Of a stretch of DNA of 64,000 bases, positions 1-64,000 are shown piece by piece. Origin of the DNA: Octopus sinensis (taxonomy: Eukaryota). Both the position numbers and the translations under genes were made by a program. The notes beneath the pieces are model-generated. The model ran no database searches. It had not been told where the DNA came from and saw only the letters and a program-made list of their open reading frames with translations. The stretch is taken from the NCBI RefSeq assembly GCF_006345805.1, contig NC_042999.1, forward strand, positions 18,848,001 through 18,912,000, in the 5' to 3' direction. Every line of letters begins with the position of its first letter. The first letter of the stretch is position 1.

Positions 1-1764
1 ACCACAGCATGATGTCTTTTGACATGTCTTTTTAATCCTCCAACTGAACGGCACATTTTTTTCACACGTTGCACATGTTCTGTTCTGAGCAATATTACAT
101 ATGTTAAAAGGATTTGTTCAGAGAAAAATATATTAAGTCAAAAACAAATGGAGATGTTTTGGACAAAATTGTTAGTGTAAATTCTGGAGGGATACGGAAT
201 TTTATAAAGTGAAGTAGCCGTGTTGTAATAATCTGATCATTAGGAATACATCATACATTTTTCCCCATTGAGCACCCAAAACATATCTTTTTTGGCGATG
301 TCTGTAACTATTAATCATATATTCCTACGGCTGTACATAGATATTCATTTTTTAATTGCTTCTATGTATCACGGAGTGCTGCGGTCAAAATATGCGATAG
401 TTTAGAGCAAACAAAACTTAGCATTCATAGAGCAAACTAGGTTTAAGTGTACAGAAATAGAGGATGTTCGCATTTGGGACTCATGTAATCAAACACCTGT
501 TCTAGTCACCGGAAGTGTGACTTGGACATTTCAAACTATTTCCTATATTCTAAAGTGTTCTCATGATGTTGTACATTTCATATCCCAGTTAGGTCCCCTC
601 TTCTTTATTGCAAAACATTTCCAAAGATATAAAGAAAGATCAGTACTGCAGCTACAGTGGGTGGAGGAAAAGAGATACAACGCGGTCATTGTTTTTATTT
701 GGGCTGCACTTTTCCTTCTGCTCTACTATCTTTATAGACTCTAAAACCGGAATGGTTCAACAAGGTTAAGCGCTGACTTCAGTAACACACTAAAGCTACC
801 CCACTGGAAAATGTAATGGAGATAGACCTTTCAAAGAGTGATGTTCACCTGTTCCATTAAATGATGAACGGTTTTGTTTTATCTTGATATGGAAGCAGCT
901 GTTTATTCAACAGACACGCAGGGAAGTTTATTCTATGATAGAATCAGAGTGACCCAGCAAAGCTTTCAGTTATAGGCACAACCGATCCGTCGTTCTTCCT
1001 AGTTTTCTTTTTTTACCTCAGCTGTTATAATATACTTATTGAAACGGATCGAAGCTTTCGTAAAAGCAGTTATATAAAAGGTCCTGTAAGCACATTATAG
1101 TCAGGAACGTACGAATTATTAGCAAAGTCTTCTACCGCTCTGAAACTCTTGAGAGCAGCGTTTAATAAAAATATTATTATTTCATATCCACTATTCTCAA
1201 TTTTAAGTATTTTTCTTTAAGAAAACCATTTTATAATAAAAGTTATAAAGAAGTAAGTAATTTCTAGTGATCTACAAAACAAAGACTCGTACTAAGTTTA
1301 ACTGAAGCGAGTTTAGATGCACATCATTGTCACTGGCAAGTGTATTTTTTCTATTTTTAAAACAGGTATATGGAAATTGGTACAATCCAATTAATTAACA
1401 CGAAATCAGTTTAATGACATAACAAAATATCATTAACAGAAACACATTAGTTAATGAACTGTCAAGTGCAGTAATTGTATGGAGATACATTCATTAAATT
1501 ATACAGATTAGGTAACTGAAATATGTAATTAGTATTTTTAACAATACCATTTTCTTTTAATCCCTGCTCTGTATAGTATACTAGTGAAGTAATATATCAT
1601 CGCCATACAATATAAATTATATATTATAATGAAAGCGAGTAATATCTTGTTCCATTTGCCAAGATTACATGTATACATTTCATATAAATCGCTTGATAAA
1701 ATATGTACGTTGTGTGCGCGTGTGTATGTGCGTACGTGCAGGCAAACATACATATGCACACGTG

Positions 1765-2091
<327 letters not shown>

Positions 2092-5000
2092 GTAAGGAGA
2101 AAGAAAGGAAAAGAAAGAGAGACAATATCGCGTTTATTAATGCTAAAGTAACTTTCATTAAACGAATTTAGTGGAACGACGCCCACGGCAATATGTGGCA
2201 TCAGCTTTCTCTAATGGAGCCAATCAAGCAGTGCATTTTATGCAAAATGTTTCTTATGTAACGATTGAAAGAATTATCTAGATATATGTTAACTTAACAG
2301 GCAGGATTGTCACAGGAAATGTGTTATCACAAATCGTGTACACCCAGACACAGGATTGTCACAGGAAATGTTTTACCACAAATTATATAACACTAAGATT
2401 CACATCGGACTGTAGCGGTACTGAAATCCAAAATGACTAGTGCGGATAACCATTTTCTTTAGCCGAATTCAACGAAAATAAAAGAAACTCATAGAATATA
2501 CGATATATCAATATAATCTGCAGGAATCTTACTAAATCTTTAGGATTGAGAACTAAAACTACTTGCTATTTCAGTCATGCTACTTATTTGTTCAAATTTC
2601 TATTCCATTAGAGAAAAACCGTTTTTACGGACAAAAATATATCCTGATAAAATTGTAAATAGCGATATATTACCTGTTTTCAAGAAGAATTGAAAGCTTA
2701 AGATAAATAATTGATTTCTACTTTCATTATCCAACTTCTATAAAAATTAAAACTTACTTTGTTATATATTTTATAGCGTTGCTATATAATTCTTACGCCT
2801 AAACTCTATTCAATATATTCTCAGACGAAGATATGCTACAAATCGTTATTCAAATTACCAAACTATTATAAACTTCCTGCCTACTAAAGAACACAATTCC
2901 TGATATACAATTTGACTTTATTCTATGTTAACAGAAAATCAAACAATTCTTATTCAGAGAATATACAATTGCAGTATACGAACTGATATTTTGGACTGTT
3001 TTAATTTTTTTTTCTTCGAATTGGAAACATTTTACATCATTGTTTGTGAATGTGAATGCAGACAACATATATATTAACATTTCTGTTTTGTTTCTTTTAG
3101 AATCATTTCATTAGGATGTTAATCTATTCATAACATTACTGAAGCAATTATGCCAGAAGAATAAAGCGTCAGTATATTAAATATCACTCGCCAAACGTTT
3201 AGCATTGGCAAAATGTCACCGGAGTGAAAGAAATAGCATTAATGTAAATTTCTTCTACGCACAATTTATGAAACCTTCAAATCACGATTGAAAAAATAAA
3301 GATGGAGAATTAAAAAAAAGCGATACAAATCTAATTCAATGCTTACGCTATTTGTTACCGGGCTCCCCAAATGTTTCTGTGTGCATCTATTTTCTTCTTA
3401 TGATGGTTAAAAAGCTAATACAATCAGAAATTAATTTTACTTTTCAGAGCCAAGTTTTCTAATACTTTTGAAAAGTCATGTATGACCTAGTATTGAATAG
3501 TGGCCCGATATCTAGGACTGTACTATACTGCTAAACATGTATAAAAAGGTACATCAGATGAAACCTAACTTATTAGCAATAAAGGTACAGAGAACGCAAA
3601 AACAACATTTAGCCAACGGATGAACTCATTCCCATCGTCACTCCATGTCAGCACCTCAAACATTATATTCTTCCGCTGCTTTACAGTTGCATGATCTCGT
3701 GTTACTTCCACTCAGAAAATTCTGACTCATTCGTCTATTCCTAACCACTGCAAGCAGTCTTTTTTTCCCATATACGCATGGCTTTTTCTACTACTACTAC
3801 AACCTCTGTTAGTAAGCCAATACCGGTTGTTCTGTGATGCATGTAATCAAAGTCCCTTTTACCAAAACAAATGAAATAAAAACAAAATATTCGGTCGGTT
3901 AGTTTATGTTTTTCCTTAATCTCAAAATAGCCCAGCGCTACAGTTAGGCATCGTAATTATTTATTATGAAATGTAATATTATTTTCTGGAGATGACATAG
4001 ACGTTTGGAAATTGGTCTATATAGTTTTCGTTGCTTGCATATTTTCTTGGTTTGTCAGTACATAGTTATATTGCCCATTCATTGTCCATCCACCACTACT
4101 GATAATCCACCGCGTATTATTGCATTATTGGATGCGAGAATTCCATAAATAGCTGGATCCAATAGACTGCAGTCATAAATAGTGTGACCTAGAATGAACT
4201 GAATTAGTTTGTATGGAAATAGAAATGACACTTAGCAGCCAAACAGCTAAGACAGACAATTTATTTTTCGCAAATACTAAAGAAGGAAAAAGCTTGTAAA
4301 TCACTGCCGGATCTCAACAGAGGCGAGATGATTTCAGTGTTATTGCTCATCAATATTTCTTTTTCTAAGGCGCAGAATATTTATCTCTGGCGTAAGCACC
4401 ATTACTGACACTGCAAACAACACCAGCGAATATAAAAATAGGCACTGAAGCTGTTAGGTCTACTGCTATCACAACAACAATGATATTATGGCCATTAATA
4501 TCAACAGGGAGGTACTTTATTATTATCGCCAACACAAGAGAAAAATGCGACTGAATCTTAACCTCGTAATCAGTAGCAACAATCCCTAATAATAGCATTC
4601 ACACTCATAACAAGCTTTAAGTTTGTTACTGTTAAAAGATGACGCTTCCCCTTTCAAAAAGGATAGTTTGTTTTTCATATTAATACTTCAATTGCTTTAT
4701 ATAAGCATTAATATAATGTTTAAAATATCCTGGGTTTATTGGCGTTCTTTTTGACGGTGTTTAGCACATGTCATCTGTGATGGGGTAAAACAGTCTAATC
4801 AAAGCCATATTTCTCGGACCTTGTAACATGAATCTCAACCATCTATGTCTAGTTCATACGTTTTAAGAATGTAGCTTTTTATATGACAGAGGTATTACTG
4901 AAATATTTGGCAGGTTCTCAGATTAGAGATATCTTTTTTCGATAGATGTTTAATGGATTCACGGTAGACTTTTATTTCTGGAATGTAAAATGTCATCTTT

Positions 5001-5891
5001 GATCACCTTAACTAGCGTAATTGTGGCAGTTCCAGCCCAGCCCAACCCAGCCCAGTCCTGACGACTCCTCATTCTTTTCAGATATTGAATCTAGTCCGCC
5101 AATAATCAACTTGTAGTTCATGTATTTTAAAGAATCCAGGTTGTATTATGGAAACTTTTTATTTATTGTATTTATATTGTAGATCATAAGAGTAGAGTAT
5201 GTTTCAATGGCTTCTACGTCACTAGGATCGTACAACATCGTTACAGAAATAAATTATCATATGAGAATATGACATAAATTTATTCCGTAAACGCCACACA
5301 GGAATGTTAATTATGCTACCTAGATGGCGGCAGGTAGACTGAGCTCTTGAGAGACACGTCTTCAGCAAATTGACACCAGGACTATAATAAATATCATAGA
5401 ATTATTTGAAAACACAAGTCCACAGAATTTAGAGAAAGAAATGATTTTGTTGAATAGGCAATTGTTTCTGAGGCATTTTTTCGAGCTAAATGCAGATATG
5501 CTGCTCGTTTTTACCAGCCACGTCAGAATCATTGTGCACACCCTACCTTTACTTTTCACAAAAGATGTAGTTTTCTCTGACTTTATGTCCAGGTCTGACT
5601 TTAGTGCAAATGGTTTAAAGTTTGAAAATTGCTTCAATATTACCACTGATTTGCATAAAATGAGGTAAAATTATAAATATAGCGGATTTTTTACGTAAAT
5701 TGTTTAATTGCAGAAATATTTCCGAAAGAAATTGGGATGTTTTATTTATTCATTTTATATTATTGGCTTACGATACAGAAAATACAAATGGCCTAGGGTT
5801 GTTTCATTTCTATTCATACAGGATCTTAAACACAACATAATCTTCAAATTATATGCAGATGTAATGTTAGATAAAATATATCTTTAAGACA

Positions 5892-6128
5892 ATGAGAGGT
5901 TCACCTCAATCGAAAGAGAGGCGCTTTCTCCGTCCGTATTGCGGATCCGTGGAATAAGCTGCCGGACCAGATAGTGAAGATGCCGACGACCGCACGGTTT
6001 AAAGACTCTCTTGACCAGAAATGGCCTGAACTCTTTGCATGAACACCCACCCTGTACATAACTCCATGTCCCCCTACATGACCTTGCTTTTGCTTTTTGA
6101 GCAAAAAAATCAACTTAACTTAGCTTAA
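5892..6128 (+). mobile_element. CR1-like LINE 3' end (ORF2 C-terminus, 3' UTR, short-repeat tail)
   Basis: Translates RFHLNRKRGAFSVRIADPWNKLPDQIVKMPTTARFKDSLDQKWPELFA*, matching the CR1-type FS.R....WN.LP...V......FK..LD terminus; ends in (AACTT)n-like tail; GC-richer than flanks. Confidence 0.8.
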
Positions 6129-7061
6129 CATATGGACTAACGAATTTTAGTCAATATGTGAAGGAGCGATCTGGAGTTAAAAAACAGAATCATTTATTGA
6201 ACAGAAATAGAGAGGGCACACTCCATTTACTCCCACAAATCCTAGTCAAGTGGAATTGTCAGTATCGGAGCACATTTCCATATATGGTAACTCAGTCGTA
6301 GTTCACCAGTTATTAAACTCATCCACTTACCAATTCTGGGAGCAACTACTATGTAGTTGGTCGAAATAGCAGCTAATTCTTCATGATATCAGGTGATAGT
6401 AAAGTCTGAATAGTATTTGTATCATATTTCTAAACTTGTTCATCGTGGATTTCGATAAATGTCTCGTCCTAAATTCAATATCATATGAATATTCTGTTTA
6501 GAATTGTTCAGTACACAGAATAGAAATAAAGATAATTGCAATTCTATTGGAACAGTAATTATAAACGGATATTATTTCAATGAATTCCAGGCCTTATCAC
6601 CCGAGTCTAGTAGACTTCCTTTCTTCTTACTTCCTACACATCACGCCAAGAAATTTGTGATACAACTTTGCACGTTTGCATAACATCGGTTTATTTTTAC
6701 AAAACAATTTACTTGAATTATTTTATCAACACTGGGCAAGAACAAAAGATTCATCACAGTTTCGAAGTACGATGCTATGAATGTATCCTTCGGAGTTTCT
6801 GAATCTTCTCATTGTAACGATATATTTATTCCATTCTAGGTTTTATTCACGAGATATTTTCAGACTCACATTAGCAAGTTAAAGATGCATTCAAGGAATA
6901 TACATCCACGCACATCGGCTAAACAATTCTCTATCAAATAGTTAGTTTAACTTAAAACATTGGCATTGCTATATTTTTTTCCTAAAGTCCTTATCGATGG
7001 TGTTGATAATTTAGTAAATAAATGTACGGGGATTGAATCACTTTGATTTCATACTTATGAG

Positions 7062-7152
7062 AATACACATATACACATACAAATATATATATATACATAT
7101 ATATGTATGCATATATATTTGTATATATATGTATTTATATATATATATTTGC

Positions 7153-7196
<44 letters not shown>

Positions 7197-7197
7197 T
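7062..7197. repeat. (TA)n + (TAA)n microsatellite
   Basis: Direct reading. Confidence 0.9.
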
Positions 7198-7259
7198 TAG
7201 GGAATATAATTCCGAACTTACAGCGACAAATTCACTTTAGCAATTCTAAATCAAATGTC

Positions 7260-7290
<31 letters not shown>

Positions 7291-8279
7291 CATTTAGAGA
7301 ATAACCTCTATTAAACAATTCAATATTGAAAGACTATATTCACACCACATAGAAAAAGTTAAATATAATATAGAAAACATTATTCTAAAATTCAATAGAG
7401 TGCATTAACAATAATTAGTAAATAGACTACGCGTGGTTCGTGGTTTCACAGTATATGAATATACGGAGCTGTGGAATTGAATCTAACTCAAGTGAATTAA
7501 GAAGTGAATTCCTTAACTATGTCTTTTGTATTAATAGTTTACAAATCATTATATAATTGAAGTCTTTACAGTGTTGTATGTTTAACATTCTTATACTGAC
7601 TTAAATCTGGCTAAATCTTCAAACACCTCAAAACACTTTTCGTAAATATAGATATGAGTAACGTTAGAGCCTTATGAAGTTCTACAAATAAGTCAACTTA
7701 AGAAAGATTAATTATAGAAATGTATATTTATCCATAATTCTGATACTACATATACCCCAGACTAATTCGATTTATCATTCTATGTTATGAATTCAGAATA
7801 CACACGGCTTCAACGATTAAATGACAGTATGCTGTTCCTATCAACTAATCCAACACCAGAAAATATATTTCTGTCGTGTGCGTACTTGATGTAACTAGCC
7901 AATTTATTTGATTTACAGTTGATGATAACAAGACGTGATCATTGTGTAAGTGAATCTGATGCAATGAGGCAGAAGAGACTATCACAAAAGTTTTATTAGG
8001 TGAAGTAAATAGTTAAGAATTATACAGAAAAGAGTGGGTTGTCAGGATATTTTTTATCCCACGTTTCCAACGGTTTGTTTTGATCTCGATAAACGGTAGC
8101 AAGGATGAGCAGCTGCTGCTGGAAAATTTAAATATGAGAGAGGCAACGTTATTTTGTTCCAATTTAAAACTGCAATTCTATTTTTCAGTTATAGGAATAT
8201 CTATTGATTACTGTACATGTATATGTGTGTTTATGTTTGTGGATGCGTGTGTCTACGTGTGTGTGCGTATTGATGCTTA

Positions 8280-8331
8280 TAATATATATTATATATATAT
8301 ATAATATATATATATATATATTATATATATA

Positions 8332-8395
<64 letters not shown>

Positions 8396-8474
8396 TATAT
8401 ATATATATATATATATATATTAATATATATATATGCATATATATATATATATATATATTAATATATATATATAT
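8280..8474. repeat. (TA)n microsatellite
   Basis: Direct reading. Confidence 0.95.
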
Positions 8475-8569
8475 CAGGTTTTGTTGAATTTTCCGCTGAC
8501 TTAAATAAAGCATATTACTCTACCACTAGTATTTGAGTACCTTGTTTCACATTTATGTGTTTACTCCGG

Positions 8570-8604
<35 letters not shown>

Positions 8605-8731
8605 TATAATATATATATATATAATATATATATAACGGGAAGCTTTATGAAAATAGACAAAAGACGAAGGCAGGTGGAAAACAAACGAACAATTGTATTA
8701 GTATGGCGCTCAAGAAATATAAATAAAACAA

Positions 8732-8768
8732 GTCTTAACGTTTCGAGCCTACGCTCTTCAACAGAAAG
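8732..8768 (-). ncRNA. Minimal hammerhead-like motif in PLE pLTR (variant core UUGAAGA)
   Basis: Minus strand CTTTCTG-TTGAAGA-GCGTAGGCTC-GAAACGTTAAGAC; palindromic AACGTT at stem III position. Confidence 0.6.
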
Positions 8769-8934
8769 ATACACAGAGAGAAAAAAAACAGAAAGAAGGA
8801 GAGAGAAAAAATGCGTGCAGTAGCTAACGAATCAACATGGCGATCTGATTTCGGCCAGAGGTCAAAGATCAAACATGAGACGCGAGAGCGAAATAAGGGG
8901 AGATAATAGGGTTGATAATATGGTTGAAGGACCA

Positions 8935-9300
8935 GCTAATAGTGCGTAGGAGGGGTCTGGACGTGTGTATGTATAGGGTGGGTGTGTATGTATTAGTATG
9001 TGTATAAGGGTGTGTGTGTGTGTGTGTGTGTGTATGAGAGAGTATTAGTGCGTAGGATTGGTGTGGACGTGCGTATGTATGGGGTTGGTGTATGTAATAG
9101 TATGTATTAGTATGTATTAGTACGTATTAGTATGTATAAGTGTGTGTGTGTGTGTGTATGAGAGAGTATAAGTGCGTATGAGGGGTCTGGACGTGTGTAT
9201 GTATAGGGTTGGTGTATGTATTAGTATGTATTAGTATGTATTAGTACGTATTAGTATGTATTAGTTGGTGTATGTATTAGTATGGCACATCATATATGAT
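8935..9300. repeat. Imperfect ~110-bp tandem units with (TG)n and (TATTAGTATG)n inside PLE 3' region
   Basis: ggacgtgtgtatgtatagggt recurs near 8960, 9065, 9190; tattagtatg decamer repeats. Confidence 0.8.
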
Positions 9301-10041
9301 GTGATGTGTGAAGTCATGTGGTGTAGTGAGGAGAAGAGGGGGGAGAAGGGGGGAGGAGAGTGGGAGGAGGGGGAGGAGAGGAGGGGGGAGAGAGGAGGGG
9401 GGAAGGAAGGGGAGGAGGGGAGGAAAGAGGGAGAGGGGGAGGAGTGGGGGAGCAGAAGGAAGGGGAAGAGGGAAGGAGGGAGGGAGAAAGAGGGAAGAAG
9501 GGAAGGGGAGTAGGGGTGAAAGGATGAAGGAATGAAGAAGTAGGGGTCGGGGGAAAGGATAGGTGAGGAGGGGGGGAGGGTTGATTAGAGGGGGAGAGGG
9601 GGGAGAGTTGAGACCAAATGGCGTATAAGAGCGAAGAGAGAAGATTAATTCCTGTTCACGGCGCAAACGGGAATCCGGATGGCCTCTGTGTAAGGACAAA
9701 CCGAACACAGATAGGTGTTGCAAGGAGTGACCGGTGGAGCGGAAATGGCGTGAGACCGGTGTGTCGTTCGCAAGGTGGATGTCACGAAGGTGTTCCGCGA
9801 ACCGGTCAGCCAAGCGGCGTCCCGTTTGTCCGATGTACAAGGAATTGCAGAGAGAGCAAGAGATGCAATAGATAATACTGCTGGAGGTGCAGGTGAAGGA
9901 GTGGATGATGGGATAGGGTCGATGGTGGCTGCTAGTGAGGCGGGTGGTGTTGGAGAGGTAAGGGCAAGTGCGGCAACGTGGGCGGGAGCAGGGGAACGAG
10001 CCGGGTTGGGAGGTAGGGTCAGGGAAGGAGCTATGGACCAA
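9277..10041 (-). pseudogene. PLE GIY-YIG endonuclease with upstream Cys-rich linker (C-terminal part of frameshifted RT-EN ORF)
   Basis: CSRPRCRTC linker, FTCTSSSIIYCISCSLCNSLYIGQTGRRLADRFAEH...PVSRHF...REQELIFSLRSYTPFGLN: PLE GIY-YIG motifs. The Pro/Leu tail (9277-9600) is low-complexity. Confidence 0.93.
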
Positions 10042-10329
10042 AAGGTCTCGAAGGTTGTGGGCTCGTTTGAAAGAGGGGAGGGGTCGGTTAGGGAAGAGGT
10101 GTGAAGTGGACGGGTCGGACTGGAGATGACGGAAAGCTCGAAGAATGGTGCGTTGGAGACGTAGGGTCGTGGGGTGGTAAGGTAGGGAGTGAGGGGAAAA
10201 GGGAGGCGGAGACTACAGGGCGGGTTCGGGGAGAGAGAGCAGATACACGGTCCACGGACCGTGCTCTGGCAAGGGCGGTGTGGATAGTGGTGAGGGGGAT
10301 CCACGTAGGGTGAAGTGGTGAGCCATACG

Positions 10330-11093
10330 TTGAGACTGAGTCTCAAAGTCATGGTCGTCACTACAGAGCCTACGTAGACGGAGGAATTGGGAATAGGGGA
10401 TGGAAAGCTTGGTGTGTTCTGGGTGGGAGGAAGAGAAGTTGAGGTATGAGTGTGAGTCTGTGTGTTTGTAGTGAATGGAGGTGGTAAGAGTGGAGTGAAG
10501 AATGCTAACCGAAATGTCGAGGAAGGAGACAGAGGTGTTGGAGATCGTGGAAGTGAAGTGGAGGGCTGGATGGAAAGATTGGACGAAAGAGAGGAAGGAA
10601 TCTAGATGTTCGCGGGAGAGTGAGGTGGCACCGATAATGTCGTCGATGTAACGACCATATAGTTCGGGAGTGGGACCAGTGAAATTAGAGAATATTTGGG
10701 CTCAACATAGCCAACGAACAGGTTCGCATAGTTGGGGCCCATTCGCGTTCCCATGGCCACTCCCGAGACCTGATGGTAGAACTCGCCCGCGAACGAGAAG
10801 CAGTTCAGAGTAAGGACAAGTTCGGCCAGACGAATGAGTGTGGAGGTGTCAGGTACAGGGTTAGAGCGGAGATCAAGAAAGTGTCGAAGGGCCTGCAGTC
10901 CTTCGTGGTGAGGGATAACAGTATAGAGGCTTTGGATGTCCATAGAAAAGGATTTTGGAGGAGCCGGGAGGAAAGGAGAAAGAGTTGAAAAGCCGGAGAG
11001 CATGGTTGGTATCGTGGATGTGGGAGGGAAGAGATGCCACTAGGGGGGCAAGGACACGGTCGAGGTATTTAGAGATGAGCTCCGTGGGGCAGT
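10330..11093 (-). pseudogene. PLE reverse transcriptase (frameshifted, N-terminally truncated)
   Basis: CPTELISKYLDRVLAPLV, MDIQSLYTVIPH, LNCFSFAGEFYHQVSGVAMGTRMGPNYANLFVGYVE then, after a 1-nt shift near 10700, QIFSNFTGPTPELYGRYIDDIIG (YIDD catalytic motif ~10640-10651) and SFLDI downstream. Confidence 0.93.
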
Positions 11094-11139
11094 TATATAT
11101 ATATATATATGCATGTATATATATATACATACATACATA

Positions 11140-11207
<68 letters not shown>

Positions 11208-11321
11208 CATATGCGTATGTGCGCGTGTGTATATATATAATGAGAATTTACCAAAAACAAAAGATGAAGACAGGTTTGTAAACAACAAACATGTTTGTAT
11301 TAGTTATTGCTCGAGAAGTAA

Positions 11322-11358
11322 GTCTTTTACGTTTCGAGCCAACGCTCTTCGACAGAAA
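11322..11358 (-). ncRNA. Second pLTR hammerhead-like motif (core UCGAAGA)
   Basis: Minus strand TTTCTG-TCGAAGA-GCGTTGGCTC-GAAACGTAAAAGAC, homologous to 8732-8768. Confidence 0.5.
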
Positions 11359-11506
11359 TAAACCCGGAGAGAAAGAAAAAGGTTTAGTGGCTAGCAGTCT
11401 ATCATGGCGAATGAGGAAGAGGTAAGTCGATTACATCGACCCCAATGTTCAACTGGTACTTATTGTATCAACCTCGAATGGTTAAAAGGCAAAAGTCAAC
11501 CTTTGC

Positions 11507-11572
<66 letters not shown>

Positions 11573-11919
11573 CAAGTCGAACAACCCTTCTTTTAACTGG
11601 CTTGTGTGTTAAGCAAAAATGTAAAAAAAATTACTATATTATATGTATCATGCAAAGATGTAAGCTACATTTTCTTGATAGCAAATCTGATAGTCATTTC
11701 TATGCATTAGGATATAGTAAACCAAGTCTGTTTACGGTATAAAACGTAATGTAGTGTAATAAATTAAGCATAGTGCTGTACGAATTTGACAGTATATTAG
11801 AGGAATAATTTTGCTACCTTATGATATCATAAGATATAAGGATCTGTACCAATCTGTACCAACTGAAGATGTATACTTATGTGATTGGCATTATTAGTAA
11901 TACATTACACCATTGCAAG

Positions 11920-12022
11920 GATAAAAGTTAACCACTGCGGTATTTGAACTCGGTACGTGAAGACAGGCGAAATGCAGCTAAATATTTCGCCCGGCGTGCT
12001 AACGATTTTGCCATCTCACAGC
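11920..12022 (-). mobile_element. SINE family A, 5' fragment
   Basis: tttgaactc...tttcgcccggcgtgctaacgatt shared with full copies at 15525 and 24316. Confidence 0.7.
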
Positions 12023-12717
12023 CTACAGACAGTGCAAATATTACTGCCCATTATATCCGAATCCTGAACGATTCTGGCAATAAAACCCCTTCAGACGAAA
12101 ATCAGTTCTACTAATTAGAAGCCGGTGGTTTGTTAATTCAGATATTCCAAATTTAATAATATTAACGGAAATTTTCCTCGTAACCTATTTGATTATTGTG
12201 TAATAATTAATATATCTGTCAGATTAATGACACTTCAATACAGCACGGCTAGAGGTAGATAATTATTAATAATTAGTTTCACATATTCATCAATTTGCTT
12301 TCAAATATAAGACAGCATGAGAACTCTTGATATTTGATATCTATATATTTGAATATCTTTCAATCCCTGCGTGTAACGCATAATTAGTCAAATTGTTGGT
12401 TTATAAAGTAAAGTTTTACAACTCAATAAGCAAAAGATCACTTGTTACACGCACGCATGAGCGCTCCCACACAGAGACACATGCACACACACTCATACTC
12501 ACGCACATATACTTGAAATATATTGTTATACTTCCGGATAGTCATGTTCTACCAAATAAATGTTTATACATAAGCATGCACAAATATTACGGAAATGTAC
12601 TTGCATAGCAAGTGACCTGATCAGAAAACGTGTTCTGGAACTAAAACAATTGCAGCGTGGAAGCCATTTAAGAAACACATAAAAACCGTTAGATTCACTT
12701 CAATATTTAAATAAAAA

Positions 12718-12768
12718 TTTGTCAAAATATTTTCGTCGCTTTGAGACCGTGACCTGTTCAATGACAAA
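12718..12768 (-). ncRNA. Hammerhead-topology motif with atypical core (UUGAACA)
   Basis: Minus strand TTTGTCA-TTGAACAG-GTCAC GGTCTCAAA GCGAC-GAAAATATTT-TGACAAA: 7-bp stem I, stem II with one mismatch, GAAA, palindromic AAAATATTTT. Confidence 0.4.
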
Positions 12769-12882
12769 ATTCCATGCTGCCTCTGAGAAAGTAACAGTTA
12801 GTTCACAATATATATGTACGTATGTATGTGCATACATGTATGTGCGCATTCATGTGTGCATACCTATACGCATGTATGTACG

Positions 12883-12884
<2 letters not shown>

Positions 12885-12943
<59 letters not shown>

Positions 12944-12990
12944 ATACATATATATACAAACATATATATATATATACATACATACATATG

Positions 12991-13078
<88 letters not shown>

Positions 13079-13080
13079 AT
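12885..13080. repeat. (TA)n microsatellite
   Basis: Direct reading. Confidence 0.95.
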
Positions 13081-13873
13081 GTATTTCGATTTCTGCAGTT
13101 TCACTATCTCTATCCAGTATATTCCTTTCGTAAGTATCTCGGGTGAATGACCTGTTACCATGTTGCCAAATGTTTTGGTCTGAACCGCTCGTTGATGTGA
13201 ATCACAGATACTTTACACAATTGAATTTCTTGAGTAAAGTAGTTCTTTTATTCAAACCACTGGGGACGGAGAAATCATCTACAGGTTTAGACTTTTAGAA
13301 ATCTCAACCACATTTCCTTTGAATGACATCCTACCTTTTTTTCAGTGGATGATAGCATAATTCTATTGAAGTAATTTGTGCTGGAATACGATGCCTGAAG
13401 CAAGAGACGAAATAGACGTGGGATAAAAGAAAAATAATCGACCAAATGGGAAAAGAGTTGATCGAGAGAAGGTATTGATATTTAGTAGATGCAGTTGTTG
13501 CAGTCGAAAGTTTCTTTAGCCGACATACAAGGTGCTTACTTTTACTTGCCTATGACAGCCCATCAAAGGTGATGCCAGCTAAAATATATAGGATACGGTG
13601 TGGAATTATTCGGTTCTTTGATCCCGGAGTTCAAATTACGATTATATAAATTTAGTATTTCCTTAACTCTAGAATGATAAACTGCAAATTAAATACTAGG
13701 TTGGTGCATTAGAAGAATGGCTAGAGGTTTGGGGCGTGGTTCCTTGCTGTCCTTTTTCTGTAAAGTTTCCTTCTAGTTGCAATGAGGGCATTGACACAAT
13801 TTCAATGTTGTATCAAAACAAAATATGTTGTCTTTGACAAGATATCTTTCAGAGAAGGTACATGTATACACAG

Positions 13874-14184
13874 TGGAGGCACATGGACTGGTGGTTAGAG
13901 CAGCTGACTCGCGGTCCAGGGATCGCGGGTTCGAATCTCAGATCAGGCAGTGTGTGTGTTTATGAGCGAAACACCTAAGCTCCATGCGGCTCCGGCAGAC
14001 GTTAATGGCGAACATCTGCTGACTCTTTTGCCACAATTTTCTCTCACTCTTTCCTCCTGCATCTTCCAGCCCACTTGCAATGGACCGGCGTCCCGTCCAG
14101 GTGAGGAACCTATACGCGAAGGAAACCGGGAAACCGGCCCATATGAGCCAGGCATGCCTCGAGAAGGAACAAACAAACAATAAA
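13874..14184 (+). mobile_element. tRNA-derived SINE family C with 11-bp TSD
   Basis: Pol III A/B-box-like head (tggactggtggttagagc...gggttcgaatctc), (ACAA)n tail, TSD acatgtataca at 13860-13870 and 14185-14195. Confidence 0.9.
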
Positions 14185-15522
14185 ACATGTATACATGGGT
14201 TCCGGTATTTAGAAGAAGATATTGACGCATGCAGTTTAGTGATATAGACCTGAGAAGACTGTTCTGCATCAGTTTCAAGTTACGCAGATGGTTTAAATAA
14301 CGGAATAAAATTGTGTCCTACCAATCTCTCATAAACAGGCGTGCGGAAACAATGCAGCAGTTGTGCTAAGTAACAACAACTTGATTTTAGAGTATCCTCA
14401 ACTCAATTTATCGCTTATCAACAAATAGCAGTCCAATTACAATCTTATTTATTTTATTAAAATTTTATCGACTTCAGCAATTAGCTCTTAGACACTCAAA
14501 TACAGTAATAGACAGATTTATCCTATCTGCATTAAGATCCAAGTATCAGAAAATCGCCTTATATTAAAGGTAAGCCTGAAACTAAGTTACAAATATATTT
14601 CTGCTATATTAAATATTTATGCAAATATGAATAGGAAAGATGAAAATCATCTTACCATCTTTTGCTCACTTTCTTCACTTTCTGTAAGAAAGATGAAAAC
14701 GTCTATAAAGAAAAACGTGTTAAACATGTGGAAAGTTTTATAATTATAATTGTTCAGAACATAAATTAATACAGATGCAATTATCGATGTAAGTATTAGT
14801 TTAACTGAGACAAGACGTAATTGGAAAAAATATGATGGCAATTAATAAGAATAGTATCAAAATGTCCATTAAATTTACTTCATGTGTGTGTAATTATCGA
14901 ATATATGTATGCATGTACGTATTAAGCGAATACATTGCCAATGTGATTTTAAATATATGTGCAAATGTAACTGTCAGAGCCTGTGTCTCTACATCATTAT
15001 ATCAATGTACCTAACGCTATCTGTTTCAGTCTATCTAGCTACAAATTATACAAGAGGCCATTTACAAAGTTAAGCCACTTTAGATTAATATCTTTACGGA
15101 TTTATCTCTTATCTTCTTAATGCTACAGAAGCCAGCGCTAAGCACCAGCTAGTCCAACGCGTCATACTGTCTCCGAAAATGCTTCACCCTCGCTTCTCTC
15201 CCATCCATATTTATATCAATTGACCAAGAATACATTTCATTGTAATATTCGATTTTTCCCCTATAACAGTAAATAGAATAATCGTTAGAGCATCGAAAGG
15301 AATTATGTTGCGGTATTTCTTACCTCGTTCTGTTATAGGTTCAATCACACCTTTACTAAATTTCTCTTTTAAGGAATGCATCAATGAATTACTCGATTGA
15401 ATACTCTTTAAATCACTTCCCGTTCAAACAAAACTGGTTTTTAACTAAACTGGAGGCAACTATAACAATTTTGCATTTCCTCAACTACTACTGCTGTTGC
15501 AGTAGAAAATGTGTGAAGGTCT

Positions 15523-15755
15523 ATATTTCTTTATTATCCACAAGGGGCTAAACACAGAGGGGACAAACAAGGACAGACAAACGGATTAAGTCGATTACAT
15601 CGACCTCAGTGCGTAACTGGTACTTAATTTATCGACCCCGAAAGGATGAAAGGCAAAGTCAACCTCGGCGAAATTTGAACTCAGAACGTAACGGCAGACG
15701 GAATACGGATACGCATTTCGCCCGGCGTGCTAACGTTTCTGCCAGCTCGCCGCCC
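15523..15755 (-). mobile_element. tRNA-derived SINE family A, full length
   Basis: Reverse complement ggcggcgagctggcagaaacgttagcacgccgggcgaaatgc...gagttcaaatttcgcc...gcctttcatcctttcggggtcgataaa; many near-identical copies in window. Confidence 0.92.
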
Positions 15756-16699
15756 TTAACTGTGTGATGGTTTAGTCTATTAATTAAATATCAGGACTTC
15801 TCAGAATTTGGTTTACAAGATTCTTGCTGGTAACTCATATTTTTGAATCATATTCTGTTCATCGTAGGTAGGCAATTATGCCAATAATAAATATATGCGC
15901 TCATTCTTTTTTCTCTTCTTATTGTTTGTCACTTAGTTGGCTAGTTTACCAATTAACTGATCGATTCTTTGATTAGCCCTTCGGTTAATCAAGCCATCAG
16001 TTATGTTTCTCTCATTCCTTTCTTTACGATTCACAACCACATCAATGTCATGTACTAATTCAGATCTGCTGCAGATCTCTATGTCATGACGCATAAACAA
16101 TAGAGTGAAATACTATGTGAGTGTTTATTATCGAGAAAGAAACCGACTTAAATCCCAAAATTCAAATAAGTAGTTGTCTGTTCTTTCTCGTTTTTAGCTG
16201 TTTCGAAAATGTTGTCCTTTGTGGCATTCGACCTCAGAACGTAAATGGGCAGTAACTATATGCTTACATCATTTCTCTTCATCTCCTACTATTTCTATAA
16301 AAGACAAACAGTGAAAACCTACAATGACGTAGGTTTAGAAATTTTAAGGGAGAGAAAACATTTATTAAATCGACCAGAGTCGATAAGTACTGCTGTATTT
16401 TAACGAACCCAGAAGAAGAAAATTTATAGTTGACTTCGGCAGGCTTTTAAGGGAAAATCCTGTACAGTAACTCAGACACATGGGATGAAGGGAAGTTTTG
16501 TTTTCTCTGCCACATTTTGATTTATAATTGGATGATTATTCTTATAATGACTCCCCCTTCAGAATTTGAACGTTTGAGGGCGTTAAGGCTTTACACCATT
16601 CGTATCTCTATTTCTGAAAAGTGTACGCTTTGTATTAATTCTTGTTTTTCTTTTATCATTATATTAGTATTGCTTCTATAATCAATCTATTTCTGTGGA

Positions 16700-17700
16700 G
16701 AAATATATAATGCATGTAAGAAATTTCGGTTTTATATTGCTCTACTGGCTTTGATCTGCTGCGTGGAGTAACGCGTTAGCTACTTCCTTTGTATGTTTGC
16801 CGAGCCTATGAGAATATATTGTACTTATGTGGTCAACGTAACAGCTGGATTCATAAAGTTTACACATTCCACTTTAGCAGGGAATTTCATAAATCATATT
16901 CCTTCTGCTTTGTTTTTTCTCCCATTTACGTGCTTCTGGTTTATTGCTAAAAAGGAAGTTGTCGATCATATTATTTTTGCAATCTATTATAAGGGTCGAC
17001 TTCTGGTACGTCGTGATTCATATTCTATTTCCTTTTATGTGACTTTTCATTAACTGTTATTCCGTACTGTACCGGATATGTATTTGATAAATATACAATT
17101 CGTTATTTGTAAAATGTGTATACATTTTAGGACTACTGTTTAATGCATTATATTTCAGTTTATTTTTACCAACAGACCCGTCTAATAGTATGGTATTTAT
17201 TATTTACTGTGGTTTATTTCATGATCCTTCTTTGTAAAAGAACGCAAATACTCTCCAAACAGTGGGTCACCAACAGGCTTTTTTATGTTATGTCGGTATT
17301 TCAAATTTCAATGGAGGTCTATGTATTTTTTCCTGTTTATGTAACCTCAAGGAATATACCTATAGTTTATAGCTGATTCTTTATATCTAGAAATGATGTG
17401 AAATTAGTATTGTTTTCTGTGTTATATGTTAGTTCTGACACGTTCTTTAGGTCTCAACGATTTCTGATTTGTACACTCCAACTAACATATTGTATATGTA
17501 TTTGGAATCCATTTTGCTTTTCTTCAGTTTTTGGTATTACTTGCTTTATAGATTCTGATCCACGTTTCACTTACGGGTGAAACAATAGCTACTCCAGTTT
17601 GTATTTGGATATATAGCTTTCCTTTTGGCCAGTGTACGAGAATTCTAATAGCGCAGTCTAATTATAGTTATAATTTGAATAATTTCTCTTGCACAAGGGC
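16700..17700 (-). pseudogene. Heavily decayed Penelope-like RT/GIY-YIG remnant
   Basis: Minus-strand patches in PLE order: GKLYIQIQTGVAIVSP (~17575-17622, cf. Y.Q..GVAMGSP), SFLDI (~17380-17397), MIYEIPC...CYVDHISTIYSHRLGKH (~16793-16900); many stops and shifts. Confidence 0.55.
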
Positions 17701-18619
17701 TTTTTTTCTAAGGAGTTTTCGAACGTTATTTTAGAAAATATCTATTATTTCTGTTGAAATAACTACCAAGGGTTTTCTAGACAAGTTTTCTTTAAACAAT
17801 TATACGAAAAAGTATGTAGAATTGATTTCATTCCTGGACTATTTTGAAAATCACCCTGTATTTTTCCTCCGAGATTCCGTTCTTCAAGCAATTGATTATA
17901 AAAACATTTAATATATTTGGATTTCTCAATTGCTACTGGAATTATGACGATCGATTACAAGGAATATAGATAATTAACAGTAACACGGATTGTCAACGGA
18001 GAAAGTGAACCTGTAAGAATAGCATCTATATGGCAAAAGATATGGATGCGTAGTATTATATCATTGCTTTAATTTTGTGGATTTAGCTTTCTTGGTGGAT
18101 AGATGAATGTTGCAGCAGTATACGCGGATTGTATTTAATAATCTTTGGGTGGGAATACTAAATGACACAATGTTATATGAATAATGTAGTTGATTAACTT
18201 TATTTAATTAATTCTAATTAATACATTGTAAACACTCTCTGCATCGATATCATATATTTCAAAAGTGAAAATATGTGATTTTCAGGGATAACTAAAAGAA
18301 ACAAGGAATGTTAAAATATAAATTTGTGATACGAAAATTGGAATCGAGGCAGAATATAAAGAGATGCTGGAAATAAGAATCGCTTGGATGAAGAAGGAAA
18401 ATGAATCAGATCTGAAGGAAAATGACTGAGAGTACAAAAGAAAGAAGAAACTAATTGAGAATCTAAGATTATGCGTTCGAGCATAAGAAATAAAGTATAC
18501 CGTCATGAAAGACATAATGTAGGTGAGCCACAGGTTAAATACATAAAACCCAGAGAAATTTTAGTAATGATATCAACAATCATTTCTATTATAGGCACAT
18601 GGCCTGAAATTTTAGGGAA

Positions 18620-18920
18620 AGGGGCCAGTCGATCGTATCGACGCCAGTGCGTTACTGGGTCTTATTTCAACGACCCCGAAAGGAAGAAAGGTTAAGTAAA
18701 CCTCGGCGGAATTTGAACTCAGAAATTAGCGGGAGACGAAATGCCGTATAGCATTTTAACCGGCGTGCTCACGATTTTACCAGCTCGTCATCTTTGTGAT
18801 ATTAATAGTTTTAAATTTTTACCACAAGGACAGCTTCGGGGAGGAGATTATGTCCGTTACATCGACCCCGGTGTGTGACTGGTACATATTTAATCGACAC
18901 TAAAAGGAAGAAAGCTCGCT
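18620..18920 (-). mobile_element. SINE family A, diverged copy plus fragment
   Basis: cgaccccgaaagga...cctcggcggaatttgaactcagaa...cggcgtgctcacgatt. Confidence 0.8.
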
Positions 18921-19338
18921 GCCTTTGTAATGATAGTAATACTACTATTCAAATGAAACCCGATGAAGTAAATACCAGTCGATTTCTGCGGTCGATGTAA
19001 TACCGACAAATGATCTCCCACAAAAGCTTAGGCCTTGTGATATTACTAGGACGGATATTCATAACACGGTTATGAATGGAAAGAACCTGAGAGAGAGAGA
19101 TGGGAGAGAAAGAAAGAGAGAGAGAGAGAGAAGAGAAAGAGAAACAGAAATTGAGTGACCGAGAGGGGGAGAAACATGTGTATGTGCGTAAATATTCATT
19201 TATATGAAGGTTTACAGGTGTTAATATTCTGCGCAAACCCAGAGACACATATTTATATGCGCACACATACATACACCCATATACATAAACATATAATCAC
19301 ACATATTCATATATACTCATATATGTGCATGTATAAAA

Positions 19339-19339
<1 letters not shown>

Positions 19340-19375
<36 letters not shown>

Positions 19376-19399
19376 TAAATAGGAGACAGACAGACAGAC

Positions 19400-19478
<79 letters not shown>

Positions 19479-19490
19479 AAGATAGACAGA
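19340..19490. repeat. (GATA)n/(GACA)n microsatellite
   Basis: Direct reading. Confidence 0.95.
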
Positions 19491-20487
19491 CATTAATTTA
19501 TAGGGGTACGCCTGTTAGAACAGCTATAATGTTTACAGCAGAACGAACGTTTAAATCAATTAAGAAAATTTTCCATTTTCCTTAATTAATATATATATGT
19601 GTGTGTGTGTATGAAAGAGAGCTGACAAAAATTTTAAGCACGCTGGGCGAAATGCTTTACAGCATTTCGTCATCCGTATTTAAATTCTGACCCAGCTAAC
19701 CTGTTATATATAGGGATGGTATTATTAAAACGCCATCACAAGGTTAGCTAAGTTAGAATTTAAAATAACCGTCCAAGGGATAGAAGATTCCCTCATACTA
19801 CCGGTATATTGCCGATATTTAACCATAGGCATACATGTACAAACATAATATGCTCATAATATTGGAAGCAGAAACAGCTGATAGATAGGATGCAGTCCAT
19901 TTGTATTGAGTTAATAAATAATTGCTGTAAGTCAATTGTTGTTCATCACTATTTCTCCGATATTCTGTTTTCTTTAAATTATAAAATATATGTATATATA
20001 TATATATATATACGCACACACATTTCTCTTATTTGCTTTGTATATATAAATATATATAGAAAGTAAGAAAGACATTGACGTAATGCTCATATACAGTTAA
20101 ACCAATCATCCTGGTATTAAGTGCAATCATTCAGCAGATTTTAAAACTGTCTGATGCTACACCTTATAAGATATGATGATTTCTCAGACGTCTGGGATAT
20201 ATCTAGCAGTATTTTTCTGTCTGGCCAATGAAGCATCAGCCGAAATACTTCGTACTCAAATTAACAGTCATCAATCATAGTGCTTTCTTAATATCCTGTT
20301 TATTCCCATCTGGCCTAACTGACCTGCAAGATATTATGTTTCAACGTACCTTAATTTGAATAAACGAATAAAATTATATAAAAGTGTTATATCCAGGAGA
20401 AAATGAAACAAACATAGACAAACACATTATAAGGTTTGTTTTCGATAAATGCCCGAATATATATGTGTGTGTGTGTGCTAGATACCT

Positions 20488-20528
<41 letters not shown>

Positions 20529-20589
20529 TACCTACATGTACATGTATATGTTTATATATGTGAGTGTATATAAATATGTGTGTGTTTAT

Positions 20590-20625
<36 letters not shown>

Positions 20626-21184
20626 CAAACACACACATATTTATATACACTCACATATAAAAACATATACATGTACATGTAGGTATTTATACATATGTAC
20701 ATATGTGTGCGCATATACATCTATTGGACTGTCAATCTATCTATCAATCTGTCTGCCTGTCTGTCTCTCTCTCTAGTAATGTGTATTATGGAGGAATGTA
20801 CGTATATTAGCATAATTATCTTTGTATATCAATCTTTCTATCTATATACAAGTCTATGTATATCGACATTTATTTACACATATTATTTACATAATATAAA
20901 TTTGTAAATGTGATTTGTATGTGTGCATGGTGTTCCGATACGGATACATTATTTCTCAAAGATAGATTAAATGAGATGAAACGGGGTCATTGAGATTTTG
21001 TTGAAGAACTCTCTATTCAGACAGTTCTTTCTATGATCTATTTTATGAATCAAACATCTATTCATCATTCTCATTCACACTATTTATATTATGCTTTCAT
21101 TCAGCCTCTAAGGTTTTTCAAGACGATCATTTGAATATGAAGAAAGTAATACAGCTACGGATATCGTTTTTCTTATTTATCCTT

Positions 21185-21384
21185 CTTCTTGTTTCAGTCC
21201 TGTGTCTGCGGCCATGCTGGGGCACCGCCTTAAGTCTAATGAATCGAACTCTGTATTTATTATTTAAAAATTTTTTTTTAAGTTAGTACTTATTCTTTCA
21301 GTCTCTTTCGCCGAACCACCAAACGGTGGTGGAGGACAAACACAAGCAGAAACATACGAACACAAGCACATACATATATACATT

Positions 21385-21476
<92 letters not shown>

Positions 21477-21700
21477 CTCTTTATTCTTTTACTTGTTTCA
21501 GTCATTTGACTGCGGCCATGCTGGAGCACCGCCTTTTAGTTGAGCAAATCGACCCCGGGACTTATTCTTTGTAAGCCCAGTACTGATTCTATCATTCTGT
21601 TTTGCCGAACCGCTAAGTGACAGGGACGTAAACACACAAGCATCGGTTGTTAAGCAATGCTAGGGGGACAAACACAGACACACAAACACACACATATATA
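21185..21700 (-). mobile_element. SINE family B 3' halves (two copies) separated by (TA)n
   Basis: ttgtttcagtc...gcggccatgctgg.gcaccgcctt at 21189 and 21493; matches the 3' half of full copies at 58347 and 60714. Confidence 0.85.
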
Positions 21701-21799
21701 TATACATATATACATACCTACATATATATGCATACATACCCACATATATGCATACATTCATACATATAAATATAATACGTTAAGTAATTTTTAGATGTC

Positions 21800-22290
21800 T
21801 GTTTTCCGGAACAGCTTCATGTATAGGTGAAATCTCAACGGCATTGTACATCATCAAGATAAAATTTGTGGCTTAAGAAAATTTGGAGGACGGGAAACGA
21901 TCTGAATATTGGGAAAAAAACCCATCCGTGTTGTGATGTCATGCGCCCATTATGAAAATGCCAACATCAAGTCTGCTGCTCAGTACTGTGTGAACACTAT
22001 AAAGTCCTAATTTGTACTTCATGAAATCGAAGTCCTCCAAACAACCTTAGTCTTTAGGTGTGTCTCTAGTGAGGGCGACGTTGTTGCTCAATACCTTTGA
22101 ACAACACCTTAAGCTCAATTCAAACACCTATGTGAGGCTGGTATAGACAGAAGTGAAACTCTGGCTGGAAAGAATTGCGCTTGGAAGGCCATATATGTGA
22201 CAACAGAATTCGATGCCTTGCTGTAATTTCGGAAAGAGTCAGAAGTGTTTGTCGATATCGAGGCATAGAACTGACACAACACTTTGGCAG
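21800..22290 (+). pseudogene. Very decayed RTE-like LINE 3' remnant
   Basis: Patches such as CEAGIDRSETLAGKNCAWK and QKCLSISRHRT loosely resemble the RTE C-terminus seen more clearly at 46860-47180. Confidence 0.35.
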
Positions 22291-23221
22291 ACCACAGAGG
22301 CTACGCACATAGCAGTAGACAGACCGAGCCTTAATAGAATTCCTGAACGGAACAGTAATACCCACCACGACACTACATGGCTAAAGACAGAAGGAAAAAG
22401 AAGAGAGAGGGAAAAATCGTAAATCTACACATACACATACAGGGAAATACACACACAATAGACATATATGAACTTACCTATGATCCATATGAGATATAGA
22501 GATCGATATATAAAAATAAAAATGAAACCAATAAATAAATAAACAGATAAATAGATAAATATATGTGTCTCATAACTGTGATAAATATAAGAAATAGATA
22601 TAGATATAATATAAATAACAAATAAATAAATCCATATGAAGGGCATGGATAAAACGATATACGAAGCGAACCCATACACACACACAAGAAATTTCAAGGA
22701 CGGCCACAACAATATCAGTAACAAGAATAACAACGACAACAGCAAAGGCGATGACAACGATGGCAATAACAAGATGGGAACACCGTGGATGAACTCACAA
22801 ACACAGAGAGATACGTAAACTGTATCAAGTGTTCGGGTATTAGGACATCAGCAGCACAATGGGATAAAAGGATGGGGCTGAAGGGAAGGCCATACCGCTG
22901 GTAAGAACAATGACATACACATGCACACACATACATATACACACAAACATAGACGCAAACGCGTGGATACATACAGATACACATCTTAAAAGAAAACAGT
23001 GGAGTAATTGGAGCAAGAGCACACAAAACAAACGAACGGTTTTGCTGAAGACGTCACAGATGCCTGATGAAAGATTACCAGACAATGGACATGAGCTAGA
23101 ACAAAAATAAAATAAGAACAGTAATAAACCAGTGAAGAACAAATATCTGGTGCGTGTGTTTATTTGGCAAAAAAATAATGACCGTCCCGCAATACAACAA
23201 AACATATATTTTCGTGAATCT

Positions 23222-23416
23222 CTTTTACTCCTTTACTTTGTCACCTGTTTCAGTCATTTGACTGCGGCCATGCTGAAGCACAGCCTTTACTCGACCAAAT
23301 CGACACCAGGACTTATTTTTTGTGAGCCTAATACCTATTCTATCGGGGACGTAAACACACCAGCGGTTGTCAAGCGATGTTGGGGAGGGGGGAAAAACAG
23401 ACACACAAACACATAT

Positions 23417-23465
<49 letters not shown>

Positions 23466-23641
23466 TACACACATTTACGACGGCCTTCTTTCAGTTTCCG
23501 TCTACCAAATCCATTAATAAAGCTTTGGTCGACCCGAGGCTATAGTAGAAGACAGTTGCCCAAGGTGCCCCGCAGTGGGACTGAACCCAGAACCATGTGG
23601 TTAGTAGGCAATCTACTTACCACAAAGCCACTCATGCGCCT
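23222..23641 (-). mobile_element. tRNA-derived SINE family B, full length with internal (TA)/(CA) array
   Basis: Reverse complement aggcgcatgagtggctttgtggtaagtag...gggttcagtcccactgcg; tail gtaaaggagtaaaag. Confidence 0.9.
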
Positions 23642-23904
23642 ATATATAATATAGTTAAATATATATTTTCATGTTAATATTTCATATGCAATTTACATAA
23701 ATTTTGACGCAAAATTTCTGAATAACTATTGTATAAATAAAACGAATTATTTTTATTTTCTCTTTTTTTTTTTGGCAGGTTCGTCTCTCAAGAACTTGTA
23801 TATATTCATCAATCTCATCTTTCATCCATAGATACAGATCACTGTTCTCATTTGCATATTTATGGAGACACATATAGAGGTTAATATTGTTTTATGAAAA
23901 TTCA

Positions 23905-24112
23905 TTTTGTCGGTGATACGCTTGTCGGTGATACGCAGCGCAGCCAGCGCTTCCTCGGCCTCGGTGCACCATGCGCCGCAGGCCCCTATAGGACAGCCGA
24001 ACACTCTTACCGGAACATCCAACTCACTACGGAGGAGCGGGATCAGCGGCCGGTACTTCCTCTCGTTTTCTCGCGCGGCGTCACGCAGCGCTGTGCCTTG
24101 TTCGTACCTTGT
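23905..24112 (-). pseudogene. R2-like non-LTR retrotransposon restriction-like endonuclease fragment
   Basis: GC-rich island translating RYEQGTALRDAARENERKYRPLIPLLRSELDVPVRVFGCPIGACGAWCTEAEEALAALRI, matching the R2 RYE...AA.EK..KY...FG.P.GARG.W pattern. Confidence 0.75.
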
Positions 24113-24315
24113 GTTTAGTAACTTTCCCATAGAAACGCTTGCGTTGAAACATACACTTTGCGTCCATTCTCCATATTTCTTTGTAAAGTTTTCAAGAGCC
24201 TTCGTTCGTTTTAATAACGTTGTTCCCAATTTGTATCTATATCAATTTAAATATCTCACTACCCTGGCGTATTCTTTTCTTTTTCCCTGCCAAGTATAAA
24301 CCTTTCCGCGTATAT

Positions 24316-24549
24316 ACCTATTTCTTTACTACCCACAAGGTGCTAAACATAGAGGGGACTAGCAAGGGCAGACAAACGGATTAAGTCGATTACATCGACC
24401 CCAGTGCGTGACTGGTACTTAATTTATCGACCCCGAAATGATGAAAGGCAAATTCGACCTCGGCGGAATTTGAACTCAGAACGTAACGGCAGACGAAATA
24501 CGGCTACGCATTTCGCCCGGCGTGCTAACGATTCTGCCAGCTCGCCGCC
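24316..24549 (-). mobile_element. SINE family A, full length
   Basis: Near-identical to 15523-15755; TSD-like ta(t/c)ataccta on both sides. Confidence 0.92.
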
Positions 24550-24886
24550 TTACATACCTACATCTATACATGCATATATGTACTTAAATATGTGCGTGTG
24601 TGTGTGCACGTGTATGTGTGTAAGTATATGTTGAATACAATCATAAGTAACTGATTCTCCTATAATTTCTTTTAACCAAAGCCAGGAACTTTTCAGCACA
24701 CCCCCGTATGCCGAGCCATTGTTTCTATGTTAGAAACAAAATTCATGGTGAGATGATAAATTAGCTGTCTGTGAAACAATCTAGAAATCACATTGCCTCC
24801 AACAATAGCTGCATTATTGCAACCTCGGTTTGCTTTCTAATATATTATATTGAATTATACAATTACACATTGTATGTATTGAAGGT

Positions 24887-25123
24887 AGAGGCACGTGGCT
24901 TAGTGTTTAGGGTGTCAGCATCCTGATCGTAAGGTTGTGGTTTCGATTTCTGGACCGCATTGTGTTCTTGAGCAAAACACTTCATTTCACGTTGCTCCAG
25001 TCCACTCAGATGGCAAATATGAGTAACGCTGCGATGGACTGGCGTCCCGCCCATCTGGGGAACACATACGCCATTGAAACCGGGAAACCGGGCCCATGAG
25101 CCTAGCTAGGCTTTAAAAAGGCG
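24887..25123 (+). mobile_element. tRNA-derived SINE (family C-related head)
   Basis: gaggcacgtggcttagtgtttagggtg...ggtttcgatttc; tail gaaaccgggaaaccgggcccatgagcc shared with 31627. Confidence 0.85.
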
Positions 25124-25240
25124 TGACAAGACAATATATATACAAGTGTATATTGAATTATGCACTTATACCCATAATTGTATAATTCAACAATTTAAAC
25201 AAACACCCTCTCAATATGCAATGCCAAGTGTTTCTTTAAA

Positions 25241-26123
25241 TTGCCGTGCTGCACATATCTCCCTACAGCGGAATATGCCATGGGGGTTAGACCAGCACCT
25301 TAGCCCAGTTGATATTAATCTGTCGTCTACCATTTAAAAGCTTGAATTGGACTCTTTCTCTATAGATCCATATCATTTGAAAATTCTTCCATTTTTTTCC
25401 GAAACTTTCGGACATATGGACTAATATCCTATTTATCATAACATAATTGAAGGTGGCTGATGCAGTATGTAATTATTTTGCCAGTTGTGTGACCTCGGAT
25501 CGTCTTGCTCCTTTACATTCACTTGTACGATCAATTAAACCGTTTACTCGCTAAGATATAATTATGCTATATTAAGCTGCGTTTGTAATCGTATATCAGG
25601 CTCGATGTGTCGTTTACAGTAAATTGTTGCACGAATAAATTAACGAATTACCATCAATTCAGATTATAGCAGAAAATAAGAGTAGAACAGTAGAGTTTTA
25701 GTAAAGAGAGAAGAGAGGTAATAGTAGGCAACAGGAAGTCGTTGTCGATGGACTATAGATACATGCAAGACAATGTACAGACGATACATATACTTCTATT
25801 GTTGCTACTATTGTTGCCTATAAACTTCGGAATTTCGCAGTTCGAACGCGTTATGTTGCATTTCTGACGACGTTGTATGTTCTGCGACTGTAACAATGCG
25901 TTGCCATGTTGCACATATCTCCCTACATCGGAATATGCCACGGGGGTTAGACTAGCACTTTGGCCAATTGGATATTAAACTCTTATCTACCACTTAAAAG
26001 CTTGAATTGGACTCTTTCTCTTTAGATCCATATCATTTGAACAGATTTCGATTTTTTCCGGAACTTTTAGATATATGGACTGATATCCTATTTATCATAA
26101 CATAATTGAAGGTGGCTGATGCA
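25241..26123. repeat. A-B-A' structure: ~223-bp direct repeats (25241-25464, 25901-26123) flanking a ~435-bp segment
   Basis: ttgcc.tg.tgcacatatctccctaca...gaaggtggctgatgca occurs twice, 660 bp apart, roughly 85-90% identical by eye. Confidence 0.9.
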
Positions 26124-28987
26124 TTTAACTGCATTGTTATTATGTATATACATCAATATATTGCACTCTCCCGAAATACAATACATGATTTACATTATTC
26201 AACTACGAAATATTGAACTGTGCAATAAGTGTAATATAACGTCAGGTTGTTTACAGTTTAACATTTCATAAAGTTGAGCTCTATAACATTCGTAGCTATT
26301 TCAACAGCACCACTCCTACCACCAGCATCACCACATCATTGCAGCCGATAAAATTCCTATACCAGAATAACAGACACTCTCCAAATGACTTGAATGTGTC
26401 ATTGTATTTAATTCATCTCATCGATCATTTGTTATCGATTGTATTCTGATGTACGCATGCATCTATGTATCCAATGCACCATGTATGTGTGTTTTAGGCT
26501 AGGCTTTAACACGTTGATGCATTCATCATTATGTAAACATACATTCCTATCTTCGCCACAAATTTGCATAGACAGATGCCTGTATTTAGACATCTGAATG
26601 AATATGTACATATGCATACGCATGTGTGTACGTATTCTATATTATAGCGCAATACAATAATAACACAATGCTGTTGAAAGAATAAAATACATTTCATTTG
26701 ATACATCGCGCACAAATTTTCTATACGGAAATATGATATCAATGGGAAACACGTTGTAATAACAAACAATACAATGGGAAAGCCGTTACTACTTACGCCA
26801 TGATGTAAAACCTAAGCTGAAATCGACCAATGAAAGGCACGCCTATCAAAGCTTTTGTCGAGCTCATGTTTAATGCGTTCATTCATGATCACAACTTTAA
26901 CATTTGTGTTGAACGAGTTGACAAAATAATAGGCAACCAGCCAAGAAATCGGAAATTTGTTTTCTCTCGACATTGCAGAGTTATATCCGTGGCAAAGGCA
27001 CTTAATACTCAAAAGAGGAATTCAATCCGTCCAGCTGCAAACAAATACTGCAGAGTATGAACTATTTCGTTTCTGCAGTTGTTCTTGCTTAAAGCCAGGT
27101 CAGCTGAAGGAGTAAGCCATTAATATTTCAAATTATCAAACATTGTAAATGCAGGACTATGTAATCCAATGAATATTTCATGTATTTAAGACAGCATCCT
27201 TTTACTTGTTCCAGTAATTCATCTGGACTGTGGCTATGTTGGAGTACGACAGCGAAAAATGTATTCCATTTCCCATTTTGAAAGAAAACAAGGCGCTTGG
27301 AGAAATACTAGAAATCATAACCATATTGGAGTAGAATAGTTAAGACAACAATTGATTGAAAATTGTAATTAAAGTCAACAGAACAAAACTGAAACACAGT
27401 TCATTACTGTTAATTATTGAGGAAAGGTCACCGCTACTTCCAGAATAAACATTTATATTTCAACGCAGACATGTGGAGATTTTTCAACTCGATCACTACA
27501 ACGATAAAGGTGAATGTTTTTTGGCGGGAAATATAGTGTGACAAGAGGTCAATAAATGGCGAATAACGTCGAGAAATTATCTAAATGTTCAACTGCTGCT
27601 ATCTTTTTTACTAACTTACAGGATCAAAAATAGGTGTAACATTAGAATTACACTCATACATATGAAAATATATTTCATAGGGTTATACGTATAGGTGTGT
27701 GTATGTGTGTCTCTGTGTGTGTAAGTGTATGTATATATTAACGCAAGCACATTCTCCAACACACATACCCCCATATACATATATATACATATACATGCAC
27801 TTATATAAACATATATATATATATACAAAATTTTGTAACACAAATTTTTAATCCTCGGATTTTTTAAATATGCTAGCTTACTGGTTTTAATTAATATCAA
27901 TTTCTACCCTTATTTACTTTTAAACATATATATAGATAGAGAGAAAGAAAGAAAGAAAGAAAGAAGGAAAGAAAACGAGACACAGACAGACAAATAGAGA
28001 GGGAGATAGAGAGACGGAGACAGTGATAGAAGGTAGAAGTTTTACTCTATTACTGTATAGTTTTCGAATGATTCATACACTACAGTATATGTTCTGTTAT
28101 CTTCAGCTGGAACTACGCAGTTACAAATGGCGCGCAGATGATCAGACGTCTAATATGACCCAATCACTCGCCTTCCAATCTTGAATATACTTACTAAAAT
28201 AGACATAGATTCACACAAACACTACCCGGCTATTACACAGTACGGTATTACGCAATTTCTATCTCTTATTTGCCATGATATCGTTGTGTTATTATAAACC
28301 AATTATTCTCTACGCACACATACATACGCATACCCGGCTTTTATCTAGTACGTAACCTTTGAACTGAACTTTATTGTCCTTCTGTGTATAATTATTTACT
28401 AAACGCTAGTTGAACTAATCTAATAACGTTTTCTGTTATTTTGTTCCTCTTAGTTCACAATGTGCTTCTTTATATTGTTTTTGTTGTTGCTACGTTTGTG
28501 TGGTGACTTATAGAATGGTGGCCTCGTAGTTTCCAATTAATTAGCGGAATTAACGTGCCGAGAAAATAAAACCATTTATCAATGCGTTTATTTCTACAGT
28601 ATAAAGGAATAAATATGGGGCCAACTCCGTGCCAACTATCCTAATACAGAAACCAGAACCATAACGGTAAAGACATTTTAGTAGGATAAGATTAAATGAT
28701 TGACGCACGGAATCGCTAATTAGTCTTGTTGGATATTCAGCCAGAGTATTGCGTCTGTTGTTGCTGCTTTATAGTTTGCTGTTGTATATCTAATTCTAAT
28801 AATGATTCCAATAAGGCTTGCTATTGTAAAGTATGATATAGACTCATTAGTCAAGCAGCATAAATGTACGACAGTAAATGCTTGTTTCTATAAATGTGTA
28901 TGTGTTTGTGTTTATACGTAACATCAGACTTTCATATACTACTATTCCTATTACTGAGAGATTAGGAATTCTTCCTGCTGCTTCTAT

Positions 28988-28988
28988 G

Positions 28989-29041
<53 letters not shown>

Positions 29042-29735
29042 CATCATTATTGAGTGAGAGAGAGCAGTGCATGCCATCAAAGTGAGACTGGGGTAAAATA
29101 TATGAAGCGCAGCATGCTCATCATGTCTACCCATCTGATAAGTGTACACCAGGCACATGCATCACAACCAAAATATGCGCGACATGGTGATCTCCTATCA
29201 AGATAAACAGCACATAACCTTGCAGGTGGGGCCCAGTTAGAATATTCTTCTGGTCGAATAGCCCATCCCGCTCAAAAGGTCTCTGAATAAAGGTAGTTTA
29301 AGGATGTTGAACGAAACACCCATGCTTACAAAGGTGAATTATTCAAAACCCAAAGAATCCCTCTCAACACATGGCTATGATGCTCCCCCACTACTTCTTC
29401 TCGTGTTCAGAGATGCACATATCGTCAACCACTAAGGGGCATGCTCAACTGGTTAAGGTCAAACAACCGACAAACAAATCTGTAGTAATGAGCAGAATAT
29501 TTACTCACTATTCCCAGGATCGCGACAATTATTGGTACTAGTACCACCTTTTTCAGCGACCACAACTGCGTAATCTCCCAATCTAACCTGTCATATCTAT
29601 CGATTTCCTTTCTTCTTTATTGCATTCACTGATGTCAACTCGGCATGCGATATCTATGGTCCAGCATCGTTCGCTTTCTTTCTCAATTAACACCATGTGT
29701 GCTCTATTAATTATTATTATTATTATTATTATTAT
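28988..29735 (-). mobile_element. R4/Dong-like non-LTR retrotransposon 3' remnant between (TAA)n arrays
   Basis: 29504-29696 minus: MVLIEKESERCWTIDIACRVDISECNKEERK/IDRYDRLDWEITQLWSLKKVVLVPIIVAILGIVS (RLE domain, one frameshift); 29050-29500 is a probable 3' region; (ATT)n at 28988-29050 and 29706-29735. Confidence 0.78.
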
Positions 29736-29945
29736 TGATATACACAAACTATTAGACTGTTGGAAAAGGAAAGAATCCTGATATCGGGTTACAAGTTGCT
29801 TTAGATGCCTAAAAACCTCCTAAGTATTCTAGCTATCCTAAAAACGCCGTTTTCTGCAGCTGTACTAAACTGAGTTTTATGCCTAATTCCTAAGGAATTA
29901 TGTACATTATTTACATTATTTACATTCAAAATTTCCTCAAGTCAT

Positions 29946-29990
29946 CTGAAGAAGGCTGGAAGTTATATCAGCCGAAACGTTGTGTTAACA
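29946..29990 (+). ncRNA. Hammerhead ribozyme core (PLE type)
   Basis: CTGAAGA-A-GGCTG GAAGTTATAT CAGCC-GAAACGTTGTGTT: canonical boxes, 5-bp stem II, palindromic AACGTT; stem I not convincingly identified. Confidence 0.65.
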
Positions 29991-31626
29991 ACAAACAGGA
30001 AGAGGACAAATATCCGTCGAATGTAAATAATGTAAATAATGTGTATGCGAGTATGTTTCACAGATCCAGGAGAGGATACTATCTGCATCAAACTAAGGGA
30101 GTCCATATGCTTTTTTATGAGTGTGCATGTTCGCAAGGACGTAAATCTATACCAGATTTAATTCGATGAAATGCGAATATAATCTCATAAAACCGATAAA
30201 AATTGGCACTCAAAACGGACACCTTTTGGTAAGTTTTCGGCACCAATCGCACAGATACTCCTCTGTCATATTCCCCATTAAACTAGTGAATGACTCGTTG
30301 GAAACCTGTGAAGAATGATGTTATTTCTCATGAATTACGCATCGAGGCGCACAATATCATTTAGCAAAAATAATAATTGTTGCAAAGTCTGTTAGAGCAT
30401 ATATTTTTCTACTTGTACAGTATTGTTTCATCATCTAACTTTCTGGGCGTCTTATTCCTCTTGGATCGATAAAATAATCTCCATTCTTACACTTTGCAGG
30501 ATTTATATGTCTGTTCCGTATATGACTTCATGTTCCTAATGTTCCAAGTCATTATTAAAGTTGTTGTTGTTGTTGGATTTACTGCTGAAAGATTCGCCTC
30601 GGAGCAATTCCTTTTTCACTTGATACAATATATGTTTTCTCAAACAAAAGAATTGGCTTGTTTCTTGGAATGTATTTCATAAGAGGGAAAACGAGGAGAA
30701 TTTGTTTTACATCAATTCTATTTAGGGAAACAAATTTTATTTGTTATTTTCTTCTGCCTTCGTGACAGAAATACATTTTAACATGACTATAAGTGTGGCG
30801 GTGGGTGATAATTTGCCATAATAGTTGTATCTAAATCCGCCTTCGGAGAAGAGCAAACAATGCGATTCTCTGTGTACATGGAACAATCTCAAATAACAGC
30901 AATGCTTCAACATTGACAGCAAAATGAACATCAATTCTTATAAAAAAAAATAATGAAAATATCAGTTGTAGAATTGATGAAAGAGTGTATAAATGTGAGA
31001 ATTTGGGATAACATCTACGAAATGAAACAAAACGATTTAAAAAAAATTTTAATTTCTGCAATTGAAAACGACATTGTTTTTGTTGTTTTTCTGCGAGCCC
31101 GAGATTCACAACGCTCTTTCATATTCTTCCTATCTATGTATAATAGGTTCGAATGGTTTATAAGCTACCAAACTGAGAACACATTCTCACAAGATATAAG
31201 GAGTCATTCTCAGAAGAATAATTGTAATATCAAAAATGTCTTTTGTCCTTTGAATATTGCAACGATATACATCAGCAATAAAAACTGCATATGAACAGAA
31301 ATTTTAATAGCCTTGATCACATTTGCCTGTGCTGTGTATTAGATCAGAACTTACTGGTTTAGTAATGAAGAGTCGTCCATGGAAAAGAGGAAATAAGCCG
31401 CGTCTGAACACACTGCAGTGACAATGAATACTCATAATATATCAAAGAGCAAAATATTGTTTTCCTCCACACAATGTAGAATATCTGACGTAAACAGATC
31501 ATTGAATCAAAGGCAAGCATTATTCACGCTATGGGTGTAGTTAGGAGTACTAACACTGTTCTTAACGACAGGTGTGGAAAAAATACAATGAGCTGTAACA
31601 GCTATGGTACGGCAAAATATTTCAGC

Positions 31627-31922
31627 GTGGAGGTGCAATGGCCCAGTGGATAGGGCAGCGGACTCGTGGTTTCGATTCCCAGACCGGGCGTTATGCGTGT
31701 TTATAGATCGAAAACACCTAAAGCTCCATGAGGCTCCTGCAGGGGGTGGTGGGGTGGCGAACCCTGTTATACTCCTTCGCCCCAACTTTCTCTCACACTT
31801 TCTGTTTCTTGAGTAACGCTGCGATGGACTGGCGTCCCGTCCAGCTGCGGGGGGAGGGGCACATACGCCATAGAAACCGGGAAACCGGGCCCATGAGTCT
31901 GGCTAGGCTTACAAAAGGACGC
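31627..31922 (+). mobile_element. SINE family C with short TSD
   Basis: gtggaggtgcaatggcccagtgg...ggtttcgattcccagaccggg; TSD tatttcagc at ~31618 and ~31937. Confidence 0.88.
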
Positions 31923-32815
31923 GTAATAGAAAAAATTATTTCAGCAGAGAATAAAGAACGATATTTTCAGTATAAAAACAGATCTCGAAGCAAACTCTTC
32001 GAGGATGTCAAATATATATTCCAATCAGAAATTTCGAAACTATATCACGTAAATAGGTTATGGCTTTAGCTGACAAGTTTCTGAATGTAAGGAACCTAAT
32101 AGAAAAGACCTACGTAACATAGAGGCCTAATAACAGTATTCATAGGAGCAAGTAACACAACTAAAGTAGTTTTATAGAAATAGATAGCAAGATAGTTAAA
32201 TGCGAACACCACAGGCAAAGGAGAAAGAATAAATTGTAAAGCAAAGAGTAAACGTGCTTAGGTTTCTGACAGAAATTTAATCAGATATGTGAAGAAATGT
32301 TTTGACCGTGGAAACTCATGTATGGATGTATTTTAGGATATGAACTATTAGCCTATAGCCATTAACAGTTTCCTGAATTTGAAAAAAATAACACACACTA
32401 CTTTGCGGATAAATAAATGCCTGTTGAAAAACATGAAGGCTGTGTATTTCCTTGTCCAGCAGTCAATAAGACTGCCTACCTATTCATGTCATCTTGTTGA
32501 GAGTGAGGTTTACATGTGAGGCAGGACTAATTTGTAATCGCCTAAATACCAATATAAATATGTGACTTCAAGAAAACTTGCGAGCAAATTTAGAAATAAT
32601 TACGCATGAAAATTGTTGACGTAGATATCTTAAGAAATCTTTAAACAGACACTGGATTAGCAGATATAAAAATTATAATATTACGGCATAGAAACACGTC
32701 AAGTATCTTAGGCAGGAATTAAGAGAATTGGGAGTGTATAACTTGGCCCTCAGTAAAATTTAAGACCCTATGTAAACAGGATATTGATGCGTGTTGGAGT
32801 TAGGGATAAAGCATA

Positions 32816-33483
32816 ATGTAATTTTTTTCCCCAGTTGTGTGGCCTCCGATCGTTTTGCTCCTTTACGGTCAATTAAACCGCTTATTCGCTAAGATATGAT
32901 TAAGCTGTATTAAGCTGCATTTACATGTATCTTTATCGTAATTTTTAAGTTTAACCCATCTAGCATATTACTTGATGTCGTTGGTTGTTTTAGTGAAAAG
33001 CAGAGTGCGTCTGAGGTGTTTCTGCAAAGTTTCCCATTATGTGAGATTCATTGACGGAACGTGGATCGACATGAGGTTTTGTTAAATATTACTGACACCG
33101 ATGCCAAACAGTGGGATAGAAACTGGAAGTTAATTATACTTGTTATCGCCTAACAAATAGTAATTGTATATCTGGGTAGATGTGTCGTTTTCAGTAAATT
33201 GCTGACACGAATAAATTAACGAATTACCATCAATTCAGATTAAAACAGAAAAGAAGAGTAGAACAGCAGAGTTTTAGTAAAGATAGAAGAGAGGTAATAG
33301 TAGGCAACATGAAGTCGTTGTCGATGGACTATAAATACATGCAAAAGGGACAATGTACAGGCGATACATATACTTCTATTGGTGCTTCACGAACTGACTA
33401 TAAACTTCGGGATTTTGCTGTTCGAACGTGATATGTCGCATTTCTGACGACGTTGTATGTTCTGCAGCTGTAATTGTGCGTTG
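32816..33483. repeat. Longer copy of segment B (25465-25903)
   Basis: ccagttgtgtg.cctc.gatcgt...cacgaataaattaacgaattaccatcaattcagatt...gcatttctgacgacgttgtatgttctgc shared; extra ~235 bp at ~32925-33160. Confidence 0.88.
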
Positions 33484-33654
33484 TGAAGACAAACCTGTGC
33501 ATGGATTTGAAGTCGACCAATGCTCTGGACGCTTGACTTTTTCATTGAATGTGCGGGAAAGTTTTACTTATGCAATGTTTTTCTAAATAGTTTCCAAATA
33601 ATATGCTCGAAGTTATATATATATAGGTTTCAGATGTTGTTCGGGAGAGGTGGA

Positions 33655-33818
33655 TGCAATCGATTAGGTCGAACCCAGTGATAATATGGAACTTATTTCA
33701 TTTAGCAAGAAGGTACGGAATGCAAATTCAGCCACGGCGGAATTTGAACTCCGAATATAAAGACGGACGAAATACCGTAAAGCATTTGCTCGAAGTGCTA
33801 ACGCTTCTGCTAGCTCGA
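33655..33818 (-). mobile_element. SINE family A, diverged
   Basis: cggcggaatttgaactc...gacgaaataccgtaaagcattt...gtgctaacg. Confidence 0.7.
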
Positions 33819-34265
33819 GACCTTACGTCATGTGAGCTATCTTAAAGTATATCTCAGTTCCCTTCCTTGTTTGTGTAAATGAGAACTAATATTCAATATA
33901 TACAACATTTCAAGTTCTGTGGAATAGAGCAATTTAACCTCCATTAGTTGAAGTACAATAATATCGTTTTATCTTTTTTTATTTTGTTAGGAATTGTACT
34001 CTGGGCCTAGCTGGGATATCGCCTTCAAAAATGGTTTTACGTGAACGAATCGACCCAAGTAATTATTTTAAAAATCCTGATTCGTATCCTGCTGGATGTT
34101 TTGCTGAACCGCTAGCTTACAGCAACACACACACATGCCAACACTGATTATCATGTTGTGAGGGGGGGGAAACCCAATGATGAAGACTCAGACAAATATA
34201 TATATATATATTTATAAAAAGTGTATGTGACATACGAATGGGCATATATATATATATATATATAT

Positions 34266-35100
34266 AATTAAAAATGAGGGTATCTGAGAGACACCACCAT
34301 GCCGAAATAGCAGTCGAAACTCTGACTATAAAAACCACGTTAAGTGTTCACATCGTACCATGAGATAAGACAGAGGGACAAAATAGACAAGCAAAAGTTA
34401 TTGAATAATTCAAGATCCAGGATTTCTGGTTTTGCTTTAAATAAGCTTTACCGTCATCGGTTGAATATATCAAGAGTACATAAATACAGATATATATATG
34501 CAGAACAAACGATATACTTACGATATACGTACCTTTGTACGGTATTTTTTCCCATGCTGGCCACTTGATAATTTCGATATTTAAATATCGATATTATCCT
34601 CATTTATAAATTTATATAATTCGTTATTATATTCACTGCGGTGTTTATTTTAACCATATCGTGCTAATGGGGTGTTTTTGGCGGGCAATTTAACTGGCCG
34701 TGTGCATACGTACATATGTATATATGTATGGACGTTCGTATATGTAAGTATATCGTTTGTTCTGCATATATATATCTGTATTTATGTACTCTTGATATAT
34801 TCAACCGATGACGGTAAAGCTTATTTAAAGCAAAACCAGAAATCCTGGATCTTGAATTATTCAATAACTTTTGCTTGTCTATTTTGTCCCTCTGTCTTAT
34901 CTCATGGTACGATGTGAACACTTAACGTGGTTTTTATAGTCAGAGTTTCGACTGTTATTTCGGCATGGTGGTGTCTCTCAGACACCCTCATTTTTAATTG
35001 TAAAAAATTATTACCTTTGTACGGTATTTTTTCCCATGCTGGCCACTTGATAATTTCGATATTTAAATATCGATATTATCCTCATTTATAAATTTATATA
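34266..35100. repeat. 256-bp inverted repeat (34266-34521 / 34744-34999) plus 89-bp direct repeat (34530-34618 / 35012-35100)
   Basis: Mirror ORFs 34344..34568(+) and 34664..34921(-) share 59 aa; only about 2 mismatches seen between arms; bounded by (TA)n on both sides. Confidence 0.95.
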
Positions 35101-35167
35101 TATATATATATATACAAAAATAAGTTTGAGAATGCCACTATATAAGATAAATTTTAATTTTCTAAGG

Positions 35168-35218
35168 GATTTTACATGTTTCGGTTCTTCTTGAAAAAGC
35201 GAACCTTATCAATAATAC
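35168..35218 (-). ncRNA. Degenerate hammerhead-like motif
   Basis: Minus strand TTGATAA-GGTTC GCTTTTTCAAGAA GAACC-GAAACATGTA; 5-bp stem II, palindromic ACATGT, GUA triplet; first box has two deviations from CUGANGA. Confidence 0.45.
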
Positions 35219-35761
35219 TTTTAAAAATTAAGTGTAATAAAAAGTTCTTAAAAGTTTCATACTAGTCTCAACAGAGTCCAGTTGGTGGTGTTTTGTGGCG
35301 GGGAGCATAATGGTTGTCTTGCGCGTTGACTACAATCGTTAGCTGTAATCGTGAAAAGAAAATATTTTACCATATATATATGTGTGTGTGTGTAGAAAGA
35401 TAGATACAGAGAGACAGAGAAATAGAGAGACAGAGAGAGAGAGAGAGCGGTAGATAGAAATGTGTATGCAACGGGTTTTTTTAGTTTCCGTCTATTAATT
35501 CCATTCACAAGGCTTTATGTATGCAAGAGTTTATTAAATGCTCTATATTCTTCCTAATTATTATTCAATGAAATGCTATTTTCACGAACTCATCACAAAA
35601 TTCGCTTTCAATGTATAATTCATTCTTTTAACTTTCGTACACTTTTGTATTATAACTTCCCAAACAATTCCTTTAAAAAACATTTACATTCTCACTTAGC
35701 ATTATTAAATCATGTGTTGTTTATTACTTTTAATTTTAAGTACTTTAAAAACCCATATATA

Positions 35762-35794
<33 letters not shown>

Positions 35795-36008
35795 ATTATG
35801 TGAAATAGAAAGATGAATAATCTTGTAGTAGATTAATCAAAAGTTTAACCGATACCTTAGTAGCAAAAATCACAGCAGTAAACAGCACGGTTGGAGGTAC
35901 AACCATATGGTGTTGCAACCGTGCGTTGGTGCGGATAATTGAAATTAAAACATTATTGGTGAATTGAAGAAATGGAGCTGAACGCAGATTGAACAGAAAT
36001 CGTTTTAT

Positions 36009-36096
36009 TTCATTCTACACGTGTTTCGAAAGGCACAAATTACCAAAATCCGATTGAATAATGGGACCATATTGTGTCTTTCTCTTCAGGAAGAAA
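36009..36096 (-). ncRNA. Type I hammerhead ribozyme, left arm of palindrome
   Basis: Minus strand TTC-CTGAAGA-GAAAGACACAA...TTGTGCCTTTC-GAAACACGTGTA-GAATGAAATAAA: intact core, long stem II, palindromic ACACGTGT stem III, GUA triplet, TTC/GAA stem I, then AATAAA. Confidence 0.85.
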
Positions 36097-37327
36097 ATAG
36101 GAAATCCGTTGGAAAAACAGAAACAGAACAGAGGCGGAGCAAAAACAAATCGAACTATGCTCCTAAGAGCCCATGGCGAAACTGTTTATCAGTGTATGTT
36201 GAGAACCGGTGGCTGAAGAATTTAACGGGTCACGCATCGGTCAATCATGTGGGTGAGGGTGTGTGGGTGTTCTTTGTGACCGAGAATAAAGTTCTGACTA
36301 TTTAAGGAATATTGGATGTTTTATAAGGGGCGAGAAAAAATCTACTTAGAGACGTGTGTGTATACTGTTCTATATATGTGTGTGTTGGCGTAGGGGTAGA
36401 AAACATTTTTTGTGTACGTGTGTGCGTTTGATCGTTCGGCTGTCAGTGGCTACTGCCGCGAGAACCGTTGGGTGGCAGAAAAAAAATATATATATTATGT
36501 TTTATGTGTGTGTGTGTGTTCATCTAAGCCTGCCTTGTCAAGGAAACCCCCCGCTGTGAAAAAACCAAGCCCCGTTTGTCTAACAGGAGTAATTCCCCTT
36601 GCAGTGGTTAATCGTAGATATCTTAAAGGCTATTTCAGAATTTGTTACCAAGGGCTATGGGTGCCGGTATTATTTATAAACGCTATTTAAAAGCCAGATA
36701 AGTGTAACGGCGGCGTTACACTTATCTGGCTTTTAAATAGCGTTTATAAATAATACCGGCACCCATAGCCCTTGGTAACAAATTCTGAAATAGCCTTTAA
36801 GATATCTACGATTAACCACTGCAAGGGGAATTACTCCTGTTAGACAAACGGGGCTTGGTTTTTTTCACAGCGGGGGGTTTCCTTGACAAGGCAGGCTTAG
36901 ATGAACACACACACACATATAAAACATAATATATATATATTTTTTCTGCCACCCAACGGTTCTCGCGGCAGTAGCCACTGACAGCCGAACGATCAAACGC
37001 ACACACGTACACAAAAAATGTTTTCTACCCCTACGCCAACACACACATATATAGAACAGTATACACACACGTCTCTAAGTAGATTTTTTCTCGCCCCTTA
37101 TAAAACATCCAATATTCCTTAAATAGTCAGAACTTTATTCTCGGTCACAAAGAACACCCACACACCCTCACCCACATGATTGACCGATGCGTGACCCGTT
37201 AAATTCTTCAGCCACCGGTTCTCAACATACACTGATAAACAGTTTCGCCATGGGCTCTTAGGAGCATAGTTCGATTTGTTTTTGCTCCGCCTCTGTTCTG
37301 ATTTTGTTTTTCCAACGGATTTCCTAT

Positions 37328-37415
37328 TTTCTTCCTGAAGAGAAAGACACAATATGGTCCCATTATTCAATCGGATTTTGGTAATTTGTGCCTTTCGAAA
37401 CCCGTGTAGAATGAA
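37328..37415 (+). ncRNA. Type I hammerhead ribozyme, right arm of palindrome
   Basis: CTGAAGA 37335-37341, GAAA 37397-37400, GTA 37406-37408; stem III reads ACCCGTGT (one change from the left copy). Confidence 0.8.
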
Positions 37416-37475
37416 TTAAAACGATTTCTGTTCAATCTGCGTTCAGCTCCATTTCTTCAATTCACCAATAATGTT

Positions 37476-37600
<125 letters not shown>

Positions 37601-37606
37601 TATTGA

Positions 37607-37928
37607 AGGCGCGTGACTTAGTGGGTAGGGCATTCGGCTTGCGATCGTAAGGTCATGAGTTCAATTCCTCGAGACGCGTTGTGTCCTTGAGCTAGACATG
37701 ATATTTTCCCTTGCTCCAGGCCAATCAGCTGGCCAAAAATAAGTATTACCTGTATTTCAAAGGGCAATCCTTGTCACACTCTGTGTCATGGTGAATCTCC
37801 CTGGGAGCTAAGTTAAATGTACACGTGTCTGTGGGTGCTCACCCACTTATACGTTAATTTCACGAGACGGCTTTTCCGTTGTTCGCATCGGCTGAGACCC
37901 TTGTCGCCGGAACCGACGGAGTGCTCCG
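37607..37928 (+). mobile_element. tRNA-derived SINE (C-related head, tail shared with 43462 copy)
   Basis: aggcgcgtgacttagtgggtaggg...gagttcaattcc; cctgtatttcaaaggg...ttgtcacact...aaccgacggagtgc. Confidence 0.82.
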
Positions 37929-38226
37929 TATATATATATATATATAATGTGGATATAAACAAAGGGTAATACTATGGATTACTACCAGTGGCCCAGCACA
38001 AAAGACGAATTAGTCATTAGACAAAATATTATTCATATAGAAATATAATTAAGGGCTCCTGAATAAGGATGTCGAGTGCATACATATTCTGTTTGTTTTG
38101 CTAGAAAGAGGTAGAAACTGATCGGTCCGAGATGTATTGTTAATGGTAAATGTTTTTGATTTTCACTCTCGATAAATCTATCCTTTTTTTGTGCCCCTAG
38201 CACTTGGCATCCTTATTCTGGATACC

Positions 38227-38350
<124 letters not shown>

Positions 38351-41300
38351 CATCTAATGTATGTATCTCTCTGTCGTGTTCCCTCCCGCTCTCTCTATAC
38401 ATATATAATATATATATATATGTTTGTGTGTAGATATGTAAATATATATTATATATGTATAGAGAGAGAAGGAGGGAACAAGATAGAGAGATACATAGAT
38501 TCTTGGAAACATTCTTGCACGCATACATACATAATACATACACAAACACACATATATATGTGTATGTGAGTTTGCATAAGAAAGGTGTCTCACACCTAAA
38601 GATGAAAAGACAATTGAACTAGAAGATATTGCTTTTAGTTCTACTCTGTATATGCGTTTAATTTTCCTCAGTTTCTGAAAGTTTTTTCTTTGCAATATCT
38701 TCACGTTATCAGTGTAATTTTCTGCTTGAGGATCCTACATTAAGATAATACTATCTCTTATAAACTTTCTGCAGTTTAAAAACATTGGCCCTTCATATTT
38801 ATAGCTTCTTTTAAGCGGGCGATTTTACCAATACGAAATTTGTTATTCTCTCGCATAAAAATAGTTTTGTTTGAAATAGAGGAACCTAACACGTTCGGAA
38901 AATAATTGTTGAACTCGTAATGCATGATTGATGTTGAAAGAAAATGTTTAATGAGTTACTAACTCTAACGGTTGTATTATGTTTATATTTTTGAAATACT
39001 CGTTTGTTGTTTATATTTTGTTACATTTGGAGTAAAAATAATTTCTTAAGAACGAGAAATAACACCAATTAGCTACTAATTATGAGCTAAAAATATTTAT
39101 TGCAAATGAAATATTGGAAACAAATATGTAATTTACTAATAAACTTTAAAAGTTTCAAGATATTTGCTTTTCTTTTAAATATTTTCTAACGTAAAATTAC
39201 TTGAAATTATCTTCTTAACTAGGAAATATTGAGCTTGTATATGCGTTTAGAATTTTAAATTATTTCTGAATGATAGTGTGAGAATTAATTTCACTTAATT
39301 GTCTTGCGCTTTATTTGTCCGTTACAGTACCACATAGCAAATATTTCAGGGAACATGACTAGAGTTATTGATCTCCCTCCATGTCATTTTATATTTTGGA
39401 CACATGACGAAAATTGTGTAGATTAATTTACCTCAATAAGGAGGACCACCTCATATTGTACATATACATGTGAAATCGAGTTACAATTGAAAGTTAAATC
39501 ATGTGTGTTGATTATAGATTGTTCCAACTGCTTCAAGCATAAATATATTATATATTATGGTCATATTTGGAACACTTAGACGATAGGTCTGTTACACCAG
39601 GGATTAATATATATATAAATGTTTCTAATAACTGACAGCGAAACAAGATTTATACAATATGTAGAAGTTATAATTAGAAACATGATCTGTTCCATTGTGT
39701 TATTGACTAATTCTTCGATAGATTACAATACTTAGATGGGAACAGGAAAAATATTAAGATAACCCTTTGGCAGGCAGTCTTTATTTAATAAAATGAAGTT
39801 ATTCTGTAATTGGTATTTCATGTTTGGTTTATTTCGCGGTTTTGACATTTATTACATCAACTTGAGTGACATAGATCAACATGTTCATATCAGAGCAGTC
39901 ATACAAGAAATTCTGATATGAAAAGTTGCGCAAATGACTTAGCTAGAGATGAGAAGCTTTCATTAAAACGTAATTTATGAACACTAACTTGTGGTTACGT
40001 CGATGTTGCTGCTATTGTTTCGCTCCGGGTCGGCTTTGTGCACCGAATAATTCATGTGACAAATCTATTATTCAGGAATACAATCAACTGATGTTGATAA
40101 AGGCGTAACGCTTACCGCTGTAGGCAAATAATCCCCACACCTTATCTACCGAACAAATGAAATGTTTTAATTATTAATAAATACATTTCTGCGAGATCAG
40201 GTCAACCAACGAACCCTGGTTACTTCATGACAAATTTTATTCGCTGTAGAAGTACGCAACTTCGAAGACCTGTTACGTGATGTAATTTTTTTATAAGATG
40301 CTACTTTTTGTTTAGCTATACATAAATTCGTCGCAACTGTGTAAACATACAGAATATAACAAGCCAAAATAATAATATAAAAGTACTTTGTATAACTTGA
40401 ATTTATACATAAATCCGGTTGTGTTAATTTTTAAAAAATGTTTAACAACAATATGGATGTCTAAATGTTTATATTTTCTAGATATGAACTCAGAATGTAA
40501 AATATCAACCACGACGAACTAAAACTATTATCTATTTGGCAGCTTTGACACAACACTGAAATAGAAGCAAATTATAACACAACTAACGCCCAATCTGACA
40601 CACTCTACAAGAAATTATAATTATATTGACAGTTTATCAAGCGAGTAAATAATATTTTCTAAGGTAGACTGACCAACGTTTTGAGGGAAGGAGCCGTTTC
40701 ACTCTGGTGATTAATTTGAATCAGTCTTCATGTGATTTGAACTTAGATGTTAAAGGTATGTAGACCAATTTTTAAAGACATTTGACTCGACAAACTAGTA
40801 ATATCTCCAAGCCCACAGATACTTTTTTTGTTTTACTTTTTTGAAGTAAATGTGTTCAAGGATATACTGTTAATTATACGCTCTCTGAAAGATTAATATT
40901 TGGCGAGAAAGTTTTACACACCTTTCGATGTATCTATTTGACATTGAATGATAAAAATGATTTCCAACTATGGATCTGTAACGTAGAATAACTTCGTAAA
41001 TATAAATGTTTCTCAAAAATGCTAAGAGTACAAAATGTTTTATATGACACATTCTACCAGTGTCCGAAGTTTGAGAGTGTTTATTGGCAAATAATAATTT
41101 TTAAAATCTGTCGGTCAAAAGGTAAAGATCCCGAACTACCACATAATTTCTATCTCGATAATTACTGAGAGGCGGATTATACCTTCACCGTTAAAAAGAC
41201 GTAGGTAAATACTCGATATTATTTGCTTTCATACACGAGGATATTTTCAACCCACCAATCTTCAAGCAAATTTCTTCCGTGGTATTCAGTTGAATTTCTC

Positions 41301-41759
41301 GTTTGTTACGTGGCAAAGATTACGCAAGAAAGCGTGAAGCTCGTATGAAGAGAATATATTTAATGATCAAATGAATATAATGTTCAATATATCTTCTAAG
41401 CCGCAACTTTTATTCAGTTAAAACTGATAGTCGAAATGCTGCATGCCATGAATTTGCAATTAACTGGAATTCCTTCTGAAATAATTCAGTAGTAAACATA
41501 ATTTGAATACATTACAAAGTAATTTCTCAATAAATTTCGATGCTTTAGAAAAAGGAATTCTAATCATTGTTTGCCGTCAAAATTATTAAGACCATATATT
41601 TCTATCAATTTAATGTGAGCAACATAATACACCAAAGCCTGCAGAACAGCGGATAGGAGTCTATGTAGAAAAACAAAGCTACGTATACAAATAATAAAGC
41701 CGCTGTATCATCTTTCAGCCTCTGATAGACGAAGATGGTACTCTGCATAGAGGGACACT

Positions 41760-42345
41760 ATACATAGTTGAGATGTGGTCTCCCTACATGAGACAGAATA
41801 TTGTAAAATTTAGGCACCCTAGAGATCGACCACAAGGAAATCAGACAGAGTAATGGGTCTTCATTATTGCCATCGCCTCAAACTCAATCTTTTCCCGTCC
41901 AACGTCGCCGTGAGCTCTATATCATTAATATGATGTGGAAAATATTCCAACAGCGCAGTACAAATGATGTTTGCATTTAGTTTACAATTCACCCAAAGTT
42001 TGGATGCTGTGCTGCAAGTTCTCTACAAGACATGTTCGTATCACAACACAAAACTAAGACAGAAATGTTTAACCTCAACCGGCACTGCTCTCTTTAACAT
42101 CATACGTAGTCCCATGAGTGATGAAAATATTCCCTAATATTTAAACGGTTCCTGGACGATTATCTCTATCGAATAACATATAAACCACCTACCCTCCAAT
42201 ATATGTCTGCCAACAATAACTCTCTACTCGAATGGAGTTATGATGCCTGTAGAATGACTATTATGAAACAACTTTAAATGTATTTTACGGGTGGTGCTAT
42301 TAAGTTAGACATGACCTGGCCCAATGTTGGCTGAAGCTTATCTAA
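41760..42345 (+). pseudogene. Decayed CR1/L2-group LINE ORF2 3' region
   Basis: WSPYMRQNIVK...GLHYCHRLKLNLF/QRRRELYIINMMWKIF patches match WSP.....I..LE...Y..RL..L.L.SL.RRR motifs. Confidence 0.65.
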
Positions 42346-43461
42346 ATATCTAAGTAACTAAGTTGGTTAAAAAGAAAAGAAAAACAACTTAAAATGGTTA
42401 TCATCAGAAATTTGAAATAATAAGGTATGCAGTCAAGGACTTATCAGTATATGCAAAATCTTTTCATTACTTAAAAAATTCATTTCTAAGCCGGAGAGAG
42501 AAGAAACAAGTTAGAAGCATATTTGAGTAACAGAAAATAAAATAAAAGATTCGAAATTACGAATTAATTTCTTTCTTCTTTTCAATGTTTAGAGAAAGCA
42601 ATCCGTTGTTTCGAGGTTCGATCTAAATGCGTTTCAGCATTCTTTAACTTCACAGCATTCTAAAATTTCTTAATGTAATTTTCTTTATGGAAATAGTATA
42701 TATGTCTGTATTTTGTAATGACAAATAAGCTGGAAGCAATTGAGCTATGCTATGTACATTTTCGACTGTACATAGTAAAGCCTGTATATTTTCTTGCGAA
42801 AGAGAAGTGTTCATATAACCAAAAGTTCCATAGAAACTTCCCTTACGTTTGTATAGTATTTCACTTTCTTAATGGCGAAGATGACACATTTGACAATATA
42901 TATCTTGAAGCACTGGTAGCCACAAGAGAAATTACTTCTCAGTTCCACGTTTCATTACAGGTCAGCTATAACAATGTTTAGCTACCAATATTGAAGTCAA
43001 AGGCGTAATCTGAATTTAACACGCAAACACAAACACATGCACACCAGTATATACACATATCCTTTCTGCTATGGTACTTGGTACCTGTCCAGAGAATTTT
43101 ACGGAGGGTGGGTGATAGTTAATTAATCGAACAGTCTTCATCTGGTTCATAGTTCATCGATCAGAAAGTGAAGGGAAGTGACGTCGTCTTCGTCAGAATT
43201 CGATATCCATGCTGTTAGACATTTTGTCCAGTCTGCAAACCATTTTGTATTTTCTTACATAAATAAACACACACACACACACACACATATATATAAATGC
43301 TACATATATATGCTACTACATATATATGCTACATTATATAGGTAGATCTCGGTGCAGCTTGAGAAATCTGGTTTAAGAGTCAGCATCGCTAGACTGTAGC
43401 CGTCATAAAAGACTAGGAGTCTTATTTGCGCATTCAGAATCTAATATATATATATATACCT

Positions 43462-43848
43462 ATCAACGTGGCACTACGTCGGTTACGACGACGAGGGTTC
43501 CAGTTGATCGGGTCAACAGAACTGCCTGCTCCTGAAATCAACCTGAAATTGGCGGAGCACTCCACAGACATGTGTACCCTTAACGTAATTCTCAGGGAGT
43601 TTCAGCATGACACGGAGTGTGACAAAGCTGACCCTTTGAAATACAGGTACAACAGAAACAGGAAGAAAGAGTGAGAGAAAGTTGTGGTGAAAGAGTACAC
43701 CAGAGTTCGCCACCAACCCTTACCGGAGTCTCGTGGACATTTAGGTGTTTTCGCTCAATAAACACTCACAACGCCCAGTCTGAGAATGGAGACCACGATC
43801 CTACGACCTCGAGTCCGCTGCCCTAACCACTGGGCCATTGCGCCTCCA
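43462..43848 (-). mobile_element. SINE family C, full length
   Basis: Reverse complement tggaggcgcaatggcccagtggttagggcagcggactcg...; different 3' tail from 46057 and 31627. Confidence 0.9.
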
Positions 43849-43944
43849 ACACATACATATACATACCTATAATTACTGTGTATAATATCATGTTTAAAAA
43901 ATTAAACATTTTATTAGCATTGGTTTTCATGCTTAATAAAAGTA

Positions 43945-44332
43945 TTTTACTTGTTTCAGTCATTTGACTGAGGCCATGCTGGAGCACTGCCTTTTAGTCG
44001 AGCAAATCGACCCCAGGACTTATTCTTTGTAAGCTTAGTACTTATTCTATCGGTCTCTTTTGCCGAAACGCTAAGTTACGGGGACGTAAACACACCAGCA
44101 TCGGTTGTCAAGCGATGTTTGGAGACAAACACAGATACACAAACACACACACACACATACACACACACATATTTATATACATATATACGACGGGCTTCTT
44201 TCAGTTTACGTCTACGAAATCCACTCACAAGGCTTTGGTCGGCCCGAGGCTATAGTAGAAGACACTTGCCGAAGGTGCCACGCAGTGGGATTGAACCCGG
44301 ATCCATGTGGTTGGTAAGCCGCTCCTACGCCT
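43945..44332 (-). mobile_element. SINE family B
   Basis: Matches 60714-61127 with a short deletion in the head. Confidence 0.9.
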
Positions 44333-45349
44333 ATGATATATATGTTATATATATAAGAGTGTATAAAGATTTATACACAGAGGGAAGACCCTTGACAGGA
44401 CTTCTTAAATTATAAAAAGGGCAATTAACCCCAAATCACGAAAAAATAATTCTAAAGCCACGCCGATAATGGCAGCAATATTAGTTAATCCCATACTCGA
44501 ATTTCCCTTTTAATGAGCAAATAAATTAATCTGTCATCCGTAGTTCATCAGTGGGATCCCTAAAAAATGCTTGATTATGTAGCTTTAAAACGTTCGGAAA
44601 ACACGTGCAAGCTCCATCTTTATACATTATGGATTTAAATCAAGTGCGCAAGCGTAGTAACATAGCTCAGCAGCAAATAATAATTTTAAACTGTTCTGCA
44701 TGACATAAGAATTAGAAAATTTAAATATGTAAATTATGAGGGTAAAAATTTAAAATAATTTATTCCCAGTGGTTCGTATGCTTAATAAAAATTATGACAT
44801 AACATTTTTATACACAAGAGTGTATAAATAATAACGTATGTATATGTGTGTATGTGCAAAATATTTAATTATATGAATATAATTATAGTAAGGGCACTAA
44901 TGTGTAGCGCCACATGCTAGAAAGAGACGCCAAAGAGCTCTACGGACTACATTATTTACCTCGATCGAGGTGAAAACGAGGGAAATGAACGTAAAAGATA
45001 TTTATGTCTATGTATTTATTCGATTATGTGTTTTCTTAGCAACATTACAGATTATGAAAACGTGTGTTGAAACAGATATTGCTATATTTTCTTACGGTCA
45101 TTGTTCTTTTCTTGCCTAATAAACACACGCAGAATGGACTAAACAAAACAGGAGACACTTGCGAAGGGGGTTTCTGAAGAGGTCACAGTATGTGTGACGG
45201 AAGAATCCCCAAAAGCGGGCAAATCAAGAACAATAACATACACGTGAAGAATGAATATATAATGCGTATATTTAGCAAGAAGAAGGACAATCTTGAAATA
45301 TAACTATATATGATAACAATACAAACACATCTATATCAATGTGAGTGCT

Positions 45350-45718
45350 GGTGGTAAGTAGCTTGCTTACCAACCACATAGGTTCCGGGTTCAGTCTTGG
45401 GCGAGTGCTTCTGCTATAGCCTCGGGCCGACCAAAAAGCCTTGTGAGTGGATTTGGTAGACGGAAACTGAAAGACGCCTGTCATATATATGTATATATAT
45501 ATATTTGTGTGTCTGGTTTGTCCCCATGCATTGCTTGACAACCGATCTGGTGTGTTTACATCCCCGTCACTTAGCGGTTCGGCAAAAGAGACCGATATAG
45601 AATAAGTACTGGGCTTACAAGAATAATCCCGGGGTTTGATTTGCTCGACTAAAGGCGGTGTGCTCAGCATGGCCGAGTGAAATGACTGATTGAAACAAGT
45701 AAAAGTATAAAAGAGTAA
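45350..45718 (+). mobile_element. SINE family B (with small deletions)
   Basis: gtggtaagtagcttgcttaccaaccaca...gaaacaagtaaaag tail. Confidence 0.88.
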
Positions 45719-46056
45719 TAATATATATGATAGTGTGTGTGCGTGTGAGTGCACATATATATGTATATTTTGTCCAAAATTTTTACAAAAGAAATCGAGA
45801 AAATTAACACATATACACATTTGTACAACATCAGGTGACATATTATGGGTGACTTGTTTGTCAGTGGAGTATAATATTTAAGCGGAGAAGTGAAAATGTA
45901 TGTTGATCCCTTTGGCAATTTTTATTTCATGATGCGAATTTTATTATTAGAATTTCACGTTTCGCTCATTTCTCACATTTAAGATTATATGAAACAACTG
46001 TATTGACGAAAATAACATGGGCATATAAGAATAATAAGGCATTGTATATTAATATT

Positions 46057-46361
46057 GTGGAGGCGCAATGACCCAGTGGTTAGGGCAGCAGACTCGTGGT
46101 CGTAGGATCGCGGTTTCGATTCCCAGACCGGGCGTTGTGAGTGTTTATTGAGCGAAAACAGCTAAAATCTCCACGAGGCTCCGGCAGGGGGTGGTGATCC
46201 CTGCTGTACTCTTTCAGCACTCTTTCTCTCGCTCTTTCTTCTGTTAGCCTGCTCGCTTAGCCAGCGGGGTGGCGTCATTCGAAAACTAAAACAATGCGGA
46301 CGCATTGTGACCAGCGATGTGTAACTACATCTGATGGACTGATCGGTCACGCGCTCACGTG
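46057..46361 (+). mobile_element. SINE family C with 11-bp TSD
   Basis: tRNA-like head; TSD atattaatatt at 46046-46056 and 46362-46372; absent from the opposite IR arm. Confidence 0.92.
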
Positions 46362-46861
46362 ATATTAATATTAGAGTATGCTCTGGTGATTGAAACATAG
46401 AATGAAGCTCTATTGTTTCTTTAACATCAAATCTGTTTTGATCGAGTAGACCGACAATGTACCATGTTACATACATCGTCGTCATTTCTGAGAGTGCCTA
46501 AGCCACTATTGCGCGACGTGCATCCCAACATTACGACAATAATGAAAGATAGTTCTGCTCTAACGACCATCCATGTTTGTTTTTGTTCGGTTTCTTTGTA
46601 TCTCATCACTGTCATGTATTTGCTCCCAATTGTGGGCTGTCTGTCTACTCCTCGTTTCGTGCATTCAACGACCATAAAGTTTAGGATTTCTGGAGGGTCA
46701 AAGTTGGGAGCAAAAACATGACAGTGAGGACATACAAAGAAACCGAACTGAAAAAAACATGCATGGTCGTTAGAGCAGAACTATCTTTCATTATTGTCGT
46801 AATGTTGGGATGCACGTCGCTCAATACAGGCTTCGGCGCTCTCAGAAATGACGACCATGTA

Positions 46862-47182
46862 TATGGAGGCAGTTGCCGCAACCGTGGAGACTGGCGACGT
46901 ACCGTAAGAGAGGGAATACAAAGGAGTGACAGAGAGAGAGAGAGAGAGAGAGGAGAAATGGAAAGACAAGAAAAGACGTCAACAAGAAACTATGGCATTA
47001 CATCCAGCCAGGAACAGTCTTCGCTACATTTGCGGTACCTGCCAGAGGGAGTGTTTGTCCAGGATAGGACTACACAGCCACAGCAGGAAATGTATCAGGA
47101 CATGAAATGTAAAAGCCGGACTAGACTACTTCATGCGCAACCCCATTGTCTCCCGAGACAAAAAAGGATGCCAACCAACCAG
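46862..47182 (+). mobile_element. RTE-clade LINE 3' fragment
   Basis: NRGDWRRTVREGIQ then RYICGTCQRECLSRIGLHSHSRKC (RTE-type C-terminal zinc-finger motif), short 3' UTR and (CCAA)n tail. Confidence 0.85.
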
Positions 47183-47624
47183 AATATAATATTGTACATT
47201 GTCGGTCTACTCGATCAGAACAGACTTGAAGTTAAAGGAACAATAGACCTTTAATCTATATTTCAATCACCAGAGCATATTCTAATATTTGTATGCACTG
47301 CATTATTATTCTACTATGTCTCTGTTGATCTAAGTCACTTAAGTTGATTTCATATAATCTTTAACGTGGAAATGAGCAAAACGTGAAATTCTAATAACAA
47401 AATTCGCATCACCAAATACAAATTGCCAAAGGGATCAACATATATTTCCATTTCTCTGCTTAAATATTATACTCCACTGACAAACTAGTCACACATGATA
47501 TCTCACCTGAAATTGTACAAATGTGCTAATTTTCTCGATATCTTTTGTAAAAGCTTTAGTAAAGAGTAAATATATATATACTATATATTATTTAATTGAA
47601 CTCCACGCTTTCATTTCCAAGTAA

Positions 47625-47629
47625 TCTAC

Positions 47630-47690
<61 letters not shown>

Positions 47691-47707
47691 GTTATATATA
47701 TATACAT

Positions 47708-47790
<83 letters not shown>

Positions 47791-47795
47791 TATAT
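47625..47795. repeat. (TATC)n + (TA)n microsatellite
   Basis: Direct reading. Confidence 0.93.
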
Positions 47796-47799
47796 AAAT

Positions 47800-48034
47800 T
47801 CTTTTAGTCTTTTAATCATTTTTCAGTCAGTTGACTTTGGCTATGCTGGATCCCCGCCTTAAATCAAGTAAATCGACCCCAGGTCTTATTCTATGTAAGA
47901 CTAGTACTTATTCTATGGTTTCTTTTTTTTTTGACGAACCGCTAAGTTACGGGGACATAAATGCACCAACATCGGTTATCAAGCGATGGTGTGGGACAAA
48001 CACGAAAACACAAGTACATGTCCCATTTTGTATC

Positions 48035-48065
<31 letters not shown>

Positions 48066-48248
48066 ATATATGTATACATATACGACGGGCGTCTTTCACT
48101 TTCCGTCTACCAAATCCACTCAGAAAGTTTTGGTCGGCCCGAGGCTATAGTAGAAGACACTTGCACAAGGTCCCATGCACTGTGACAGAATTCGGAAGCA
48201 TGTGGTTGGAAATGAAGCTTCTTACCACACAGTCATTCCTGCTCCTAT
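47800..48248 (-). mobile_element. SINE family B, diverged
   Basis: gaaccgctaagttacggggac...tttggtcggcccgaggctatagtagaagacacttgc...cttaccacacag. Confidence 0.85.
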
Positions 48249-50540
48249 ATTATGGGTATGTGTGTGAGTGTGTGTGTGTCTGTGTGTGTTTATGTGCGTA
48301 TGTGTGTATGCGTGTGACGGGATTCCGCATTTTACGTGTAACAAATTTTACATGGCATTAGCCATTAATCGACTTGCGCCTATAGGCATTCGTATTCGAG
48401 GGGGTTATTTATTGTTACAATCTCCTTGGTAACATGCTGATGAGAACGGATGCGATTCTGTAGCATATGAATTATACTTCGATTGAAATCAACCTCAGCT
48501 CTTAAGTCAAAAATATCCTTGATCAATTTTACTCTATCTATAGCGTTTACGTTGTTATTTGACATGTTTACAGCTCTATTTACACCGTTTATGATTGGAC
48601 AAATCGAAATTTGCCCATCATTAATACTGACAATTATTTATAACTGACTTCACAAGATTTTAAAACCTTTGATTTGTTGCCCAACATTTAATTGACATGA
48701 CTATCGTACACTCATAGCTTAGGTTAAGTTATGGTATAACCAGTCCAAAAACTTAAGTATTTGGCAGTCTCGTATAACTTCTCCAGTCGTTTAAATAACG
48801 TGAATATATATCGTCATATCTCTATTATCTAATAATGTGATAATGAAAAGAATTAGGTATTATGTTCTTAAACGTCTTGAATAAGGACTAAATCCATTGA
48901 CCGATATAATTAATGCAACGAAACAACTTAGCAAAGGAAAGAAATTGAAGGCATGATTAAAATGCTTAAGATTGAAAGAGTTTTAAATCTTATCCATTCA
49001 AAAACTTGACTATAAAGCAAAACTGAAAATAAAATGAATATTTGTTTAAAACAAATTTAGCTATAATTATACGAGAGATTTAAAGACATGGTCGTTACAG
49101 CATTTGCATTGAAACAAATCTGAGTTGTACGTCTTCAAGAGCTTCAAGTGCGGAACGAAATGGATTGTATAATTAAAATGGTAAACAGTTTTGAAATTAA
49201 TCGAATTGTTATCAATTCATAAAAATTATCTACGTAATATTGTAATCAAAATTCTATAAATCAACTTCAGATGAGGGGCAAAATGGAAGCCAGAATCTAA
49301 ATATTCTGCATTGTTAATTCACAATAACTATGGCACTACATTAAAATACGAATGTTAAGGCGATATATATTTTTTTTTTCTTTTTAAGAAAGACTTTAAA
49401 ATTATACTCCAAAAATAAATATAGCAACATTTATACAGGTCCCAGAATTGCGTAGAAAAAGACAAAAAGACAAAAAGATTACTAGCGAGAGATAAGGGTA
49501 AGATAATTAAATAATTGTTCAAGGAAGCATCGAGAAGATTAGAAATTAGTAGGATTCCCGAAATGAGCATAAGAAAACGAATCGGCCTTTAGGTAAGCGC
49601 TCTATCTGCTAGAAGTAGCAACCAAATCATTCGGTTTTGTAAAGAAGCGTAATGAATTTTCTGACCGTGAATTTCTTCAGGGAAGTGAAATATAGGGATC
49701 GCCGAGGAGAGGAGTCATATAAGCTTAAATATATTTGGTCGGGATTGATTTTGAGCTGAAAATCAAGAACAATGAAACCTGTGCTGCGTATCAGAACATG
49801 AGCTTTTATATGGCATTTCCAAGTCGTAGAAAACCTATAAGTATTTTATAAAAAATATCCATCTGTTTTCAAGAAAGAATCAACGCATATGATATAATCT
49901 TATATGTTATTTCAAACACAAGGTTAATTAATGTTTTTGATCATAGAACCGCTAAATCAGGCCTGTTTTGCAACTAAAAGATACCGACTCAACATACCTG
50001 CATGGATAATTGGCCAACAGGATAACAACGTTCTTCCCGTATTATACGCTCCTCTTTCAGAAACAGCATTTGTAATTGTTCTGTCCCCTTGAACAATACA
50101 ACTGTGAAAAGGAAATCGGAAAATTCGGGAAAATCTTCATGAGAATTAATTGGATCATTAGTGTAAGACAACACCAGCAAAAACAGTAACAGATTACATA
50201 CTAAAGCAACGAGACTATATTTACGTAGATGCAGTCTATTACAAATAGCATCTAAGAACACATCAACGCCATCTAGTGTCTTAAAATTGCAGGTACTACA
50301 TAACACGCTGATTAATATGTTTTATACTGTAAGTAAAAACATTTCGGTCACGGTTAGAATACATTGCAACAAATATCTACAGTTAGAGAGGGTAGTGATT
50401 AAAAGCGTTTAACAGATAAACGGTTTTTAACGTAATCTATATGAGACTGTATATAGAAGTACTATTATGCGTTTGAACATATTCTATAAGAAACTTTACA
50501 TAGAAGTACTATATGTCACATACATATATAAGATTTCGAA

Positions 50541-50767
50541 GGCGGCGAGCTGGCAGACACATTAGTGCGTTGGGTGAAATGCTTAGCGGTATTTCGTCTG
50601 TCGTTACGTTCTGAGTTCAAATTCCGCTGAGGTCGACTTTGCCTTTCATCCTTTCGGGGTCGATAAATAAAGTACCATGTTCGCACTAGGGTCAATGTAA
50701 TCGACTTAATCCGTTTGTCTGCCCTTGTTTGTCTCCTCTATGTTTAGCCCCTTGTGGGCAGTAAAAA
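50541..50767 (+). mobile_element. SINE family A with ~21-bp imperfect TSD
   Basis: ggcggcgagctggcaga head; atacatatat(aa/gt)gatttcgaa at 50520-50540 and 50768-50788. Confidence 0.92.
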
Positions 50768-51361
50768 ATACATATATGTGATTTCGAAAATAAAGCAAGT
50801 ATAGGTGTCACTTTAGTTGCTTTGTTAAGTGTGAAGCATTGTATTCAATTATGAAAGTAGTTGAAAGTGTAAGTGCCACGTAAATGTATTCTTTCCAAAA
50901 TATAACTAGTTTTTAAAAGATCAACTGTATATTCTAGCATTGACTTCCAGTTGTCATCAGTTTCGTCATACTGCATATATAGTTATGATGTTTTTCGTTT
51001 TGCAACAACTCTCTCATCTATAGTCACAAAGTTTGAATAATTTCTTTTCGTGGTGGAGACAGTCAGTTACATTGAATCAAGCGCTTCACTGGTACTTGTT
51101 TTAACGACCTTAGACTTTGAACGTACAACGTATGACCGAAAGAAAGTGATGCTAAATAAATTGTCCCATGTGTTAAGGAGCTTGTCGGGTCGGCATTTGT
51201 CTTTTCTTGGCAATAATATAGGACAGAGTTCGCACCTATGAATCTCCTCAAGTACAGTTGTAGGTATTCCCCAGACTTGCAAGTGAAATTTGATTGGTGA
51301 AAACAGGTAATCTACGTTTCTTAAGTCGTAGACCAAATCCGATGTTTGATTTAATAGTACC

Positions 51362-51776
51362 TGTTTCTTTCTTACCCACAAGGAGCTAAACATAGAAGGG
51401 ACAAACAAGGATAGACAAACGGATTAAGTTGATTACATCGACCCCAGTGCGTAACCGGTACTTAATTTATCGAGCCTGAAAGGATGAACGGTAAAGTCGA
51501 CCTCGGCGGAATTTGAACTCAGAACGTAACGGAAGACGAAATACCTATTTCTTTACTACCCACAAGGGGCTAAACACAGAGGGGACAAACAAGGACAGAC
51601 AAACGGATTAAGTCGATTATATCGACCCCAGTGCGTAACTGGTACTTATTTAATCGACCCCGAAAGGATGAAAGGCAAAGTCGACCTCGGCGGAATTTGA
51701 ACTCAGAACGTAACGACAGACGAACTAGGCTACGCATTTCGCCTGACGTGCTAACGTTTCTGCCAGCTCGCCCTCT
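51362..51776 (-). mobile_element. SINE family A tandem dimer with 17-bp TSD
   Basis: Full monomer 51545-51772 plus head-less unit 51362-51544; TSD tttgatttaatagtacc at 51345-51361 and 51777-51793. Confidence 0.93.
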
Positions 51777-53774
51777 TTTGATTTAATAGTACCATTAGGC
51801 TATTGAATGTATTTAGTGAGGTGCGGAAGGTTAAGTCCAGGCCAAACATCCAATTTGAAAATTGCTCAGTATTTGATTAGTTACTCCTCTAACAGTAACA
51901 CAGGGTGTTGGGGCATCAGAAATGCTCTTCCTGACAAACTTATTAATTTTTGTAAAGTGACCCTAAAAATAATATTTAAAGTGCACATCCTCCATCGTTT
52001 AAACTTTTAAATTTCTGCTATCTTAAAATACATTCAAACAGATAAAGATTATTAAAATATCACCGATAATTAGTTGTCATTCGTTATGTTAATTATTGGT
52101 ACGACTGCTTTCCAGAACTCAACCCACATTTTTGTTTTGGATGTGGAGGTTGTATGTGCGCCACGTGTTAGTGTATATTCGTGTGTGTTCTCCTGGTTGT
52201 GTCTACGTGTGTGCGTCGTCTTCTTTGTGTGTGTGTGTGCTTGTCTTTTTGTGTCCTTTGAACTGAGCGACTGGTTTCACCAAGAAAATAGAACCGATTA
52301 ATTTCGATTTTATAACAGGTGGGGCAGACCCATTTTTGGTGAGGCTCTGAAAATATTGAAAAGGCGACACACAGATAGCTATGTTGAATGACATTGAAAG
52401 GTTTTTTATTGTTTAAACTTGTACACGTCACTGGCGGAGAAAGGATAATATGGGCGCAAGTAATATATTTTCTTTTCTTTAATAAAGACGAGGAAAACGA
52501 CTAACTGGCCGAATCATAAGCTACGCGTTTTGTTCGTCTTTGCGTCCTGAATTCAATTTCTTCTGAAGTCAACTTTGTTTTTCATCTTTTTCAGATCGAT
52601 GAAAGAAGTGCCAGTTGAGCATTGGTGTCGATGCAATTTACTTAAGCCCTTCCCAAAAATGTAAGTCCTTCTGCCTATAACGTAAAAAAGAATTGATCAC
52701 GGGGGATTGGGTAAAATATTCATATTTTTCAACGGAGCTGGGATTCTATTAGACTGCGAACCGCTGGATTACTAAGGTAGCTCCGTATTTGATCCTCTGA
52801 TATTTCACATCTCAACTAGTCTACCTCTAACAGCTATTACGTAATTTCTTGTGCACTCATTATCTTTTTTATTTCTGTCTATGATTTGACTCTTTCATTT
52901 CCTCTCACTATATATCTATCAATATGTCTCTTCCTTTCTCGTTCTCACTCTCTCTTTCTTCCTCTCTCTCACTTCCTCTCACATTCTCTTTAACTCTCTC
53001 TCTCTCGCTCTCTCTCTGTCATATCCTCTCTGTATATCCATCTAATTTCCACATATGATGCTTCATAGATTTTGGATAAGTTTAAGAGATATTTTGATAG
53101 CTTTAGGCAAGATGGCAAGATATTCTCATTTCACAGCATCAACAAAAGTACCGATAGAGAGAGATTATTATGTTGATAAGGCCAATCAGGATGATAATAA
53201 CGAGGAAGAGAAGGAGAACAAAATGAACCAAAGTGAGATTGCAAGAATGGATAGAAAAAGAAAGAGAAGATGAAAAAAAAGCAACCACAAAAACAAAAGG
53301 AACGAGCCTGTGATGCTAAAAGAAGATCTATGAAAGAGATTGGAACAGTATGAAAGTAAATGGTAGTAAGTAGTGGAGGCGATGTAAACGGTATGCAATT
53401 GTTATTACCATTGTCATCGTCCGCATCGCCATCGCCATCGCCATCATCACAACCATCATCATCATCCTGATCGTCATCGTCAATATTTAAAACATTATCA
53501 GGAAAAGCAGCATCATTATCTAATCCCGTCATCATTGCCGTTGTCATCGTTGTCGAAATTATACTACTGCCATTGCGGCTGGTATGACTACTATAAATAC
53601 TACTACACCAACCCGTGCCGCGGTCGCTGCCGCTTCCACCATTTCTCCCTCCAACACAACCACCAATAGTACCACCATCACACTACTACTGCCAATACAC
53701 TCCTCCTACTCCTATTCTTTATACACCTCCGCCTACTCATCCAACTCCGCCTCCTCTTACTACTACTATTACTG

Positions 53775-53966
53775 ATGCTGATAATAACAATGATACTAAT
53801 AATGATGATGATGATAATAATAATAATAACAATAATAATAATAATAATAATAATAATCATGATGATGATGATGATGATGCTAATAATAACGATAATAATA
53901 ATAATAATAATAATGATGATGATGATGAGGATGGTGATGCTAATAATAATAATAATAACAATAATG

Positions 53967-54009
<43 letters not shown>

Positions 54010-54371
54010 TGATGATGAGGATGGTGATGCTAATAATAATAATAATAACAATAATGATAATAATAATAATAATGATGATGATGATGAGGATGGTGATGCT
54101 AATAATAATAATAATAACAATAATGATAATAATAATAATAATAATAATGATGATGAGGATGGTGATGCTAATAATAATAATAATAACAATAATGATAATA
54201 ATAATAATAATAATAATAATTATAATGATGATGAGGAGGATGGTGATGCTAATAATAATAATAATAACAATAATGATAATAATAATGATAATAATGATAA
54301 TAATGATGATGATGCTAATAATAACGATAATAATAATAATAACAATAATAATAATAATAACAATAATAATG

Positions 54372-54403
<32 letters not shown>

Positions 54404-54464
54404 GATAATAATAATAATAATAACAATAATAATAATAATAATAATAACGATAATAATAATAATA

Positions 54465-54507
<43 letters not shown>

Positions 54508-54508
54508 T
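53775..54508. repeat. (AAT)n/(GAT)n compound array with higher-order unit
   Basis: gatgaggatggtgatgct(aat)n aacaataatgat unit repeated five times (53925-54280). Confidence 0.95.
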
Positions 54509-55210
54509 TTCTTCTTAATATTGTTGTAACAACAAAAATAACATCCCTGATAATAATAATAAGAATAAGAAGAGCATTAATGATAACAGTAACCAAACTG
54601 AGCATTATCAGCTTTATTATTATCGTTTTCATCGCAGTAATCATCTTATCTTCATGCGTTTTGTTTTAGCGTTCTTTTATTTTTTTTCATTTTATTTCGA
54701 GCAAAGTTTTTCGAAAACCAGCAATTAGTTTAATATGATATTTTTTCTCTCTTAAGGAGAGGGGAAAAAGTTTAGTTTGTTTTTTTGCGAATTTTTTTTT
54801 TGTTCTCTGAAATGATAACTAGGAAACTGTTGTATAGCGTAAAGCCTGCATATTCATCACCGTCCCACCGCAGCTACCATCTTTTATTTCATAATAGTTT
54901 TTGAGATACGTTCATTGGTGGATCTGTGATGAATTGGTTCTGGTGTATTTGAACTTCATTTGATTTTGATACAGGCTCGAGTGGTGAACAGGCAATGAAC
55001 TATAATTGCATTCGTTCTTCCTCCTTATCGACTTTCCGCTTCCGATATTATTAGGATATTGAGGTTTTATATAAGATGTAATCACGGTGATAAATCCTGA
55101 CACGATACAAATTATGCAAATCGTAAAAAAACACTTTGTCTACATAAATAGAACGCTAATTGAAAAAAACAAACCGATACACATTCACAAACACACCCAC
55201 ACGGAAACAG

Positions 55211-55214
<4 letters not shown>

Positions 55215-55265
<51 letters not shown>

Positions 55266-55455
55266 GTGTGGCTGATTGTGTATCTTACATACGCACACAA
55301 GTACGTAATATATAAATGGATACATATACACGTACACACATCTATATATGTACAGATATGTGTGCAAGACTATGTAAATATATACATATATGTATATTAT
55401 ACACATCCCAATAAACACATATATATGTATATATATGTATATATATATGTATATA

Positions 55456-55522
<67 letters not shown>
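55215..55522. repeat. (TA)n-rich arrays
   Basis: Direct reading. Confidence 0.9.
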
Positions 55523-55523
<1 letters not shown>

Positions 55524-56389
55524 GCAGGCGCTGGCAGGGAGAGAGAGCGAGAAAGAAAAAGTAATATAAATGGACTGTAATGTTCAATAAGTGTAATGGA
55601 GATGTTTGGGTATTATAAACGGCAAACAATATCGGAAAGAATGAAGAAAGACCTCGAGAAATTCTAAATTTGAATGAAAAGTTTTTTTTGCGTTTTTATT
55701 ATTTTTTTTATTTTTTTCAGATAGGGTGGGATAAAATTAAAAGAACAAATAAAGAAGATTTCGTATTCATTAAAAAAAATGAAAATACCATTGGAAAAAT
55801 AACGAAATAAATTTCCCTATTGAAGATAATTACGGTTATGGTGATGACGACAATGTTGATAAGATGTTTATTAGAAGCATAGTCGGTGCCAAAATTGCCT
55901 ATTGTTTTAACTCTTTATATTGTGTGGTTTATTATTTTTATCTCTTGGTTTAGTCGTTGTATTTTGAGACAATTCGAGGGGCGTACTTTTGTATGTGTGT
56001 CATGTATACTTAAGTGAGCGTTTGGTAAATGTGAATATAAAAGATAGGGCTATAAACAATACACAGAGATAGTTTCAACTTTTATTGTCTTTTTAGGTTT
56101 TGCCATTGTTGTTCTCATTTCACCTCCAGCAGACATTATTTGAGTAGAAGTTCACTCGAAGCCACGGCAACTACACCATTTCGTATCGTCTCCAATGGAA
56201 ACGAGCCAATACGACCACGCTGTACAAATGTAATTTTTATGAGGCTCGGATATTAGATGGGTTACAGAGAAATAGATTTGGCTGCTAGTTTTAGCATAAC
56301 GAACAACAGAAAACATAGTTCATCTCGTTGTTGCTGCTGTATGTAATGGTGGTGTGGTGGTTTTACATTATCATTGGCATTCTCTGTTA

Positions 56390-56693
56390 CTTTTCTTCTT
56401 TCTCTTCTTCCCCTTTTTCTTCTTCTTCTACCACTTCCCCTTCTTTTTCTTCCACTTCATCCACTTCTCCCCCTCCCCTTCTTCCTCTTCTTTATTCTCA
56501 TCCCCCCTCTTACGCTTCCCTTCCTCTTTCTCATCTTCTTTATCCACTTCCCCTTCCTCCTCTTCTTCTTCCTCATCTTCTTCTTCCTCAGCTTATTCTT
56601 CTTCTTCCTCTCCTTCCTCTTCTTCTTTCGCATCTACTTCATCTTCATCTTCATCTCTTCTTTTTCTACTTTCACCACCACTACAACAGGTAA

Positions 56694-56726
<33 letters not shown>

Positions 56727-57239
56727 GTTGCTGATGCTGCTGATGCTACTACTACTACTACGCTGGTGGTGGAATGTTCTCCTATTTTTAGCTTCTGACT
56801 CCACCATCGACGCCACCACCAAAACATTTACCACTACTATTACTACTACAAATATTAATACTAACACCATCCATAACTGTCACTACTACTCTTTCTGTTT
56901 CTTCAATTTATTCTGCTTCTTCTGTTCTTCCTTCTTCTTCTCCCTCTTCTTCCTCATCTTTTTCTTCCTCCTTTTCTTATTCTTCCTCTTATTCTCCTTG
57001 TTTCGCTTCTACCTCCTTCATCTTACCCTTCTTCTTCTTCCACTTCTTCCTCATCTTTTTTCTTCTACTTCCTCTTATTCTCCTTCTTTCGCTTCTACCT
57101 CACCTTCCTCTGCTCCTTCCTCTTCTTCTCCTTCTTCTACTACTAACACCACTATTACTACTACCATAACTACCACAACAGCAACAACGACAACAACAAT
57201 TACTGCTACTACTACTCTTACTCGTACTACAACAACTAT

Positions 57240-57304
<65 letters not shown>

Positions 57305-57305
57305 T

Positions 57306-57365
<60 letters not shown>
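56390..57365. repeat. Degenerate (CTT)n/(CCT)n and (CTA)n trinucleotide arrays
   Basis: Direct reading; source of poly-S/L/T/V ORFs. Confidence 0.93.
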
Positions 57366-57839
57366 CACGTCTATTTAGCTTTACCTTCAATTAATACTGC
57401 AATGACTACTACTTTCACAACATAAATGCTACTACCGCTGCTACTACTGATAGTATTATTTCTCTCGTTTTCTTATACGATTTTTCCGTTGTTTATCCAT
57501 TTTATCTGACTATGTACCCTAGCACAGTTTTTTATCAGGAAAGTCTATTACTATAAAATGCTCAATAGTTGTACTTTTTTGTGTAGTGTATATTTTTATT
57601 TCTTTTCACTTCTAGTTAATTTGTTTTTAGGCATCAGGTTTTTTCTTTATTATGTTATTTTTTTCATTATATATTTTACTAATCTAAGATTTAAGGAAAA
57701 AAGAAAAAAAAAACTCTTCTTCAGCACAAAATTAATGGTTTATATATAGTTTGACTCCATTATCATAGTTGTGAGGAAATAATCGCATTACTTCTTTTGT
57801 TTACTGTGTGTGAAAATATATTTTAGACTATATGCTTGT

Positions 57840-57860
57840 GTATATATGTATATATATATA

Positions 57861-57899
<39 letters not shown>

Positions 57900-57939
57900 T
57901 ATATGTGCAAATACATATATGGAGACATATATATATACA

Positions 57940-58003
<64 letters not shown>

Positions 58004-58050
58004 AATATATATATGTATGTGTATATATGTATATATATGCACACACATAT
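57840..58050. repeat. (TA)n/(CATA)n microsatellite
   Basis: Direct reading. Confidence 0.92.
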
Positions 58051-58346
58051 GTATACGCGTAAGTACATATACACTTGCATACAAACGTATACGTGTGTGG
58101 ATACAGATTTACTTTAAGGCATATATAAAAACACGACTATGTTCTGGATTGAAATTTTAACAATGGCGTATCTTTTTCTATGTTTTCAGATTTAATTCTG
58201 TCAATTTCCCAAATAGGACATCGTATTTGCTCCAATGTTGTTGTACCTTACTCAGTACAAGTGGCCGGAACAATATGATTGGCAGGAATCACCGATGTAA
58301 ATTAGATTTATATATTATCAATAGGTTCTATATTTTTGTTTGTCAT

Positions 58347-58474
58347 AGGCGCAGGAGTGGCTGTGTGGTAAGTAGCTTGCTAACCAACCACATGGTTCCG
58401 GATTCAGTCCCACTGCGTGGCATCTTGGCCAAGTGTCTACTATAGCCCCGGGCTATAAACCTGACGTGTATATG

Positions 58475-58511
<37 letters not shown>

Positions 58512-58716
58512 TTGTCCCCCTAGCATTGCTTGACAACCGATGCTGGTGGGGTTATGTCCCCGTCACTTAGCAGTTCGGCAAAAAGAGAACGATAGAATAA
58601 GTACTGGGCTTACAAAGAATATGTCCCGGGGTCGATGTGCTCGACTAAAGGCGGTGCTCCAGTATGGCCGCAGTCAAATGACTGAAACAAGTAAAAGAGT
58701 AAAAGAGAGTAAAGAG
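58347..58716 (+). mobile_element. SINE family B with internal rearrangement
   Basis: aggcgcaggagtggctgtgtggtaagtagc head; gtaaaagagt tail; middle block replaced by tatagccccgggctata. Confidence 0.9.
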
Positions 58717-58989
58717 TATCTCGAGTCATTATATCTGATACCATAACGATTGCGCCAATTTGCTGGCATCTATTTTCCGAATTTCTGAGAGCATTTATTA
58801 AATATTTAGAGTTGCAAATGCACCTCAATACAGACATTTTCGGATAAATTCCTGTAAATAATTGTTTGACATTTTACATTCAAGTGTGAAACACGACCAG
58901 GACTAATATTTCAATTCTTCAAACTCATCATCAAAATATGAAAAAACCTGTCAGGTATTGTTGTGAATACTATTGACAAATTGAAGAGA

Positions 58990-59375
58990 GAATCGTTCCC
59001 CCGCCGGGATAAAAGCTTACGGGCATTGCTTCCGACTTTGCGTTCTGAATTGAAATCCCACCGAGTTCTACTTCTTAGCCTTTCAGCATTTAGAGTCAAT
59101 AAAATAAGTATCGAGTGAATGTTTGATAGATTTGGTCGATTTATTCTCTCCTCACAAAATTGCTGGTGTTGTACCAAAATATGTGACCAACATTATTGAT
59201 GAACAGAAAGCGTTGAGCTGGCAAAACCATTACCGCACCGGCAAAAATGCTTAGCGTCATTTCGTCCGTCTTTACATTCTGAGTTCAAATTCCACCGAGG
59301 TCGACTCTGCCTTACACGGTTTTGAAGTCCATAAACGAAGTATCAGTTAAAAACTAGAGTCGATGTAATCAATTC
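58990..59375 (+). mobile_element. Two decayed SINE family A copies
   Basis: cgttctgaattgaaatcccaccgag at ~59041 and gagctggcaaaacc...ttctgagttcaaattccaccgaggtcgact at 59215-59310. Confidence 0.7.
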
Positions 59376-59924
59376 ATCTTGTCCCTGGAAATTATTGAAC
59401 TTGTGCCAACATTTGAAGTGCCGAAGTGATGGCATAAATTTCATGTCTTTATGTGTAAATCAGCAATTAATTGTCAAGCGATTGTAAGCTAAATGTTGAG
59501 GTGTATAAACAAACTTACATTTTATGTGTTTTATTAGGGGAGGGGTGATGTAGTACCTTGCAAATTCGCATTCAAGTAAAATCACTTAAATGTGATGTAT
59601 TTGTATTGGAGCATCTGTAAAGATAAACACATCTGACGGTCAACAATGTATATATTTAATCATATGACACTATCTAGATATACCCCATCATCATTTCTGA
59701 ATAACTATATAGATCTATAAGTTAATAAAGGCTATGAGAGTATGAGCCTTCCAAACAATTTGCAAGACATTTGGAAGGTTTCATTTTATATTACTAAAAA
59801 TATAAAAGCTAGAACACGAGTGTGGTCCCACCACAATACTTAATTAATTTTTGTAAATCTTTGGATACGTCTGGAGAGAGATTTACATAGTAAGTAAGTA
59901 ACGTTGCCTTCTCAAGTTATGCCG

Positions 59925-60140
59925 ACTGACTAGGGCCGGTTTCCTGGTTTCCGTTGCGTATAAATTCCCCAACTGAATGGGACGCCAGTCGGTCCGACGC
60001 AGGATTACTCATTCTTCGCAGCTGAGTGGACTGGACCAACGTGAAAGTGTTTTGCTCAAGAACACAAGGCATCGCCCAGTCCAGGAATCGAAACCGCAAT
60101 CCCCCGAACATGAGTCTAATACCCTGATCATTAAGCTACA
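59925..60140 (-). mobile_element. SINE related to 24887 copy
   Basis: Reverse complement has ggtttcgattcctggactggg...ttgtgttcttgagcaaaacactttcacgttg...gactggcgtccc. Confidence 0.8.
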
Positions 60141-60320
60141 AGAGGGTGCTATATGCTTTTGTTCATATATGCATATATGCATGCACATATATATGTGTGT
60201 GTGTGCGTGTGTGCGTATATATATATATATATAATCAACTAATAAGGGTGAGAAAATTGGCTGAAACCTAGCGGACCTATTTTTAGTGCTAGAGTAGACC
60301 ACATAGTGGTTACTCTCTTA

Positions 60321-60376
<56 letters not shown>

Positions 60377-60713
60377 CATGCGTACGCATACAGACACACA
60401 GACACATGCACACACACACATACACGATGTTGTATAGCACATGTAATACATTAGCTTCTGTTAGTGATCTGAAAACACGCGACTGAGCATAAGGAAAAAG
60501 AATTACCTGATTCTGCAGAGGATGTAATTCAGAAGAGATATTTGTACGGTACCTGTAGTAGTAGCAACAGAGCAGCTGATTGGTTGAGAAAGCATCATTG
60601 CTTTACAGCCTCATAAGAAACCCTATTCATTCTGAATATATCGAATCAACTTTCAACATATATATATATGTGCGCCTCTGTCATCTACCACTTGCACTTT
60701 CACTTTGCATATA

Positions 60714-60929
60714 CTTTTATTCTTTTACTCTTTTACTTGTTTCAGTCATTTGACTGCGGCCATGCTGGAGCACCGCCTTTAGTCGAGCAAATCGACCCCC
60801 GGGACTTATTCTTTGTAAGCCCAGTACTTATTCTATCGGTCTCTTTTGCCGAACAGCTAAGTGACGGGGACGTAAACACACCAGCATCGGTTGTCAAACA
60901 ATGGTAGGGGCATAAACACAGACACACAA

Positions 60930-60964
<35 letters not shown>

Positions 60965-61127
60965 CGACAGGCTTCTTTCAGTTTCCGTCTACCAAATCCA
61001 CTCACAAGGCTTTCGTCAGCCCGAGGCTATAGCAGAAGACACTCGCCCAAGATGCCACGCAGTGGGACTGAACCCTCAACCATTTGGTTGGTTAGCAAGC
61101 TACTTACCACACAGCCACTCCTGCGCC
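60714..61127 (-). mobile_element. SINE family B, full length
   Basis: Complete head, internal (TA)/(CA) array, 3' half and gtaaaagag tail. Confidence 0.93.
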
Positions 61128-61135
61128 ACACTGTG

Positions 61136-61263
<128 letters not shown>

Positions 61264-62430
61264 ATCAGTATGGTTCTCATAGAAATTAGATATCTTCTGT
61301 TAGATTTCTGTTTCTCTCTCTTTTATCCTTCGTTTAAATCAGTCAACTATATTGCTTCAAAGTTCTCTCAGTCTCTCTCAATTTCTCAGTTCTCACTCTA
61401 TATATACGCTACCTCACTTTCTACTCGCTGTTCTCTCCATAATTATATCTCTATATTACTTGTGTAGTGTTCATCACTATCTCTCTCACTCTCACTCTCT
61501 CACAAACACCCTCTCTCTGTCCACTTTCTCGTTCTTTCACTCTCCCGCACCCTGAATCTTATTGACTCTTTCTCTTCTCTTCTCTTTCTCAACATATCCT
61601 ACTTTGTCAATACGTTCAAGAGAAAATATTTGCTTAAGCTATATTTGAATTGTTTTAAGTAGTCAATATATTAATTTTTTTTTTTTAATTTCCTATTTCA
61701 ATGTCAAGGGTTAGAATTCTTATAGAGTCGTAAGATTTCAATCAAAATTGTTAGCGTTTGTTTGTATTGCATAATTGATTTTTGTTTGTGAAATATATTT
61801 TAGAAAAGTCGCATCCAGAATTGAAGAAGACTGCTAAAATCTGAGACGCTGTTATTTTTGTTTTTCAATTAAGTTGAAGGAAATGTTCATATATGAATTA
61901 ATATCATATTTCCTTCGTTTAATGATTTTATGAAAACTTGGACGTTTGTGGTTCTTCTAATACATACAGAATACGATGTGAACACCTTTGTAACTATCAA
62001 TGCATTTATAAAAGTATTGAAGGATTTCTTTCTAATGAAAGCAATTTAAGAAGCCATTCCAAAACAATGTTCGAACTTTGATACTGATCATTTCAAATGT
62101 TGAAGGAAATAAAGAAGAATGTTTCGTTTTCGAATATGTACTAAGTGACAAATATTGGATCCCCGTAATCTTCATCGTCTGTATAGTAGGCTCTTTATTA
62201 ATTATAATAAAAATCGCCACGTATACAGGCGGTTTCTAATTCATACATAACTCCAGAATGCACAAGATATTCCGACACTACACCATCCTCTCCTGATTAG
62301 AATAATAAAAATATCTTTCACATCGTTCGTAAGAGAAACGGAGAAAGCAACGACTTTGACTGTCGTGTGGAAGATGTTAATGAAGAATATAATTACTACA
62401 GCGGTGGTAGTGATCAATGACAAGTATTAA

Positions 62431-62832
62431 TAGTGGATGTGTGGTAAGTAGCTTGCTTAGCAGCCACATGGTTCCTGGTTCAGTCCCACTGCGTGGCACC
62501 TTGGGCAAGTGCCTTCTACTATAGCCCCGGCCGACTAAAGCCTTGTGAGTGGATATGGTAGACGGAAACTGAAAGAAACCCGTCGTATATATAAGTAAAT
62601 GTATATATACGAGTATGTGTGCATGTGTGTTTCTGTGTTTGTCCTCCCAACATCGTTTGAAAATCGATGCTGATGTTTTTACGTACCCGTAACGTAGCGC
62701 TACGGCAAAAGAGTCCGATAGAATAAGTACTAGGCTTCCAAAGAATAAGTCCTGGGTTCGATTTGCTCGACTAAAGGCGGTGCTCCAGCATGGCCGCAGT
62801 CAAATAATTGAAACAAGTAAAAGAGTAAAGAG
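62431..62832 (+). mobile_element. SINE family B
   Basis: gtgtggtaagtagcttgc...ggttcagtcccactgcgtggcaccttgggcaag...gaaacaagtaaaagagtaaag. Confidence 0.92.
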
Positions 62833-63579
62833 CAGTTTTAAAGTAGTTAAGCTGGACGCTATGTAAATTTTAACTTACACATATAGTAGATATCGCCGCT
62901 GATATTTCTCCTATCCTATTATGATATTCATCTGTTGGTGTAGGTATATGAAAGCAAACTTCAGGTATAAAAGAACAGCCAAATTATACTATTCCCAAAG
63001 ACTCCACTAGCTACCGGTGACAAGCTATTATAGTGGTCAAAACCTTTCCAAATAAATGCATTAATAACTAGATTACATTATAAAATGTGGTCTGAGATGC
63101 ATTATTTGAAAGTAAGATTTTAGCATTCGTCGTTTTATAGAATGGTACAATAGATTCAGCTTTAGGTCATCGTTGACATTTGGCTAAAGAGGTCAGCGAT
63201 AAGCATATTTTTCTTAGCCACTTACTGATTCATTCATTACTGTCTCTACGAAATCCTCTAGTGTTGCTTTCCGCGACCTTGTTCTTGAAAATGTACTGTA
63301 ATGAAATTCAACAGCAAGTCATCTCTGAAATTTGTTGTAGAAGTTTCATTGTATCTTAGAAATTCCAAAGTTTGAAACTTTATCTAAAGGAAAATATTGA
63401 TTTTGAGGATTAAATCTAGAAGCTAGTCTTGTTTGATAGTATTTACTTATAGGTATTTTATTTGTGTGTAAATAATTAATCAAAAGATTACCATCCATTA
63501 TAATTTTGTCTTATTTTCAGACAATATAGACAGGATAAATATTGGTTTCAAAAACTTCAAGTTTGGGGGAGGGAATAAT

Positions 63580-63925
63580 TTAATTACATTGACCTTAGTG
63601 TTCAGCTAGTACTTATTTAATCGACCCCACAAAGAATGAACGTTTACCTCGGCAGAATTTGAACTGAGAGCGTGCCGGCAGACGAGATACATATTTCTTT
63701 ACTACCCACAAGGGGCTAAACACAGAGAGGACAAACAAGGACAGACAAACGGATTAAGTCGATTATATCGACCCCAGTGCGTAACTGGTATTTTATTTAA
63801 TCGACCCGGAAAGGATGAAAGTCAAAGTCGACCTCGGCGGAATTTGAACTCAGAACGTAACGACAGACGAAATACCGCTAAGCATTTTACCTGCCATGCT
63901 AACGCTGCTACCAGCTTGCTGCCTT
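63580..63925 (-). mobile_element. SINE family A dimer-like arrangement
   Basis: Full monomer 63692-63925 joined at gacgagatac|atatttcttt to a more diverged, head-less unit 63580-63690. Confidence 0.85.
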
Positions 63926-64000
63926 AAAAAGGGATAAATATTAACATTGTTTGTTGCTCTTCTCTCTTAAATGGTAGAGTGTAACTTTTGAGCAATGTAT

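Follow-up and report, generated by a model that had tools for sequence, protein, structure and literature searches.

Head-to-head copies of Penelope-like elements (PLEs) with outward-facing hammerheads are already published. An inverted 5'-truncated PLE copy with a tail at one end is in print in the legend of Fig. 2 of Craig et al. (2021, PMC8557442), and the supplement of the same paper gives the Repbase entry Penelope-13_HM, with a 966-nt inverted 5'-truncated copy and hammerheads on both strands. PLEs of the Hydra clade are marked, in the available text of that paper, by a DKT motif, the absence of an internal CCHH motif, the presence of CxxC and CxH, and (TA)n targets. Pairs of hammerheads lying 100-700 bp apart on opposite strands are described for Schistosoma in the available part of Cervera and de la Pena (2014, PMC4209133). 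The origin of head-to-head inverted PLE ends is called open in passages both of PMC8557442 and of the study of Adineta vaga by Arkhipova et al. (2013, PMC3846280).

Biochemical evidence comes from an anole PLE (Frangieh et al. 2024, PMC11167929). Its protein, a predicted dimer, cleaves both strands and extends them; it works on uncleaved RNA and starts at two internal sites of that RNA, between which the tail lies. The available portions of this in vitro study give no explanation of head-to-head joins. Separately, a 2026 preprint (bioRxiv 10.64898/2026.07.22.740005) argues from phylogeny and co-distribution that retrozymes are mobilised by PLEs.

Layout of the insertion

The window analysed here is a stretch of 64,000 nucleotides from Octopus sinensis (NC_042999.1, positions 18,848,001 to 18,912,000). 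A preliminary description, made from its sequence alone, had reported a palindrome with arms of about 760 bp, few differences between them and a GCGG loop, an outward-facing type I hammerhead in each arm, AATAAA in the left arm and a right end abutting (TA)n, and all of these observations were confirmed (Table 1). The alignment of the arms has 762 columns, in which 6 substitutions and one one-base indel occur (99.1% identity), the loop consists of 4 nt at 36710-36713, and AATAAA occurs at 36009, in the left arm alone. The span of 35949-37475 previously given to the unit was too small: the left arm extends past 35949 as a tail of ~151 nt (35948-35795) that is common to many genomic copies. The whole insertion thus occupies 35795-37475, with one tailed (long) end, one short end and (TA)n on both sides.

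Table 1. Features of the inverted insertion and of the neighbouring element, in window positions
Feature	Position	Strand	Remarks
(TA)n target, left flank	35755-35794	none	Basis: TRF
Tail of the long (L) end, ~151 nt	35795-35948	-	Structured; equals the 5' leader of the next tandem unit
Left arm	35949-36709	-	ORF end, 3' UTR and pLTR; 5'-truncated at 36709
Left type I hammerhead motif	36008-36096	-	Core 36089-36083; predicted cleavage after 36016 (H17); family-consensus form
Head-to-head junction	36709-36713		1 nt of microhomology (G36709); the GCGG is part of the right arm, being ORF sequence of the plus strand
End of PLE RT-GIY-YIG ORF	36709-36740	+	Last codons ..RRYTYLAFK*; TAG stop 36738-36740
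Right arm	36714-37475	+	3' UTR and pLTR; ends at the short (S) end site
Right type I hammerhead motif	37328-37416	+	Core 37335-37341; predicted cleavage after 37408 (H17)
(TA)n target, right flank	37475-37597	none	Basis: TRF
Motif core of neighbouring element	34805	+	
Motif core of neighbouring element	34460	-	

We found no ORF of at least 120 aa overlapping the arms, and no obvious host exon ORF in the ORF survey of the window. The earlier statement that the palindrome carries no credible ORF stands in this respect, but the unit is not wholly non-coding, as the last codons and the stop of a PLE ORF are retained at the apex. The right arm extends 4-5 nt further inward than the left arm. The variant G37191 is present in both arms and, by exact search, nowhere else in the assembly, and four of the differences between the arms are private or nearly private alleles. 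Folding around the apex gave no RNA structure that could act as a pause site (z=0.11).

A putative Hydra-like parent element

The palindrome is almost certainly a PLE insertion, and the link to PLEs drawn in the preliminary description is upheld. Its arm is the 3' end of a young, high-copy, autonomous protein-coding PLE, here termed family A, and comprises the last ORF codons, the 3' UTR and the pLTR. A search of the 2.72-Gb genome with the arm brought up 1925 first-look candidates, of which the 40 scored are 95-99% identical to it. This search had been proposed as a way to find tandem or palindromic copies with the same apex: it returned tandem 3.6-kb coding units and inverted two-armed copies, and by exact search of the assembly the GCGG junction of the window was not found elsewhere. 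It had also been considered that the arm might be the 3' end of an autonomous PLE without further palindromic copies; the arm is such an end, but other inverted copies are the rule rather than absent.

In other copies an RT-EN ORF lies upstream of the arm sequence, its last codons being the first bases of the right arm. Tandem copies with partial pLTRs set the unit at ~3.62-3.66 kb, and an open ORF of 895 aa, starting ~200 nt past the short end, was identified in 2/20 regions taken around tandem junctions (L082 and L087). The assignment of the palindrome to a non-autonomous retrozyme-like unit was therefore mistaken. Taken alone, the locus is the usual debris left by an active PLE, a dead by-product without an ORF.

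A protein search with the element ORF yielded 37 matches of 27-40% identity, nearly all unnamed, with no significant Pfam family (GIY-YIG included) and no match in a sequence search of the PDB. The predicted model of the RT had telomerases as its best fold matches (Z 16.8, rmsd 4.7, 289 aligned). For the model of the C-terminal 130 aa (pLDDT 84), the best match was the GIY-YIG domain of I-TevI (Z 9.8, rmsd 2.4, 89 aligned), and the next three were likewise GIY-YIG-type nucleases. The RT of a sister-copy ORF carries a YRDD motif; the window itself keeps only the ORF end.

We identified in this family the hallmarks of EN+ PLEs: pLTRs arising from partial tandems, an inverted 5'-truncated copy, a tail at one end and a pLTR hammerhead motif. 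As in the Hydra clade, the insertions sit in (TA)n, which flanks 41/44 of them on both sides. The DKT motif of that clade (in place of DKG) is present as SDKTRN in the protein alignment, and the CCHH motif is absent from the GIY-YIG core, where a lone Cys stands between the equivalents of GIY and YIG. The residues C, E, N, C and H of the CxxC and CxH motifs around E and N are invariant across 27 rows. In the RWK motif, RW is retained and K is replaced by L, most homologues having RWK; the CxCX5C linker motif, which the homologues keep, is degenerate, with one Cys inside a low-complexity insert. Because of this degenerate linker, and of a placement made by motifs, we provisionally file the element as a Hydra-like EN+ PLE rather than as a member of the Hydra clade. 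The Neptune clade, our first guess, was ruled out on motifs, as was a DNA transposon with long TIRs by the unequal ends, the variable inner truncation and the RT ORF. Hydra-1_Obim (2507 bp) is not family A, its listed hammerhead differing by eye.

Two N/S-rich inserts of low confidence, missing from homologues, were noted at residues ~485-559 and ~631-766 of the ORF at L087:3737-6421. The second stands in for the linker zinc-finger motif; the family is nonetheless young and (TA)n-specific, and this replacement argues against a need for the linker zinc-finger motif in (TA)n targeting. Five family-A loci (L033, L083, L091, L116 and L122) show internal deletions or duplications, or arms that are interrupted.

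Hammerhead motifs and the tail

Each arm carries CUGAAGA, a long stem II, GAAA, a 2-bp stem III and a GUA site, and the stem II-loop II segment is 54 nt long. Stem/loop III of the left motif is palindromic (ACACGUGU). Rfam gave zero matches to the window palindrome at the gathering score and, at E<=10, 18 weak matches to generic hairpins, with hammerhead families absent; the identification rests for this reason on the motif and on covariation. Against the sister family described below, 88.6% of cells are paired compared with 31-49% in slid controls, and 4/21 pairs have two-sided changes (three in helix II and one in the palindromic loop), the set being 9 sequences from 2-3 subfamilies and so representing few independent events. 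Loop III changes from ACGU to AUAU between the families, is palindromic in both, and the core is kept.

The minimum free energy fold of the hammerhead monomer buries the core, the hammerhead fold lying higher by 2.8 (left) and 4.2 (right) kcal/mol. We predict that the motif is an ordinary pLTR ribozyme acting as a dimer through the palindromic loop III. At 37402 the right copy carries an A>C of its own, seen in 0/86 other pieces, which breaks the palindrome of loop III and takes the calculated self-duplex of that loop from -10.3 to -0.5 kcal/mol; this change is predicted to block dimer cleavage of the right hammerhead. Among pieces of the family, 105/135 continue through the cleavage site; no junction falls exactly on it, and 5' ends do not cluster there. 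As pieces cross the site and no junction lies on it, the template RNA was presumably uncleaved at the hammerhead, like that used by the anole protein.

Folding of the tail is stronger than that of shuffled sequences (z=-2.9), and 6/44 pairs of its consensus fold have two-sided changes across families. In tandem copies it precedes, and leads into, the ORF of the next unit. We regard the tail as a candidate protein-binding site between two start sites.

End types, shared alleles and junctions across insertions

We pooled 132 loci of family A and removed duplicates, leaving 54 distinct inverted junctions, 8 of them cut by the edge of the locus. The loci sampled were the best-scoring matches, that is, the youngest and those nearest the query, rather than a random set. 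Among the 46 junctions with both outer ends visible, 44 joined a long to a short end and 2 a short to an interrupted end, with no long-long and no short-short pairs. Two inverted arms were present in 36/42 large loci, all long plus short (the 36 include the window, the targeted locus L102 and one probable duplicate), and 6/42 showed one arm alone within the stretch fetched. The end sites are themselves largely fixed, the short end falling on the identical reference base in 33/44 insertions and the long end also in 33/44.

The same pairing was found at homologous sites in all 17 junctions of a sister Hydra-like family, family B, although part of these loci had been picked with a query spanning the tail, among which short-short pairs could not turn up. 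Family B (3053 candidates; L133-L162 and L165-L194, e.g. L147:1205-1763) is ~73% identical to family A over the hammerhead and tail and 67-80% in the ORF; its 3' UTR is shorter and the block from hammerhead to tail is conserved. A third, more divergent copy stands in tandem behind a family-B copy at L154:2003-3258.

Both arms of an insertion derive from one source. At 31 common polymorphic sites, the arms of one insertion agree at 308/313 calls (98.4%), compared with 52.9% between insertions, and divergence within insertions is below that between insertions in 30/30 cases (medians 0.38% vs 1.75%), including arms that lie kilobases apart. Junctions overlap by at least 2 nt in 33/41 cases, compared with 31% of 300 random joins.

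The arms of sister insertions overlap by up to 2.4 kb, and near-perfect palindromes recur (L102, L118, L128 and L033), the apex of L102 lying in almost the same place as that of the window with a different junction. Together with the 966-nt inverted copy of Penelope-13_HM, these contradict the earlier view of the window palindrome as far longer and more symmetric than a typical inverted pLTR copy. Near-palindromes are modestly enriched in family B, with 6/17 inside 15 nt for an expectation of 1.9 (p=0.004), and weakly in family A, with 4/50 inside 35 nt for an expectation of 1.85 (p=0.11; 3/30 vs 0.7 for single-piece arms, p=0.02), where the counts leave out the window and L102.

Proposed two-ended priming and its alternatives

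The insertion consists of two 5'-truncated 3' stubs joined head-to-head, probably by two-ended priming. Under the mechanism that we propose, the RT-GIY-YIG protein, likely as a dimer, would bind the structured tail of uncleaved element RNA and cut a (TA)n tract on both strands. Of the two 3'-OH ends, one would start cDNA synthesis at the short site, directly 3' of the hammerhead, and the other at the long site, 151 nt further 3'. The RNA behind both cDNAs would come from a single source and perhaps be a single molecule, the trailing RT pushing aside the cDNA made first. The 3' ends of the two cDNAs would then anneal through a few bases and be filled in. At this locus, both cDNAs would have stopped no more than 5 nt apart, a little inside the end of the ORF, so that the palindrome came out near-perfect. 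The counts favour two primings from one source over the rival models; the end types and shared alleles, taken by themselves, fit one RNA, two RNAs from the same locus, or a fold-back followed by central deletion alike. A point against the model is that in the anole assay the start site, in the available account, is the same for both strands (PMC11167929), so that the assay supplies no cause for the strict asymmetry of long and short ends.

The alternative that survives best, though we judge it unlikely, is self-priming, in which a single cDNA or antisense RNA snaps back and copies itself, the endonuclease resolves the second end at the short site, and central deletions arising later make the arms unequal. 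This is the published interpretation of such ends (PMC3846280, in its available text), and it accounts for arms that are identical down to the private G37191, for the microhomology and for the excess of near-palindromes, as well as for the short arm being contained in the long arm in 27/44 insertions. Without deletions, however, a fold-back demands containment throughout, and at least 30 nt of the short arm is missing from the long arm in 17/44 insertions, 4/44 pairs being without any overlap, so that many deletions would have to be supposed in very young insertions. Fold-back of a tailed strand further predicts that the long arm reaches further inward, whereas it is the short arm that does so at the window and in 14/17 untied near-palindromes (p=0.013; a hand tally with a threshold chosen post hoc). 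At the window, a simple fold-back is disfavoured because the tail of the left arm is missing from the right arm, which in turn extends inward by 4-5 nt more than the left. A mixed form may also apply: a short-site cDNA would snap back onto a tail-only cDNA, and two priming events would still be needed.

The notion that the 1.5-kb palindrome moves as a whole, as a retrozyme-like master of non-autonomous kind, is largely refuted and we hold it to be very improbable. It would suit the nearly identical place of the L102 apex and the density of junction ends around the ORF end, but an exact search of the assembly for the apex pattern gave only 2 places, which differ in junction and in alleles; no sibling copies share the private variant, the close relatives L031 and L034 reach far into the ORF, and a tandem array of the arm alone was not seen.

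An assembly or long-read fold-back artefact has scarcely any probability left. Long palindromes are hard to assemble, and when 36650-37474 was compared with four public DNA-type contig sets, which returned the family at high depth, no contig or joint crossed the apex among the 32 of 5464 pieces listed from these four public runs, all without long reads; contig loose ends at 36709 ran on into ORF sequence in sets X1, X2 and X6. Against an artefact, the flanks differ, the ends are the two natural end types of the family with the tail on the left arm alone, the arms can be told apart at 7 places, and insertions of this layout are found on many chromosomes. Hardly to be credited, either, is an origin from two insertions made independently, or from ectopic recombination between separate copies, with a later fusion by deletion: the family is abundant and (TA)n-targeting and nested insertions occur, but the allele sharing (98.4% within insertions vs 52.9% between) and the strict pairing of long with short ends speak against them.

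Beyond two-ended priming at this locus, a broader reading, for which we see a little less than an even chance, is that PLEs integrate obligatorily by twin priming from two sites of a single RNA. This would take the place of the published antisense self-priming model for inverted pLTRs and would mobilise non-coding 481-bp parasites too. If this twin-priming reading were true, each target strand would have its own start site, the two sites flanking the conserved tail hairpin, and many near-perfect hairpin templates would be seeded through the genome, including by way of the 481-bp tandem parasites with U4C hammerheads.

The neighbouring 481-bp element and other observations in the window

A different inverted insertion, flanked by (TA)n and built of a non-coding 481-bp unit, was identified at 34254-35098, ~700 bp left of the palindrome. 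The unit has 1913 candidates in the genome and arrays of up to about five units, with a longest stop-to-stop frame of 87 aa. Its hammerhead-like motif, which in one window copy lies at 34799-34858, has the core CCGAUGA (U4C) in 19/19 motifs matched; U4C has a precedent in a viroid, where the activity measured in vitro is reduced (PMC3088659, available text). The ends fall at unit position 474-481 versus 355-396 in 11/11 two-armed loci (13 examined, L195-L206 and the window), the second being exactly at 385 in 8 of the 11, which gives the element a 96-nt tail and the same signature of one long and one short end as in family A. Several of its apexes cluster at an internal (AT)n run. The 481-bp element is likely a PLE-mobilised retrozyme that CUGANGA descriptors have missed, and it is this neighbour, not the palindrome, that fits the non-autonomous retrozyme-like unit sought in the preliminary description. 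The end signature of family A in this element would give direct genomic support for PLE-driven mobilisation of retrozymes.

Elsewhere in the window, 9277-11039 (-) holds a further PLE whose ORF is broken; it retains RT-like pieces and a GIY-YIG domain with Cys pairs (Pfam E=0.002, below the cut-off), and we take it to be Neptune-like. Nested inverted repeats of ~90% identity lie at 45816-47525 (arms 45816-45972/47369-47525 and 46471-46634/46699-46862), and a dispersed SINE-like repeat of ~184-230 bp occurs at 51358-51724, 50539-50768, 24322-24551 and 15527-15754, once as a tandem dimer.

Significance

The interest of these data lies in the family rather than in the locus: family A is young, its two end sites are fixed at a distance of 151 nt, its alleles are informative and some of its ORFs are open, and it makes the rival models of inverted PLE ends directly testable. 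Added here are the end rule, the allele sharing of the arms and their joining by short microhomology; the family itself may already stand in a repeat library. Neither a strict rule of one long and one short end nor a join of two cDNAs was found for PLEs in the open literature, subscription papers and Repbase lying outside the scope of this search.

Comparison with known systems

In LINE-1 twin priming, too, cDNA is primed from each of the target strands, and microhomology joins the products. The LINE-1 pieces do not overlap and their second site varies, whereas in family A both sites are fixed and the arms overlap.

Non-LTR retrozymes (PMC7229834; bioRxiv 10.64898/2026.07.22.740005) resemble family A in their type I hammerhead and their relation to pLTRs, but are short non-coding tandem units without an ORF, whereas the window arm is part of a 3.6-kb coding unit. 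The minimal and dimeric PLE hammerheads, as described in the available text of PMC4209133, are alike in being type I, with a long helix II, a tiny helix III, a palindromic loop and a predicted dimer; in the window the helix II extension is longer and the motifs lie ~1.3 kb apart.

The Penelope elements of Adineta vaga share, in the available account (PMC3846280), head-to-head inverted repeats, palindromic junctions, a tail at one end and N-rich inserts in the ORF. Their inverted pLTRs were read as self-priming on an antisense template, which the containment data of family A disfavour as a general route. The Poseidon element PAc of Anolis carolinensis is alike in its two internal start sites, which bound a tail 3' of the hammerhead, its AT-rich target and its uncleaved RNA template (PMC11167929, available portions). 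The same source cites a tail of 30-40 bp for Penelope, compared with 151 nt in family A, and the PAc hammerhead overlaps the start codon, whereas the open ORF of family A begins ~200 nt past the short end.

Also close in its motifs is the Hydra clade, which, in the available text of PMC8557442, shares with family A the C-terminal GIY-YIG domain, DKT, CxxC and CxH, (TA)n targets and a pLTR hammerhead. Hydra-clade elements are generally <3 kb there, compared with a 3.6-kb unit encoding 895 aa in family A. Family A differs from the clade in the reduction of CxCX5C to one Cys within N/S-rich inserts and in RWL for RWK, and is set further apart by its stem II-loop II of 54 nt and its tail of 151 nt.
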